Source of the DNA: SAR86 cluster bacterium | Lineage (GTDB): Bacteria; Pseudomonadota; Gammaproteobacteria; Magnimaribacterales; AG-339-G14 | Direction of reading: 5' to 3' | NCBI GenBank assembly: GCA_028140145.1 | Contig: JAOIOC010000003.1 | Location: 24,842-88,841, forward strand | DNA: 64,000 bases | Notes under the pieces: generated by a model | What the model was told of the DNA's origin: nothing | The model's database searches: none | What the model saw: the letters and a program-made list of their open reading frames with translations, nothing else | Made by a program: the position numbers and the translations under genes | Shown: positions 1 to 64,000 of the stretch, in pieces | Numbering within the stretch: position 1 is the first letter of the stretch | Layout: every line of letters starts with the position of its first letter

Positions 1-51
1 TAGTCGTATTAAATTGAAGTTAAATAAATCCCTCATTCTTGAGGAGTCTGA

Positions 52-846
52 TTAGTTACTGTCGGCTACTGCACCACCATCCGATGCAATAGTTTGGCCA
101 ACGATATATTCTCCTGCTCTGGAGCATAAAAAGATGGCGAGTCCAGCGATGTCCTCAATACCGCCAACTCTGCCGCTTGGATTTGCATCGCCTACCTGAC
201 TCCAGTCCACATCGGTATCGCCGCCGAAGCCCACTCCAGTACTTAACATCCAAGTTGGATAAGGTCCAGGCGCTATGGCATTAACAATTATCTTTTCTTT
301 AATTAAAAAAGCAGCTAACACGCGAGATAAATGATGCACGGCTGCTTTGGACGGACCGTATGCAAAATTTTCAAATGCTCCTTTCTTCAATCCATCAATC
401 GAACCAATGTTAATGACTCTGGAAGGATCAGTTTTTCCAGCTTCTCTTAATAAAGGGAGAAGTTTTTGTGTTAAAAAGAAGATGCCTTTTACGTTGGTAT
501 CCATGACTTTATCCCAACCCATTTCAGGATATGTGTCTATTGGTTCTCCCCAAGCAACTCCGGCGTTGTTAATTAAAATATCAAGTTTGTCCTCTTTTGC
601 TTTGATCGCATCAGCTAGAGCTTCTATGCCTTCAACATTGGAAACGTCTGCGGGAATGGATATGCACTCACCCCCGTATTCTTCGCTGAGTTTTTTTGCA
701 GTTTCATCGCAAGCATCTGCTTTTCTAGAACTGATATAAACTTTCGCTCCGGAGGATAAGAAGCCTGCTGCGATCATGCTTCCGATACCCCTTGAGCCCC
801 CCGTGACCAATGCCACTTTACCTTTAATAGAAAATATATCTTTCAT
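52..846 (-). CDS. Short-chain dehydrogenase/reductase (SDR family)
   Basis: TGGSRGIG Rossmann motif, NNAG, catalytic YGPSK (YxxxK); AGGAG SD upstream. Confidence 0.93.
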   Translation of the reverse strand: MKDIFSIKGKVALVTGGSRGIGSMIAAGFLSSGAKVYISSRKADACDETAKKLSEEYGGECISIPADVSNVEGIEALADAIKAKEDKLDILINNAGVAWGEPIDTYPEMGWDKVMDTNVKGIFFLTQKLLPLLREAGKTDPSRVINIGSIDGLKKGAFENFAYGPSKAAVHHLSRVLAAFLIKEKIIVNAIAPGPYPTWMLSTGVGFGGDTDVDWSQVGDANPSGRVGGIEDIAGLAIFLCSRAGEYIVGQTIASDGGAVADSN

Positions 847-880
847 TTGTCTCTCCTTTGAATCTTAAATACAAATATAA

Positions 881-1582
881 CTAATAAATAGCCAATTTAG
901 AAAACGGTTTCTCATTAATCTTGGTATTCTTCTTGGTGACTTCAAAAGCGTTCTTTCTTTTATTGAAAACTACTGCCTTATAAGGTTTTTCATCAATTAA
1001 ATGCAGAGCGCAACCGCCATCAATGGCAAAACATGCTTCAAATAATTTCCTTTTCAGCATTTTGTGTACCGTTGGTCTTCTCTGAGGTTCTTCGTCGTAG
1101 TGCGGACAGCAGACTCCAGAGACGAAATCTAGACAGTCCATGATTTTTAATTCATCAGCCCAAGAATCAGTTATCCCCTTTTCAAACCAGCAAATGGCTC
1201 CAGCACTAACTCCGCTCATCACAGTGCCTTTTTGGTATGCTTTTTTTAATATTTTATCCAAACCCCAGTCGCGCCATACTGCCAACATGCTTTTGGTATT
1301 CCCGCCACCTACAAAGATTGCGTCTTGCGAGGAAATTAACTTTTCTAAATCTGGAGTGCGTTTGAAAAAATCCAAGTGTGTGGGCACACAATTTAAACTA
1401 GCAAAAGTTGCGTAGTAGTTGAGCTTGTAAGCTTCTAGATCGCCGGTGGCTGTTGGAATAAAACAGATATTTGGTTTTCTCTTTTTTGTCTGTTCAAGAA
1501 TATATCGTTCTACGATCCCTTCACCAGGATTTCTTCCAAAGCCTCCGCCGCCAATGGATATAATTTGTCTTGGTTTACTCAC
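881..1582 (-). CDS. Peptidase E / S51 family (class I glutamine amidotransferase-like)
   Basis: FIPTA, FVGGGNT, GVSAGA nucleophile elbow, CPHY; GTG start. Confidence 0.88.
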   Translation of the reverse strand: MSKPRQIISIGGGGFGRNPGEGIVERYILEQTKKRKPNICFIPTATGDLEAYKLNYYATFASLNCVPTHLDFFKRTPDLEKLISSQDAIFVGGGNTKSMLAVWRDWGLDKILKKAYQKGTVMSGVSAGAICWFEKGITDSWADELKIMDCLDFVSGVCCPHYDEEPQRRPTVHKMLKRKLFEACFAIDGGCALHLIDEKPYKAVVFNKRKNAFEVTKKNTKINEKPFSKLAIY

Positions 1583-1695
1583 TTAAATTCTGGAAAAAAT
1601 TTGTTTTGCAAATACCGCACTTTAAGTGGTTTCCGAGTTTTCATCTCCCAATTAATATAACAGCTTTATTCCGTCCTTAAAATTTTTGAATCGAT

Positions 1696-2577
1696 TTAAG
1701 TGTTTAATTCTTCAGGAATTTCTTCAATTGCAGGTTCTAAATCTATAGGCGACAATTCTCTTGGACATCCAAATAATCTCTCGCAGGGAAGTTCTTTACC
1801 CATTTCTATTGGATAATTCTCGCTTAATATATCTCTTACCTTACCCGTCCAAATAGCGTACCCCCTCGGATTCATGTGCAACATATCAGGGATGTAAAGC
1901 TCTCTTCGAGGTTTTCCATCTTCCGTAAACATAGTTTCAGAGACATTGATTACAAAAAGGTTTGGATCAACTTTAGCAAGGTCTTCAATGTGATCGTTCC
2001 ATTTAAGTTGGAGGTTTCTTTGAAAAAAACGACTCGGCGAGGGCTGGATTTCGATAACAAAAAGTTTGGTGTCTGGTAAATCACGCTTCACGCGGTTATA
2101 AAAGATTTCAAAATCAAGTTTCACTTTCTCTACCGGGTTATAGGCTGCTATGTCGTTGGTGCCACAAAAAAATATGATAGCTTTAGGTTCGTAAGGCAAA
2201 ACAATCGATTCAAAATGCCTATTAATATGCTTGATATGGGCTCCACCAAAACCCCTATTGATAACTTCTAAGGGCGCCATATCCTCTGACAAAGATTTCC
2301 AAAGTCTTATCGATGAGCTGCCAATAAAAAGAAACTTATTTTTAGCCGGAGGAGAAATTTGATCTTGGGCTACGAATGCGTTGATATCCTCATCAAACTT
2401 CTCTATGTCGTTAGAGTTATAAGATTTTAATCTTTCTATCCAAGCTTCTAATTCTTCTTCGGTTAACTGATAGCCCATGGACTTAGCTGTCTCTCTTATA
2501 GTTTTTGCATACTGGCTATCCTCATTGCTTAATAATGAAACCGATATCAAAATAAAGATGATTAAAAAAACTTTCAT
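1696..2577 (-). CDS. SGNH/GDSL-type esterase/lipase with signal peptide
   Basis: FIGSSS block I, NRGFGG block II, GTND block III, DMLH (DxxH) block V; hydrophobic N-terminus. Confidence 0.87.
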   Translation of the reverse strand: MKVFLIIFILISVSLLSNEDSQYAKTIRETAKSMGYQLTEEELEAWIERLKSYNSNDIEKFDEDINAFVAQDQISPPAKNKFLFIGSSSIRLWKSLSEDMAPLEVINRGFGGAHIKHINRHFESIVLPYEPKAIIFFCGTNDIAAYNPVEKVKLDFEIFYNRVKRDLPDTKLFVIEIQPSPSRFFQRNLQLKWNDHIEDLAKVDPNLFVINVSETMFTEDGKPRRELYIPDMLHMNPRGYAIWTGKVRDILSENYPIEMGKELPCERLFGCPRELSPIDLEPAIEEIPEELNT

Positions 2578-2620
2578 ATCTTTTATATATTTTGCATTAA
2601 AAATGATATCTTAGACCGCT

Positions 2621-3001
2621 ATGACAGACAAAATAATCCTGATAGTTATTGGCCTGGAATGGCTTATTTTTGGATTAATTGGATTAATCAGCCCTGTTTA
2701 CATAGCAGCTTTATTGGATATGCAGTTAGGTTCTTCCATTGGCTACAACGAACTCAGGGCAATGTATGCATTTTTTGCGTGCATGGGTTTTACTGCTCTT
2801 TTGAGTTTATGGAATGTAAAACTTAAAAAAACCGCCTACCTATTATTTTGTATTGTTCTTGGATGTTTCTTAATTGGAAGAATCATAAGTTTCATTTTTG
2901 ATGGTTCGCCCACACAAGGAGGCATTATCATTTTTGTGAATGAACTTATTGTTTATGCTCTTGTAATGTGGAGATACAGGAAAAGAGAAGTTCTTTTTTA
3001 G
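2621..3001 (+). CDS. Small 4-TM membrane protein (DUF4345-like)
   Basis: Four hydrophobic segments; NELRAMY and GRIISFIFDG motifs. Confidence 0.7.
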   Translation: MTDKIILIVIGLEWLIFGLIGLISPVYIAALLDMQLGSSIGYNELRAMYAFFACMGFTALLSLWNVKLKKTAYLLFCIVLGCFLIGRIISFIFDGSPTQGGIIIFVNELIVYALVMWRYRKREVLF

Positions 3002-3014
3002 ATTTAGTTGGGGT

Positions 3015-4691
3015 TTGGTTTTGCGGTTTCTTATTGTTATTTTTTCTATTTTTCTTATTGGGTGTAATTTTTCAAGCGGAAAGGACACTGAAATCTTGAG
3101 CATTCCTCAAGGGGATTTAGTTGGTTTTACAAAAGGCGAAACCGATTATTTTTTGGGCATACCTTATGCTGAGCCTCCTACAGGAGATAATAGATTTGAA
3201 CCACCAAAATCTCATAAGGGTTGGAGCGATGTTTTAGAGGCAAAGGAAGCGGAAAAGCAGTGTATGCAACCTCAAGGTGAAGAAGGCGAATTAAGTGAGT
3301 TCTTTGAGGTTTTTCTTACGAAATCTGGAATGAAGCGGTGGGAACAAATCATTCTAGAAAATGCTGCCTGGCTTTTCGCAAGTTTAGATTTTGAGAAACA
3401 GCAATCCGAAGATTGCTTATTCATTAACATCATTAAACCCTCAAAAATAGATAACGGTTCCTTACCTGTTATGGTTTGGTTCCACGGAGGTGGTTATAAC
3501 TTCGGTAACGGTGATGGACTATACATAACAGATAGATTTGCAAAACGTGACGTTATCTTGGTAACAATGAACTACCGATTAGGTCCATTTGGATTTTTTG
3601 CACATCCGTTATTATCTGAAACATCAAAAATGGGTGTCTCAGGAAATTATGGAACTTTAGATCAAATCCAAGCCTTAAAATGGGTGCAGACCAATATACA
3701 TCTATTTGGGGGCGATCCAGATAACGTAACTATTTTCGGTGAATCCGCCGGAGGAGCAAGCGTTGAAACCTTAGTGTCAACAAAACTTGCAAAAGATCTT
3801 TTTCATAAAGCCATAGCTCAAAGCGGTTACACAGTAGGAAGAGCTAGAAATATCAGAGAGCAAAAAGGTGATCTAATTTCTGCAGAATCGCTCGGGGAAA
3901 AGTTTTTTTATTCAATATCTGGAATAGATAATCCTTCTGTAGAAGATATTAAAAATCTACCAGCGGATCTTTTTTTTGAAACTGAAAAATTTGAAAAGGA
4001 AAACGATAGTGAACAAGCTGGATGGTTTCCTATCGAGGACAAATGGGTTTTTGATTCGCCGACGCAAATAAGTTTTACCGAAGGCAAAACCAATGATGTT
4101 ATTTACGTTGCTGGATTTAATGCAAATGAGGGTACCAATTTATCTCCTTTCGTATTTGGTGAAAAACTTAATGAGAATGATTGGATCAAACAAACTTGGG
4201 AGATGAGTGACTTCTCTTACCTTCCTTTACCTGATGATGTAAAAGCATATGGCGAAAGTCTTGAATATTCGAAGGAACGATCTGCCAATGAATTGTGGGG
4301 CGATTTAGCATTTGGAGGAGATGGTTTTTTCATGGTTAATCAGTTTGCATCCAATGGCGGAGAAGCTTATTTGTATTATTTTGAAAAAGGCCCGTCATCG
4401 GATACCCAAACTCTTGATGCCGCGCATGGCTTAGAGTTGTTTTATCTGTTCGATAACATAGTCCCATTTTGGCCTTGGAAAAAAATTGATGATGAAATTA
4501 GAGATGCGATGCTTAAGGATTGGACGGATATTGCAAAATATGGAAAACCAAGAAGTGAATGGCAAAAATTTGATCCGAATAATCCAAAGGCAATGCATTA
4601 TGGGCAGAGAATTGAATTCAAGACTCCCGAAAAACTCTCTCTTTATAAGAGTCTAGAAAAGGTTTATTTAGAAGAAGGAAAAAATTTCTAG
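3015..4691 (+). CDS. Type-B carboxylesterase/lipase, probable lipoprotein
   Basis: GIPYAEPP, SEDCL, FHGGG oxyanion loop, FGESAGG catalytic Ser, AAHGLEL His; lipobox-like LIGC; TTG start. Confidence 0.92.
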   Translation: MVLRFLIVIFSIFLIGCNFSSGKDTEILSIPQGDLVGFTKGETDYFLGIPYAEPPTGDNRFEPPKSHKGWSDVLEAKEAEKQCMQPQGEEGELSEFFEVFLTKSGMKRWEQIILENAAWLFASLDFEKQQSEDCLFINIIKPSKIDNGSLPVMVWFHGGGYNFGNGDGLYITDRFAKRDVILVTMNYRLGPFGFFAHPLLSETSKMGVSGNYGTLDQIQALKWVQTNIHLFGGDPDNVTIFGESAGGASVETLVSTKLAKDLFHKAIAQSGYTVGRARNIREQKGDLISAESLGEKFFYSISGIDNPSVEDIKNLPADLFFETEKFEKENDSEQAGWFPIEDKWVFDSPTQISFTEGKTNDVIYVAGFNANEGTNLSPFVFGEKLNENDWIKQTWEMSDFSYLPLPDDVKAYGESLEYSKERSANELWGDLAFGGDGFFMVNQFASNGGEAYLYYFEKGPSSDTQTLDAAHGLELFYLFDNIVPFWPWKKIDDEIRDAMLKDWTDIAKYGKPRSEWQKFDPNNPKAMHYGQRIEFKTPEKLSLYKSLEKVYLEEGKNF

Positions 4692-5629
4692 AGCAGGTGC
4701 TTTTTCATGAAAGAAAGTGCTTGATCCATAGCGTCTCTTCTTATCGACCAATCTCCGCCCGAATGAGCGCCAAACTTTATCTCGCCGGTTTCAAATATTT
4801 TAACTCTATCTTCAAATGAGTTAGCACTCATTGCTTTTCCATCATCGGTAATAAAAGTGATACTTCCATCGTTTTTTAACTGTGCAAACTTTTCATTTAT
4901 TGCCAGCGCTTCAGGCCAAAAAGTCACAGGATGAATAGAGTCAAAAGAGTGATGACCTTTTTTAAATTCACACACCTCAACATCCGCACCAGCTTTCTTC
5001 ATTTCTTTGCAAATATCTTTAACAAGAATGCCAGGCGTATAGTCATCATCTGAACCAATTAAATTTAAAATTGGAGCTTTTGACCATCGGTGTTCATCCG
5101 GATTCAAAAACGTTGGAGGATAAAAAGGTAGGTGAGCACAAAATCTCTCACCGTTTGGTGCAAGCTTCTCCATAATAGGTTCCCACGCAGCATAGAAAGC
5201 TACCATGCCGCCTAAGCTCCAACCGGTAATTGCGATTTTATTTGCGTCTAGATCAGGATGCCTTGATAAAAATTTCAAAGGTTCTACCACATCAACCATC
5301 ATCATGGCTGTTGTCACAGAGAGTTGATCTTCGACAGTAGAAGCAACCCCTCTTGAATCAAAACTGTGAGCTTTAAAGACTGCAATTCCATTATTGAGAA
5401 AATTGAGTATATGTTCATGATGGTGCCCTGCCCAATTATCGCTTCCATGCGCGCATACTACTACTGGATAGGGTTTTTTCCCCTGTTCTGGAAAAATTAA
5501 CCAACCAAAACTATCTTGAGTTTCGGCTTCATCTAATTCATTAAATATTTGATAGAACTCATAAGGATTTTTGGATTTATATTCGATGTATCCGAATTCG
5601 TTTTCTTTAAAGTTGATTTTTTCGTTCAC
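4688..5629 (-). CDS. Dienelactone hydrolase-like alpha/beta hydrolase
   Basis: GWSLGG nucleophile, GSDDDYTP Asp, HHSFD His. Confidence 0.85.
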   Translation of the reverse strand: MNEKINFKENEFGYIEYKSKNPYEFYQIFNELDEAETQDSFGWLIFPEQGKKPYPVVVCAHGSDNWAGHHHEHILNFLNNGIAVFKAHSFDSRGVASTVEDQLSVTTAMMMVDVVEPLKFLSRHPDLDANKIAITGWSLGGMVAFYAAWEPIMEKLAPNGERFCAHLPFYPPTFLNPDEHRWSKAPILNLIGSDDDYTPGILVKDICKEMKKAGADVEVCEFKKGHHSFDSIHPVTFWPEALAINEKFAQLKNDGSITFITDDGKAMSANSFEDRVKIFETGEIKFGAHSGGDWSIRRDAMDQALSFMKKHLL

Positions 5630-5640
5630 GTCTTATAATT

Positions 5641-5659
5641 ATTGAGAATAATTCTTATT
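5641..5659. promoter_or_regulatory. Fur-box-like palindrome in the divergent promoter
   Basis: ATTGAGAATAATTCTTATT, close to TGAGAAT-N-ATTCTCA; AT-rich background lowers its significance. Confidence 0.35.
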
Positions 5660-5718
5660 TGATGATTAAATTTGCTCCATAAAGTGTCATAATGTCCAAC
5701 CGAACTTTGAAGAACTAA

Positions 5719-7242
5719 ATGAATCATAATATTCCGATTGATAATCTTATAGAAATTGCCCTCAATAACAAGGAAGGCATCACTGCATCCAATGGTGCCC
5801 TAATAGTCACCACGGGAAAGAGAACCGGGAGAAGCCCTAAAGACAGATTTATTGTCGAGGATTCAATTACCAGAGATGTTGTTGATTGGAGTGAGAACAA
5901 TCAGCCCATCAATTCAGAGAAGTTCGAACGACTTTGGAATGAGTCAGCAGACTATCTTAAGGGAAAAGAGACTTATACTGCAGATCTTCATGTTGGGGCT
6001 AGTGCTGAGCATTACCAGCCTGTTGTAGTTGAAAATGAGCTAGCCTGGCACAACGTCTTCTGTCAAAGCTTACTCATTAGACCTGAATCCTTTAACCCTA
6101 AGAAAAAAGATTTATGGAATCTTAGATGTGTTCCAAGCTTTGTTTGTGACCCTAAAGTCCATGGAACTAATTCGGATGGAACAGTGATGATCAATTTCAC
6201 TGAGAAAAAGGTTCTTATTCTTGGAATAGCGTATGCAGGCGAAATGAAGAAATCTATGTTTGGAGTCTTGAACTTCATCTTACCTGAACACGATGTCTTA
6301 CCTATGCATTGTGCTGCAAATGCTGGAGAGAACGGCGATGTTTCACTTTTCTTTGGTCTTTCTGGGACAGGCAAAACAACTCTATCAGCCGACCCAAGTA
6401 GATGGTTGATTGGCGATGATGAACATGGCTGGGGTGAGGGAATTGTCTTTAATTTCGAAGGCGGATGTTATGCAAAAACAGTAAACCTATCGCAAAAAAA
6501 CGAACCTATCATTTGGGATGCTATTAAAAGAGGCTCAGTGGTTGAAAATGTCGTACTCAAGCCTAATACCATTGATATTGATTACGCTAATCAATCTATT
6601 ACTGAGAATACAAGAGCGGTCTATCCTCTTTCACATGTAGACAGTCATTTAAAAGATAATTTTGCTGGCGAGCCAAATGCAATTATTTTCCTTACTTGTG
6701 ATTTAACTGGGGTACTGCCTCCAGTATCTATTCTGAGTAAAGAGGCGGCTGCGTATCACTTTCTCAGCGGTTATACAGCAAAAGTTGGTTCCACAGAAAT
6801 TGGTTCGACCAAAGATCTGGATTCAACCTTTTCTCACTGTTTCGGCTCTCCGTTTTTTCCAAGGCCTCCTAGAGTTTATGCTGAACTTTTAATGAAAAGA
6901 ATTGAGAGTTTCGGCAGTAAAGTATTCATTGTTAATTCTGGATGGACCGGAGGTCCATACGGAGTTGGTAATAGATTTGATATTCCTGTTACCAGGAGTG
7001 TCATAAAAGCTATACAGGATGGTTCTATCCATGAATCATCTACAGAAATGCTTGATATCATGAATGTTGAAATACCCGTCAATCTTGATGGCGTAGATCC
7101 AAAACTTTTAAATCCGTCTGCTACATGGGGAAGTAAATCAGATTACGATAATGAAGCAAAACAACTTGCTGAAAAATTTAGAACTAACATAGAAAAATTT
7201 AATCTCTCATCCGAAGTAGTAGCAGCTGGTCCAAAGGTATAA
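5719..7242 (+). CDS. pckA: Phosphoenolpyruvate carboxykinase (ATP)
   Basis: [28 protein letters not shown]-loop, [17 protein letters not shown]. Confidence 0.97.
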
Positions 7243-7254
7243 TCTTTACCAGCA

Positions 7255-8805
7255 ATGTCTAACGAATTTCTTAATTCTCTAGAAGATCTAGACTCATTAA
7301 ATCTGTCTGATTTTATAAAATTCTCTCGGAGAGGCATTGAAAAAGAAAATTTAAGATCAAAGAATTGCTCCATATCTCTTGAAGATCATCCTAAAGCTTA
7401 CGGCTCGTCTTTGACCAATCCTAGAATCACCACTGACTTCTCAGAAGCCTTGATCGAGTTAGTCACCAGCCCAAATAAGGACCTTAATAACTGTCTTAAA
7501 GAGTTGGAAAATATCGTTTACTTTTGCTTAAAAAATACTGATGATGATTTTTGGCCGGCAAGCATACCCATGTCCATAGAAGATGAATCTGCAATTCCAA
7601 TTGCAGAATACGGGCACTCTAACTCGGGCAAACTGAAAAAACTTTATCGCATTGGTTTATCTCATAGATATGGAAGCATGATGCAGACGGTTTCCGGTAT
7701 ACATTACAATTTTTCTTTTGACGATCGATTATTTGAAGAATGGGCAAAAAATGAAGGTGGGTCACTCAGAGAATTCAAAGATAAAAAATATTTGAGTCTG
7801 GTAAGAAACTTCCGAAGAAATGCTTGGTTAATTACTTACCTTTTTGGATGCAGCCCTATAGTCCCAAAAGCTTTTGCAAAAGGGAGGGAACATAGTCTTA
7901 AAGAATTAAATGCAAATGATCTTTACCTAGAGAACGCCACTTGTCTAAGAATGGGAGAATTGGGATACATATCAAAATCACAAGATAATCTTAATATTGC
8001 CTACAATAATCTTGAGGAATATTTGGTCGATCTAAAAAAAGCCTTAACAACTGATCATCCAAGATATAAAACCCTAGGTACAAAAGTTGGTGATGAATAC
8101 ATACAGTTGAATACTGCTATCATTCAAATTGAAAATGAGTATTACAGCTCAATTAGACCTAAAAGATTAGTTGGAAGTGGAGAAAGACCAATTAATGCAC
8201 TCAGAGAAAACGGCATAGAGTACGTTGAGATTAGAGCTTTAGATAATAATATATATGATCCATTCGGTATTTCGGATGAAACAGCCATTTTCCTAGAAAG
8301 TTTTCTTTTTTACTGTTTGCTATGTGAAGATCAGCCGTGTGATGCTGATGAAATAATTAAAATACAAAATAATTGGGGGAAAGTTGTTCTCTCAGGTAGA
8401 GATGAAAACACAGAGTTACAGTTCAAAGAAGGCTCAGCACCATTAAAAGAAAGAGCTATCGAAATTCTCGATGCAATGACCAACTTTGAAGATCGAATAG
8501 GTGATCTGGGATATCGAAACATTTATAAAAAATCCCTAGAATCTCAAAGACTTAAAATAAGTGATTCAAACATGACACCTTCAGGAAAACTGTTACAAGA
8601 CATCACAGAATCTGGATTATCTTGGGATGAGTACACTGATCAGATCGCCAAAAGTCATAAAGAAGAGATACTTAAGTCAAAGAGAGATGTAGATTACTTA
8701 GAAGAGCAAGCTAAAAAATCATTAGAAGAGTTCTCTATAAAAGAAACTCAAAAAGAAAAAGACTTTGATTCTTTTCTTGCAGAGTACCTATCTGCAATTG
8801 AATAA
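7255..8805 (+). CDS. gshA: Glutamate--cysteine ligase
   Basis: RGIEKENLR, ITTDFSE, MQTVSGIHYNFS, IQIENEYYSSIRPK, YVEIRALD. Confidence 0.96.
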   Translation: MSNEFLNSLEDLDSLNLSDFIKFSRRGIEKENLRSKNCSISLEDHPKAYGSSLTNPRITTDFSEALIELVTSPNKDLNNCLKELENIVYFCLKNTDDDFWPASIPMSIEDESAIPIAEYGHSNSGKLKKLYRIGLSHRYGSMMQTVSGIHYNFSFDDRLFEEWAKNEGGSLREFKDKKYLSLVRNFRRNAWLITYLFGCSPIVPKAFAKGREHSLKELNANDLYLENATCLRMGELGYISKSQDNLNIAYNNLEEYLVDLKKALTTDHPRYKTLGTKVGDEYIQLNTAIIQIENEYYSSIRPKRLVGSGERPINALRENGIEYVEIRALDNNIYDPFGISDETAIFLESFLFYCLLCEDQPCDADEIIKIQNNWGKVVLSGRDENTELQFKEGSAPLKERAIEILDAMTNFEDRIGDLGYRNIYKKSLESQRLKISDSNMTPSGKLLQDITESGLSWDEYTDQIAKSHKEEILKSKRDVDYLEEQAKKSLEEFSIKETQKEKDFDSFLAEYLSAIE

Positions 8806-8836
8806 GGCAAAATATAAATTTAAATTGGAGAGAATT

Positions 8837-9826
8837 ATGAAAGCTTTTGTTTGTAATGAATTTGGACCAGTTGATATTCATAAGGTTGAAGATGTTACAG
8901 AGCCAGAATTGTTAGATGGCCAAGTATTAATTGATGTCAAAGCTGCTGGGGTCAGCTTTCCTGAAGTACTCATAGTCCAAGGCCTATATCAGTTCAAACC
9001 TCCCTTTCCTTTCATTCCGGGAGGAGAAGTCGCTGGTGTGATAAGTAAGATAGGGAACGGTGTTGAAGGTTATAAAGAAGGCGACAGGGTTATTGCTATG
9101 TGCGGAAATGGAGCGATGGCGGAGAAAGTTGCTGCATCTGCAGCCTCGCTTACTAAACTGCCAGAATCAATGAGCTTCCCCGAAGGAGCTGCATTTCCTA
9201 TGAACTACGGCACAACAATTCACGGCCTTAAACAAAGAGCCAATCTTCAAGAAGGTGAAACCTTAATGGTTTCTGGAGCTGCCGGAGGCCTAGGAATAAC
9301 TGCTATCCACGTAGGAAAAGCGATGGGTGCAAAAGTAATAGCAACTGCATCATCAGAAGAAAAATTAGAAATCTGTAAGCAAGAGGGAGCTGATGAGGTA
9401 GTTTTGTATCCCAGAGATATGGACAAAGACAAGCAAAAAGAATTTTCAAATAATCTGAAAGCCGTTGCTCCCAATGGAATTGATGTAATTTATGATATTG
9501 TTGGTGGTGATTATGCTGAGCCTTCTTTGAGAGCAATTGCAAGAAACGGCAGATATCTGGTAATAGGATTTACTGCAGGCATACCAAAAATGCCTCTGAA
9601 CTTAACACTACTAAAAGAATGCCAAATCGTCGGAGTATTTTGGGGACAGTTCCAAGGCTTGGAGCCTGAGGTAAATAAACAAAATTTTGATGATTGTTTT
9701 AAGATGGTGACTGATGGAAAATTTAAACCTTTAGTGTCACACACTTATAAGATTGAAGATTCAGTAGAAGCTTTAAAATTCATTCAAGATAGAAAAGCGA
9801 CCGGAAAAGTTATTGTAGAGTTTTAA
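8837..9826 (+). CDS. NADPH:quinone oxidoreductase family (MDR, zeta-crystallin-like)
   Basis: QGLYQFKPPFPFIPGGEVAG, GAAGGLG; start moved to ATG 8837 behind a GGAG SD. Confidence 0.9.
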   Translation: MKAFVCNEFGPVDIHKVEDVTEPELLDGQVLIDVKAAGVSFPEVLIVQGLYQFKPPFPFIPGGEVAGVISKIGNGVEGYKEGDRVIAMCGNGAMAEKVAASAASLTKLPESMSFPEGAAFPMNYGTTIHGLKQRANLQEGETLMVSGAAGGLGITAIHVGKAMGAKVIATASSEEKLEICKQEGADEVVLYPRDMDKDKQKEFSNNLKAVAPNGIDVIYDIVGGDYAEPSLRAIARNGRYLVIGFTAGIPKMPLNLTLLKECQIVGVFWGQFQGLEPEVNKQNFDDCFKMVTDGKFKPLVSHTYKIEDSVEALKFIQDRKATGKVIVEF

Positions 9827-9834
9827 ATGTTTTT

Positions 9835-9867
9835 AAAAAAAAAGAGGAGCTATAGCTCCTCTTTTTT
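9835..9867. terminator. Bidirectional rho-independent terminator
   Basis: AAAAAAGAGGAGC-TATA-GCTCCTCTTTTTT between convergent genes. Confidence 0.9.
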
Positions 9868-9878
9868 CTAGATAAAGT

Positions 9879-10283
9879 TTAGCTTCTTTTAATCCAAATC
9901 CCACCAAGAATAATTGCAAGAATAACAAGATACCAAACCATGAATACCGGATCTGCAGGTATCAAACTAAATGAAGAATCCCCCACACCAATCGAGTCAA
10001 CAAATTGCTGGCCACTAGCTGTGAGATTATCAAGCTCTGCTAGTGCATTGACAGTGCCTTGCCAGTTTGCATATAAGAAACCTACTGTTTGAAGATTGTA
10101 ATAAACAACACCCAAACCAAATAAGGTTGCTAAAACTTTGTTTAACATTGGCGTGCCAGGATCACTTTGAACATTTACCACCATTCTGAAGGCGACCCAT
10201 ATAAGAAAAGCACCTGCTGCAAGATATACAGAGTTACTTATTAAAAAAACATTAAATTGATTAATTATTTCCATTTCAGTCAT
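9879..10283 (-). CDS. Uncharacterised 3-TM membrane protein, tandem paralog 1 (WVAFR family)
   Basis: Start reassigned to ATG 10283 (AGGAGAG SD; aligns with the paralog N-termini); 134 aa. Confidence 0.85.
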   Translation of the reverse strand: MTEMEIINQFNVFLISNSVYLAAGAFLIWVAFRMVVNVQSDPGTPMLNKVLATLFGLGVVYYNLQTVGFLYANWQGTVNALAELDNLTASGQQFVDSIGVGDSSFSLIPADPVFMVWYLVILAIILGGIWIKRS

Positions 10284-10333
10284 ATTTCTCTCCTTAATAA
10301 TTAAACTGAGCTGACATAGTATCACCTACTATT

Positions 10334-10366
10334 AAAAAAGGGAGTAAGAAATTACCCCCTTTTTTT
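10334..10366 (-). terminator. Rho-independent terminator after paralog 2
   Basis: Minus strand AAAAAAAGGGGGTAA-TTTC-TTACTCCCTTTTTT. Confidence 0.82.
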
Positions 10367-10382
10367 ATTTTTATCTAGAGAC

Positions 10383-10787
10383 TTAATCGCTAGGTTTAAG
10401 CCAAGTACTTCCAAGAAGAATTACAAGAACTGCAATCCACCAAACGAATAGTATTGGATTGTTTGGAATTAAACTAAAAGTCACTTCTTCAGCACCGACA
10501 AATTCAACAAATCTCTGCGCACGGTCAGATAGCTCTGGTAACTGACTGAGATCGAAAGCGGTACTCTCAAAGTTCACTCTTACAAATGCCAAAGTTTGCA
10601 AGTTCAAAAAAACTATTCCCAATGAAAAAATAGTTGATAAGACCTTTTGGAAAACAGTTGCTCCTTGATCTTGAATTCTTAGCACTCCTCTAAATGCAAC
10701 CCATAGTAAAAATATATTTGCTGCGCCAAATATTGCCGTGCTTGTCATAGCCCCATTAAAAAGGGCATAAATTTCATATTCAGTCAT
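10383..10787 (-). CDS. Uncharacterised 3-TM membrane protein, tandem paralog 2
   Basis: AGGAGAG SD; WVAFR, QKVLSTIFSLG, AQRFV, WW motifs shared with neighbours. Confidence 0.87.
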   Translation of the reverse strand: MTEYEIYALFNGAMTSTAIFGAANIFLLWVAFRGVLRIQDQGATVFQKVLSTIFSLGIVFLNLQTLAFVRVNFESTAFDLSQLPELSDRAQRFVEFVGAEEVTFSLIPNNPILFVWWIAVLVILLGSTWLKPSD

Positions 10788-10847
10788 ATTTTCTCTCCTA
10801 TAAAAATTTAACTGTGATCATGATAAATAAATAAAAAATTTATTGCT

Positions 10848-10880
10848 ATAAAAAGAGAGACTTAATATCTCTCTTTTTAT
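10848..10880 (-). terminator. Rho-independent terminator after paralog 3
   Basis: ATAAAAAGAGAGA-CTTAATA-TCTCTCTTTTTAT inverted repeat with T tract. Confidence 0.8.
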
Positions 10881-10892
10881 AAAAAAATTAAA

Positions 10893-11288
10893 CTATTGTT
10901 TAGTCCAAATTCTTCCCATCAACATAACAGTCACAACTGCCCACCAACCTGTATTGATTGGATTATTGAATAACCCGCCTTGAGCAACTTCTCCTGTACC
11001 CCAAGTGTCAACAAAAGCTTGTGCTGTTGGCGATATAGCCTCGAGTTGACTCATAGAATAAGCTGAATTTTCAAGGGTTGCGAATAGAATCGCGCCGGTA
11101 TTAAGACCATTGAAGATTATGCCTAAACTAAAAAGAGTCACTAAAACTTTGTTAAGAGCATTAGCATCTTCAGCTCTCACTTGATTTGCAGCCCTAAATG
11201 CTACCCAAAGCAAAAAGAATACACCAGCTTGATAAATTGCATTAGATGTTAAAAAACCAGTTAAGGTATCGTAAATTTGATATTCCAT
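10893..11288 (-). CDS. Uncharacterised 3-TM membrane protein, tandem paralog 3
   Basis: AGGAGG SD; WVAFR, NKVLVTLFSLG, AQAFV, WW motifs. Confidence 0.87.
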   Translation of the reverse strand: MEYQIYDTLTGFLTSNAIYQAGVFFLLWVAFRAANQVRAEDANALNKVLVTLFSLGIIFNGLNTGAILFATLENSAYSMSQLEAISPTAQAFVDTWGTGEVAQGGLFNNPINTGWWAVVTVMLMGRIWTKQ

Positions 11289-11409
11289 AATTTCCTCCTA
11301 TTAGAAAATCTAATAGTTAATTTTAACAAATCTAATGTATTTATTTAGGAGTTTATTAAAAATATCAAATAAATATAAACTTTCTCTTACAAATGAGTAT
11401 AGTGAATAT

Positions 11410-11724
11410 ATGTTTGAAATTTATTTAGATAAAGCAAAAAAATACCGTTTCCGCCTGAGGGCAAAGAATGGAGAGAATATCTGTGCAAGTCAGGCCTACA
11501 CATCAAGGTCTTCCTGTATGAAAGGGATAAAATCCGTTGCAAAGAACTCAAAATCTAAAGATAACTTTATTACTCAGGAGTCTAAATCTGGAAAATGGAC
11601 TTTCAGGTTAAAGTCTGGAAACAATAAAGTTGTCGCAACCAGTCAGTCCTATAAAGATAAATCATCCATGAATAAAGGGATTAGAAGTGTGATGACTAAT
11701 GCTCCAAAGCTTGTAATAAAGTAG
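11410..11724 (+). CDS. YegP-family protein (two DUF1508 repeats)
   Basis: Two repeats FRL(R/K)xxNxxxxAxSQxY...KGIxSV; start moved to ATG 11410 (MFEIY). Confidence 0.88.
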   Translation: MFEIYLDKAKKYRFRLRAKNGENICASQAYTSRSSCMKGIKSVAKNSKSKDNFITQESKSGKWTFRLKSGNNKVVATSQSYKDKSSMNKGIRSVMTNAPKLVIK

Positions 11725-11889
11725 TTTTTTTCCTTTTTAGCTCTGTCAGTGTTCTAGATGAATCTATTAAAATGATTCTGGTTTGCTATGAAGTTGGCAA
11801 TTCTATAGTCTCAAGCCATGTAAAAGGCTTAAATATAATCACATTATCTGTTCTCAATAAATAATTTCTTTTTCTGATAACATTTAAGG

Positions 11890-12264
11890 ATGAAATTAAA
11901 TAACTATCTAATCTTCTTAGTAACGGTTTTTTTTCTTTCTGCCTGCGGCGTAAAAAGCGTTACCTCTGCTTCTGTTCAAGCTGATATTGTGTCTGTTGCT
12001 GAATACAAGGATTATTCATGTAAAGAGCTGGCTATAGATGCGCTTAATATTCAAAACAGAATTCCTGAAATTTCTTCTGTTATCGATAAAAAGAAAAAAG
12101 ATAACGATGCATACATAGCTACAGCAGTTGTGTTTATGCCAATATTGGCTGCAGGGATTAAAGGCAATCAAGAAGAAGCGGCTCAGTTAGCTCTCTATAA
12201 GGGGCAACTAAACGCAATTAGACAGGCAGCAATAATGAAGGATTGCGAAATAATTGTTCAATAA
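11890..12264 (+). CDS. Uncharacterised lipoprotein
   Basis: Lipobox LSAC; YSCxEL, internal hydrophobic stretch, KGQLNAI, C-terminal Cys. Confidence 0.75.
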   Translation: MKLNNYLIFLVTVFFLSACGVKSVTSASVQADIVSVAEYKDYSCKELAIDALNIQNRIPEISSVIDKKKKDNDAYIATAVVFMPILAAGIKGNQEEAAQLALYKGQLNAIRQAAIMKDCEIIVQ

Positions 12265-12299
12265 TTTAGATCATATACCCTAAAGGGGGCTACCTAATT

Positions 12300-13619
12300 T
12301 TATTGCCAACTGACCTTTGCAAAAGTACCAGTAGTACAATAAAAAATGTCTCTATTGAAACCAGGTGATAAAAACATACCATTGGCTAGTCTTGCGTTTA
12401 CATCAACTTTGCTGAGTAATTCTCCAGTTTGAATATCTACAACAATTAAATAATCTTTGTCGTTTTCAAAACTATTAATGACCAGTTCTTTTGTATCTGG
12501 GAAAACAACCGGTTGCATGGTTGGTCTTGCGTCTAAATTCCAAGATAAATCTAGATTTCCATTTTTTGTTGAAATTCCTGCAAGACCTCCATTAAGACTA
12601 TCCCATGCGATGCAAGTTTCTAATTCTGGAACATTCACCGGCGGTGCAATAATACCTCCGCCATTTCTTTCAAAAGGTTCAATGAAGGATAGATCTGATG
12701 TTGTGAGATCAAGCTTTAAAAGTCTTTGCTTGCCAGTCCATGGTGCAGGGCTTCTCCAACTCAAATGAGTATTTTCCTTGACTCTACCGTTGGGATGAAC
12801 ACCGTAAATTTGTCTTACTGAATCTATATCTCCGTTATCCATTAACCAAAGGCACCCATCAGAAATGCACCCATCCCATGCCAAACCTTGAATGCCCTTT
12901 TCTTGTCTGTATTGAGGTTGCCACTCTTGATCAATCTCTAAATTTCTTTCATGAACTCTTAGTCGCCATATTCTTGAAATTCCCGGAATGTAAATGAATT
13001 CACCCAGTGGAGTTATATCGCTGGCAATCCTTCCCATAGAGCCTTCAGGAAGCTGAATAGTCTCGATAACCTCAAGATTATTAGGGTTTAACCTAGTTAT
13101 TGAAGAATTACATTGATTTTCAAGTCTGCAGTCTTTAGTGACTATGCTTCCATCAGATAAAACTAATAATCCATTGTGAGCCTGATCAATAGGAAGCTTT
13201 TTTTCAATTAAAACTTGGCAATCACTATTTAAGACATGCATGAAATTTCCATTAACCTTGATAATGTTACCGTTTTTGTGGGCAGCTATGGCTCCGCACC
13301 ACACATGATCCCCACAAGGTAGATTAGGACTTTCACTGATAGTCTCAAGAGTTAGAGGATCTATTCTTTGCAACCATCCGAAAGGTTTTGGTCCGTTGAA
13401 GTATGGCATCGTTCCCCCAAGATAGAACTCATTCTCATCTCTTCTTACAACCATTACATTCCATTTCCCTGATAGAACCGATTCAACTTTTGCCTCAGCA
13501 CCCTTTGCAAATAGGCCTCCTTTGGCTGCTTTCTGTCTTCTGTTCCCGCCACACTCAACAGGCCATGGAGATTTAAAATAACCAGGATGTTGGTTTTCTC
13601 TATCTAATGAGTTACTCAA
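12300..13619 (-). CDS. Hypothetical protein, probable beta-propeller
   Basis: 439-aa ORF; repeated 'xDPxTLExIxx' / 'VDIQTGELLSKV'-type blade-ending motifs. Confidence 0.65.
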   Translation of the reverse strand: MSNSLDRENQHPGYFKSPWPVECGGNRRQKAAKGGLFAKGAEAKVESVLSGKWNVMVVRRDENEFYLGGTMPYFNGPKPFGWLQRIDPLTLETISESPNLPCGDHVWCGAIAAHKNGNIIKVNGNFMHVLNSDCQVLIEKKLPIDQAHNGLLVLSDGSIVTKDCRLENQCNSSITRLNPNNLEVIETIQLPEGSMGRIASDITPLGEFIYIPGISRIWRLRVHERNLEIDQEWQPQYRQEKGIQGLAWDGCISDGCLWLMDNGDIDSVRQIYGVHPNGRVKENTHLSWRSPAPWTGKQRLLKLDLTTSDLSFIEPFERNGGGIIAPPVNVPELETCIAWDSLNGGLAGISTKNGNLDLSWNLDARPTMQPVVFPDTKELVINSFENDKDYLIVVDIQTGELLSKVDVNARLANGMFLSPGFNRDIFYCTTGTFAKVSWQ

Positions 13620-13681
13620 TTTTTATGCTTGGTTTTTAGTTAATTTAAAAACTTTAATCTATAAGATAATTCTTTATCTTA

Positions 13682-14332
13682 TTAACGATTGTAAGTTAAA
13701 ACGCTTTCCAAAACAGTGACCATGTTATTTGGATCAACAGGAGATTTAAAGAAGCCGTAATATCTTCCAGATGGGCTTAATAGTGCAAGATTCATGCTGT
13801 GATCCATATCATAATCTGTTCTTTTGGAATCCACTACTGGCACAAATGGAAGTGTTAGCTGAGTTGCTAAAGTATAAATAGTTCCAATGTCCCCGCTTAC
13901 ACCTATAAAAGAAGAATCAAAAGATTTAGCGTATCTATCGATCAGTTCAGGAGTATCTCTGTCTGGATCAACAGAAACAATCATAAAATTGATCTTATCT
14001 CTTAATTGAATGTTTCTATCAGCAAGAAGATTTGAAGTCTTTTTCATTTTTGCCATAGTCATTGGACACATATCAGGACATGAAGCAAAACCCATGAAAA
14101 CCAGGTGCCATTTCTCAAGCAAGTTTGTTTGCTTAAAAACTTCTGTCCCGGATTGAAGCCTGAATTCTGTTAGCTGCCTTGGCGCTGAGAGTTCATAAAA
14201 TTTGAGTTCTTTGTATTCATCTTTGGTCAGCTCTTTGGGTGACACAATGCTGTAAACAAAAACACCGATCACCAACGAGACCAATACAAGACAAGATAGA
14301 ACTGTTAAGCGAATATTTGATGTTCTAGACAT
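13682..14332 (-). CDS. SCO1/SenC copper chaperone
   Basis: GFASCPDMCP (CxxxC), SVDPDRDT, MDHS. Confidence 0.95.
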   Translation of the reverse strand: MSRTSNIRLTVLSCLVLVSLVIGVFVYSIVSPKELTKDEYKELKFYELSAPRQLTEFRLQSGTEVFKQTNLLEKWHLVFMGFASCPDMCPMTMAKMKKTSNLLADRNIQLRDKINFMIVSVDPDRDTPELIDRYAKSFDSSFIGVSGDIGTIYTLATQLTLPFVPVVDSKRTDYDMDHSMNLALLSPSGRYYGFFKSPVDPNNMVTVLESVLTYNR

Positions 14333-15197
14333 AAGTTATCACCGCCCTGTCAACGATCATCAATAAAAATATTAATGTTAAATAAATTATGGAATATAAA
14401 AATAAACTCATGGCATTATCTGCACCTATACTTTTCTTTAATTTCCAGGATTTTTGTATAAATATTCCGCCAAGAATTACAGCTCCTATCAGATAAACAT
14501 AACCAAAGTGCCCAGTAGCAAATAAAAGAAGTGATACAAGCAATAATAAAATTGAATATAAAACTATTTGAATCTTTGTGTACTCAACACCTTTCACTAC
14601 TGGCATCATCGGTATACCAGCTTTGGCGTACTCATCTTTTTTATTGATAGCCAAAGCCCAAAAATGAGGCGGCGTCCAGATAAAAATTAAGAGCACTAGT
14701 AATAAAGGTAGAGGATCTATTGTTCCTACAACGGCTGTCCAACCAAGCAATGGTGGCATGGAACCTGCAAGTCCACCGATTACTATATTAAGAACACCGG
14801 AAAATTTTAGAATCTTGGTATAAATAAATGCATAAAAAACCCATGTTGCAAAAGTAAGAGCCCAAGTAAGGAAATTATTGAAGTAGAGTATCAAAGCTGA
14901 TCCAATGAAAAGAAGAAAAATAGCAAAAAGAGTCGCTGAAAAAATGCTAATTTTTCCTGTAACAATTGGCCTTTTCCCTGTTCTTTCCATAACGGAGTCA
15001 TACTTGAAATCAAGGATCTGATTTATTGCAGCTGATGAACCAGCTATGAAAGCTATTCCAATAAAACCTGTAAGTGCTTTAACAAGATTTAAGTTGAAAT
15101 TGGTTGCAAGAACCATAGATGCTCCAGCAGTAATCATAAGAAGGTACAAAACACCTGGCTTCGTTAATTTAAAATATTCTGTAATAGTAAGGCTCAT
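14325..15197 (-). CDS. cyoE: Protoheme IX farnesyltransferase (heme o synthase)
   Basis: LTKPG, NQILD..D..MERT..RP, NIVIGG, WTPPHFWALA. Confidence 0.95.
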   Translation of the reverse strand: MSLTITEYFKLTKPGVLYLLMITAGASMVLATNFNLNLVKALTGFIGIAFIAGSSAAINQILDFKYDSVMERTGKRPIVTGKISIFSATLFAIFLLFIGSALILYFNNFLTWALTFATWVFYAFIYTKILKFSGVLNIVIGGLAGSMPPLLGWTAVVGTIDPLPLLLVLLIFIWTPPHFWALAINKKDEYAKAGIPMMPVVKGVEYTKIQIVLYSILLLLVSLLLFATGHFGYVYLIGAVILGGIFIQKSWKLKKSIGADNAMSLFLYSIIYLTLIFLLMIVDRAVITYV

Positions 15198-16198
15198 GCG
15201 GTGCTTATTGTAGAGGATTTTAGCCTAACAAAGGATAAATACATCAATAAGAACAAAGCACCTAGGTTATGTGCTATGGCTACATAAAGAGGAACCTGAA
15301 AGTATATATTTGATACTCCCAAAGCTAATTGAAGGCTGATCAACGAAGCAAATCCTAATGATGTCATTCGATAATTCTCTTTATAAAAACGCCAGGATAA
15401 TAAAAGGAATACTATAGAAACTGCGACAGCTCCAAGCCGATGAATAAAGTGAATTGCGACTCTGGATTCAACATCTAATTGCCCGCCTAAATAGTCTGGG
15501 CCTATTTGTTGAAAAAAATTAAATCCTTTTGAGTAATCAGCTGGTGGCAACCATTGACCGTGACACGTTGGAAAATCTGGACAGGCCAAAGCTGCGTAGT
15601 TTGAGCTTAACCAAACGCCTAAAATTATTTGTCCAATTAAAAATGGAAAGGCCCAGTTTAGTAATGTTTTTGTTTGAGTAACTACTGAAAAGCTGACATT
15701 GAAAGTAGACCTGAGTTGAGATGATCTTAAGAAAATTAAAAAGACTAATGTGGTTGTGAAAAAACCTCCCAATAAATGAAGAGTTACAACCTGAGGCCAT
15801 AATTGCAAGCTAACCGTTAAGTAACCGAACAAAGATTGTATACAGACCAATACAGTGGCAGCATAAATTAAATTATTTAGTCTTCTATCTCTAATTTTTG
15901 AAAAGATAGCCAAAAAGAAAAGACCAAATATCAATAATCCTAGTGAGCCAGCAAAATATCTATGCACTACTTCTGGAACAGCTTTTGCCAATTCAAATTG
16001 TCTCTCTGGGAAAGTAATGTTTGCTTGTTCAATTTCTGCTTCGGTAGTTGGCATCCAAACGTATCCATAGCAACCTGGCCAATCAGGACATCCTAATCCA
16101 GCATCAACAAGCCTTGTCCAGGCTCCTAGACCAACAACAACGAATGCTAAAAATATTCCTATCAGACTGATAATCTGAATTTTTTTAAAATTATCCAA
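15194..16198 (-). CDS. ctaA: Heme A synthase (COX15/CtaA)
   Basis: TRLVDAGLGCPDWPGC, EVVHR, HLLGG, ACPDFPTC, HR, HN. Confidence 0.93.
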   Translation of the reverse strand: MDNFKKIQIISLIGIFLAFVVVGLGAWTRLVDAGLGCPDWPGCYGYVWMPTTEAEIEQANITFPERQFELAKAVPEVVHRYFAGSLGLLIFGLFFLAIFSKIRDRRLNNLIYAATVLVCIQSLFGYLTVSLQLWPQVVTLHLLGGFFTTTLVFLIFLRSSQLRSTFNVSFSVVTQTKTLLNWAFPFLIGQIILGVWLSSNYAALACPDFPTCHGQWLPPADYSKGFNFFQQIGPDYLGGQLDVESRVAIHFIHRLGAVAVSIVFLLLSWRFYKENYRMTSLGFASLISLQLALGVSNIYFQVPLYVAIAHNLGALFLLMYLSFVRLKSSTISTA

Positions 16199-16778
16199 TT
16201 TTTGAAACCCTCAATAGTTTTTTTAAGTCTTCAAGAATTTGCTTAAAGTTTTCATTTTTATCTTCTTTAGGACCATAAAACATGATGATATTTCCTAAAG
16301 GATCTACTATAAACAAAGATCCTTCCTCAAAAGGATTAATATTCTGGCTTTCAAATTCTTTAGCTATCAATGAGCCCTCGACATATGTAGCATGTTTAAG
16401 AGGCTTATATTTTTCCAAGATATCGTAGTCTTTATCTGACTCGCTGAGGAGAAATCTTGATACTCGGATGCTTTCTCGATTCAAGGCTATGTTTGCTTGT
16501 CTTGCGACATAAGCTGCATCATCGCAAGTTGATGAGCAATCGCCTTTAATAAACTGGAAGATCATCCAATCTCTTTCGATGGTTTCAATGTTAAAAGGTT
16601 GATACTCATAAGTGACCCCCAGCTCACCAACATCAATCGGCGGAGACAGAAGTTGACCATTGTTCACTCTTCCCTCTGGAAGGGATGCACCTGAGTAGTA
16701 CCACACAGTGCTTGATAGAATCACCAAGATAGGGGTCAAGAAAATTAACATCGCTATAACAAAGTTCTTCTTAATCAT
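16191..16778 (-). CDS. Cytochrome oxidase-associated SCO-like membrane-anchored protein
   Basis: N-terminal TM, NNGQLLSP, CSSTC, IVDPLGNIIMFY, DLKKLL; conserved position in gammaproteobacterial cox clusters. Confidence 0.75.
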   Translation of the reverse strand: MIKKNFVIAMLIFLTPILVILSSTVWYYSGASLPEGRVNNGQLLSPPIDVGELGVTYEYQPFNIETIERDWMIFQFIKGDCSSTCDDAAYVARQANIALNRESIRVSRFLLSESDKDYDILEKYKPLKHATYVEGSLIAKEFESQNINPFEEGSLFIVDPLGNIIMFYGPKEDKNENFKQILEDLKKLLRVSKIG

Positions 16779-17475
16779 TTTTTCTAAACCCTACAAAAAT
16801 AAAACCTGCCAAAGCAACCAAACTCAAGCCTAACCATTGAATTGCGTAGCCAAAATGTCTATTGGCAGATAAATAAACAGGTTGCCAAATCCTAGTGAAT
16901 CCATCTAATAAAAATTCATCAAGTTCAAAGACTACAGCCGGATAGCTTGTATTCCACTTCAAGTTAATGCTATCGATATCAAAGGACTGCATTTCTAGAC
17001 CACTTTCTTCCCTTTCATAAATTGAATTATCTAACGTGAAAGCTTTTTCGATTGGTCTGAAAACTCCCTGCAATAAATAATTCTGGTCTAAGGTCTTTTT
17101 TGATTCATCAAATGACTTTGACCATCCTTTAGATACTAAAAGTGACAATCCTTTATTAGATAAAAACTCTTGATAAACAGAAAAACCACGAACTCCTTCA
17201 TGGATTGCATTGTCTACTAAAACTGTCCTTTGACTGAACTTGCCTTGCATAAAAAAGGGTATGTACCATTGGCTGGGAGTAGCATATTCTAATGAAATAA
17301 ATTCGGTTGGGGGCTTTGATTGCTGATTATTAATAAAACTTTCAAGCTTAGATTTTTCTAATCCCCTTTGATATTGCCAAAAACTTAAACTTAATAAAAT
17401 TGGTAATATAATTGCCGTAAAAATTGTAAACTTCCAACCAGGATTAAATTTTCCAATGTTAGTAAAAATACTCAT
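16771..17475 (-). CDS. SURF1 family cytochrome oxidase biogenesis protein
   Basis: LSFWQYQR..EK and HFGYAIQW; start probably ATG 17475 rather than 17535. Confidence 0.85.
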   Translation of the reverse strand: MSIFTNIGKFNPGWKFTIFTAIILPILLSLSFWQYQRGLEKSKLESFINNQQSKPPTEFISLEYATPSQWYIPFFMQGKFSQRTVLVDNAIHEGVRGFSVYQEFLSNKGLSLLVSKGWSKSFDESKKTLDQNYLLQGVFRPIEKAFTLDNSIYEREESGLEMQSFDIDSINLKWNTSYPAVVFELDEFLLDGFTRIWQPVYLSANRHFGYAIQWLGLSLVALAGFIFVGFRKND

Positions 17476-17668
17476 CGTCGTTTTAATGATTGCTATGCTG
17501 ATCAGCCTCTTTTCTAGCGCAGCTTTTATGATCAAAGATAAAAAAGGAGCAATGACCAGAAGTTTTATGGCTCTCAGGGTAAGGGTAGTAATTGCGGGTC
17601 TTCTTTTGTTGACCCTCGCATACGGTCTTTATAGTGGTCAAATAGTTGTTAATAGCCCTTGGGGTTAG
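17456..17668 (+). CDS. Twin-TM small protein (DUF2909-like)
   Basis: Two TMs, SLFS..FMIKD, AL.VRV; antisense position between cox3 and SURF1 is typical. Confidence 0.8.
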   Translation: MLVKILIVVLMIAMLISLFSSAAFMIKDKKGAMTRSFMALRVRVVIAGLLLLTLAYGLYSGQIVVNSPWG

Positions 17669-18567
17669 AATACGTAAACTACCAACACCAATAATATCCA
17701 TACTACATCTACGAAGTGCCAGTACCAGGATCCTGCTGCAAGACCAAAGTGATCTTCCTTAGTAAAGGCTCCTCGAAATCCTCTTATGGTCATAATTGTC
17801 AAAATGATTGCTCCTAAACAAACATGAAAGCCGTGGAAACCTGTAAGAAGAAAGAAAGTAGTTCCATAAATCCCAGCACCTAGAGTCAGACCCATGTGAT
17901 CATAGGCTTCGTAATACTCAAGGCCTTGTAAATAAACAAAAGTAAATCCAAGAATAAGAGTCATAACCATCCAAAACTTAAATGAAGTTCTATTGCCTTT
18001 TTTCAAAGCATGCTCAGCAATCGTTATGGTTCCGCTTGAAGTTACCAAGCAAAGAGTGTTCCAAAACGGTAACCAATGCCCTACGTTTGCAAATCCAGGA
18101 AAATTCATATTCTCTTTTGGGCCTTGAAATAAAGACTGATCCGGGGTCTGCATTACTGGCCAAGTCGCTTCGAATCCAGGCCACAACATATTCGAGATAG
18201 CCTTTTCACCTTCACCTCCAAGCCACGGCACTGCAAAAATTCTTACGTATCCTAGCGCTAAAAAGAAAGCGAAGAAAAACATGACTTCACTGAATATGAA
18301 CCACTGCATGCCCATGACAAATGATCTATTCAATTGATCGCTGTACATTCCTTTGTCGTTTTCTTTTATAACTTCGCCAAACCAAAAGAAGAACACTGAA
18401 AAAATAACGGCAAAAGCAGCGATTAGGATCCAATATGAATTTGAATCAGGTTTGTCTAAATCGTTAATAGTGTAACCAGCGCCTAATACAAAAAGCATCA
18501 AACCAAAAGCCATCCAAATTGGCAGTCTGCTGCTTGCTGGAACAAAATATGAAGATTGATCAGACAT
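17665..18567 (-). CDS. coxC: Cytochrome c oxidase subunit III
   Basis: WFIFSEVMFF, TGFHGFHV, WYWHFVDVVW. Confidence 0.96.
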   Translation of the reverse strand: MSDQSSYFVPASSRLPIWMAFGLMLFVLGAGYTINDLDKPDSNSYWILIAAFAVIFSVFFFWFGEVIKENDKGMYSDQLNRSFVMGMQWFIFSEVMFFFAFFLALGYVRIFAVPWLGGEGEKAISNMLWPGFEATWPVMQTPDQSLFQGPKENMNFPGFANVGHWLPFWNTLCLVTSSGTITIAEHALKKGNRTSFKFWMVMTLILGFTFVYLQGLEYYEAYDHMGLTLGAGIYGTTFFLLTGFHGFHVCLGAIILTIMTIRGFRGAFTKEDHFGLAAGSWYWHFVDVVWILLVLVVYVF

Positions 18568-18569
18568 AA

Positions 18570-19109
18570 TTAATTACTCGCTTGTAATTTTATATGAGAT
18601 TCAGTGATATCAAAAAGAGTATAACCAAGGGTTAACACAGGAACATCATCGGGGAGATCAGGATCAATAATAAATCTAACCGGCATGGTTAACTTTTCTC
18701 CAGGTTGTAGAAGTTGTTCCTCAAAACAGAAGCATTCAGTTTTATGAAAATATTGTGCACCTTTTCCCGGAGATACACTCGGTATTGCCTGAGCTACCAT
18801 AGGATAATCTGTAGGATTTTCAAAAGTATAATCAACTGTATAAGCTGTTCCCGTTTCTGCATCTATTGTTCTTTTCTCGGAAGTAAAATTCCAAGCCATA
18901 TTTTCATTATTCTTGGTAACAAAGAGAATTTTGATTTCCCTGGAATCAAAATTTTCATCATATTGGGTAATGGTAGGTCCAGATACTTTTCCATTTAACC
19001 CAGTGATTTCACAAAAAACATCGTAAATAGGAACCAAAGCAAAACCAAAGCAAAACATACCTAAAACAAGACTTACTAATTTTAAGTTTGTTTTAGTAGC
19101 TGCTTTCAC
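18570..19109 (-). CDS. ctaG: Cytochrome c oxidase assembly protein CtaG/Cox11
   Basis: VPIYDVFCEITG, KTECFCF; GTG start overlapping the coxA stop. Confidence 0.95.
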   Translation of the reverse strand: MKAATKTNLKLVSLVLGMFCFGFALVPIYDVFCEITGLNGKVSGPTITQYDENFDSREIKILFVTKNNENMAWNFTSEKRTIDAETGTAYTVDYTFENPTDYPMVAQAIPSVSPGKGAQYFHKTECFCFEEQLLQPGEKLTMPVRFIIDPDLPDDVPVLTLGYTLFDITESHIKLQASN

Positions 19110-20689
19110 TTAACTTCTGGTGGAGTTTCAAAAGTGTGATACGGAGCTGGCGATGCAACAGTCCACTCCAATCCTTTGGCGCCTTCCCATACTTCAGAAG
19201 TAGCCTGTTTTCCAGCAAAAATACTCTTAAGAATAATAAATAAGAAGAGGAGTTGCGTTAAACCAAAAATGAACGCACCAATAGAAATCACCATATTAAA
19301 ATCTGCAAATTGAAGAGCGTAATCAGGAATTCTTCTAGGCATACCTGCTAATCCAACAAAATGCATGGGGAAGAAAGTAATGTTAACCGAAATAAAAGAC
19401 ATCCAAAAATGAGTTTTCCCTAAAACTTCGTCGTACATGTTACCCGTCCATTTTGGTAGCCAATAATAAACACCAGCGATTATTCCAAAAATAGCTCCGG
19501 GAACTAAAACGTAATGAAAATGCGCAACAACGAAGTAAGTATCGTGGTACTGAAAGTCAGCTGGAGCTATTGCAAGCATCAACCCTGATAATCCACCAAT
19601 AGTAAACAAAGCTACAAAAGCTATCGAAAAAAGCATCGGAGTTTCAAAAGAGATAGAACCTTTGAACATAGTCGATAACCAATTGAATACTTTCACTCCT
19701 GTTGGGATTGCAATCAACATGGTTGTGTACATGAAGAAAAGTTCACCTGCGATTGGCATTCCAACTGTAAACATGTGATGCGCCCAAACAATGAAAGAAA
19801 GGATAGCGATTGATGCTATTGCATAAACCATTGACGTGTATCCAAAAATTGGTTTTCTTGAGAAGGTTTCAATGATGTGCGATACGATTCCAAAAGCAGG
19901 CAAAATCATTATGTAAACCTCAGGGTGACCAAAGAACCAAAAGATATGTTGGAATAACACTGGATCTCCACCACCGGCAGCGTTGAAGAAACTGGTTCCA
20001 AAATGGATATCCATGAGCATCATAGTTACAGCCCCTGCAAGAACTGGCATTACAGCAATTAGAAGATAAGCAGTGATCAGCCAAGTCCAAGTAAACAATG
20101 GCATCTTCATGAAAGTCATTCCAGGTGCTCTCATGTTAAGAATTGTGGTTATGATATTTATGGATCCCATAATGGAAGATGCTCCCATGATGTGAACTGC
20201 GAAAATGAAGAAAGTTACTGTTGGCGGTGCGTAAGTTGTAGATAAAGGTGCATAGAAAGTCCAACCAAAGTTAGGACCTCCGCCTTCCATGAAAAAGGTG
20301 GAGATTAAAATTCCAAAAGCCACTGGGAGAATCCAAAAACTTAAGTTATTCATTCTCGGTAAAGCCATATCTGGAGCACCGATTTGCATAGGAATAATCC
20401 AGTTAGCCAAACCAACGAAAGCTGGCATGACCGCTCCAAAAACCATAATCAGACCATGATTAGTCAGCATTTGATTATAAAATTCTGGAGATACTATTTG
20501 GCTTCCAGGCTCAAATAGCTCAGCTCTGATAACCATTGCCATGGCACCACCTAAAAATAACATCAAAAAGCTAAACCAAAGGTAAAGCGTACCGATGTCT
20601 TTATGGTTAGTAGTGTATAACCATCTGGTTATACCTTTTGCTGGGCCGTGATGATGATCATCTGAATGCGAATCTATTACTGCGCTCAT
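19106..20689 (-). CDS. coxA: Cytochrome c oxidase subunit I (A1 type)
   Basis: TNHKDIG, WFFGHPEVY, WAHHM, VAHFHY, MPRR. Confidence 0.98.
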   Translation of the reverse strand: MSAVIDSHSDDHHHGPAKGITRWLYTTNHKDIGTLYLWFSFLMLFLGGAMAMVIRAELFEPGSQIVSPEFYNQMLTNHGLIMVFGAVMPAFVGLANWIIPMQIGAPDMALPRMNNLSFWILPVAFGILISTFFMEGGGPNFGWTFYAPLSTTYAPPTVTFFIFAVHIMGASSIMGSINIITTILNMRAPGMTFMKMPLFTWTWLITAYLLIAVMPVLAGAVTMMLMDIHFGTSFFNAAGGGDPVLFQHIFWFFGHPEVYIMILPAFGIVSHIIETFSRKPIFGYTSMVYAIASIAILSFIVWAHHMFTVGMPIAGELFFMYTTMLIAIPTGVKVFNWLSTMFKGSISFETPMLFSIAFVALFTIGGLSGLMLAIAPADFQYHDTYFVVAHFHYVLVPGAIFGIIAGVYYWLPKWTGNMYDEVLGKTHFWMSFISVNITFFPMHFVGLAGMPRRIPDYALQFADFNMVISIGAFIFGLTQLLFLFIILKSIFAGKQATSEVWEGAKGLEWTVASPAPYHTFETPPEVK

Positions 20690-20703
20690 AGTCCTTCCGT
20701 ATA

Positions 20704-21840
20704 TTAAAGTTTGTTATTTTTATAATCCAAAATTTCTTTTGGAATTACGATTTCTCCGTCACCGCTAGCATCGTTACCCCACGCCTTCCTCGTATAGGTT
20801 ATAACGGCTGCAATGTCGACTTCAGAAAGCTGTTCGGCGTATGACTGCATAGCAGCACCTTGAACACCTTCCATTAAAATTTCTATTTGTTTAGCTTTAT
20901 CATTTAGCACAAGATCGCTTCCTGCTAATGCTGGAAATACAGGAGGTAATCCTTCTCCATTGACTTGATGACAAGCTACACAATTGGTTTGGTAAACACC
21001 TTCTCCAATTTCATAAAGTTCTTCTGTTGACCAAAGCTTTTCAGTGAGAAGTGCTTGTTGAATTTTTGCTTCTTTCTTCTCATTTACCCAAAGTTCGTAA
21101 TCTTCAGGTGATACTGCTTTAACAACAACTGGCATGTAACCGTGATATTGCCCACACAGCTCAGTGCATTGACCTCTGAAAATTCCTTCTTCATCAACTT
21201 GTGTCCAAGCTGTGTTTATAAACCCAGGGATTGCATCTTGCTTTACTGCAAAATCTGGAACCCACCATGAGTGGATTACATCGTTAGCTGTGATTAAAAA
21301 TCTGATTCTTTTATTTGTTGGTATGACTAAAGGCTCGTCAACTTCCAAAAGATAGTTATCTGATTTGGGGGCAATGTTGTTTCTTTGATCTAAATCTGTG
21401 GATAGGTTACTGAAAAAACTTACTTCGTCTTCTAGGTACTCATACTGCCACTTCCATTGATGCCCAGTGATTAAAATATTGATATCTCCTTCTGCATCAT
21501 CGTATGCACGAATCATTGTAAAGGTTGCTGGAATGGCCATGACCGCCAAAATAACTGCAAATAATACGGTCCAAGTCATTTCTAGAACTGGATGGTCATC
21601 AAACTGAGCTGGTTTATCTCCCTCTTTTTTTCTAAAAGCAACTATGAGATAAACCATAAAGCCGAGCACTAATGCTCCAATGACCACGCATATCCAGAAA
21701 ATAGTCATGTGCAGATCAAAAATTTCTCTGCTGAGGGCATTAACACCCGGAGTCATATTCACGTCTCCCCAGCCAGCAAAAAGCGGAAGAGATACGCAAC
21801 AGGAAATTAATGCCGCAAAAATTCTTTTAATAAGTACCAT
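20704..21840 (-). CDS. coxB: Cytochrome c oxidase subunit II with fused C-terminal cytochrome c (caa3-type)
   Basis: DVIHSWW, CuA motif CTELCGQYHGYM, heme c motif CVACH. Confidence 0.96.
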   Translation of the reverse strand: MVLIKRIFAALISCCVSLPLFAGWGDVNMTPGVNALSREIFDLHMTIFWICVVIGALVLGFMVYLIVAFRKKEGDKPAQFDDHPVLEMTWTVLFAVILAVMAIPATFTMIRAYDDAEGDINILITGHQWKWQYEYLEDEVSFFSNLSTDLDQRNNIAPKSDNYLLEVDEPLVIPTNKRIRFLITANDVIHSWWVPDFAVKQDAIPGFINTAWTQVDEEGIFRGQCTELCGQYHGYMPVVVKAVSPEDYELWVNEKKEAKIQQALLTEKLWSTEELYEIGEGVYQTNCVACHQVNGEGLPPVFPALAGSDLVLNDKAKQIEILMEGVQGAAMQSYAEQLSEVDIAAVITYTRKAWGNDASGDGEIVIPKEILDYKNNKL

Positions 21841-21897
21841 TTAGTAATCTTTCATTAAGGTAGGCTGCGTAATTTTACTTCAAAAGTATGTGGAAAA

Positions 21898-22734
21898 CTA
21901 ACGCAAAGCCAATAAATTATTGGTCTTTGGAAGTTTTCCTGTCCAAGTTTTAAATGAAGCAGCTCCCTGTTCAACGAGCATCCCCCATCCGTCTGATACT
22001 GATTGAGCTCCATTGTTTTTAGCATCAATCATAAATTGGGTATCGGTCTGAGAGTAAGCTAAATCATAGGCTAGAGCGCAATTACTATACAAAGATGGAT
22101 CTATCGGTAAACTCTCATTTTCAAGGGTGGACATTGAGGTTGCGTTGATAATAAGGTCAAAAGAATGAAATTCATCCTGAATTGAATTAAAACTCGATGC
22201 TATAAGATTAGAATTTTTCCCTGAAGACTGTCTGTATAAGGATAAATCTTTAACTAGTTCTTGAGCTTTTTCAAGCGTCCTGTTCGTTATGCAAATGGTT
22301 TTGGGATTAAGATCCTGTAGACCAAAAGCAGCTCCTTTGGCTGCTCCGCCGGCTCCAAGGATTAAAATCTCCTTGCCGTAAAGATCAAATCCTAAATTTT
22401 GATTAATATCCTTTGCTAAGCCAATACAATCTGTATTATCTCCGACAATAATATCTCCCTTCTTATATAAATTATTAGAAGCGCCTATCATTTGCGCTTT
22501 TGTTGAAGAATCATTTGAAAATTTCAAAGCTAATTTTTTAAAAGGCAATGTGACGCTTAATCCAACACCAGATTTAAAAAAATCTTTAACAAAATTTTCG
22601 AAGTCTTCCTCATCAACTAAATATTTTCCAAATGAGATTTTAATTTTTTGCTGATCAGCAAAGTGGTGATGGATCTCTGGGGATCTACTATGTCTAATGG
22701 GATTACCAACTACTCCAAATTTTAAATTCTTCAT
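21898..22734 (-). CDS. aroE: Shikimate dehydrogenase
   Basis: GNPIRHSRSP, VTLPFK, DNTD, GAGGAA, MLVEQ; ATG 22734 overlaps the tsaC stop (ATGA). Confidence 0.93.
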   Translation of the reverse strand: MKNLKFGVVGNPIRHSRSPEIHHHFADQQKIKISFGKYLVDEEDFENFVKDFFKSGVGLSVTLPFKKLALKFSNDSSTKAQMIGASNNLYKKGDIIVGDNTDCIGLAKDINQNLGFDLYGKEILILGAGGAAKGAAFGLQDLNPKTICITNRTLEKAQELVKDLSLYRQSSGKNSNLIASSFNSIQDEFHSFDLIINATSMSTLENESLPIDPSLYSNCALAYDLAYSQTDTQFMIDAKNNGAQSVSDGWGMLVEQGAASFKTWTGKLPKTNNLLALR

Positions 22735-23234
22735 TTTCTTATCCACTCCCCAGTTTCTAGATTTTGTATTGGAGTAGCGCCTCCAAAATTGCCTATCTCT
22801 CCCTTAATGAGCGTTACCTCATTTCCAAAAATCTTTGTTACTTCGTCTGCTGACATAGCAGGTGGGTCGTCAGAAATATTTGCTGATGTGCTAGTCAGCA
22901 CTTTGCCAATTTTTTTTGTCAGTTTTATCACTTCAGGATGAGAACTATGACGGAGGGCAACCAAATCAGAATTTCCTTTAATCCATTCTGGGACATTTTC
23001 ATTTGCTCTAACAAGCCAGGTGTGAGGGCCAGGCCATGGCTTTTTAAGTTTTTCTATATCTTGTTTATCAAGGTGATTTATATATTTTTCAAAATGCCCA
23101 AAAACTCCACTTATTAGTATTAAGCCTTTGTCTATTGATCTTTTTTTTAACTCGCAAAGTTTAAAGACATCCTTTTTTGAGTCAGGATCACACCCTAGCC
23201 CATAAACTCCCTCGCATGGATAGGCATAGATCAT
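22731..23234 (-). CDS. tsaC: Threonylcarbamoyl-AMP synthase (YrdC/TsaC)
   Basis: AYPCEGVYGLGCDP, LKKR...KGLIL, WPGPHT, STSAN. Confidence 0.9.
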   Translation of the reverse strand: MIYAYPCEGVYGLGCDPDSKKDVFKLCELKKRSIDKGLILISGVFGHFEKYINHLDKQDIEKLKKPWPGPHTWLVRANENVPEWIKGNSDLVALRHSSHPEVIKLTKKIGKVLTSTSANISDDPPAMSADEVTKIFGNEVTLIKGEIGNFGGATPIQNLETGEWIRK

Positions 23235-23246
23235 TTTAAGATTGCT

Positions 23247-23723
23247 TTATTGATCCTCTAATAAGATTCTTTTTTGTTCTTCTCTTTGATCAGCTATTTT
23301 TTTAGCCAACTCCTTATCTCCGGTTCCTAGCATTTGGGCAGCTAAATGGCCTGCGTTTACTGCTCCTGCCTTTCCTATGGCTACAGTTGCAACTGGAACT
23401 CCTCTAGGCATTTGAACGGTTGAGAAAAGAGCATCCAAGCCATTTAAAGGTCCGCCATCCCCTGGAATTCCAATGACAGGTAGAGTCGTATGAGCAGCAA
23501 TATTTCCTGATAGATGTGCTGCCAACCCAGCAATTCCTACGAAAACTTTGGTGCCGTCCTTGATGGTATTTTCTATAAACTCTTTAAGGGCCTCCGGAGT
23601 TCTGTGAGCGCTCAATACTTTAATCACTGAACCAATTCCATAACCATCCAATACTTCTTTTGTTGCTTCTGCCAAAGCCATATCAGACTTTGATCCCATC
23701 ACAATTGCTACGCTATTAGTCAT
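23247..23723 (-). CDS. purE: N5-CAIR mutase / AIR carboxylase PurE
   Basis: MGSKSD, SAHRTP, AGLAAHL, STVQMP.GVPVATV. Confidence 0.96.
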   Translation of the reverse strand: MTNSVAIVMGSKSDMALAEATKEVLDGYGIGSVIKVLSAHRTPEALKEFIENTIKDGTKVFVGIAGLAAHLSGNIAAHTTLPVIGIPGDGGPLNGLDALFSTVQMPRGVPVATVAIGKAGAVNAGHLAAQMLGTGDKELAKKIADQREEQKRILLEDQ

Positions 23724-23789
23724 AATTTCTAAGATATTTAGTTTTTGTTAATTACCCACATATAATATATGTAAAGTAAATTTATAAAA

Positions 23790-24305
23790 ATGAAATTATT
23801 GAAGATTTTAGAATTTCCTGATCCTAGACTCAGAACAAAAGCAAAGCCTGTAAAGGAAGTTACTAATGTCCATAGAGAACTAATCGACAACATGATTCAC
23901 ACCATGTACGAAAGCAAGGGTATTGGTCTTGCTGCTACACAAGTGGATTTTCATGAAAGGATCTTGGTTATTGATATAAGCGAAGAAAGAGATGATCCTC
24001 AAGTATTTATCAATCCTGAGGTAGAAATTCTCAATAAAGATGAAAAGTCCGGCTATGAGGAAGGTTGCTTATCTGTACCGGGCTTTTATGAAGAAATAAT
24101 TAGACCTGAAAAAATCAAAGTCACCTACTTGGATAGAGATGGCAAGAAGCAAACTCTTATGCCTGAAGGTTTACTAGCTGTTGTCATCCAGCATGAAATG
24201 GATCATTTAGAGGGAATCCTCATGGTTGACTACATATCAAACATTAAAAGACAAAGAATAAAACAAAAACTCCAGAAATCTGCTAAAGAAAAATTAGCCT
24301 CCTGA
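23790..24305 (+). CDS. def: Peptide deformylase
   Basis: [21 protein letters not shown]. Confidence 0.97.
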
Positions 24306-24308
24306 TAA

Positions 24309-25244
24309 ATGAAAATAGCTTTTGCTGGAACTCCAGAAATTGCCGCTACAATTCTTCAATCTATTATTGATAAAAAAGATCATCAAGTTGTATGCGTTAT
24401 AACGTCAGTTGATAAACCTTCAGGCAGAGGCAGAAAATTAAAGCCTTCGCCAGTAAAAAAAATTTCCTTAGAGAATAACTTAACTTTGATGCAGCCTGAT
24501 TCACCTAAATCTGAGGAATTTATCGATGAGTTTAAAAATTATCAATGCGATGTTCTTTTAGTGGTGGCTTATGGTCATATTTTGACAGAGGAATTATTGG
24601 AAACACCTCAGTACGGCAGCGTAAATATCCATGCATCTCTTTTACCAAAATACAGGGGAGCTGCTCCAATACAAAGAGCTATTCTGAATGGTGATAAAAA
24701 AAGTGGACTGACTTTTATGAAGATGACGAAAGGACTTGATTCGGGACCTATGTCTAAACGGTTTGAAATTAAGATAGAAAAAGACGACACCACTGCTGAT
24801 TTAACATCGAAGATGGCTTCTTTAGCGGCAAAAGAAGTTAATAAATTTTGTTCTGATTGGCCAAATTTAATTGATAGTTTGGAAGAACAAAATGAAACAG
24901 ATGCGTCTTATTGTCCGAAGATTACAAGAAATGATGCGGTGATTGAATGGTCTGATAAGGCCAAAAAAATCAGTAAGACTATTAACGCAATGTACCCTAA
25001 CCCAATAATATCTATCGACATTAACGGTATAGGGATTAACCTCTGCAAATCAAAGGTCAATAAAAAGTTAATTGGCGACCCTGGAGAAATTATTGAATTT
25101 AATAAAAATATTCTTGCGATAGGTTGTGGAGATTTTGCAGTGGAAGTTACTGAACTTTGTAGGACAGGAAAAAATAAACTTTCCATTAAAGATTTTTATA
25201 ATGGGGCTCAAAAACTTTTGAAAGAAGGCGATATTATTTCTTGA
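24309..25244 (+). CDS. fmt: Methionyl-tRNA formyltransferase
   Basis: FAGTPE, VVAYG, NIHASLLPKYRGAAPIQ; follows def. Confidence 0.96.
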   Translation: MKIAFAGTPEIAATILQSIIDKKDHQVVCVITSVDKPSGRGRKLKPSPVKKISLENNLTLMQPDSPKSEEFIDEFKNYQCDVLLVVAYGHILTEELLETPQYGSVNIHASLLPKYRGAAPIQRAILNGDKKSGLTFMKMTKGLDSGPMSKRFEIKIEKDDTTADLTSKMASLAAKEVNKFCSDWPNLIDSLEEQNETDASYCPKITRNDAVIEWSDKAKKISKTINAMYPNPIISIDINGIGINLCKSKVNKKLIGDPGEIIEFNKNILAIGCGDFAVEVTELCRTGKNKLSIKDFYNGAQKLLKEGDIIS

Positions 25245-25292
25245 ATATTAGGTGTATAAATATCAATAAAGTTATAGTTAGAAAGAAATAAA

Positions 25293-26651
25293 TTGGAAAT
25301 TTTAATTCTCGGAGCTGGCCAAGTTGGCACTGAATTATCTGAGCTCCTTACAAATGATGGTCATAACATTACCATTGTTGATACAGATGCTGATCGACTT
25401 CAAAAAGCCTCCTCTCACATAGACTTAAAAACTGTGGAGGGCAATGCTTCCTATCCTAAAGTTTTAGAGCAAGCCGATATTAAAAATATAGATGTTGCTG
25501 TTGCGATGATGGAATCTGATGAGGTGAATATTATTGCCTGTCAGATGATAAAACTCCTCAATAAGGATACGAAAACAATGGCAAGAATTCGTACCTACGA
25601 ATATTTAAAAGGTAAGGGGAAACAAATCGTCGAGGGAGAACAAGGTATAGACGTCATTATTAGCCCGGAAGAATTGATAACTGCGCAAATTTGTAGGCTT
25701 ATTGAAAATCCTGGAGCTACTCAGATTATGGATTTTGCCAACGGTAAGGTATCCATGGTTTCAGTGAAAGCTAAAGAAGGCGCCCCAATAACAGGTCACA
25801 AAGTAGCAGAGCTTAGACAGCATATTCCCAAGGTTGATACTAGAATTGCAGCAATTTATAGAGAGGACAAAGTTATAGCTCCAAAAGGAGATGACATAGT
25901 TGAAACAGGAGACGAGGTGTTCTTCATAACAGAATCAAGAGATATAAAGAAAGTTATATCTGAGCTTCGAATGAAAGAAATAGCTTCGAAAACAATCATG
26001 ATTGCTGGAGGAGGAAGAATAGGAAGAAGACTTGCAGAATCTTTGGAAGGAAAATTTGATCTTAAGATAATTGAACTCAATAAAGATAGGTGCATTTATT
26101 TGTCAGAAAAACTAGGTTCCTCTTTAGTTTTGAATGGCGATTCATCAGATAGTGCTCTTCTAGAGGAGGAAAATATTGAAAAAACTGATTTCTTTTGCTC
26201 TGTTACTAATGATGATGAAGCGAATGTGATGTCTTCTATGTTGGCTAAAAAGATGGGTGCTAAAAAATCACTATCCTTGGTTAATAAAAATGCATACTTA
26301 GATCTAATATCGAAGGAACAAATAGATATCACCATTAATCCCTCAGAAATAACGATCGGATCGATTTTAGAAAATTTGTCTGATGAATCGCAATTGAAAA
26401 CATATTCTTTTAAAAGAAAAGGCGAAGCAGTTGAGCTAATTGCAACATCAAGAAATGGCTACCCAGGAGTTGTAGGAAAACAAATTGATCAGATAGAACT
26501 TCCTAAAGGATGTGTAATTGGGGCTATTTTCTCTGAAAATGCAATCAAAATCGCTCATCATGATACTAAAATCAATGAAAACGATCATCTGATTACTTTT
26601 ATAGCTGATAAAAAGAATCTTGAAGAAGTAACAGACATAATTTGTTCATAA
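25293..26651 (+). CDS. trkA: Trk potassium uptake system NAD-binding subunit
   Basis: Two RCK-N domains (GAGQVG, GGGRIG); TTG start. Confidence 0.95.
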   Translation: MEILILGAGQVGTELSELLTNDGHNITIVDTDADRLQKASSHIDLKTVEGNASYPKVLEQADIKNIDVAVAMMESDEVNIIACQMIKLLNKDTKTMARIRTYEYLKGKGKQIVEGEQGIDVIISPEELITAQICRLIENPGATQIMDFANGKVSMVSVKAKEGAPITGHKVAELRQHIPKVDTRIAAIYREDKVIAPKGDDIVETGDEVFFITESRDIKKVISELRMKEIASKTIMIAGGGRIGRRLAESLEGKFDLKIIELNKDRCIYLSEKLGSSLVLNGDSSDSALLEEENIEKTDFFCSVTNDDEANVMSSMLAKKMGAKKSLSLVNKNAYLDLISKEQIDITINPSEITIGSILENLSDESQLKTYSFKRKGEAVELIATSRNGYPGVVGKQIDQIELPKGCVIGAIFSENAIKIAHHDTKINENDHLITFIADKKNLEEVTDIICS

Positions 26652-26661
26652 ATAGAATTTA

Positions 26662-28113
26662 ATGAAAGTTAGACCCATTTTAAACCTTTTAGGCATAGGT
26701 TTAGTGTATTTTTCGTTTTTTCAGCTGCTTCCAATAGCGATATCCTTCATTTACGAAGAAAATAATTTCACTGATTATTCTGGAGCCTTTTTTATAACTC
26801 TTATTACAGGAATAGCGTTTTGGGTAGCTACTTATAAAGAAAAACAAGAAACAATTCGAATAAAAGAAGGATTCATCCTAACTGTTGCCTTTTGGGTCTT
26901 ATTCACCGTTTTTGCATCTTTACCTTTCCTTTTGAGCTCAACACACGATTTCTCTATCGTAGATGCCTATTTTGAAACAACATCAGCCCTTACAACCACT
27001 GGATCTACAATATTGGTTGGCCTGGAATCGTATAGTAAGTCCTTACTATTCTATAGAGCCCTATTACAATGGCTTGGGGGAATGGGAATAATTGTATTAG
27101 CAGTTGCAATCTTTCCACTTCTGGGAGTTGGAGGTATGCAATTATATAAAAATGAGGGCTCTGGGGTGATGGGAGACAATAAATTGAGGCCCAAAATTGC
27201 GGAAACAGCTAAATCCTTGTGGTTTATATACCTAATTTTGACTCTAAGCTGTTGTTTTTGTTACTTTTTTTCAGGTATGAACCTCTTTGATGCTGTGACT
27301 CACTCATTTACAACGGTAGCCATTGGTGGATTTTCAAATTATGACGAAAGTTTTGCCTACTTTGATAGCAATGCAATCTACTTAGTCTCTATAATATTTA
27401 TGTTTCTTTCTGGTGCCAATTTTTCCCTTCATTTCCTTGCCTATACAAAGTTAAACCCTAAGTATTACTTTCAAGATTCAGAATTTAAGTTTTATGGCAC
27501 CGTTATTCTTTCTGCTTTTCTTTTAATAACTGTTGCAATGATTTTTTACGGATCAGCTAATAACTTTGACTTAATTGTTACTACCGCTTTTCAAACAGTT
27601 TCTTTTGCAACCACAACAGGTTACGTAAATTCAGATTACTATCTATGGCCTTCTTTTATTCCTTTTATGCTTTTGATGCTAGGAGCAATCGGAGCTTGTG
27701 CTGGCTCTACGGGAGGCGGCATAAAGATGATTAGAGTTTTAGTTCTCTACAAACAAGGTGGAAGAGAACTTAAAAAATTGACCCATCCACAATCGGTTGT
27801 TCCAGTAAAAATTGGTGGGAAAATTCTTCAGCCAGAAATCGCGGAATCGGTTTGGGGTTTCTTTTCTGTGTACATGTTGGCGTATGTTTTTCTTACAACG
27901 TTTATGCTCTTGTACGGCTCAGATTTCATTACTGCATTTTCTGCAGTTGGTGCATCAATTAATAATTTAGGTCCTGGACTGGGCGATGTTTCTCAAAACT
28001 ATAGCTCTTTGAATGATATCTCTAAAATAACTTTATCATTTTCTATGATACTAGGAAGATTAGAAATTTATACGCTTCTTGTCTTACTAACTCCCTTCTT
28101 TTGGAAAAGTTAA
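26662..28113 (+). CDS. trkH: Trk potassium uptake permease
   Basis: Pore motifs TTTG, AIGG, TTTG, NNLG; WLGGMGII, GSTGGGIK, GRLE. Confidence 0.96.
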   Translation: MKVRPILNLLGIGLVYFSFFQLLPIAISFIYEENNFTDYSGAFFITLITGIAFWVATYKEKQETIRIKEGFILTVAFWVLFTVFASLPFLLSSTHDFSIVDAYFETTSALTTTGSTILVGLESYSKSLLFYRALLQWLGGMGIIVLAVAIFPLLGVGGMQLYKNEGSGVMGDNKLRPKIAETAKSLWFIYLILTLSCCFCYFFSGMNLFDAVTHSFTTVAIGGFSNYDESFAYFDSNAIYLVSIIFMFLSGANFSLHFLAYTKLNPKYYFQDSEFKFYGTVILSAFLLITVAMIFYGSANNFDLIVTTAFQTVSFATTTGYVNSDYYLWPSFIPFMLLMLGAIGACAGSTGGGIKMIRVLVLYKQGGRELKKLTHPQSVVPVKIGGKILQPEIAESVWGFFSVYMLAYVFLTTFMLLYGSDFITAFSAVGASINNLGPGLGDVSQNYSSLNDISKITLSFSMILGRLEIYTLLVLLTPFFWKS

Positions 28114-28131
28114 GTAAGTACTTACTATCAT

Positions 28132-28995
28132 TCAAACGTAATCAATGTATCCCTTAAATCTTTTATACTCCCATGCATATTGTTCAGGAGAAGCAAGAAT
28201 ATCGTCTTCCAGAACTTTATTCATTGACTCAAGGGACTTAGTTAGATCATCGGAAAAAAATTTCTCCCCTACTTCTCTTATATTGATTTGATATCCATCT
28301 TTGCCAAGCGTACAACTGCAATAAATTACATTACAGTTAGTCCTTTTAGCGATATTTGAAATCAAAGAATTGGTGAAGCAAGCTTTGCCAAAAAAATTAG
28401 CCGTATGTCGATTTTTGTTTTTCGGGACCTGATCGACTGCCATTGCTATCGTTCCTTTGTTGTTGATGTGTTCGAGCAAAAGTTTGGTACTTTTAAAGCC
28501 TATCCCAACCATCCTTGCTCCGTAATTTTGTCTTCCACTTTTTACAAGATTATTAATAATTTTATTTTTTACTTTTGTAAACGGAATAATAAGATTTTCT
28601 GATTTTGATGACATCCATGAAATTAATAATTCCATATTGCCAATATGGCTTGAGATGATTATCAAGCCTTTGTCTTCACCTAATAATGAATCAAATTTAC
28701 TTTCATTATTAACTCTAGAAATCAGAGGGTATATTTTTCTAGAGAAATCCCTTGAATTTGACCAAACATAAATAGCTTCGATTAAAGATAAAGATGTTTG
28801 TCTGACGCTACGTCTAGATAAATCCTCAATCTCTTCTTTAGTTTTGCTTTTAAAGACATGTTTGAGATTAGTTGAGCTAGTTTTAAGGCTTTTAGAGTTA
28901 GAAAAAACCATCAAAAAGCCTAAAATCCATCCAAAAGCTTGAAAAGCTCTAAAAGGGACAATTTTAGCCAAAAAAAACAGTATTTTTATGAACAT
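28132..28995 (-). CDS. Lipid A lauroyl/myristoyl acyltransferase (LpxL/HtrB family)
   Basis: SHIGNMELL (HxxxxE), DQ, FFG, PEQYAWEYKRFK. Confidence 0.87.
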   Translation of the reverse strand: MFIKILFFLAKIVPFRAFQAFGWILGFLMVFSNSKSLKTSSTNLKHVFKSKTKEEIEDLSRRSVRQTSLSLIEAIYVWSNSRDFSRKIYPLISRVNNESKFDSLLGEDKGLIIISSHIGNMELLISWMSSKSENLIIPFTKVKNKIINNLVKSGRQNYGARMVGIGFKSTKLLLEHINNKGTIAMAVDQVPKNKNRHTANFFGKACFTNSLISNIAKRTNCNVIYCSCTLGKDGYQINIREVGEKFFSDDLTKSLESMNKVLEDDILASPEQYAWEYKRFKGYIDYV

Positions 28996-29078
28996 TTCAG
29001 TCCATTATATTCAACATTCAAGTAGAATTAGTAAGAAATCAGTCTATTTTATTGAATCTAATCCAAATCATCGTATAA

Positions 29079-30434
29079 ATGTCAGCTAAATCAATGGATG
29101 AATTAGTCTCTTTATGCAAGAGGAGAGGATTTATTTTTCAATCAAGTGAAATCTATGGTGGCTTGCAAGGCACGTATGACTTTGGTCCGCTTGGAGTTGA
29201 ATTAAAAAATAATTTAAAGAGCGCATGGTGGAAATCCATGGTTTATGAAAGAGATGATGTTGAAGGTTTGGATGCTTCCATCCTAACAAATCAACTTGTA
29301 TTAAATTATTCCGGTCATGAAGATACTTTTACAGATCCTTTGGTTGACTGTAGAAGTTGTAAGTCAAGATGGAGAGCAGATCAAATTGAAGATACTTGTC
29401 CAAATTGTGGCAGCAAAGACTTGACTGACCCCAGACCTTTTAACTTGATGTTCAAAACAAACGTGGGTCCTCTTGAAGATGACGGATCCATTGCGTATCT
29501 CAGACCAGAAACTGCGCAACAGATTTTTACAAACTTTAAGAATATAGTTGATTCAACATCAAGAGCTTTACCTTTTGGTATTGCGCAAATTGGAAAAGCT
29601 TTTCGGAATGAAATAACTCCAAGAAATTTTATTTTTAGGGTTCGTGAATTTGAACAAATGGAATTGGAATTTTTTGTACAGCCAGGAGAAGATAATCTCT
29701 GGCACGACAAATGGATTGAGGAAAGATCAAAGTGGTGGGAGAGTCAGGGAGTCTCCAAGAAGAAAATTAGATTTTTAGAAGTGCCTAAAGATGAACTATC
29801 TCATTATTCAAAACGTACTGTAGATTTAATGTATGAATTCCCTCACGGCGAGGAAGAATTGGAGGGCATAGCAAATAGAACTGATTTTGATTTAGGCTCA
29901 CATTCCAAAAATCAAGATCAACTAAATATACAAAGCAAGATAAGAGAAAATTCGGATTCAAACTCAAGATTGGCGATACAGGATAAAGATTCAAATGAAT
30001 GGATTGTTCCATTTGTTATAGAGCCATCTGCCGGTGTCGAAAGAGGAGTGTTGGCTATTTTGAATGAAGCTTACAAAGTTGAGAAATTAGAAGACGGAAA
30101 AGAAAGAATAGTTCTAGCTCTTAAAGCTCATCTCAGTCCAATAAAGGCCGCAGTAATTCCTCTGAAAAAAAATAATGAAGATCTCGTGAACTTAGCTAAA
30201 AATGTAAAAGACGAACTTCAATCTTTAGGTAAGGGCAGAGTTCTCTTGGAAAATACAGGAAATATCGGAAAGAGTTATAGGAAGCATGATGAAATAGGTA
30301 CTCCAATGTGCATAACAATTGATTTTGATTCTCTTGATAAGAACACAGTTACAATAAGAGATAGAGATACTATGGAACAAAAAACTGTCCAAATACAAGA
30401 CCTTACAACTTATTTCTCTAATTTTTTTAAGTAA
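29079..30434 (+). CDS. glyQS: Glycine--tRNA ligase, homodimeric (alpha2) type
   Basis: [64 protein letters not shown] anticodon-binding domain. Confidence 0.96.
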
Positions 30435-30442
30435 AAATATTC

Positions 30443-30985
30443 TTGGATAACTCAAGTAAATATATTGTTTTAGATCGTGATGGTGTCATCAATGTTGATC
30501 TATTTGACTATGTAAGAGATCCAAAGGAATTTGAATTTGAACATAAAAGCGTTCAAGCAATAAAAAAATTATCAGATAAAAATGTAAAAATTGTTGTTCT
30601 TACAAATCAAGCCTGCGTTTCACAAAAAACGGCAACTGAAGAAATGATAAATAACGTTCATGACCATATGAAAAATGAACTAAAAAAAATTGGGGCTGAG
30701 ATTGAGCTAATTCTATTTTGTCCGCATGCAAATGAAGACAATTGTGAATGTAGAAAACCCAAAACAGGTTTGTTAGAAAAAGCTGAAGCTAAGCTTGGAA
30801 TTTCACTCAAGGATTGTTTTTTTATTGGTGACAAAGAATCTGATTTACTTGCTGCAAAAAAGCATGGATGTCGTCCTGTCTTGGTTCTTACCGGTTATGG
30901 AATGCATACCATTAGAACAGCTGAAAGTTTGATGGGTGTAAAAATTTATGAGAATTTATTCGAAGCAATAGAGAATAACTTTTGA
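30443..30985 (+). CDS. gmhB: D-glycero-D-manno-heptose 1,7-bisphosphate phosphatase
   Basis: LDRDGVIN, TNQ, CPH...CECRKP, GDKESD. Confidence 0.9.
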   Translation: MDNSSKYIVLDRDGVINVDLFDYVRDPKEFEFEHKSVQAIKKLSDKNVKIVVLTNQACVSQKTATEEMINNVHDHMKNELKKIGAEIELILFCPHANEDNCECRKPKTGLLEKAEAKLGISLKDCFFIGDKESDLLAAKKHGCRPVLVLTGYGMHTIRTAESLMGVKIYENLFEAIENNF

Positions 30986-31692
30986 TGGTTTATCTTAGAT
31001 CGGGTATTTTTTATTTTTTCCTTATTATTGGATTGGGATTAATTTTCATTGGCATACCTTTCCTATATTTTACTCCGTTAATAAAGCGACAAAAAATTAT
31101 TTTAAGCTGGGTATGGTTAGTAAGATTCACATTGAAATATATTTGTAATGTTGAAATTGAATTTAAAGGATTCAAAGATTATCTTAATGGCAAATTTCTT
31201 TTTGTCTCTAATCACCAAAGCACATTGGAAACGTTGGTGTTACATCATGAGTTTCAACCAATGTCAGCGATTACAAAGAAAGAAAATTTGAGCGTTCCAG
31301 TTTTTGGTTTAGGTTTTAGATTGCTTGAACCTATTTACATAGAAAGAGATATGAAGCTGAGCTCTACCAAAAAAATTATAAGAGAAGGAATAAAAAAAAT
31401 TGAAGCTGGATTATCTGTTTTATATTTTCCAGAAGGCACGAGGATGCCACTAGGAGAAATAGGAAGATTTTCTAGAACTGGTATTGAAGTTGCAGCCAAA
31501 ACAGATACCAGCATCATCCCGATAGTTCACAACTCAGCAGAGTGTTGGCCGCCCAGTTACTTAATACAACCAGGAAAAGTTATTTTTTACTTAGGTGATC
31601 CAGTTGAAACATCCGGTAAAAATATAAGACAACTTACAACTGAACTTCAATCATGGATGATTGAAAATTATCATCTAACGTCCAAGTCTTAA
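30985..31692 (+). CDS. plsC: 1-acyl-sn-glycerol-3-phosphate acyltransferase (PlsC family)
   Basis: SNHQSTLET, FPEGTR; TGATG overlap with gmhB. Confidence 0.88.
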   Translation: MVYLRSGIFYFFLIIGLGLIFIGIPFLYFTPLIKRQKIILSWVWLVRFTLKYICNVEIEFKGFKDYLNGKFLFVSNHQSTLETLVLHHEFQPMSAITKKENLSVPVFGLGFRLLEPIYIERDMKLSSTKKIIREGIKKIEAGLSVLYFPEGTRMPLGEIGRFSRTGIEVAAKTDTSIIPIVHNSAECWPPSYLIQPGKVIFYLGDPVETSGKNIRQLTTELQSWMIENYHLTSKS

Positions 31693-31806
31693 AAATATCT
31701 TTAAAAAAAAGTTCTCAAACCTTAAATTCATAAAAAACTCCCTTTTTTGCTACTTTTTGCTAAATTTATGACTTAAATAGTGTAAAAGTGCCATTTTGGG
31801 GGAAAT

Positions 31807-32241
31807 ATGCTGAAAAAACTGTTTAGTCAGGCTACAAATGACAAAATTCACTGGACAACACTCATAAGTGAGAAAATCCTTTTAGCGCTTATCGGAATTG
31901 CTACATGCATCGCAGCAGCCCTTTATTTATGGGAAATGTTCATTGATAGACGCATTGAACTGTCGGATTTATTCTTATTATTCATCTATGCTGAAATTTT
32001 AGGCATGGTGGGGTCTTTTTACAGTACGAATAGAATTCCAGTAACTTTGCCAATAATTATCGCTATAACGGCTATTTGCAGATTAATTGTTATGCAGAAT
32101 AAAGAAATGGAAGCTACATTAATTGTTGGTGAAGCTGCAGCAGTTCTTATTCTGGCTGGCGCTGCATACATGATGAGCCTAAAAGATAAGATAAGTTTAG
32201 AAAAATTAAAAAACCAAAACAATGATGATATCCAAAGCTAA
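31807..32241 (+). CDS. PsiE-family membrane protein
   Basis: DLFLLFIYAEILGMV, IPVTLPIIIAITAICRLIV. Confidence 0.85.
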   Translation: MLKKLFSQATNDKIHWTTLISEKILLALIGIATCIAAALYLWEMFIDRRIELSDLFLLFIYAEILGMVGSFYSTNRIPVTLPIIIAITAICRLIVMQNKEMEATLIVGEAAAVLILAGAAYMMSLKDKISLEKLKNQNNDDIQS

Positions 32242-32528
32242 TGTTTTTTTAGTGGCTTTTCAGATTCTTCGAACCAACCGTCTATAATTTCATTGTTCTC
32301 ATCTATCCATCTTTCGATTTGAAGGATGACGAAATCTTGCCCAGAAATTAAATCAAAATTCTCTTGCGGCATTGATTCCTTTTCTCTCTCAAGAAGCTCT
32401 TTCAAAGTAATTAGATTTTCCGTTTGTTTTTGATATTCCAAAAGAGTAGGATTTTTTTTATCAGAAAAAGTATCTTGGATTTCATCCAATAATTGGTCCT
32501 TGAATTTTTGAATCTCTCTTATATTCAA
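32238..32528 (-). CDS. Hypothetical acidic helical protein
   Basis: Open frame; likely TTG start at 32528 overlapping the upstream TGA (TTGA); ORF track extends it to 32552. Confidence 0.6.
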   Translation of the reverse strand: MNIREIQKFKDQLLDEIQDTFSDKKNPTLLEYQKQTENLITLKELLEREKESMPQENFDLISGQDFVILQIERWIDENNEIIDGWFEESEKPLKKH

Positions 32529-33064
32529 AACTCTTTTATCTCTCTGTTCCAAGAAACTTTTTTTATTTTCCTTTCTGAATGTGTAAGAATCTTGATGTGA
32601 AATTCTTCTCTTAATTCTTTTATACTTTTATCCAGTAACTCCTCTGAAAAATAATAATTCCAACGCTTCTTCATTTTAAAGCATCTAAATAAAATCGTTG
32701 GCCACTTTCTAATCATGACTTTTAAGTAGAGAAAAAAGTACTTTGTATAACCAACTTCTTTTAAAAGAATTTCTACTTTTTCAGTAGTTTCTTTGAAATT
32801 TATTTTTCCAGAAAAATAATCTTTTAGTATTTGAAAATAGTTTCCACCAAAAAATACCCAGCAATCCAACATTGCTTCCTCTTCTAAGGTTGTATCTAAT
32901 CCAAAAATTACATGAGTTGCATCATGGCAGAGAATACCCCACTTTTCTGAATCGCTAACTTGTTCTCCAAGAACATATCTATTATTTTTTCTTAAATAAC
33001 TTCTATATTCTTCTATTCCTCCTTGCAAAGAAGTATTGCAATCTTGGTTCTGAAAATTAAGCAT
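32525..33064 (-). CDS. Coq4-like (HDxxH) hypothetical protein
   Basis: CHDATHVIFGLDTTLEEEA resembles the Coq4 HDxxH-x11-E metal motif; ends in LREEFHI. Confidence 0.65.
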   Translation of the reverse strand: MLNFQNQDCNTSLQGGIEEYRSYLRKNNRYVLGEQVSDSEKWGILCHDATHVIFGLDTTLEEEAMLDCWVFFGGNYFQILKDYFSGKINFKETTEKVEILLKEVGYTKYFFLYLKVMIRKWPTILFRCFKMKKRWNYYFSEELLDKSIKELREEFHIKILTHSERKIKKVSWNREIKEF

Positions 33065-33135
33065 TTTTTTATTATAGTTTAATACTTTTCACTCATTACA
33101 AAATTTAGTTTAAATTTTTGTTTTAAACTCACCAA

Positions 33136-33345
33136 ATGAATTTAAGTATGTTCATTATTGGAAGCGCGGTTTTCATTGTCGCTTTTTCTTTTTTTAAAGT
33201 TACTGCTTTGCATAAAACTAAAAATCAGAATGAGTCTTGGTTGAAGCTTATTTCTGTTTTTTTCGTGGACCTTATTGTGCTCGTGGTGGGCACTCTTGGA
33301 GTAGGGATATTTTTTGTCTCTTTGTTCAACGCGTTTCATGGATAG
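33136..33345 (+). CDS. Small 2-TM hypothetical protein
   Basis: Two hydrophobic helices; stop overlaps the next ATG region. Confidence 0.55.
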   Translation: MNLSMFIIGSAVFIVAFSFFKVTALHKTKNQNESWLKLISVFFVDLIVLVVGTLGVGIFFVSLFNAFHG

Positions 33346-33574
33346 GCTTTTAAGGAGTAGTTTTCTAAGCAATCTTTTTGCTTATCTAAAATATAGGTAT
33401 TTCTTACAAGATATTGAATTTAATGAGGATATTTCTATGTACGAAGATTTATTTTCTAATGGGCAGAGAGTTTTTCATGGAGTGTTATTAGATGATGAAG
33501 GAAATCTTTTAAAGGACAATCAAGAGCCTGAAAATAACTGCCTGGAAGACTTTTTACTCAAGCAAAGAAATTGA
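33338..33574 (+). CDS. Hypothetical protein
   Basis: ATG 33338 overlaps the upstream gene end; 78 aa. Confidence 0.5.
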   Translation: MDRLLRSSFLSNLFAYLKYRYFLQDIEFNEDISMYEDLFSNGQRVFHGVLLDDEGNLLKDNQEPENNCLEDFLLKQRN

Positions 33575-33576
33575 AG

Positions 33577-34593
33577 TTAGGATCTTGAAGATCCTATAGC
33601 GACTGGTCTGATTGGTGAGGCCGCGCTACCCTTCGTTTTTAGTGGGAGAATCATCACGCATGAAAGATCAACGGAATCCTTAGCAAGTAAATCAAGCTTT
33701 AAGTTTTCTATAGTGTGAATGCCAACCTGAGTTAAGAAATAATAGTGTGCCGGTAAAACAACGCCATCAGGATTTTGAGACACCTCTTTACCCATTTCGC
33801 TTGGATCACCAAAGGCATCTACCCCCCAATTATCTACACCTACTCCTACAACTTTTTTATCAGCTAAAAACTTTGCGGCATTAAAAGATATTCCCGGTGC
33901 CTTAGAATAATAAATTTTATTTTCGTCTGGATCCTCATATTGATCACTCCATCCAGTGTAAATAAGGACAACATCACCAGGCAAAATTCCTCTTTTTTTC
34001 AGCGATGATTTTTTTAAAGTTTCCTCAATATGTTTTACGGTTACGTATTCACCAGCTCTCATAGATCTTCCACCAAATGAATGTTTTCTAACGTCTAGCA
34101 AAACAGCCGTCGTGATGATAGGAGGAACTGTTTCAATTCCTAATTTTTGCAATGGAGATTCTGGAAATGGTTTAACTTCTTTAGCAGTTAAACCTTTGAA
34201 GTATCGAACACCAGAAAGATCCAACTCGCCTTTTCCATCCCAAAATTTATCTGAATGTCCAAAGTGTCCAAGAGCATCAATTTGGGTTCCTTGATTTCCG
34301 TCATTCACGTTTTCATTGAGTACGTCCATCGTATAAATGTGATTAGATTTTTCGAAACCCAGTTCAGGTAAAAATTTTGGTTTGTACTCACCTGCAAATG
34401 GAGACAAGGGCATTGTTGAGGTTCTTTCGTATGAAAGCTCATAAACCTTTACATTATTCTTAGACATCTCCGTTGCACATCTCGCCCAAGTTTCTGAACC
34501 GAGTAAGTTTGTCATTCCTCTCTCTGAAGAAAAATCTGAAGCAAAAAGAAAACTTGATGAACTTAAAAATAATATAAAAATGATCTTGATCAT
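33577..34593 (-). CDS. Cyclase/kynurenine formamidase-like metallohydrolase, secreted
   Basis: GTQIDALGH, PGDVVLIYTGW, APG, GVDNW, H...IENL, GSAASPIRPVAI; signal peptide. Confidence 0.85.
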   Translation of the reverse strand: MIKIIFILFLSSSSFLFASDFSSERGMTNLLGSETWARCATEMSKNNVKVYELSYERTSTMPLSPFAGEYKPKFLPELGFEKSNHIYTMDVLNENVNDGNQGTQIDALGHFGHSDKFWDGKGELDLSGVRYFKGLTAKEVKPFPESPLQKLGIETVPPIITTAVLLDVRKHSFGGRSMRAGEYVTVKHIEETLKKSSLKKRGILPGDVVLIYTGWSDQYEDPDENKIYYSKAPGISFNAAKFLADKKVVGVGVDNWGVDAFGDPSEMGKEVSQNPDGVVLPAHYYFLTQVGIHTIENLKLDLLAKDSVDLSCVMILPLKTKGSAASPIRPVAIGSSRS

Positions 34594-34621
34594 CAAAGAA
34601 TTATAAATGAATTAAATTTAA

Positions 34622-34650
34622 TTGAGTCAGCTAACAAATAGCTGACTCAA
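34622..34650. terminator. Perfect 12-bp hairpin (terminator or mRNA-stabilising)
   Basis: TTGAGTCAGCTA-ACAAA-TAGCTGACTCAA, 3 nt after the stop of the 102-aa ORF; no clean U-tract. Confidence 0.6.
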
Positions 34651-34653
34651 AGA

Positions 34654-34962
34654 TTATTTTGCTAAATTGAAGTTATCAGTTCCTTCTCTAGCGCCCATCC
34701 AAGTTTCGTTAGCAACTTGCGTTGAAATATCAGATAAATCAAACAAAGCTTTCATTGCTTCTGAAGTTGGCTGTGCTCCTGAACCCCACGCTCCTGACTC
34801 TGCATCAACAATGAATGCAATTAAATTGGGATTTACCCAATAATATTTAGCATCATTGACGCCAGGACTGCTTTTTGCAGTTTTACATACTGCATAAGCT
34901 GCATTTCCAAAGGTATTTCTATCAGCACCGCTGTGCATCTCAAATTTTGTAATTTGTAACAT
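34654..34962 (-). CDS. Hypothetical 102-aa protein
   Basis: AGGAG SD, TATAAT upstream, hairpin downstream. Confidence 0.78.
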   Translation of the reverse strand: MLQITKFEMHSGADRNTFGNAAYAVCKTAKSSPGVNDAKYYWVNPNLIAFIVDAESGAWGSGAQPTSEAMKALFDLSDISTQVANETWMGAREGTDNFNLAK

Positions 34963-35054
34963 AAAAAACTCCTATTTTTTTATTAATTTATTAGTAACAG
35001 TAATAAATAGTATTAATAATTATTATAAAAGGGAAGTGGAAGGGAAATTTGAAT

Positions 35055-37493
<2,439 letters not shown>

Positions 37494-37496
37494 TTA

Positions 37497-38519
37497 TTAT
37501 AAAGCAATTAGGGTATTAAATCGCCCTTTTATACCTAAAAAATCAGGGTCAATTGAGGACACAAACTTCTGTCCTGGAGCATCTAAAATCAGCTCCAAGC
37601 ATTTTAGAAAATTCTCCTCATCTAGCTCAGAAGGCAAGTCATCAACTAAAAATATTGAGTGCTTATTTCCGAGATTATGTATGTGTTGATTAAATCCTAA
37701 TATTGTTAATAAAATCAATAGCTTCTGTTCTCCTCTGGATAAAATATCCCCTGATTTTATATCGTTGACATCATAGAGAAGATCAAGCCTATGCGGCCCA
37801 ACCGTTGAAAATTTTACTTCCGAATCTTTTTGATAAACTTTGCGCAATTCATTCTTAAAATCTTCTTCTTCCAGCCATAGATTTTCAACCCAGAAATTTA
37901 CCTTTTTTTCCGTAGGAAAATCCTTATCAAAATTTACTTTTAGCAATGGAATTATCTTCTCCAAATGCTTATTTCTTAAGCATGAAATTTCTATTGATTT
38001 TTCGACAAATAGATCGTTCCAAATTTTGAAAGTTTTCTTGTTTGCTTCTCTGAGCGCATTGTTCCTTAGTCTCAGAGATTTTTGAAACTCTATGTATTTT
38101 TTTTTGTAATTTTGTTCCACGTGAAACAAATAAAAATCTAAGAAGTTTCTTCTGGTTTCAGATGAAGACTCTAAATAATTTAATGCAAAGTTGTTAATTA
38201 AAAATGGACAAACATCATTTAATATTGATTCTTTTGGAGTGATTTGCCTGACCAGCGCCTTAGTTTTTTTTCTTGAAAGCTCTAGCTTTGAATTGTCGTC
38301 AAATATGGCTTTCAAAGCAAAAAAATCTTCTTCAAATGGATAAAAAGAACTCATGTTGTTGGTTTTGAACGACTTATTTTCTATCGAGAAATAAATACTT
38401 TCCAATAAAGTAGTTTTTCCAGAACCGTTCTTCCCCGAAATAAGATTTGTGTCAGTAAAGGAGAAAAATTTTTGTGAGAGGGCTCTAAAAGAAGATAGCT
38501 CTAATTTTTTTAAACCCAT
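37497..38519 (-). CDS. recF: DNA replication/repair protein RecF (divergent)
   Basis: GKNGSGKT, LFHVEQ, VGPHR.D, LSRGEQK, LVDDLPSELD; between dnaN and gyrB. Confidence 0.9.
   Translation of the reverse strand: MGLKKLELSSFRALSQKFFSFTDTNLISGKNGSGKTTLLESIYFSIENKSFKTNNMSSFYPFEEDFFALKAIFDDNSKLELSRKKTKALVRQITPKESILNDVCPFLINNFALNYLESSSETRRNFLDFYLFHVEQNYKKKYIEFQKSLRLRNNALREANKKTFKIWNDLFVEKSIEISCLRNKHLEKIIPLLKVNFDKDFPTEKKVNFWVENLWLEEEDFKNELRKVYQKDSEVKFSTVGPHRLDLLYDVNDIKSGDILSRGEQKLLILLTILGFNQHIHNLGNKHSIFLVDDLPSELDEENFLKCLELILDAPGQKFVSSIDPDFLGIKGRFNTLIAL
38113..38128. promoter_or_regulatory. parS: parS centromere-like site within recF
   Basis: TGTTCCACGTGAAACA matches the consensus TGTTNCACGTGAAACA. 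Confidence 0.9.
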
Positions 38520-38523
38520 GAGA

Positions 38524-39624
38524 CTAGAGTCTCATAGGCATAATAACGTGTATTAGATCTTCATTTTCCTTATTTTTAACAATGCAACTTGATTCTTGAC
38601 CGAAAAAAACTATTTCTGCCGATAAATCTTTAATAGTTGTAAGGGATTCTTGTAAATAGCTTATATTGAAACCAATTTCTAGCTCTGGGCCGGAATAATC
38701 AACTTTTATTTCTTCTTCAGCGCTTTCTTTTTCTGGATTATTTGCCTCAATTTTCAGTAAATCTTTATTAAGACTCAATCTAATTCCTCTGTATTTTTCA
38801 TTTGAAAGAACTGAAGCTCTGCTCAGAGCAGTATTAAATTCATTTTTATCGACAATAAGCTTAGATTCATCACCAACCGGAAAAACTTTTTCATAATCAG
38901 GATAATTGCCCTCGATTAATTTAGAGGTGAAGGAAAATACAGAGCCTACAACATTGATTTGATTCTGAGATACATTTAACGTGATTTCTTCGTCGTTAGC
39001 AGAAATAATTTTTTGCAATTCCATAACGGCCTTTCTGGGAACAATAACCCTAAAATCCTCTTTTAAACCATCAATTGATGTTTTTGTAAAAGCCAGCCTA
39101 TGGCCATCTGTTGATACCACACATAATGCGTTTCCTTTTGTCTCTAAAAGGCACCCATTTAGGTAATATCTTACATCTTGAGCAGCCATTGCCACAGATG
39201 TTGAACCAATCATGTCAGCTAAGGCTGAAGATGAAATCTTAATAGAGCTGCTAAAATCAGCAGAATCAATAGAGGGAAAGTCACTAGCTGGCAATGTAGC
39301 TAAATCTGCCTGGAACTTTAAGGCTTTAATTTCTATCTGGTTATCAATTAGGCAAAAGTTCAGCTTTGTATCTTCTGGTATTGATCTTACTAAATCTGCT
39401 AGTTTTCTAGCAGAAACTGTAACTTCGCCCTCTTTTTTAACTTCTACGCCATCAATTGTTGTTTTATATTCAATTTCTAAATCAGTTGCCGTTATTTTTA
39501 TTGAATTTTTGGCCGCAGAAATTAGTACGTTTGACAGAATAGGAATAGACTGCCTTTTTTCAGATACATTTGAGGCCAGTAAGGCTGGCTCAACAAGATC
39601 TTTTTTATTTATATTAAATTCCAT
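38524..39624 (-). CDS. dnaN: DNA polymerase III beta clamp
   Basis: ATDLE, QDVRYYLNG, STDGHRL, IGFNISYL, VIMPMRL. Confidence 0.97.
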   Translation of the reverse strand: MEFNINKKDLVEPALLASNVSEKRQSIPILSNVLISAAKNSIKITATDLEIEYKTTIDGVEVKKEGEVTVSARKLADLVRSIPEDTKLNFCLIDNQIEIKALKFQADLATLPASDFPSIDSADFSSSIKISSSALADMIGSTSVAMAAQDVRYYLNGCLLETKGNALCVVSTDGHRLAFTKTSIDGLKEDFRVIVPRKAVMELQKIISANDEEITLNVSQNQINVVGSVFSFTSKLIEGNYPDYEKVFPVGDESKLIVDKNEFNTALSRASVLSNEKYRGIRLSLNKDLLKIEANNPEKESAEEEIKVDYSGPELEIGFNISYLQESLTTIKDLSAEIVFFGQESSCIVKNKENEDLIHVIMPMRL

Positions 39625-39626
39625 AA

Positions 39627-40961
39627 TCAAGCGGTGAGGACTCTTACCAAGTTTTTATAATCCTCGTCCAACTCAGTATTTCCTTGTCTCAATTCTCCTA
39701 TTTTTTTGCATGCATGAAGAACCGTTGTATGATCCCGGCCTCCAAATGCGTCTCCTATCTCGGGAAGGCTGTGATTTGTTAGTTCTTTGGCTAAACTCAT
39801 CGATAATTGTCTAGGTCTGGCGAGAGACCTGTTTCGTTTTGATGATAACAGATCAGAGAGCCTTATATTGAAATAATCTGAAACTGTCTTCTGGATATTG
39901 TCAATACTGACTTGTCTAGCTTGAATGGCAAGCAAATCTCTCAGAGATTCTTTAATTAAATTCAAATCAACTTCTTTGTTTGCAAATTTTGCATTCGCAC
40001 CAACTCTTTTTAGCGCCCCTTCAAGCTCTCTAACATTAGATCTGATCCTTTCTGATATAAAGAAAGCACAGTCTTGTGGCATATTTAAATTAAGCTCTTC
40101 GGCTTTTTTTAGCAAGATTGCTACTCGAGTTTCAAGCTCTGGAGGCTCTACAATCACTGGTAAACCCCAGCCTAGCCTGGATTTAAGTCTTTCTTCTAAT
40201 CCCTCTATTTCTTTAGGATACCTGTCGCAAGTGAGTATCATTTGCTGACCTCCTTCCAATAACGCATTAAAAGTGTGAAAAAGTTCTTCTTGAGACTGTT
40301 CTTTTCCTGCAAAAAACTGAATATCATCTATCAGCAAGGCATCTACGCCTCTATAAAACTGCTTAAACTCATTTATTGCACCTAATTGAAGTGATTTAAC
40401 CATATCACTTACAAACCTCTCGGAATGAATATAAACAATTCTTTTAGATGGATCTTTTTCTTTAAGTTTATTTCCTACAGCATGCATTAAATGAGTTTTA
40501 CCTAAACCAACTCCGCCGTATATAAATAAAGGGTTGTATGCACCTTTGGGTGAATCAGCAACCTGTTTTGCCGCAGCTAAAGCTATATTATTCGATTTAC
40601 CTTCAACAAAAGTTTCAAATGTAAAATTTTCAAAAAGTGAATTTTCTTTGTCATCTAGAAAAGGAATTTTTTTTGATTTTTCCTTTGTAATCAATGGTTT
40701 AGGAGAATTAAATAAATCATAATTTAAACTTAAATTTTCAGAATCAAGAGATCTAGATAAATATTGTTTTATGATGGAATCATAATTTTGTTTAACATGT
40801 TCTTTGATGAAATCATTTGGGGCTAAAAGCGTTACAGCTTGCATGCCAAATTCGTCTTGTTCTTCTGAGTAAGCTAATGGACTTATCCAAGTAGAGAATT
40901 CATCCTGGTTTAGCTCTAGTTCAAGCGATTTTCTACATTCTTCCCAGGCTTGATAATTCAT
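39627..40961 (-). CDS. dnaA: Chromosomal replication initiator
   Basis: [47 protein letters not shown]. Confidence 0.99.
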
Positions 40962-40989
40962 AAAAAGATATTAATATTTTTATTATAAC

Positions 40990-41067
40990 TTATCCACAGG
41001 ATAATCATGTGAAAAATTGTGAATAACTTGTTAATAATATAATTAATTAGAGTTTTATTTATTCACT
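40990..41067. promoter_or_regulatory. DnaA-box cluster in the dnaA-rpmH intergenic region
   Basis: TTATCCACA 40990-40998; TGTGAATAA 41018-41026; weaker TGTGAAAAA 41008-41016, TGTTAATAA 41029-41037, TTATTCACT 41059-41067. Confidence 0.85.
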
Positions 41068-41104
41068 TAATTAATATATCATTCTCAATCTTAATTTACT
41101 CGTA

Positions 41105-41239
41105 ATGAAAAGAACCTATCAACCAAGCAAACTGAAAAGGAAAAGGACTCACGGATTCAGAGCCAGAATGTCTTCTGCCGGCGGCAGAGCTGTTATAAAC
41201 AATAGAAGAAGAAAAGGCAGAAAAGTTTTATCTGCTTAA
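41105..41239 (+). CDS. rpmH: 50S ribosomal protein L34 (not in the ORF track)
   Basis: Translated by hand: [44 protein letters not shown]. Confidence 0.98.
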
Positions 41240-41240
41240 G

Positions 41241-41567
41241 ATGAAAATGCCTGCTCTGGTAGGAAAAAAAGATTTTGATAACGTCTTCAAAAATTCAGAC
41301 ACTTCCTTCTCATCTGGGCCCTTTCTAGTAATTCTGAAAAAAAACGAAATCTCCTCAACCAGGACTGGAATTATTATTCAAAAAAAGTTTGTTAAATTAG
41401 CTGTTAATCGAAATTATATTAAAAGAAAATTTAGAGAGATTATAATGAGATCTAAGCTAAACTCTTTTGACGCCGTCCTAATGGTTAAAAATAAAATAGA
41501 GGAATTTGATAAATTAAAAGTAAAAAAAAATTTCATTGATTTAGAGTCAAAAATTGAAAAGATTTGA
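41241..41567 (+). CDS. rnpA: Ribonuclease P protein component
   Basis: DFDNVF, RTGIIIQKK, AVNRNYIKR (RNR motif); follows rpmH. Confidence 0.9.
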   Translation: MKMPALVGKKDFDNVFKNSDTSFSSGPFLVILKKNEISSTRTGIIIQKKFVKLAVNRNYIKRKFREIIMRSKLNSFDAVLMVKNKIEEFDKLKVKKNFIDLESKIEKI

Positions 41568-41796
41568 TTTAAAAAAAATATTAGTTTTCTTGATTGTTGT
41601 TTATCAAAGATCAATGAGTCCTTACTTTGGACCCACTTGCAGATTTCAACCAACATGTTCTGAGTACGCTAAAAATTGTATTGAGATTCATGGCGTGATG
41701 AAGGGCACATATTACAGCTTAAAAAGAATTTCAAAATGTCATCCTCTTGGATCATATGGTTATGATCCCGTTCCGGAGAAAGCAAAGAATGATTGA
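41554..41796 (+). CDS. yidD: Membrane protein insertion efficiency factor
   Basis: YQ..MSP, CRFQPTCSEYA, RISKCHP, GYDPVP. Confidence 0.95.
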   Translation: MKRFDLKKILVFLIVVYQRSMSPYFGPTCRFQPTCSEYAKNCIEIHGVMKGTYYSLKRISKCHPLGSYGYDPVPEKAKND

Positions 41797-43429
41797 TAAT
41801 TTTCAAAGATACTTTTTAGTATTTTCAATCTTCATTTTTAGTTATTTATTGCTTATCAATTGGAATCCGCCCACTCAGGAAGAATCAAATTCTGAAAGTA
41901 CTTTAAACGATAGTGAGTACTTACCAACTAATCCAACCCCCGGGCCTGATTCTTTCGTGGATGAGTCAAGTTCTTTTGCTGAGTCAAGCAATATCACCTC
42001 TTTGATATGTGGCACCGAAGAAACAGTCGAAGTCTCTAATGAAAATCAGAAGCTTGAAATAAGTCTGTCCAACGGACAGATTATAAAATCAGAATTATTG
42101 AATTATCCTTTAGAAATTAATGGCCAGGCTAATACTTTACTTTTCAACAAGTGTGGTAAAGAGAACTATTTTTTAGATGGTGGTTTTGTTGTTTCAGGAA
42201 TGTCTAATGCGCCAGAAGGAAATTATTTTTCTGTATTGTCTAAATCAAAAGATTCAGTTGAGATTGTAAGAAGACTTCCAAATGGCTCCACTCATTCTAA
42301 GAAAATTAGTTTGGGGGAAAACTTCAGAATTAATTTTGATGAAGAATTTTTTAATGGAGAAGTCGTAGAAGTTTCAGTCGCGCCATATGCAAAAATAAAC
42401 CGCTCATCCGAGAAAACTATTTCTGGTTCTGGGGGCATATTTACCCAACCTTCTTCTTGGGCATATTTGGGTCCTGCGTTTTCTTATGATGGTGAAAACT
42501 ATGACAAAAGATCTTTCTCAGAAATCGAAGAAGTAGAATTTAGAACATCAACCAGCGGGGGTTGGATTTCAATGATTCAACATTATTTCTTAACCTCCCT
42601 ACTACCCAATCAGTCGTCCAACAGCCTGCTTCAAGGTAAGAAAAATAAAAATGATGGCTCTTTTTCTGTAGGATTTGTTGAAGAGACCAAAAAGGTTGCT
42701 CCAGGCGCCTCAATAAAAAACGAGTATGCAGTCTATTCTGGTCCAAAAATTAAGGGAAATTTAGACTTAATGCATCCAAAGCTAGGTTTGGCCATAGATT
42801 ACGGCTTCCTTTATTGGATTGGTCAGCCTATTTTTTGGGTTATGAACCTTATTAATCAAGCAATTAGCAGCTGGGGATGGTCTATTGTGCTGGTAACGGT
42901 CCTCATAAAGATTTTCTTATGGCCTCTGTCCTATGTTGCATACAAGAATATGGGGAAAATGAGGCAACTTCAGCCCAAACTCAAGGAACTTCAAGAGAGG
43001 TATGGGGACGATAGGCAAGCTATGTCTAGGGAGATGATGGCTCTTTATTCAAAAGAAAAGGTGAATCCTGCGCTGGGATGCCTTCCAATGCTGCTACAAA
43101 TGCCTTTTTTCCTCGCTTTTTATTGGGTTCTAATTGAGACGGTTGAGCTAAGACATGCGCCATTCATGTTTTGGATTGTTGATTTGTCTGTAAGGGACCC
43201 ATTGTTTATATTGCCTTTGTTAAACATGGGGGCAATGTATTTGATGCAGCTTTTGCAGCCTCAACCAGCGGGCGTAGATCCAATGCAGGCAAGAATTTTT
43301 AAATTTATGCCCATCATATTTGGGGTGCTCTTTGCATTTTTCCCGGCTGGTCTTGTCTTGTATTGGTTGGTAAATTCTCTTGTCTCAGCCTTACAAATGC
43401 TTATGCATGGGCCTAAAAAGGCAGCATAG
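41789..43429 (+). CDS. yidC: Membrane protein insertase YidC
   Basis: QHYF, YSGPK, IDYG, WGWSIV, GCLPMLLQMPFF, WIVDLS.RDP, PAGLVLYW; start moved to ATG 41789. Confidence 0.95.
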   Translation: MIDNFQRYFLVFSIFIFSYLLLINWNPPTQEESNSESTLNDSEYLPTNPTPGPDSFVDESSSFAESSNITSLICGTEETVEVSNENQKLEISLSNGQIIKSELLNYPLEINGQANTLLFNKCGKENYFLDGGFVVSGMSNAPEGNYFSVLSKSKDSVEIVRRLPNGSTHSKKISLGENFRINFDEEFFNGEVVEVSVAPYAKINRSSEKTISGSGGIFTQPSSWAYLGPAFSYDGENYDKRSFSEIEEVEFRTSTSGGWISMIQHYFLTSLLPNQSSNSLLQGKKNKNDGSFSVGFVEETKKVAPGASIKNEYAVYSGPKIKGNLDLMHPKLGLAIDYGFLYWIGQPIFWVMNLINQAISSWGWSIVLVTVLIKIFLWPLSYVAYKNMGKMRQLQPKLKELQERYGDDRQAMSREMMALYSKEKVNPALGCLPMLLQMPFFLAFYWVLIETVELRHAPFMFWIVDLSVRDPLFILPLLNMGAMYLMQLLQPQPAGVDPMQARIFKFMPIIFGVLFAFFPAGLVLYWLVNSLVSALQMLMHGPKKAA

Positions 43430-43441
43430 AGGAGATTTTCT

Positions 43442-44734
43442 TTGGATCAGGCTATAGTTGCTTGTTCAACCCCTCCCGGCAGAGGAGCTATTTCTGTTGT
43501 AAGAATTAGCGGAAAGGAGGTAAAAAGCATTATTAATGACCTCTTTTCCCTAGAATTTGATCATGGAACATCAAAAGTTGCAGAGACAAACCTTTCAGAG
43601 GGGTTTAATGAAAAGTGTCTAATTTCTTGCTTTGAGAGCCCCTCATCATACACGGGCGAGGATGTGGCCGAGATATCGTGTCATGGGAACCCCTTAATAG
43701 TTAGGGCTTTGATTCAGAAATGCATAGAATTAGGCGCCAGAAGCGCAAACCCAGGCGAATTTACTCAAAGGGCCTTTCTTAACAACAAGATTGACCTTGC
43801 GCAGTCTGAAGCAGTTATCGATCTCATAAATGCTAGCTCTAGCGCAGCAATGGTGGCGGCATCAAAGTCAGTTTCTGGTAATTTCGGTGAAAATGTAGAT
43901 AAAATCTTGGAAAGTCTAAGAAAAATAAGAATACTAGTGGAGTCTTCTATCGATTTTTCTGATCAAGATACAAACATAGATTTTATGCAAATTAATGCTC
44001 TTTTCAAAGATTTTAGACGTCTTTTAGAGGATTTTGATCAGAAAATAGAGGAAGGAATAAGGATAATGTCTGAACACAGAGTTGTAGTCGCCGGGCCTCC
44101 AAACGTGGGCAAATCTAGCATTATGAACATTCTTTCTGGGGAAGAGGCTTCGATTGTGACTGAAATTAAAGGAACCACAAGGGACCCAATATATAAAAAA
44201 ATACAAATTAAAGACCTGCAAGTAGATATTTATGACACGGCGGGAATAAACGACGAAACAGTAGACGAAATAGAAAAGCTTGGAATAGATAAATCTAGGT
44301 CGTTAATAAAGGGAGCAGACCTGATCTTGGAGGTGGTTGATTCTGAAAACAGGGATTTTAGCCTCAAAAAGAACGGAAACATCTTAAAAGTCTTCAATAA
44401 GTCTGACATATCTAGCCCGCCCAAAGGGTTTGAGGGAGTTGTTGTTTCTGCTCTTGAGAAAAAAAATATTAGCGCTCTTGAAGAAAAAATTTATGAGCTA
44501 CTTTCGAGCGACGGATCTGATGCTTTATTTTCAGCTAGAGAAAGACACCGAAACTTGGTTAAAAAAGCTTTTATGGAAATAGACTCTTGTCCAGACCCAA
44601 TTGATGTGAAAAACGTTGATATAGCTGCAGAGCACCTAAAGTTGGCAGATATCTTTCTTGGGGACATTAAGTCTCCGATGAGCGCCGATGACTTTTTGGG
44701 GGAAATATTTTCCGCTTTTTGCATAGGTAAGTAA
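43442..44734 (+). CDS. mnmE: tRNA modification GTPase MnmE
   Basis: SYTGED, PGEFTQRAFLN, GPPNVGKSS, GTTRD, DTAG, NKSD, FCIGK. Confidence 0.96.
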   Translation: MDQAIVACSTPPGRGAISVVRISGKEVKSIINDLFSLEFDHGTSKVAETNLSEGFNEKCLISCFESPSSYTGEDVAEISCHGNPLIVRALIQKCIELGARSANPGEFTQRAFLNNKIDLAQSEAVIDLINASSSAAMVAASKSVSGNFGENVDKILESLRKIRILVESSIDFSDQDTNIDFMQINALFKDFRRLLEDFDQKIEEGIRIMSEHRVVVAGPPNVGKSSIMNILSGEEASIVTEIKGTTRDPIYKKIQIKDLQVDIYDTAGINDETVDEIEKLGIDKSRSLIKGADLILEVVDSENRDFSLKKNGNILKVFNKSDISSPPKGFEGVVVSALEKKNISALEEKIYELLSSDGSDALFSARERHRNLVKKAFMEIDSCPDPIDVKNVDIAAEHLKLADIFLGDIKSPMSADDFLGEIFSAFCIGK

Positions 44735-44799
44735 GCACTAACTATAATTCATATCATGTCATTTAAGTGTTTTTTATTGCATTAAAATCTTTTTAAAAA

Positions 44800-45000
44800 G
44801 CTGTTAGTAACTATTTATAGTTATTTTCTCAACACCTTAAAAAGGGCAAAACACAGCTTATAAACAAGTTTAGTAACATGGCTCTACTTTCTCTGTCCCT
44901 TGGGTTTAGAGGGGCCAAAGACTTTTTCCACTTACTAACAGGGCTAACAACAATAAACATATACTCTCTAATATATAAATACATATATATAATATTTTTA
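44800..45000. other. Putative oriC unwinding region (degenerate DnaA boxes, GC-rich spacer, trio-like repeats, AT-rich element)
   Basis: TTTTCCAC-TTACTAACA-GGGC-TAA CAA CAA TAA followed by an AT-rich tract; further TTACTAACA/TTATAAACA-like 9-mers at 44802, 44826, 44858, 44868. Confidence 0.65.
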
Positions 45001-46893
45001 ATGAAAGCGGACATAATTGTAATAGGCGGGGGTCACGCAGGCTGTGAAGCAGCTGCTGCTGCAGCTAGGATTGGAGTTAAAACCATCCTAATTACTCATA
45101 AATTTGAAACCATCGGTCAAATGTCATGTAATCCTGCTATTGGCGGAGTAGGAAAAAGCCACCTTGTAAAAGAGATAGATGCTGCTGATGGAATAATGGC
45201 AAGATGCGCCGACAGGGCCGCCATACATCTAAAAGTTTTGAATTCTTCCAAAGGGCCGGCTGTCAGAGCTACGCGCGCTCAGGCAGATAGGGGGTTATAC
45301 AAAAAATCCGTTCAAAAAGAATTAAAGAATCTAGAAAACCTCGAGATTGTAGAAGGCGAGGTTACTGACTTTGGTATACAAAACAATCAAATCGGTTCGG
45401 TTACTGTTGGCGAAAGTAAAATTTTAAAAGCTCAAAAAGTAATTTTGACAACAGGGACCTTCCTTAATGGAAAGCTTTTCACTGGAATGGATAATAACGA
45501 AGGGGGCAGAGTTGGAGATAACTCCTCGAAAAAATTAGCAGAAAAATTAAGAAACATTGATTTTTCAGTTGGTAGATTAAAAACAGGAACTCCTCCAAGA
45601 ATTCATAAAGACTCTATAAATTGGGAAATTTTAGAAGAGCAGAAAGGTGACGTCCCTAGACCCACGATCTCTTTTTTAAGCGATCAAAGCATTCACCCCA
45701 AGCAAGTGCCATGCTTTATAACCAGAACAAACGAAAAAACTCACGAAATTATAATAAGCGACCTTTATAGATCTCCAATGTTCTCAGGAAAGATTGAAGG
45801 AGTTGGGCCAAGATACTGCCCATCCATCGAAGACAAAATATTCAGATTTAAAGACAAAAAGTCCCACCAAATATTTATAGAACCAGAAGGATTAAATTCT
45901 GAATTAATTTATCCAAACGGAATTTCGACAAGCCTGCCAAAGGACTGCCAGGAAAAATTTGTTAGATCTATAGAAGGGTTTGAAAGCGCCAAAATAACTC
46001 AATATGGATATGCGGTCGAATATGATTTTTTTGACCCCAGAGAACTGCATGAAACGCTGGAAACGAGAAAAATAAAAAACCTTTACTTTGCTGGCCAAAT
46101 CAATGGCACAACCGGGTATGAAGAAGCTGCAGCCCAAGGGCTTGTAGCCGGTGCAAACGCTGCTCTGTCTTTTTTAGGAAAAGATCCTTGGACGCCAAGC
46201 AGAGAAGAGTCTTATCTGGGAGTTTTAATCGACGATCTTGTTACTCTTGGAACGAAGGAACCATACAGGATGTTCACCAGCAGATCTGAACATAGATTAA
46301 TTTTAAGAGAGGACAATGCTGACCAAAGAATTACAGAAAAAGCTTATAAAGTCGGCTTGGTATCCGAGAGCAGATATAAGATATTTTCTGAAAAGAAAAA
46401 CAAAATAATTAAAGAGAAAGACAAGCTAGCAAAGTTATTTCTCCGGCCTGAGGATGAAAAAATATACAGCAGTTTAAAAATTAAAGAGCCAAAGTCAGCC
46501 ACCTCTTTTTTAGACTTGCTGAAGAGACCAGATCTAGATTTTCAAGATTTAGCCAAAGCATTTTCTATTGAGACCCCAGACAACGATATAGTTTTTGATA
46601 TCGAAACGAACCAAAGATATTCGGGATACATCAAAAGACAGATGGACGAGATAGAAAAAATGAAAAAAAACAGAAATGCTCACATACCCTCGAATTTTGA
46701 CTATTCAAATGTAAAAGGCCTGTCAGCAGAAATCACTCAAAAACTCTCTAAAGTTGAACCCAAAACATTGGCACAAGCTTGGAGAATTCCTGGAATCACG
46801 CCAGCAGCAATATCGGCGCTAATGGTTTACCTGAAAAGAAACGAAACAGAAACTGCAGATAAAAATGCACGCGGAAGCACCCGAGAGCCTTAA
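45001..46893 (+). CDS. mnmG: tRNA uridine 5-carboxymethylaminomethyl modification enzyme
   Basis: GGGHAG.EAA, MSCNPAIGG, RYCPSIEDK, AGQINGTTGYEEAAAQG; true start ATG 45001. Confidence 0.97.
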   Translation: MKADIIVIGGGHAGCEAAAAAARIGVKTILITHKFETIGQMSCNPAIGGVGKSHLVKEIDAADGIMARCADRAAIHLKVLNSSKGPAVRATRAQADRGLYKKSVQKELKNLENLEIVEGEVTDFGIQNNQIGSVTVGESKILKAQKVILTTGTFLNGKLFTGMDNNEGGRVGDNSSKKLAEKLRNIDFSVGRLKTGTPPRIHKDSINWEILEEQKGDVPRPTISFLSDQSIHPKQVPCFITRTNEKTHEIIISDLYRSPMFSGKIEGVGPRYCPSIEDKIFRFKDKKSHQIFIEPEGLNSELIYPNGISTSLPKDCQEKFVRSIEGFESAKITQYGYAVEYDFFDPRELHETLETRKIKNLYFAGQINGTTGYEEAAAQGLVAGANAALSFLGKDPWTPSREESYLGVLIDDLVTLGTKEPYRMFTSRSEHRLILREDNADQRITEKAYKVGLVSESRYKIFSEKKNKIIKEKDKLAKLFLRPEDEKIYSSLKIKEPKSATSFLDLLKRPDLDFQDLAKAFSIETPDNDIVFDIETNQRYSGYIKRQMDEIEKMKKNRNAHIPSNFDYSNVKGLSAEITQKLSKVEPKTLAQAWRIPGITPAAISALMVYLKRNETETADKNARGSTREP

Positions 46894-47473
46894 GGTCTCG
46901 CTGGAAGAAATCTCAAAGCCAGAAAAAGAAAAGGAGCTAAAAGAGTTCGCCCTCAAGGTTTTTGATTGGAATAAGACAACAAATCTTGTTTCAAAAAATT
47001 CCACCCTAGAAAACATATATCATCACATCATTGATTCAGCCCACTTATATCCCTACATAGAAAATAGTTCTTACATAGACGTCGGAAGCGGGGCGGGATT
47101 TCCGGGGCTGGTAATTTCTATTCTAGGAAACAAAGACGGCTGCCTGCTTGAGCCAGCCAACAAAAAAGCATCTTTCTTGAGACACTGTCTTGCACATTTT
47201 GGCATTCAAAATACAAAGGTTTTGCAAAAAAGGCTTGAGCACCTAGATCTCATTAAAGAGGATGTTCTAATTTCCAGAGCATTCGCCGAACCCAAAAAAA
47301 TCCAAAACTTGGCGATTAAGAAAATGAGTGGAGATCAAAAAATTTTACTTATGGTTTCAGAGCAGCAAGCCATCCGTGAAGATAAAAATGACTGGAAGTA
47401 CATTCCTTCCGCAGCATCAAAAATTTTAGGAAAAAAAACAGGTTTCTTAGAATTTAACCCACCAAAAAAATGA
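46865..47473 (+). CDS. rsmG: 16S rRNA m7G527 methyltransferase
   Basis: WNKTTNLVS, HIIDS, DVGSGAGFPG, SRAF. Confidence 0.92.
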   Translation: MHAEAPESLKVSLEEISKPEKEKELKEFALKVFDWNKTTNLVSKNSTLENIYHHIIDSAHLYPYIENSSYIDVGSGAGFPGLVISILGNKDGCLLEPANKKASFLRHCLAHFGIQNTKVLQKRLEHLDLIKEDVLISRAFAEPKKIQNLAIKKMSGDQKILLMVSEQQAIREDKNDWKYIPSAASKILGKKTGFLEFNPPKK

Positions 47474-47485
47474 TAATATACAACC

Positions 47486-48265
47486 TTGATAACTTTAGTT
47501 GTAGCTAACCAAAAAGGCGGGGTAGGAAAAACCACCACAGCGGTAAACTTGGCCGCCTCGCTCGCAGCCACAAAAAGAAAAGTCCTCCTTATAGATATTG
47601 ATTCCCAGGCCAACGCCACCACCGGATCCGGCCACGAGAAAGCAGAAGACAAACTTACCATAATGGATGTTTTGGCCAGAGGCGCATGCATCAAAGAAAC
47701 CATATTACCCTGTACAGATTTTGGTTTTGATTTAGTGCCTTCATGTCAGGATCTAATTTCAGCTGACATTGAAATGACCACGGTTCCCGCCGCTTCACTT
47801 CAGCTTAAAAACGCACTAAGGTCTCTCGAAGGCAGTTATGATTACGTGATAATTGATTGCCCCCCATCGTTGGGCATTCTTACATTGAACGCGCTAAGAG
47901 CCAGCTCTAAGCTAATCATTCCCATGCAGTGCGAATACTATGCAATGGAAGGGCTTGTTTCTCTGAACAAGGCCATTAATGATATAAACAGCAAGACCGG
48001 GGAAAACATACAAATCAGCGCCATTTTAAGAACGATGTTCGACCCTAGAGCCAGGTTAACAAGAGAGGTCTCTGAAGAGCTGCAAAAATACTTCCCCAAT
48101 GAGCTTTGCTCAACCGTCATCCCAAGAAACATAAAGCTGGCGGAAGCTCCCAGCTCCGGCAAACCAGGTCTCTTTTATGATCCGACAGCTAAGGGCACAG
48201 TCGCTTATCTTGCACTTGCCGGGGAAGTTATCTCAAAGTTTGAGAAAGATTCAATGGTTGCATGA
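47486..48265 (+). CDS. parA: Chromosome partitioning ATPase
   Basis: NQKGGVGKTT, DSQANAT, IDCPPSLG, PMQCEYYAMEG, LAEAPS. Confidence 0.96.
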   Translation: MITLVVANQKGGVGKTTTAVNLAASLAATKRKVLLIDIDSQANATTGSGHEKAEDKLTIMDVLARGACIKETILPCTDFGFDLVPSCQDLISADIEMTTVPAASLQLKNALRSLEGSYDYVIIDCPPSLGILTLNALRASSKLIIPMQCEYYAMEGLVSLNKAINDINSKTGENIQISAILRTMFDPRARLTREVSEELQKYFPNELCSTVIPRNIKLAEAPSSGKPGLFYDPTAKGTVAYLALAGEVISKFEKDSMVA

Positions 48266-49119
48266 GCGAAGATAGAAAAACTTTAAAGAGAGGCTTGGAT
48301 GCTCTATTGGGCGACGAGCCCATTTCTTCTCAGCAAGCACAAAGCCAAGAAATAGCCATAGATAAAATTAGCCCTAGCAGATATCAGGCGAGAGAAAACA
48401 TAAACCAAGAGTCTCTTGAAGAATTAACCGAATCAATATCCTCGCAAGGAGTCATTCAGCCAATAATAGTTCGAAAAGTGGGGGGAGACGCTTACGAACT
48501 CATTGCCGGCGAGAGAAGATGGAGGGCATCCAAGCAAGCCGGCCTTACGACCATTCCCGCTATCTTTAAAGATGCATCTGAAGATCAAATTATCAGAATG
48601 GGTTTAATTGAAAATCTGCAGAGAGAAGACTTGAATCCAATGGAAGAGGCGAGAGGTCTTTTAAGGCTTCAAAAGGAATTTAATATCAGTCAGCAAGACG
48701 TAGCGTCGGCGGTTGGGAAATCCAGGTCGGGAGTAGCAAATATTTTAAGGCTAAACAATTTATGCAAAGAGGCTCAAAACCTATTGGAAAGCTCAAGCAT
48801 TGATATGGGTCACGCACGAGCATTGTTGACATTGCCAGAAGGTCCGCAGGCCTCCTTCGCAAAACAGGCCGCTAAAAACGGCTGGTCTGTTCGACAAACA
48901 GAAAGGGCAGCGCAAGATTATTTGTCAGGTTCTGGCAAGACGAAAACCCCAAAAAGAAAGGATGCGAACATAAGCGCCTTAGAGGAGGAGATCAGCAACG
49001 AACTATCCTCATCGGTATCAATTCAACATAAAAAAAACGGGTCAGGCAAAATAATTTTTAGTTACAGAGATCTCGATCAACTAGACAAGATAATTGGTCC
49101 TTTTCGCAAGAAAAATTAG
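48262..49119 (+). CDS. parB: Chromosome partitioning CTPase
   Basis: LKRGLDALL, GVIQP, AGERRWRA, ENLQREDL, HTH GKSRS.VAN.LRL, GHARALL. Confidence 0.96.
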   Translation: MSEDRKTLKRGLDALLGDEPISSQQAQSQEIAIDKISPSRYQARENINQESLEELTESISSQGVIQPIIVRKVGGDAYELIAGERRWRASKQAGLTTIPAIFKDASEDQIIRMGLIENLQREDLNPMEEARGLLRLQKEFNISQQDVASAVGKSRSGVANILRLNNLCKEAQNLLESSSIDMGHARALLTLPEGPQASFAKQAAKNGWSVRQTERAAQDYLSGSGKTKTPKRKDANISALEEEISNELSSSVSIQHKKNGSGKIIFSYRDLDQLDKIIGPFRKKN

Positions 49120-49153
49120 ACACCCTTATAACGAAAAAAAAACCTTTATAGCC

Positions 49154-49183
49154 TTGAGTTTATTGGCTCCAGACAACTATAAT
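49154..49183 (+). promoter_or_regulatory. Putative sigma70 promoter of the atp operon
   Basis: TTGAGT-18 bp-TATAAT just upstream of atpB. Confidence 0.55.
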
Positions 49184-49200
49184 GCACTGCCTTAAAAGAC

Positions 49201-50082
49201 ATGGCTAAAGAAGCAGCAAATAATCTAGTCGAAACCTCTGATTACATAGGTCATCATCTTGTAAATTTAACTTTCGGCTGGTGTGAAAAAACATCTTCCT
49301 GGGGCTTCGCTCATCACCAACAAGACATTTCAAAAAGCTTAGACTCAGCCTGCGATGTATCCGAGATGGGTTTCTGGGCATTTCACATGGACACAATATT
49401 TATGTCGGTTTTTTTGGGCGTTCTGGTCTTTGGTTTCTTTGGGCTTATCAACAGATCTGCAAAAAAAGGAACCCCAGGCAAACTGCAAAACTTTGTTGAA
49501 TTTGTTCACGAATTTATCGGTAGCGCGGTGTCTTCCGGGTATCACGGAACTTCAAAAATAGTAGCCCCTCTCGCATTTGCAAGTTGTTTGTGGATTTTGT
49601 CATGGAACTTAATGGATTTGTTGCCCGTGGAAATGGCTAACTTTTTTGGTCAGGCGGGTAGTGGAATAAACTACTTTAAGATATTGCCTACCGCTGATTT
49701 GAACGCACCCTTAGCTCTGGCTGCAGTCGTAATGGTGCTTGTTACTTATTTCAGCATAAACACCCATGGCTTGGGCGGCTTTCTAAAAGAATTATTTATT
49801 ATCCCCTTGGGACCTCTAGAATTTATTAGCTTTGTGTCTAAGCATGTCGCTTTAGCACTAAGGCTTTACGGCAACTTGTTTGCTGGCGAGATGATTTTCA
49901 TTTTGATTGCCATTATGTTTGGGCAGTTCTTTATGTCATTTTCTCAAACACTTTGGTTTTTGCCTGGCTTGATTATGAATCTGGCTTGGGCACTATTTCA
50001 CATTTTAATTGTCGCGTTGCAGGCGTATATCTTCATGATGCTTACAATCGCTTATTTAAACTTGGCTAGCACAAAACACTAG
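49201..50082 (+). CDS. atpB: ATP synthase F0 subunit a
   Basis: YIGHHL, PGKLQNFVE, NLMDLLP, PTADLN, LRLYGN.FAGE, LQAYIF. Confidence 0.96.
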   Translation: MAKEAANNLVETSDYIGHHLVNLTFGWCEKTSSWGFAHHQQDISKSLDSACDVSEMGFWAFHMDTIFMSVFLGVLVFGFFGLINRSAKKGTPGKLQNFVEFVHEFIGSAVSSGYHGTSKIVAPLAFASCLWILSWNLMDLLPVEMANFFGQAGSGINYFKILPTADLNAPLALAAVVMVLVTYFSINTHGLGGFLKELFIIPLGPLEFISFVSKHVALALRLYGNLFAGEMIFILIAIMFGQFFMSFSQTLWFLPGLIMNLAWALFHILIVALQAYIFMMLTIAYLNLASTKH

Positions 50083-50103
50083 CCACAACTTTAGGAGACG
50101 AAT

Positions 50104-50325
50104 ATGGAAGAATTAAGATTAGTAGCAGGAGCCTTGCTTACTGGTTTAGGCGCCCTTGGAGGAGGGGTTGGAATTGGAACTCTTACCTCTAAGTACATAG
50201 AGGCAGTCGCCAGACAGCCAGAGCTGCAAGGACAGCTTTTTGCTCAGGTGTTGATTGCTCTAGGTTTAACAGATGCGCTGCCAATCATTTCTTTGGCGGT
50301 AGGGTTATTGTTCTTATTCACGTAA
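50104..50325 (+). CDS. atpE: ATP synthase F0 subunit c (H+-type, Asp)
   Basis: Gly-rich helix 1, ARQPE loop, LTDALP. Confidence 0.96.
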   Translation: MEELRLVAGALLTGLGALGGGVGIGTLTSKYIEAVARQPELQGQLFAQVLIALGLTDALPIISLAVGLLFLFT

Positions 50326-50328
50326 AAC

Positions 50329-50799
50329 ATGAATATAAACGCTACTTTTTTTGCAGAACTCATAGCTTTTTGCATATTTGTATTCATCACTTATAGATAC
50401 ATATGGCCAAGCATGGCAAGTGTTCTTGAAGAAAGAAGAAAAGAAATTGATGAAGGCCTTCAAGCCGCAAGTGAATCTAAAAGGCAGCTAGAGGAAGCGA
50501 AAGAGGAATCTAGCAGAGTCATAGATGCCGCAAAATCTGAGGCTTCAACTTTAATTAATCAGGCCGGTTCGAGGGCCGATCAGTTAATAGATGAAGCAAA
50601 AGAGCAGGCCGCTGAGGAAGCAAAAAAAATTAAAGATACTGCTGAGTCTGATATTGCTCAAAGCACCAACAAAGCTAAAGAAACGCTCAAGGAAGAGTTA
50701 TCAGTTTTGGTCGTTGCAGGAGCTTCCAAGATTTTAAACAAAGAGATTGACGAAAGCGCAAACAAAGAAATAGTTGATCAACTTATTAAAGAATTATGA
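50329..50799 (+). CDS. atpF: ATP synthase F0 subunit b
   Basis: MNINAT, YIWP, EERRKEI.EGL, coiled coil. Confidence 0.95.
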   Translation: MNINATFFAELIAFCIFVFITYRYIWPSMASVLEERRKEIDEGLQAASESKRQLEEAKEESSRVIDAAKSEASTLINQAGSRADQLIDEAKEQAAEEAKKIKDTAESDIAQSTNKAKETLKEELSVLVVAGASKILNKEIDESANKEIVDQLIKEL

Positions 50800-51332
50800 C
50801 AAGTCAATCGATTATAGCCAGACCTTATGCAGAAGCAGCTTTTAGTGTTGCGAAGCAAGATAATTCAATTGAGGAATGGTCAACCGATTTGCAAAAAATA
50901 AAAGCAGTATGCGCCGATCAAAAAATAACTAATTTGTTGCTCAACCCTGACCTGTCTTATTCAGACAAAACAGAAATATTTATGGATCTTTTTAAAGGCG
51001 AAATATCAGACAAAGCTGCCTCATTCATAAAAGTCTGCGGAGACAACAAGAGATTAAAAAACCTTCCCGAGATCATAAACTTCTTCAACGAGCTGGCCCT
51101 TGAGAGCCTCAATAAAAAAAATGTCCATGTCTCTTCACCTTTCCAGCTAGAAGAAAAACAAATTAAAAAGATCACCTCAGCCCTTGAAAAAAGACTCGAT
51201 TCTGAGGTTGTTATAGATTTTGACATAGACAAGTCGTTAATTGGTGGATTAAAGATCGCCTATGAAGACCAGGTCCTTGATATGTCTATCAAAAGAAAAC
51301 TAGACCTGCTTCAAACACAACTAAGAAACTAA
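50796..51332 (+). CDS. atpH: ATP synthase F1 delta
   Basis: [29 protein letters not shown]. Confidence 0.95.
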
Positions 51333-51343
51333 AAAGGAGAACC

Positions 51344-52888
51344 ATGGATAATTTAAACCCCTCAGAAATAAGCGAAATTATAAAGGGAAGAATTGATTCC
51401 CTAGAAACTTCAACCACAGAATCCAACGAGGGAACGATTGTATTTCTTTCAGACGGCATCGCGAGGGTGCATGGATTAAGCGACGCAATGTACGGAGAGC
51501 TTATAGAATTTGAAGGTGGCGTTTCTGGAATGGCGCTTAATTTAGAAAGAGACTCTGTTGGTGTGGTAATTTTTGGAGACTACAAACAACTTGCCGAAGG
51601 TGGAGTGGCCAAGTGCACAGGTAAGATTTTAGAGGTTCCTGTTGGACCAGAGCTTGTCGGAAGAGTAGTAGATGCTCTTGGAAATCCAATCGATGGTAAA
51701 GGTCCAATCAAAACTAAATTAACTTCTCCGGTTGAAAAAGTTGCTCCCGGGGTAATGACAAGAAAGCCGGTTGATGAGCCTGTGCAGATAGGGCTTAAGG
51801 CAGTAGATAGTATGGTGCCAATTGGAAGAGGCCAAAGAGAATTGATTATTGGCGACCGACAAACGGGCAAGACAGCAATTGCCTTAGACGCAATCATTAA
51901 TCAAAAAGGAACGGGCGTTACTTGTGTGTATGTAGCCGTAGGGCAAAAACAATCTTCCATTGCTGCAGTGGTGAGAAAGCTTGAAGAATATGGAGCTATG
52001 GAGCATACAATTATTGTTGCAGCGGCAGCAGCGGACCCTGCCCCAATGCAATTTCTTGCGCCTTACTCAGGTTGTTCTATGGGCGAATATTTCAGAGATA
52101 AAGGGGAGGACGCGCTTATCATTTATGACGACCTTTCCAAGCAAGCTGTAGCCTATCGTCAAATATCACTTCTGCTCAGAAGGCCACCGGGAAGAGAAGC
52201 TTATCCGGGCGATATTTTTTACCTTCACTCAAGACTTCTTGAAAGAGGCTGCAGGGTGAACGAAGATTATGTTGAAGAGCAAACCGAAGGTAAAGTTAAA
52301 GGCAAAACAGGGTCTTTGACCGCTCTACCAATTATTGAAACTCAGGCTGGAGACGTCTCAGCTTTCGTTCCTACGAACGTAATTTCAATTACAGACGGTC
52401 AGATCTTCCTAGAAACCTCCTATTTCAACAAAGGTCTATTACCAGCCATGAATCCAGGTATTTCTGTCTCAAGGGTGGGTGGAGCCGCTCAAACTCCGTT
52501 GATTAAAAAATTAGGCGGAGGAGTGAGAATTGCTCTTGCCCAGTTCAGAGAGCTGGAAGCTTTTGCACAATTTGCATCGGACTTGGATGATGCGTCTAGA
52601 GAGCAACTTGAGCTTGGTCAGAAGGTAACAGAATTGATGAAGCAAAAACAATATTCACCTATGTCGGTATCAGAGATGGGGCTTGTTCTTTTTGCAGTAG
52701 ATAAAGGTTATTTAAAAGATGTGGAGCTCAATAAAATTGCAGATTTTGAATCAGCTTTGATTTCTTATATGAATTCAGAGCACAAAGATTTCATGGATAG
52801 TTTGGCGGAGAGCGGCGAACACTCAGATGAAATCCTTGCAACCTTCACAGAAGCTCTCGATAAATTTAAATCAACGCAAACTTGGTAG
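51344..52888 (+). CDS. atpA: ATP synthase F1 alpha
   Basis: [31 protein letters not shown]. Confidence 0.98.
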
Positions 52889-52894
52889 CACTGA

Positions 52895-55562
<2,668 letters not shown>

Positions 55563-55604
55563 TTAAATAGGCACATAAAAGTCAGCTTAGTTGCTCAACC
55601 GCCT

Positions 55605-56954
55605 ATGAATTTAGATATTGTTATATTGGCAGCAGGAAAAGGCACCCGTATGGGAAGCTCTTTGCCTAAAGTTTTAGCAAGCCTTGCAGGACGGCCAATG
55701 CTGGAGCATGTCTTGGATTCAGTATCACAATTAAAGAAAACTAAATTGCACGTTGTCGTAGGACACGAAGCGCAACAGGTAAGAAAAACTTTTTCTGGCA
55801 ATAAGAAAATAAACTGGATCAAACAGACAAAACAACTTGGAACTGGGCACGCAGTAAAGCAAGCAACTAATCATATAAGATCCAATTCAAACGTAGTTAT
55901 TTTGTATGGCGATGTTCCCCTTATCTCTGAGACCACGATTTCCAAACTAGCCAAGCTGGCTTCTAAAGGACCGGCCCTGCTTACTTTCAATAAAGAAAAT
56001 CCAACTGGTTATGGAAGAATAGTAAGAGGTTCAAGAAATAAGATAGAAGCAATAATTGAAGAAAAAGATGCCTCACCATCTGAGAAAGAAATTTCTGAGG
56101 TTAATTCTGGAATTATGGCTTTTAAAGCTAAAGATCTTATTCGCTTGCTAGGAAAAATCAAAAACAACAACAAGGCTAAAGAGTTTTATCTGACCGATAC
56201 GGTTCATGAGGCGCATCTCGAAAAATTAAATATTCAGTCATTGAGCTTAAGTGATACAAATGAAGTTTTAGGTTGTAATACGCTTGAAGAGCTTCAAGCA
56301 TTAGAAAAGGCTTATCACATTTTCACTGCGAAAAAATTTCTTAACAAAGGAGTTTCTTTTGCCGACATAGAAAAAGTTAAATTTAGGGGAAACATCTCAA
56401 TAGAAAAGGGTGCCTTTATAGATGAGAATGTTATTTTTGAAGGTACTGTTTCAATTGGAACTAATGCAAAAATTGGTCCAGGATGCATCATTTCAAATTC
56501 AAAAATCGGTAAAAACGCTAAACTTCTTGCATATTCTTTTGTCGAAGAATCTATGCTTGAAAGCAATGCGAAAGCAGGACCGTTTGCTCATGTTGGAGTC
56601 CAAACGAGAATGGAAGAGGGGGCAGAGATTGGAAACTTTGTTGAGACAAAAAGAAGCAATATAGGAGCCAACTCAAAAGCAAAACACCTTGCTTACATTG
56701 GCGACGGTAGAATAGGAAAAGGCGTCAACATTGGCGCTGGCACGATCTTTTGTAATTACGATGGCGTTAAAAAGCATATCACCAAAATTGAGGATGATGC
56801 TTTCATAGGATCAAACTCAGCCTTGGTAGCTCCTTTGACGATCGGTGCAAAATCTTACATTGGCTCTGGATCTGTCGTCACAAAAAATGTTGGTAAAGGC
56901 CAACTAGCTATTGGAAGGGGCAGACAAAAAAACATGCCTAATAGGAAAAAATAA
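55605..56954 (+). CDS. glmU: Bifunctional GlcN-1-P acetyltransferase / GlcNAc-1-P uridyltransferase
   Basis: LAAGKGTRM, QLGTGHAV, YGDVP, GYGRI, hexapeptide repeats, KHLAYIGD, CNYDG. Confidence 0.96.
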   Translation: MNLDIVILAAGKGTRMGSSLPKVLASLAGRPMLEHVLDSVSQLKKTKLHVVVGHEAQQVRKTFSGNKKINWIKQTKQLGTGHAVKQATNHIRSNSNVVILYGDVPLISETTISKLAKLASKGPALLTFNKENPTGYGRIVRGSRNKIEAIIEEKDASPSEKEISEVNSGIMAFKAKDLIRLLGKIKNNNKAKEFYLTDTVHEAHLEKLNIQSLSLSDTNEVLGCNTLEELQALEKAYHIFTAKKFLNKGVSFADIEKVKFRGNISIEKGAFIDENVIFEGTVSIGTNAKIGPGCIISNSKIGKNAKLLAYSFVEESMLESNAKAGPFAHVGVQTRMEEGAEIGNFVETKRSNIGANSKAKHLAYIGDGRIGKGVNIGAGTIFCNYDGVKKHITKIEDDAFIGSNSALVAPLTIGAKSYIGSGSVVTKNVGKGQLAIGRGRQKNMPNRKK

Positions 56955-58780
56955 TGTGTGGAATCATCGCAGCATCAACTGAAAGGAGTATCGGTAAGCT
57001 CTTGATTCAAGGTCTTTATAAGATGGAATATCGAGGCTATGATTCTGCTGGCATTGCAATGCACACAGAAAATAAAGTTGCGCATCTGAGAGCTCTGGGA
57101 AAAGTAAAGCTTCTTGAAGATTTAATGATTAATGAGAAGCCTAAAGGAAAAGTTGGCATTGCACACACTCGTTGGGCAACCCACGGCGAACCCTCTGAGG
57201 TCAATGCCCATCCACACCAATCAAACGAAAGAATTTTCATTGTCCACAACGGCATTATTGAAAATTATTTGGAGCTCAAAGATGAATTAGCTAGTAAAGG
57301 TTATGCTTTTACCTCTAAAACAGATTCAGAATTAATAGCGCATCTTCTTGATAGTTACCTAGAAGAGGGCTCATCTTTGCTCAAAGCCACCAAGCAACTT
57401 AAAGACAAGCTTCAAGGAGCCTATGCAATCGCAGCACTGGATCATAGCGACCCAAATACACTGGTACTTGCTCGAAATCGATCGCCCCTATTGATTGGCC
57501 TAGGCGAAGATGAAAATTTTGCTGCTTCCGATCCCTTAGCGCTTGCTGATCTTACAAATAAATTCCTTATTTTAGAAGACGGCGATGTCGCAAAAATTAG
57601 TCCTAATAATGTAGAAATATTCGATAAAAATAATAAAGCCTGCAAAAGGGATATTCAGATTATTGATATCAAAAGCGAGGCAGCATCAAAAGGCGACTAT
57701 AAGCATTTCATGGAAAAAGAAATCTATGAGCAGCCTAACGCGATATTAAATACTCTTGATGGAAGAGTGGGTGGCGACGATGTTTTAGAAAATATTTTTG
57801 GCGAGGGATCAAATAACCTTTTTGCAAAAGTTAAAAGAATTCAAATCGCTGCATGTGGCACAAGTCTCCATGCAGGCCGAGTTGCTGCAAACTGGTTCTC
57901 AGCTATAGCTGGGCTGCCAACCCAAATAGATTACGCTAGCGAGTATCGTTATAAAAATCCCTATGTGGATAAAAACACTCTTTTGGTTACTATTTCTCAA
58001 TCTGGAGAAACTGCTGATACTTTAGCCGCCCTCCGTTATGCCAAAGATCAAAAATATCTTGCTTCTTTGGCAATTTGTAATGTGCCAACTAGCTCATTAG
58101 CCAGAGAGTCAGATTTTTTACTTCTAACCAACGCAGGACCAGAAATTGGCGTAGCTTCCACAAAAGCTTTTACCACGCAGCTCATAGCCTTGATGTTATT
58201 GACGTTGTCACTGGCAAAAGCCTCTGGCACGAATCCAAAGCTCAGGTCTAGAGTAATCCAAGCTTTGCGTCAGATGCCCGATATTGTTGAGAAAAGTCTT
58301 GAGCTAAAGGGTGATATCGTTGATATAGCTTCTGAGATTGCTCAACAGGATAATGCTTTATTTTTAGGGCGAGGGATGTTTTATCCCATAGCAAAAGAGG
58401 GCGCCCTCAAACTCAAAGAAATTTCTTACATTCATGCAGAAGCTTATCCTGCCGGAGAGTTAAAGCACGGACCGCTTGCATTAATCGATGAGCGCATGCC
58501 GGTAGTAGCAATTGCTCCGGAACACGAACTAGCAGAGAAATTGGTATCCAACCTAGAAGAGGTCAAAGCAAGAGGCGGCGCATTGTATGTGTTTGGTAAT
58601 GCAAAAGAAAAACTTTCTCTTGAAAGAGGCAAATATATCAGCATGCCTGAGTGCGATTTTTTACTAACGCCAATTTTATACACCATCCCTCTGCAAATTT
58701 TATCTTACGAAGTCGCCTTAATCAGAGGCACAGATATTGATCAACCAAGAAACTTAGCTAAGTCAGTCACTGTGGAGTAG
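56954..58780 (+). CDS. glmS: Glutamine--fructose-6-phosphate transaminase
   Basis: MCGI, EYRGYDSAG, HTRWATHG, SQSGETADT, PRNLAKSVTVE. Confidence 0.98.
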   Translation: MCGIIAASTERSIGKLLIQGLYKMEYRGYDSAGIAMHTENKVAHLRALGKVKLLEDLMINEKPKGKVGIAHTRWATHGEPSEVNAHPHQSNERIFIVHNGIIENYLELKDELASKGYAFTSKTDSELIAHLLDSYLEEGSSLLKATKQLKDKLQGAYAIAALDHSDPNTLVLARNRSPLLIGLGEDENFAASDPLALADLTNKFLILEDGDVAKISPNNVEIFDKNNKACKRDIQIIDIKSEAASKGDYKHFMEKEIYEQPNAILNTLDGRVGGDDVLENIFGEGSNNLFAKVKRIQIAACGTSLHAGRVAANWFSAIAGLPTQIDYASEYRYKNPYVDKNTLLVTISQSGETADTLAALRYAKDQKYLASLAICNVPTSSLARESDFLLLTNAGPEIGVASTKAFTTQLIALMLLTLSLAKASGTNPKLRSRVIQALRQMPDIVEKSLELKGDIVDIASEIAQQDNALFLGRGMFYPIAKEGALKLKEISYIHAEAYPAGELKHGPLALIDERMPVVAIAPEHELAEKLVSNLEEVKARGGALYVFGNAKEKLSLERGKYISMPECDFLLTPILYTIPLQILSYEVALIRGTDIDQPRNLAKSVTVE

Positions 58781-58804
58781 TTTGCAACAGTAAATTAGAA
58801 TCAC

Positions 58805-59320
58805 ATGAGATCATCAGAAAAAAAAGATTACTTAGAACAACTGCTTTCTAGCAAAACAACTGTCTTCATGGATGAAATATCTAAATTTAACATAAAGGAT
58901 AGCGGGCTTTATATTTTGCAACCATGCTTTGATTTAGAAAAAATAACCGGCGAATCCTATTTAAAAGTTGGCATGACAATTGGAAAAACAGGTTTAAGGG
59001 GCAGGCTTTCCACGCACTTCTCTAATCATCTTAGGCTTTGTGACGGAAAACTGAAAAGCCCGACAGTTCTTAGTAGACATATGTACCTTGACAGAACTTT
59101 ATCGAAAGAACTTGGTTTAGATTTTACTATTCATTCCGATAGAAAAAAGTTCTTGAAAGAACTCTGTTATTTCCAAGTCCTCCCATTAAAAGAATTTAAT
59201 TGGGCTTCAGCAGAGGAAAAGAGGATGAAAAGAGGGGAATTAAAGAAAATTGAATCTTCACAGATAGAAAACAAGGTAAGATCAAAAACAAGGTATATCG
59301 ATGATGTCATTGAAAGATAA
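58805..59320 (+). CDS. GIY-YIG-like nuclease (putative)
   Basis: SGLY...YLKVGMT...LRGRL..H, plus a late Glu (KKIE). Confidence 0.55.
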   Translation: MRSSEKKDYLEQLLSSKTTVFMDEISKFNIKDSGLYILQPCFDLEKITGESYLKVGMTIGKTGLRGRLSTHFSNHLRLCDGKLKSPTVLSRHMYLDRTLSKELGLDFTIHSDRKKFLKELCYFQVLPLKEFNWASAEEKRMKRGELKKIESSQIENKVRSKTRYIDDVIER

Positions 59321-59423
59321 GAAGCGAAACTTATCGAAAACCTGATAAAGTCAGTATTGTTAACAAGCGATAAATGACTGTTGCAAAACACTCCGTCACT
59401 GTGGAATAGATTAAAGAGCAATT

Positions 59424-60947
59424 TTGATATTTTATAGTTTAAAAAAATCCAGACTTTACATTTTTTTGATATTTAGCATTGTTTTGACCTCTCAAATCTA
59501 TGCAAACGAATTTAAAGTTGGGTTTGCAGAGCTTCCAATTACTCCCAATCTGATTGATGAATGGAAAGATATAAATAACGACGCTCAATTCGATGCAGAT
59601 ATTGACAAGTGGACTGATGTAAACGGGAATAACCAATTTGATGCAGTCTGGATGGCAGGTTTTCAAAATAAACGAGCTGCTCAAAGAGTTAAAGACGACC
59701 TCATGGCGGTAACTGCGGTGATTGACGATGGTCAGACTCGGATAGGAATTATTAGTGCTGACACTATTGGGCTGATGAGAAAATTTGTGCTCAGTGTCCG
59801 TGAGGATGTTCCTTCAGAGTGGGGTTTAGATTACATCATGGTGCATGCAACTCATAATCATGAGGGCCCAGATACTCAAGGCCTTTGGGGTCCAAGTTTT
59901 TTAAAAAGTGGTGTTGATGATCTTTATATGGAGAAGCTCAAGAAGGATTTCTTAAGCACATTAAAAATGGCTATAGATAACTTGGAGCCTGCAGAAATGA
60001 GTTTGGCTTTAATTCCAACCAATCCTCTCACGCCCATCAAAGATAAAAGAAAACCTATCGTGATAGACGACGACATAAGAGCAATTTTGTTTAATCGTCC
60101 CGATGGCTCAATTATAGGTTCGCTAATTAACTTTGGAATCCACGTCGAACTTACGTGGGATAAAAACCTAGAATTAACTGCTGATGTTGCAGGCTACTTA
60201 AGAAGAGGGATTAGTGAAGGCATTTATTATGATAATCAGCTTGTTAGAGCTGGACTTGGTGGAACCACGTTATGGCTTACAGGAAACATTGGAGGCCTTA
60301 TGACATCAGGGCCAACCGATCCAATTTATGATCCTGTTTTAAAAAAAATGCTCACCAAACCAAGTCATGCAAAAGCACGTGCTTATGGATATAGTCTAGC
60401 AAGCAGCATCATAGAGGCTTATCATTCAGGTGATTTTGAGCAGTCGTCAAAGCCAGCCATAACCGTCCACACGACAGAAATAGAATTAGGCATAGAAAAT
60501 TTCATGCTCTCACTAGGCACTTTGCTTGGCGTGATTGATACCGATCTTAAATTCAGCTTGATGCCGCCATTTATACGTTATCTCAGCGAAGTAGCATTCA
60601 TACAATTAGGAGATGCAACTATTACTGGCGTTCCTGGAGAACTCTATCCAGAAATTGCTGTTGGAGGCATAGAAAATCCTATGGGCGCAGATTACGTGAT
60701 GGCTCCTCAAGAAGTTCCACATCTAAGAAGTCAATTTCCAGACAAACTTAATTTAATGGTGAATTTAGCAAATGATTCAATTGGTTACATCATTCCGAAA
60801 AGTGAATGGGATGAAGACGCCCCCTGGATCTACGGAGAGAATGAAGAAACTTATGGCGAGATCGTATCTTTGGGTCCAAATACTGCCCCTATAATCCATG
60901 AAAATATTGTTAAGCTTATTGAAGAATCAAAAAAAAATAATGAATAG
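59424..60947 (+). CDS. Neutral/alkaline ceramidase-like metallohydrolase, secreted
   Basis: KVGFA...ITP, WMAGF, DDL, HATHNHEGPD, PGELYPE, LANDSIGYI, YGE; start uncertain (TTG). Confidence 0.75.
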   Translation: MIFYSLKKSRLYIFLIFSIVLTSQIYANEFKVGFAELPITPNLIDEWKDINNDAQFDADIDKWTDVNGNNQFDAVWMAGFQNKRAAQRVKDDLMAVTAVIDDGQTRIGIISADTIGLMRKFVLSVREDVPSEWGLDYIMVHATHNHEGPDTQGLWGPSFLKSGVDDLYMEKLKKDFLSTLKMAIDNLEPAEMSLALIPTNPLTPIKDKRKPIVIDDDIRAILFNRPDGSIIGSLINFGIHVELTWDKNLELTADVAGYLRRGISEGIYYDNQLVRAGLGGTTLWLTGNIGGLMTSGPTDPIYDPVLKKMLTKPSHAKARAYGYSLASSIIEAYHSGDFEQSSKPAITVHTTEIELGIENFMLSLGTLLGVIDTDLKFSLMPPFIRYLSEVAFIQLGDATITGVPGELYPEIAVGGIENPMGADYVMAPQEVPHLRSQFPDKLNLMVNLANDSIGYIIPKSEWDEDAPWIYGENEETYGEIVSLGPNTAPIIHENIVKLIEESKKNNE

Positions 60948-60961
60948 AGTAAAATACTTGC

Positions 60962-62185
60962 ATGGGGAAAATTGAAAAAAATAAGCCTGCTGTATTGAAA
61001 GATCCCAATTTACAACTCCCTGAAGTTGATTGGCTTGAAAAGGAATCTAATCCCGACAAATTTTTTAAAGATCTTAGATATGCCTTATCTGAATTTGGAT
61101 TTATGGTGCTTACAAATGCGCCAGGCCTATCCGATGAATTCCAACAACAAGCATTTAAAGAAGTTAGAGGCTTTTTTGATTCACCGGTAGAGCTTAAAAA
61201 AACTTCCTATATTGGAAAAACTCCATATTTTAGAGGATACAGTTTACCGACACCGGCTGATAGTGGTTATGGACAAGTCATCGAAGCATTTCAATATGGC
61301 TTTGAACAAGAACCTTTATGTAAACACGATGATAAATCTCAGCCCATTCATCGCAGATTATTTCGTGGCCCAAATACTTGGCCAGATGAAGAGTCGCTTC
61401 CAGGATTTAGACCATTAATTGATGATTTAAATCAGCGTTATCATCGCTTAACCCACTTGTTAGGTGAGGCAATTGTTGAATCATTAGGAGAAGACGTTGA
61501 AGCATTTCGTGAATATTTTGATTTTGACGATCCTGATTTGGCTGCCAGCCTTAATCATAATTTTGGACTAGATGCCTATGCTGAGGAAGATCAAGATAAA
61601 GTTCGTAAGGAATATAAAAAATTTTCAAGCGATAAGGTCGGTGCGCATATTGATGGGCCACCTTTCATTGCTCTGTTAATAAATGATAGACCTGGGCTTC
61701 AAGTTGTAGCAGCAGAAGGCGAGTGGATTGATGCGCCAGTTACCTGTCGAACAGCGCCGGGAGATTATCATGTTCCCGTAATTCCTGGAGCAGTCATTGT
61801 AAATACTGGTGGAACGCTTATGCATTTAAGTGAGGGACGTTACTCAGCAACCTTGCATCGAGTTAACACTACCTTAATTCCTAAGGGCGAAACACGAGTC
61901 TCAATGCCTTATTTCTTAATACCAAAAATGGAGGGAGACTTAATACCTTTTGGTAAATTCGAAGCTGGCTCGGTTGGCGTTGGAGGTTATGAATCTGGAC
62001 GAGATCGAGGCGCTAATGCAAGCGTCAACCGAATGGGAACTTTTCCTCAAGTGACGCGTCGTTGGTGGGCTGAAGAATATTCAGAGCTTCGCCAACAACA
62101 GCGGGATGAAGTTGAAGCCGAAACTAAGGCAGCATATAAGCTCGCCAAAGAAAGGGGCCAACGCTTCACTCAGCAGAAAACATAA
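60962..62185 (+). CDS. Isopenicillin N synthase-like 2OG-Fe(II) oxygenase
   Basis: DIOX_N-type GFM.L.N and FRGY, GPNTWP, HID...HRV facial triad, RVS 2OG-binding motif. Confidence 0.88.
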   Translation: MGKIEKNKPAVLKDPNLQLPEVDWLEKESNPDKFFKDLRYALSEFGFMVLTNAPGLSDEFQQQAFKEVRGFFDSPVELKKTSYIGKTPYFRGYSLPTPADSGYGQVIEAFQYGFEQEPLCKHDDKSQPIHRRLFRGPNTWPDEESLPGFRPLIDDLNQRYHRLTHLLGEAIVESLGEDVEAFREYFDFDDPDLAASLNHNFGLDAYAEEDQDKVRKEYKKFSSDKVGAHIDGPPFIALLINDRPGLQVVAAEGEWIDAPVTCRTAPGDYHVPVIPGAVIVNTGGTLMHLSEGRYSATLHRVNTTLIPKGETRVSMPYFLIPKMEGDLIPFGKFEAGSVGVGGYESGRDRGANASVNRMGTFPQVTRRWWAEEYSELRQQQRDEVEAETKAAYKLAKERGQRFTQQKT

Positions 62186-62194
62186 AAAAGTTTT

Positions 62195-62638
62195 ATGGTC
62201 TCAGACAAAATAAGGCAGTTCCTAAATTCCTGGAAAAATGGCGTTATAGAAATTGGAAAAGTTTACACTGATGGTGGGGATTATAAAAAATGCGCAGAAA
62301 ACTTCCTGAGCGCTCATTATACTTTTGATATCGAAGATGTTTTATTCAAGCCCACTTTTACAAAAGAAGTAATATTCAGAAATAAAAAAGATGATGCACT
62401 GTCCTACTTTGTGAAGGGCAGCATAGAGGAAGATAATGGTTTTGCGCTTAAGCCTTGGGAGAGCATCGATCTTGTTGAGGTAAATTCTATCGAGGAAGAA
62501 TCTTTAACAATTGCAATGGGCACTTTTAACTTCAAGCCTGTTAATCAAGATGTAATTACTCTTGTTGCATTTACATTCCTCCTGATCGAAGATAAAAATT
62601 CTTTTAAAATAAAGGTTCATCACTCATCTCCAGTTTAA
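62195..62638 (+). CDS. Iota-class carbonic anhydrase-like protein (COG4337, NTF2-like fold)
   Basis: VLFKPT, ALSYFV, ED.GFALKPW, AMG, C-terminal HHSS. Confidence 0.75.
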   Translation: MVSDKIRQFLNSWKNGVIEIGKVYTDGGDYKKCAENFLSAHYTFDIEDVLFKPTFTKEVIFRNKKDDALSYFVKGSIEEDNGFALKPWESIDLVEVNSIEEESLTIAMGTFNFKPVNQDVITLVAFTFLLIEDKNSFKIKVHHSSPV

Positions 62639-62709
62639 TTTTCTCCCTTTTTCAAATTGTTGTATTTAATAAGGAATGCAAGTAACTTAATTTAAAAATA
62701 GGAGAGAAA

Positions 62710-63231
62710 ATGAGAAGAATAATTACAGGTCATAACAATAACGGAAAATCTATCATATCTATTGATGGGCCGCCGGCAAGAACAATCGGAGAAGAAGCAG
62801 GAGGTCTTTATGAAATCTGGAATACCGATGGAAGTGGATTCGATACAACTTCAAAGAACGACAGAGCTGATATTGATATCGTATTGTCCCCTGTGCAAAA
62901 AGGAACAAAGTTCAGATATTTTCAGATAAATCCTATTCCCGAAGGAGTTCCTCAAGAAGCCATCGAAGCAGCTACTGCAGCGGCTTTTGAAAAAATGGGT
63001 GCTGCTCATCATAGAGTAGACACATCAAGAAATGCTGCTATGCACGAAACACATACCATCGATTACATTATTCTCCTAAAAGGTGACGTGACTTTGATCT
63101 TAGACGAAGAGGAGGTTCAGCTAAAGCCTCACGATGTTGTTGTGCAGAGAGGAACAAATCATGCTTGGGTAAACAATGGATCAGAACCAGCCCTTTTAAT
63201 AGCTGTGCTTATTGATAGCAGTATCGTTTAA
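62710..63231 (+). CDS. Cupin-domain protein
   Basis: RRIITGHN..GKS, MHETHTIDY, VVQRGTNHAW.N; AGGAG SD. Confidence 0.9.
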   Translation: MRRIITGHNNNGKSIISIDGPPARTIGEEAGGLYEIWNTDGSGFDTTSKNDRADIDIVLSPVQKGTKFRYFQINPIPEGVPQEAIEAATAAAFEKMGAAHHRVDTSRNAAMHETHTIDYIILLKGDVTLILDEEEVQLKPHDVVVQRGTNHAWVNNGSEPALLIAVLIDSSIV

Positions 63232-63302
63232 TTTATATTTTTGTAAAAAGGCTAACAAACCTAGTTACTTAATGTAGAGTATGAACTCTTGAGAAGTGAA
63301 AA

Positions 63303-63725
63303 ATGATTAAAACTCAATTAACAACGGACAAATTTGCAATGACCATATCATTTGCCTGTGTTGTGCACTGCTTTTTTGTTCCTTCTTTCATAATCCTATC
63401 TTCGGGCGTTCTTCCTTTTGCCTTGGATAATGAAGTAGTTCATAAATTAATAGTTTTAATTGCCGTGCCAGTAAGCATTTTTTCTTTGTATTTAGGATAT
63501 AAGAATCACAAAACCTTCTCTTTCATTCCTGTAGGAATCTTTGGGCTTGCGCTTCTCATAACTGCAGTTATTCTTGGTGAAAGCATTTTGGGGGAATTTG
63601 GTGAAAAAGGGTTAACATTATTGGGCTCAATTTTCGTGGCCTTTGCTCATTTCAGAAATCATCAAATTTGTAAGCAGCTAGATTGTGATTGCCACGAAAA
63701 CGACAGGCTTACTTCTGATTCTTAA
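63303..63725 (+). CDS. MerC-domain membrane protein
   Basis: DK...S.ACVVHC, E.VH, GY..H, E..LTL.G, AH..N; Cys/His-rich tail. Confidence 0.82.
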   Translation: MIKTQLTTDKFAMTISFACVVHCFFVPSFIILSSGVLPFALDNEVVHKLIVLIAVPVSIFSLYLGYKNHKTFSFIPVGIFGLALLITAVILGESILGEFGEKGLTLLGSIFVAFAHFRNHQICKQLDCDCHENDRLTSDS

Positions 63726-63811
63726 TTCTCGTCAGTTTCAACTTTTCACTCAGTTTAATTTTCACAGACTATAATCAATGAGCAATAATGCTTATTGTCT
63801 TTACTTTCGAT

Positions 63812-64000
63812 ATGAGCAAGGAAATAAAAGATCAGGTTGAAGAGCTTCTCGATAACTGGATGGAGGCTTTCAATAACAAAGATATGAAGGGTTGGTCCAA
63901 TACTCATAATTTTCCTCATGTAAGAATTGCAGGAGGACAAGTTTCGCTATGGGAAACAAAAGATGACTACATAAGTCATTTCAGTGAACCTGATATGTTT
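63812..64000 (+). CDS. SnoaL/NTF2-like protein, partial (runs off the window end)
   Basis: Translated by hand: MSKEIKDQVEELLDNWMEAFNNKDMKGWSNTHNFPHVRIAGGQV...; open to the window end. Confidence 0.7.
   Translation, partial: MSKEIKDQVEELLDNWMEAFNNKDMKGWSNTHNFPHVRIAGGQVSLWETKDDYISHFSEPDMF

What the first reader, a model, noticed from the sequence alone, without database searches (positions are those of the whole stretch)
9879..11288. Tandem trio of diverged, unrecognised 3-TM membrane proteins (WVAFR family)
Seen: three co-oriented 131-134 aa ORFs share ExxI, (L/I)WVAFR, (N/Q)KVLxT(L/I)FxLG, L(Q/N)T, (A/G)QxFV(D/E), a Pro before TM3, W(W/Y) and a C-terminal GxxWxK. They are otherwise strongly diverged, so the duplications are old and retained. 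Charge distribution suggests N-out, a short basic cytoplasmic TM1-TM2 loop, an acidic ~45-aa periplasmic helical loop and a cytoplasmic C-terminal Lys. I recognise no family: there is no PQ-loop, no retinal-binding Lys context and no MotA/ExbB motif. Inference: keeping three paralogs in a genome that has lost rsmB, atpI and others from their usual positions implies strong selection. They could be subunits of a homo- or hetero-oligomeric channel/transporter (3-helix half-transporters analogous to SemiSWEET or MPC), alternative-specificity sensors, or diversifying surface/phage-receptor proteins. This is the best candidate here for an undescribed system.
Basis: partly seen in the sequence, partly recalled or inferred. 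Interest (0 to 1): 0.78.

Follow-up and report, generated by a model that had tools for sequence, protein, structure and literature searches.

The report
Undescribed small membrane protein trio
Three neighbouring genes encode related small inner-membrane proteins of a family that no database describes; the family is found almost only in one order of tiny-genome marine bacteria, and in sister genera the same genes sit behind an iron-starvation (Fur-type) switch.

Summary
They are real genes. Median dN/dS within paralog clades is 0.03-0.25. Each copy has its own ribosome-binding site and terminator hairpin. Marine metatranscriptome contigs cover them. The AF2 model is confident (pLDDT 96): three transmembrane helices, N-out/C-in by charge, with an acidic periplasmic helical cap.

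No Pfam, NCBIfam, PDB, PHROG, PADLOC, Atlas or fold match identifies the family. It occurs in 78 of 104 genomes of the order. Outside the order it is almost missing from the class: 1 marginal hit in 396. Two high-GC genomes hold single copies.

Copy sets differ between species of one genus, a birth-and-death pattern. The periplasmic loop is not hypervariable, and only one polar transmembrane position is conserved.

New lead: in 12 of 12 sister-genus arrays and 2 of 3 loci of another family, the first gene follows a 7-1-7 palindrome, TGAGAATnATTCTCA. The same box precedes siderophore-type TonB receptors, and each genome has one Fur gene. The window's own trio lacks the box.

Best reading: an undescribed iron-limitation-linked inner-membrane family. 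The mechanism is unproven, and the channel and surface-receptor ideas are unsupported.

The parts
10893..11288 (-). Copy A (131 aa), first gene of the array; paralog clade A, shared with genera g3 and g4
   Evidence: ORF; alignment; clade of 10 rows with 100* support; GGAGG at 11294-11298 read
10383..10787 (-). Copy B (134 aa); paralog clade B (g1 plus one g3 copy). This is the protein that was modelled
   Evidence: AF2 model with pLDDT 96.2 and helices 3-41, 45-81, 88-97 and 111-129
9879..10283 (-). Copy C (134 aa from ATG; the ORF is open up to the GTG at 10325); paralog clade C, seen only in genus g1
   Evidence: The hmm alignment starts at the MTEMEI start in all orthologs. Metatranscriptome contig X1 record 3 spans 9869-10293
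10846..10882 (-). Terminator-like hairpin with U-run after copy A
   Evidence: -17.8 kcal/mol, z -6.2, 0 of 200 shuffles fold as well
10335..10364 (-). Terminator-like hairpin with U-run after copy B
   Evidence: -14.8 kcal/mol, z -3.4, 0 of 200 shuffles fold as well
9836..9869 (-). Terminator-like hairpin after copy C, in the convergent gap shared with the Zn-ADH/Qor gene
   Evidence: -19.6 kcal/mol, z -4.9, 0 of 200 shuffles fold as well. The consensus scan missed all three hairpins (A/U-rich stems)
5643..5657 (.). The only Fur-type box (TGAGAATAATTCTTA) in the window. It lies between a DLH-family hydrolase gene and pckA, not at the trio. It is listed because the explanation rests on this operator
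   Evidence: 1 mismatch; PWM score 20.3, the best site in genome G000

Best explanation
The three genes are separately transcribed paralogs of an undescribed family of small inner-membrane proteins, almost confined to one order of small-genome marine Gammaproteobacteria.

Each protein is predicted to be a three-helix bundle with its N-terminus in the periplasm and its C-terminus in the cytoplasm. The N-terminal helix extension, the extension of helix 2 and a short third helix form a small, strongly acidic periplasmic cap. A conserved belt (W29, R33, N44, K48, T/S52, W129) sits at the cytoplasmic membrane face. There are no His or Cys residues, so no heme or Cu/Fe-S ligands.

In the sister genera of the same family, and in a second family of the order, the array is one operon. 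Its promoter (extended -10, TGnTATAGT) is overlapped by a perfect or near-perfect 7-1-7 palindrome, TGAGAATnATTCTCA. The same palindrome stands, often in tandem, in front of siderophore-type TonB-dependent receptor genes. I read it as this order's Fur box. This is inferred and unproven.

From that I infer that the family is switched on by iron starvation and works in iron-limited physiology at the periplasmic face of the inner membrane. The most likely role is a small accessory protein that binds or hands on a cation (iron), or that docks a periplasmic or membrane partner of iron uptake through its acidic cap and its helices.

In the window's genus the box has been lost from the array. A variable three-gene islet has been inserted between SCO1 and the array, and every copy has acquired its own promoter region and terminator. 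The trio here is therefore probably expressed independently of Fur.

What each step rests on:
- Computed here: gene reality, family limits, predicted fold and topology, operator distribution.
- Inferred: Fur identity of the operator, iron induction.
- Speculative: the molecular role.
For: Real genes:
- Median dN/dS within six paralog clades is 0.03-0.25.
- Each copy has a ribosome-binding site and a terminator hairpin.
- 19 RNA runs from 13 studies hold at least 20% of the stretch's words.
- Contigs of 4 metatranscriptomes from 4 studies lie on the genes at 94% or better: all three genes in X1, X6 and X7, and copies A and B in X5.

Fold and topology: pLDDT 96.2, pTM 0.84; charge bias.

Family limits:
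- 78 of 104 genomes of the order have it, including 25 of 25 in family f1.
- 1 marginal hit in 396 class genomes outside the order.

Operator at the arrays:
- At most 2 mismatches, 36-49 nt before the ATG of the first array gene, in 12 of 12 f1 loci outside genus g1 and in 2 of 3 f2/g10 loci.
- In the alignment of these 14 upstream regions, only the -10, the palindrome and the ribosome-binding site are conserved.
- It is the only zero-mismatch site in genomes G017, G018, G020 and G024.
- Sites per genome: 2-7, against 0-1 for the reversed control pattern.

Operator at iron genes:
- The same box, single or in tandem, lies about 30-120 nt upstream of a receptor whose best NCBIfam model is 'TonB-dependent siderophore receptor' (E 2e-40 on fragments). 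This holds in G016, G037, G002, G003 and G005.
- It also lies beside SBP_bac_6-type binding proteins.

Fur identity:
- There is one Fur-family gene per genome in 5 of 5 genomes.
- The E. coli Fur box GATAATGATAATCATTATC is read as overlapping 7-1-7 repeats (PMC11353095, passages read).
- Hybrid sites such as TGATAATGATTCTCA occur at the receptor genes.

Weak, phylogenetically confounded co-occurrence: 49 of 55 order genomes with this receptor have the family, against 29 of 49 without it (my count).
Against: - The window's own trio has no such box. The best PWM score within 150 nt upstream is under 8 for all 13 g1 arrays, so for these three genes the iron link is by homology only.
- No box of score 13 or more lies next to the family in the 11 f3, f4 and f2/g8 loci, nor in the high-GC homolog.
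- The PWM was built from the very sites it scores highly, so only the negative results and the genome-wide counts are independent.
- The 12 f1 loci share ancestry. At most two independent origins of the box-gene link are seen (f1 and f2/g10).
- That the palindrome is bound by Fur, and that expression responds to iron, is untested. The binding proteins beside the box score below every NCBIfam cut-off.
- The family occurs in genomes without the siderophore-type receptor (29 genomes), and 6 genomes have the receptor without the family.
- No metal-binding motif is established: only E3 (91%), E5 (54%) and E95 (54%) are recurrent acidic positions.
Confidence: 0.4

Rival explanations
1. Subunits of a homo- or hetero-oligomeric channel or half-transporter: several 3-TM protomers assemble around a pore or substrate path, and the paralogs give alternative specificities.
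For: - Size and three transmembrane helices.
- Tandem paralogs.
- A conserved R33/K48/T52 cluster near the cytoplasmic ends of TM1 and TM2.
- The trio-specific polar run NLQT in TM2.
Against: - Family-wide, the only polar transmembrane position conserved in at least 90% of 56 diverse members is T/S52. Position 17, at the periplasmic end of TM1, is polar in 79%.
- No profile match to PQ-loop/MtN3, MPC, LysE (above cut-off), SMR or any transporter family.
- No transporter partner gene is conserved next to it in 8 or more different genomic contexts.
- The paralog sets differ between species of one genus, and single-copy or zero-copy genomes are common. This argues against an obligate hetero-oligomer.
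Confidence: 0.15
2. Accessory subunit or assembly factor of the aa3-type cytochrome c oxidase (or another respiratory complex), encoded at the tail of the cox cluster.
For: - In 25 of 25 f1 loci the array lies on the same strand after coxB-coxA-ctaG-coxC-(195 aa)-SURF1-ctaA-cyoE-SCO1.
- In genera g2-g4 it lies directly behind SCO1, 89-140 nt away.
- Small 3-TM accessory subunits of oxidases exist (recalled: CyoD/COX4_pro type).
Against: - The link exists only in f1: 0 of 13 loci from f2, f3 and f4 are next to cox genes. It may be inherited position only.
- The array has its own promoter and operator.
- The spot is a gene-gain hotspot in genus g1.
- The family is multi-copy and absent from 26 of 104 genomes that are all aerobes with this oxidase type (oxidase presence itself was not counted).
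- No His or Cys.
- No COX4-type profile hit.
Confidence: 0.12
3. A diversifying protective family: membrane-embedded immunity against membrane-attacking toxins or phage entry, evolving by gene birth and death.
For: - Birth-and-death pattern. There are at least six paralog clades, and different subsets sit in species of one genus: the window has A, B, C; G011 has P1, A, C, D; G014 has D, C, P2, P1.
- The array lies next to a variable islet.
- Clade-specific residues lie mostly in the helices, as expected for in-membrane recognition.
Against: - Strong purifying selection within clades.
- No hypervariable segment.
- Fixed chromosomal position and vertical inheritance across a family.
- No toxin gene beside it.
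- No PADLOC or PHROG hit.
- No homolog in 50,697 phage records or in IMG/VR pattern scans.
Confidence: 0.08
4. An abundant lineage-specific membrane protein with a structural or otherwise unrelated role. On this reading the palindrome in front of it belongs to a regulator other than Fur, or the link to iron is incidental.
For: - The box also stands before pckA and a DLH-family hydrolase, which are not iron genes.
- The box is missing at the family's genes in f3, f4 and g1.
- No iron-binding motif is shown.
Against: - One Fur gene per genome.
- Half-site identity with the canonical Fur box, and hybrid sites.
- Tandem boxes at siderophore-type receptors in five genomes of three genera and two families.
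Confidence: 0.25

Closest known systems
Fur-repressed iron-uptake genes of Gammaproteobacteria (TonB-dependent siderophore receptors, FbpA/SfuA-type binding proteins)
   Same: In sister genera the array has the same operator (7-1-7 palindrome) in the same place, just after the -10 element, as the siderophore-type receptor genes of the same genomes. The canonical box and its 7-1-7 reading come from PMC11353095 (passages read).
   Different: The proteins resemble no known uptake component. The box has G/C at positions 4 and 12 where the E. coli box has T/A. The window's trio lacks the box. Iron dependence is not measured.
   Same: About 130 aa or less, three transmembrane helices, paralogs side by side.
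   Different: No profile match. There is a ~40-residue acidic periplasmic cap made of helix extensions. Only one conserved polar transmembrane residue is present. No fold match stands above generic helical hairpins.
Small 3-TM accessory subunits of respiratory oxidases (CyoD/COX4_pro type; recalled, not fetched)
   Same: Size, helix count and position at the end of the oxidase gene cluster in family f1.
   Different: No profile hit. The family is multi-copy with species-specific sets, is missing from a quarter of the order's genomes, is unlinked to cox genes outside f1, and has its own iron-type operator.
Class I holins (3 TM, N-out/C-in; recalled)
   Same: Predicted topology and helix count.
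   Different: No charged C-terminal tail (about 5 residues). There is a long periplasmic loop, no lysis or prophage context, no PHROG hit and no phage homolog. The genes are inherited vertically across an order.

Membership tests
LysE translocator (PF01810) | Score above Pfam's gathering cut-off over the ~190-position domain | tested here: not met
   copy A only, 20.6 bits against a cut-off of 25.6; residues 18-70 match profile positions 62-117 of 193. Copies B and C have no hit at E up to 10; 1 of 56 family members.
SemiSWEET / PQ-loop / MtN3 | Profile match to the PQ-loop or MtN3 repeat | tested here: not met
   No such hit at E up to 10 for the three proteins, or at E up to 0.1 for 56 members.
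SemiSWEET / PQ-loop / MtN3 | Shared three-helix-bundle fold | tested here: inconclusive
   Foldseek against PDB gave 0 matches at E 1e-3 or better. The VIA-align wide search listed only generic hairpins and designed bundles, best Z 8.8. An unlisted family is not excluded.
MotA/ExbB/TolQ proton-channel family | Profile match; large cytoplasmic loop between TM1 and TM2 | tested here: not met
   No hit. The TM1-TM2 loop is about 12 residues, and the long loop is periplasmic, between TM2 and TM3.
Heme-bearing 3-TM membrane anchors (SdhC/SdhD type) | Conserved heme-ligand His; adjacent flavoprotein and Fe-S subunit genes | tested here: not met
   His is 0.2% of family residues, with none in the trio and none conserved. 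The neighbours are pckA, gshA, a Zn-ADH, DUF1508 and cox assembly genes.
Prokaryotic oxidase subunit IV (COX4_pro) or oxidase accessory subunit | Profile match; linkage to oxidase genes throughout the family's range | tested here: not met
   No hit. Linked in 25 of 25 f1 loci but in 0 of 13 loci of f2, f3 and f4.
Fur (iron-starvation) regulon | Fur-type 7-1-7 box overlapping the promoter of the gene: the window's trio | tested here: not met
   The best PWM score within 150 nt upstream of each of the three genes is under 8. The only hit in the window with 2 or fewer mismatches is at 5643-5657.
Fur (iron-starvation) regulon | Fur-type 7-1-7 box overlapping the promoter: homologous arrays in sister genera | tested here: met
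   12 of 12 f1 loci outside g1 and 2 of 3 f2/g10 loci have the box, 36-49 nt before the ATG and just after TATAGT.
Fur (iron-starvation) regulon | Fur binding and iron-dependent expression | not testable with these tools
   Needs EMSA or footprinting, reporters, or iron-manipulated transcriptomes.
Class I holins | Charged cytoplasmic C-terminal tail; lysis-cassette or prophage context; phage homologs | tested here: not met
   The tail is about 5 residues. No PHROG hit. No match in phage records or IMG/VR. The genes hold a chromosomal, vertically inherited position.
Anti-phage defence or immunity families (PADLOC) | Match to a known or candidate defence protein model | tested here: not met
   0 families for 7 family members and 3 islet neighbours at E up to 0.01.

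The most novel reading that the evidence does not exclude
The family is a previously unrecognised inner-membrane component of the iron-starvation response of an abundant order of small-genome marine Gammaproteobacteria. It would be a three-helix protein whose acidic periplasmic cap takes part in iron capture or hand-over. In most of family f1 it is the tightest Fur target in the genome. In the window's genus it has escaped Fur control and is kept as three to four independently transcribed, species-specific paralogs. That pattern would fit a lineage living under chronic iron scarcity.
Probability: 0.3. Interest if true: 0.75.

Novelty: categorically new. Interest (0 to 1): 0.55.

Why it matters
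Small-genome marine heterotrophs keep few paralogs. Three to four copies of a 134-residue membrane protein, each with its own expression signals, in a genome of roughly 1.1-1.3 Mb is a real investment.

If the iron link holds, it would give a new, testable player in how an abundant bacterioplankton group copes with iron scarcity. It would also give a natural experiment, since sister genera have the Fur box and this genus does not.

It defines a new protein family, with a confident model and clear boundaries, that could be curated at once.

If the iron link fails, it remains a well-delimited lineage-specific family of unknown function, which is a common kind of finding.

I chose 'categorically new' only in the sense that no sequence, profile or fold search ties the family to any described one. 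Whether its mechanism is new is unknown.

Tried and rejected
- Pfam and NCBIfam on the trio and on 56 diverse members: only scattered sub-threshold hits. No family is matched by more than 2 members.
- PDB sequence profile: best E 0.0059, to a designed repeat protein.
- Foldseek against PDB and BFVD: no match at E 1e-3 or better.
- VIA-align wide search: best Z 8.8, generic helical hairpins, designed bundles and SPX domains. Uninformative for a helical protein.
- ESM Atlas: only 'hypothetical protein' clusters, and no usable named cluster.
- PHROGs and PADLOC: nothing.
- Phage records and IMG/VR: nothing.
- Longer, fused forms: none. The few 180-213-aa representatives look like frameshifted or chimeric calls when read.
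- Homodimer prediction: score 0.04 against a mark of 0.42. The tool's verdict is 'no answer', so it is not evidence for or against self-association.
- Qor link. The Zn-ADH next to the family in f2/g10 is a paralog, 38-42% identical to the window's neighbour, not its ortholog. The ortholog is present in 103 of 104 genomes whether or not the family is there. I therefore dropped a membrane-anchor-for-Qor idea.
- Conserved functional neighbours outside f1: none. Contexts include DUF1295, M14 peptidase, TrmA/TrpR, ThiD, GltD-like and CDP-alcohol transferase genes.
- Consensus promoter and terminator scan: it found no terminator. The hairpins were found by reading and folding.
- Fur-type box at the high-GC homolog: none with 3 or fewer mismatches.
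- Depth in the metatranscriptome contigs: in run X1, 74-90 over copies B and C against 10-45 over most neighbours.
- Run X5 has no cover over copy C. This is no evidence of absence.
- Earlier notes of this scan: nothing on this family.
- Literature: two full-text searches, built on my unverified guess that the order is SAR86, listed nothing on such a family (listings and abstract starts seen). A protein family cannot be searched by text, so 'not in print' rests mainly on the database searches above.
Full report
**1. What is in the sequence**

One search lists three co-oriented minus-strand ORFs:
- 10893-11288 (131 aa; copy A).
- 10383-10787 (134 aa; copy B).
- 9879-10325 (148 aa from GTG; copy C). 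Copy C starts most plausibly at the ATG at 10283 (134 aa). That ATG has a GGAG ribosome-binding site, and all orthologs begin their profile match there.

The three proteins align over their whole length. B and C are 44% and 34% identical to A, and 31 of 135 columns are invariant. The gaps between the genes are 105 and 99 nt. Each gap holds a hairpin followed by a U-run (-17.8, -14.8 and -19.6 kcal/mol; z -6.2, -3.4 and -4.9; 0 of 200 shuffles fold as well). Each gene has its own GGAG-type ribosome-binding site. The trio is therefore three transcription units, not one operon. This is read from sequence, not measured.

**2. Are they real genes?**

- A profile of the three finds only these three places in the 1.10-Mb genome, which is 71.5% complete.
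- I collected 89 copies from 41 loci of related genomes and built a tree. It has at least six well-supported paralog clades in the window's taxonomic family (A, B, C, D, P1, P2) and a dispersed clade elsewhere in the genome.
- Within clades, median pairwise dN/dS (NG86) is 0.154 (A, 33 usable of 45 pairs), 0.033 (B, 14 of 15), 0.131 (C, 66 of 78), 0.045 (D, 16 of 21), 0.245 (P1, 50 of 55) and 0.145 (P2, 49 of 66). Median dS is 1.1-1.8, so the ratios are approximate, but none is near 1.
- The index of public runs shows 19 RNA runs from 13 studies, all marine or seawater, holding at least 20% of the words of 9700-11400.
- Contigs of four metatranscriptomes from four studies lie on the genes at 94% identity or better: all three genes in X1, X6 and X7, and A and B in X5. 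One X1 contig (9869-10293) covers copy C alone, from the terminator to 10 nt before the ATG.
- Contigs in an RNA library do not prove transcription, and depth cannot rank genes. I take this only as presence consistent with expression.

**3. The protein**

AlphaFold2 with a 56-sequence alignment gives a confident model of copy B: pLDDT 96.2, pTM 0.84, helices 3-41, 45-81, 88-97 and 111-129.

Charge counts over 82 distinct sequences:
- N-terminal segment: K+R 0.2, D+E 1.8.
- TM2-TM3 loop: K+R 0.8, D+E 4.7.
- Other side: R33, K48, a short loop and a basic tail.

By the positive-inside rule the protein is N-out/C-in. The N-terminal helix extension, the extension of helix 2 and helix 3 form a small acidic periplasmic cap.

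His and Cys make up 0.2% and 0.4% of family residues, with none in the trio. Heme, copper and iron-sulfur ligation are therefore excluded.

Conserved positions, in copy B numbering:
- W29, R33, N44, K48, T/S52 and W129, all at the cytoplasmic membrane face.
- F54, L56, A77, L80 and F93, which are packing positions.
- E3 (91%), and E5 and E95 (54% each), in the cap.

Variability is even along the chain. The periplasmic loop is not hypervariable. Positions that are fixed within clades but differ between them lie mostly in the helices: TM1 4 of 21, TM3 5 of 21, helix-2 extension 3 of 13, loop and helix 3 1 of 27.

**4. No known family**

Every identification search was negative:
- Pfam and NCBIfam on the three proteins gave only LysE for copy A, below the cut-off. 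On 56 diverse members, no family was matched by more than two.
- The PDB profile search gave nothing.
- Foldseek against PDB and against viral models gave no match at E 1e-3 or better.
- The exhaustive structural search gave only generic helical hairpins, best Z 8.8, which the tool itself rates as common for helical models.
- The ESM Atlas holds only 'hypothetical protein' clusters around it.
- PHROGs, PADLOC, 50,697 phage records and IMG/VR gave nothing.
- No fused form was found.

**5. Distribution**

- The profile search of 1.84 billion representatives finds 165 at E 1e-3 or better, 48 at 1e-10 and 9 at 1e-30, nearly all 125-145 aa.
- In genomes at least 85% complete, the family is in 78 of 104 genomes of the order: f1 25 of 25, f3 37 of 48, f2 7 of 15, f4 8 of 15.
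- Outside the order, 396 genomes drawn evenly from the class gave one marginal hit, E 1.9e-4 inside a 383-aa frame.
- The family is not strictly confined. A 58.6% GC contig carries a clear single-copy member of 142 aa. That genome and one of its 40 relatives have it.
- The order has genomes of 0.9-1.8 Mb at about 33-40% GC and a marine habitat. I suspect SAR86, but no call names it.

**6. Genomic setting and turnover**

In all 25 f1 loci examined (the window plus 24), the array follows the aa3-type oxidase cluster coxB(+cyt c)-coxA-ctaG-coxC-(195 aa)-SURF1-ctaA-cyoE-SCO1 on the same strand. In 24 of 25 it converges on a Zn-ADH/Qor gene followed by gshA and pckA. One locus ends before that point.

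In genera g2-g4 the array sits directly behind SCO1, with gaps of 89-140 nt, and the gaps between copies are 8-76 nt. In the window's genus g1:
- A variable islet lies between SCO1 and the array. It holds DUF1508, a 124-aa protein and a 439-aa protein without Pfam hits, in different combinations.
- The copies are mostly about 100 nt apart, with some gaps of about 20 nt.

Species of g1 hold different paralog sets. The window has A, B, C; G011 has P1, A, C, D; G014 has D, C, P2, P1. Arrays have 2-4 copies. This is a birth-and-death pattern on top of purifying selection.

Outside f1 the neighbours differ from lineage to lineage, and none recurs as a functional partner. The Qor-like gene beside the family in f2/g10 is a paralog of the window's neighbour, not its ortholog. 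The ortholog is present in 103 of 104 genomes whether or not the family is there.

**7. The new lead: an iron-type operator**

Printing the SCO1-to-array gaps of the 12 f1 loci outside g1 showed the same three elements in otherwise diverged sequence:
- An extended -10 element (TGnTATAGT).
- A 15-bp palindrome, TGAGAATnATTCTCA, starting 2-9 nt later.
- The ribosome-binding site (alignment of 14 upstream regions).

At the arrays, the palindrome has at most 2 mismatches and lies 36-49 nt before the ATG of the first array gene. This holds in 12 of 12 of these loci and in 2 of 3 loci of f2/g10, where the genomic context is different. In one of those it serves a divergent pair.

Genome scans at 1 mismatch or fewer:
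- They find 2-7 sites per genome, against 0-1 for the reversed control pattern.
- In G017, G018, G020 and G024 the array promoter is the only zero-mismatch site.

The other strong sites, often two in tandem about 27-34 nt apart, lie about 30-120 nt upstream of a TonB-dependent receptor. Its best NCBIfam model is 'TonB-dependent siderophore receptor' (E 2e-40 on a 489-aa fragment), followed by Fiu, FoxA and FhuA. This is seen in G016, G037, G002, G003 and G005. Sites also lie beside SBP_bac_6-type binding proteins, which score below all NCBIfam cut-offs.

Evidence that the palindrome is a Fur box:
- Each of five genomes has exactly one Fur-family gene.
- The E. coli Fur box GATAATGATAATCATTATC is read as overlapping 7-1-7 repeats (PMC11353095, passages read). 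The palindrome here differs from the embedded TGATAATnATTATCA only at the symmetric positions 4 and 12.
- Hybrid sites such as TGATAATGATTCTCA occur at the receptor genes.

I therefore read the palindrome as this order's Fur box and the arrays of g2-g4 and g10 as iron-repressed. This is an inference: neither binding nor iron response is measured.

**8. What this means for the window's trio**

The trio itself has no such box. The best weight-matrix score within 150 nt upstream is under 8 for every copy in all 13 g1 arrays. The only site in the window is at 5643-5657, between a DLH-family hydrolase gene and pckA. No box of score 13 or more lies next to the family in the f3, f4 and f2/g8 loci, nor at the high-GC homolog.

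The iron link thus applies to the family through its sister-genus arrays, and to these three genes only by homology. In g1 the promoter region with the box appears to have been replaced when the islet was inserted. The first array gene, whichever paralog it is, has a different conserved upstream sequence.

A weak and phylogenetically confounded co-occurrence exists. 49 of 55 order genomes with the siderophore-type receptor have the family, against 29 of 49 without it (my count).

**9. Mechanism, ranked**

- Most likely (0.4 for the whole statement; about 0.75 that the sister arrays are Fur targets; about 0.2-0.25 for the molecular role). This is a small N-out/C-in inner-membrane protein of the iron-limitation response. 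It acts through its acidic periplasmic cap (cation binding or docking of a periplasmic partner) and through helix-helix contacts.
- Channel or half-transporter (0.15). This is weakened by the lack of conserved polar transmembrane residues and of any transporter signature.
- Oxidase accessory subunit (0.12). This rests on a position that is conserved only within one family and that behaves as a gene-gain hotspot.
- Protective, diversifying family (0.08). The turnover fits, but the selection pattern, the fixed position and the absence from phages and defence catalogues do not.
- Unrelated or structural role, with an incidental or non-Fur operator (0.25).

**10. Verdict**

The family lies outside every described family that these tools can reach. 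Its mechanism is open. The Fur-type operator gives a concrete, cheap experimental entry.

Noticed in passing
window 5643-5657: A Fur-type palindrome, TGAGAATAATTCTTA, is the best-scoring site in the whole genome G000. It lies 14 nt from the start of a DLH-family hydrolase gene (4688-5629, minus) and 62 nt before pckA (5719, plus). Among 12 g1 loci it has the same score (20.3) in 9 and a weaker score (14.3) in 1; 2 loci do not reach that region. It is also present in g3 loci L020 and L022. Which of the two genes it controls, and why, is open.
   Followed up: partly
window 11335-13619: A variable islet lies between SCO1 and the array in genus g1 only. It holds a DUF1508/YegP-like gene (11335-11724, plus), a 124-aa protein with a hydrophobic N-terminus (11890-12264, plus) and a 439-aa protein with no Pfam or PADLOC hit (12300-13619, minus). 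Different g1 species hold different combinations.
   Followed up: partly
window 11298-11316 (minus strand): Just before the ribosome-binding site of copy A the sequence reads CTATTAGA-TTT-TCTAATAG, an 8-bp inverted repeat that could form a 5'-UTR hairpin. The upstream region of the first array gene is conserved in g1 whichever paralog comes first. It was not folded or tested.
   Followed up: no
L016 4794-5222 (G510) and G513:C130:5930-6346: Single-copy family members sit in two 2.5-3.0-Mb genomes of a different lineage; the one contig measured (L016, G510) has 58.6% GC. In G510 the neighbours are lptG, pepA, holC, DUF3303 and a Band-7 protein. The family is therefore not strictly confined to the low-GC order. 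Whether this is transfer or old inheritance is not resolved.
   Followed up: partly
L030, L033, L035 (f2/g10): In this genus the family gene is followed on the same strand by a GST and a Zn-ADH/Qor-like gene. That gene is a 38-42% identical paralog of the window's Qor neighbour, and its ortholog lies elsewhere. Two different Qor-type paralogs thus lie beside the family in two taxonomic families. This may be chance.
   Followed up: partly
window 20704-21840: The oxidase subunit II gene carries a C-terminal cytochrome c domain (COX2 plus Cytochrome_CBB3/Cytochrom_C hits). That makes it a caa3-type arrangement, which is ordinary, but it is relevant to the oxidase-accessory rival.
   Followed up: no
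L074 (G037:C2, site at 166901-166915): A zero-mismatch Fur-type box lies between a divergent SBP_bac_6-type binding-protein gene and a cytochrome P450 gene whose best NCBIfam hit is SolI-like, below the cut-off.
   Followed up: no
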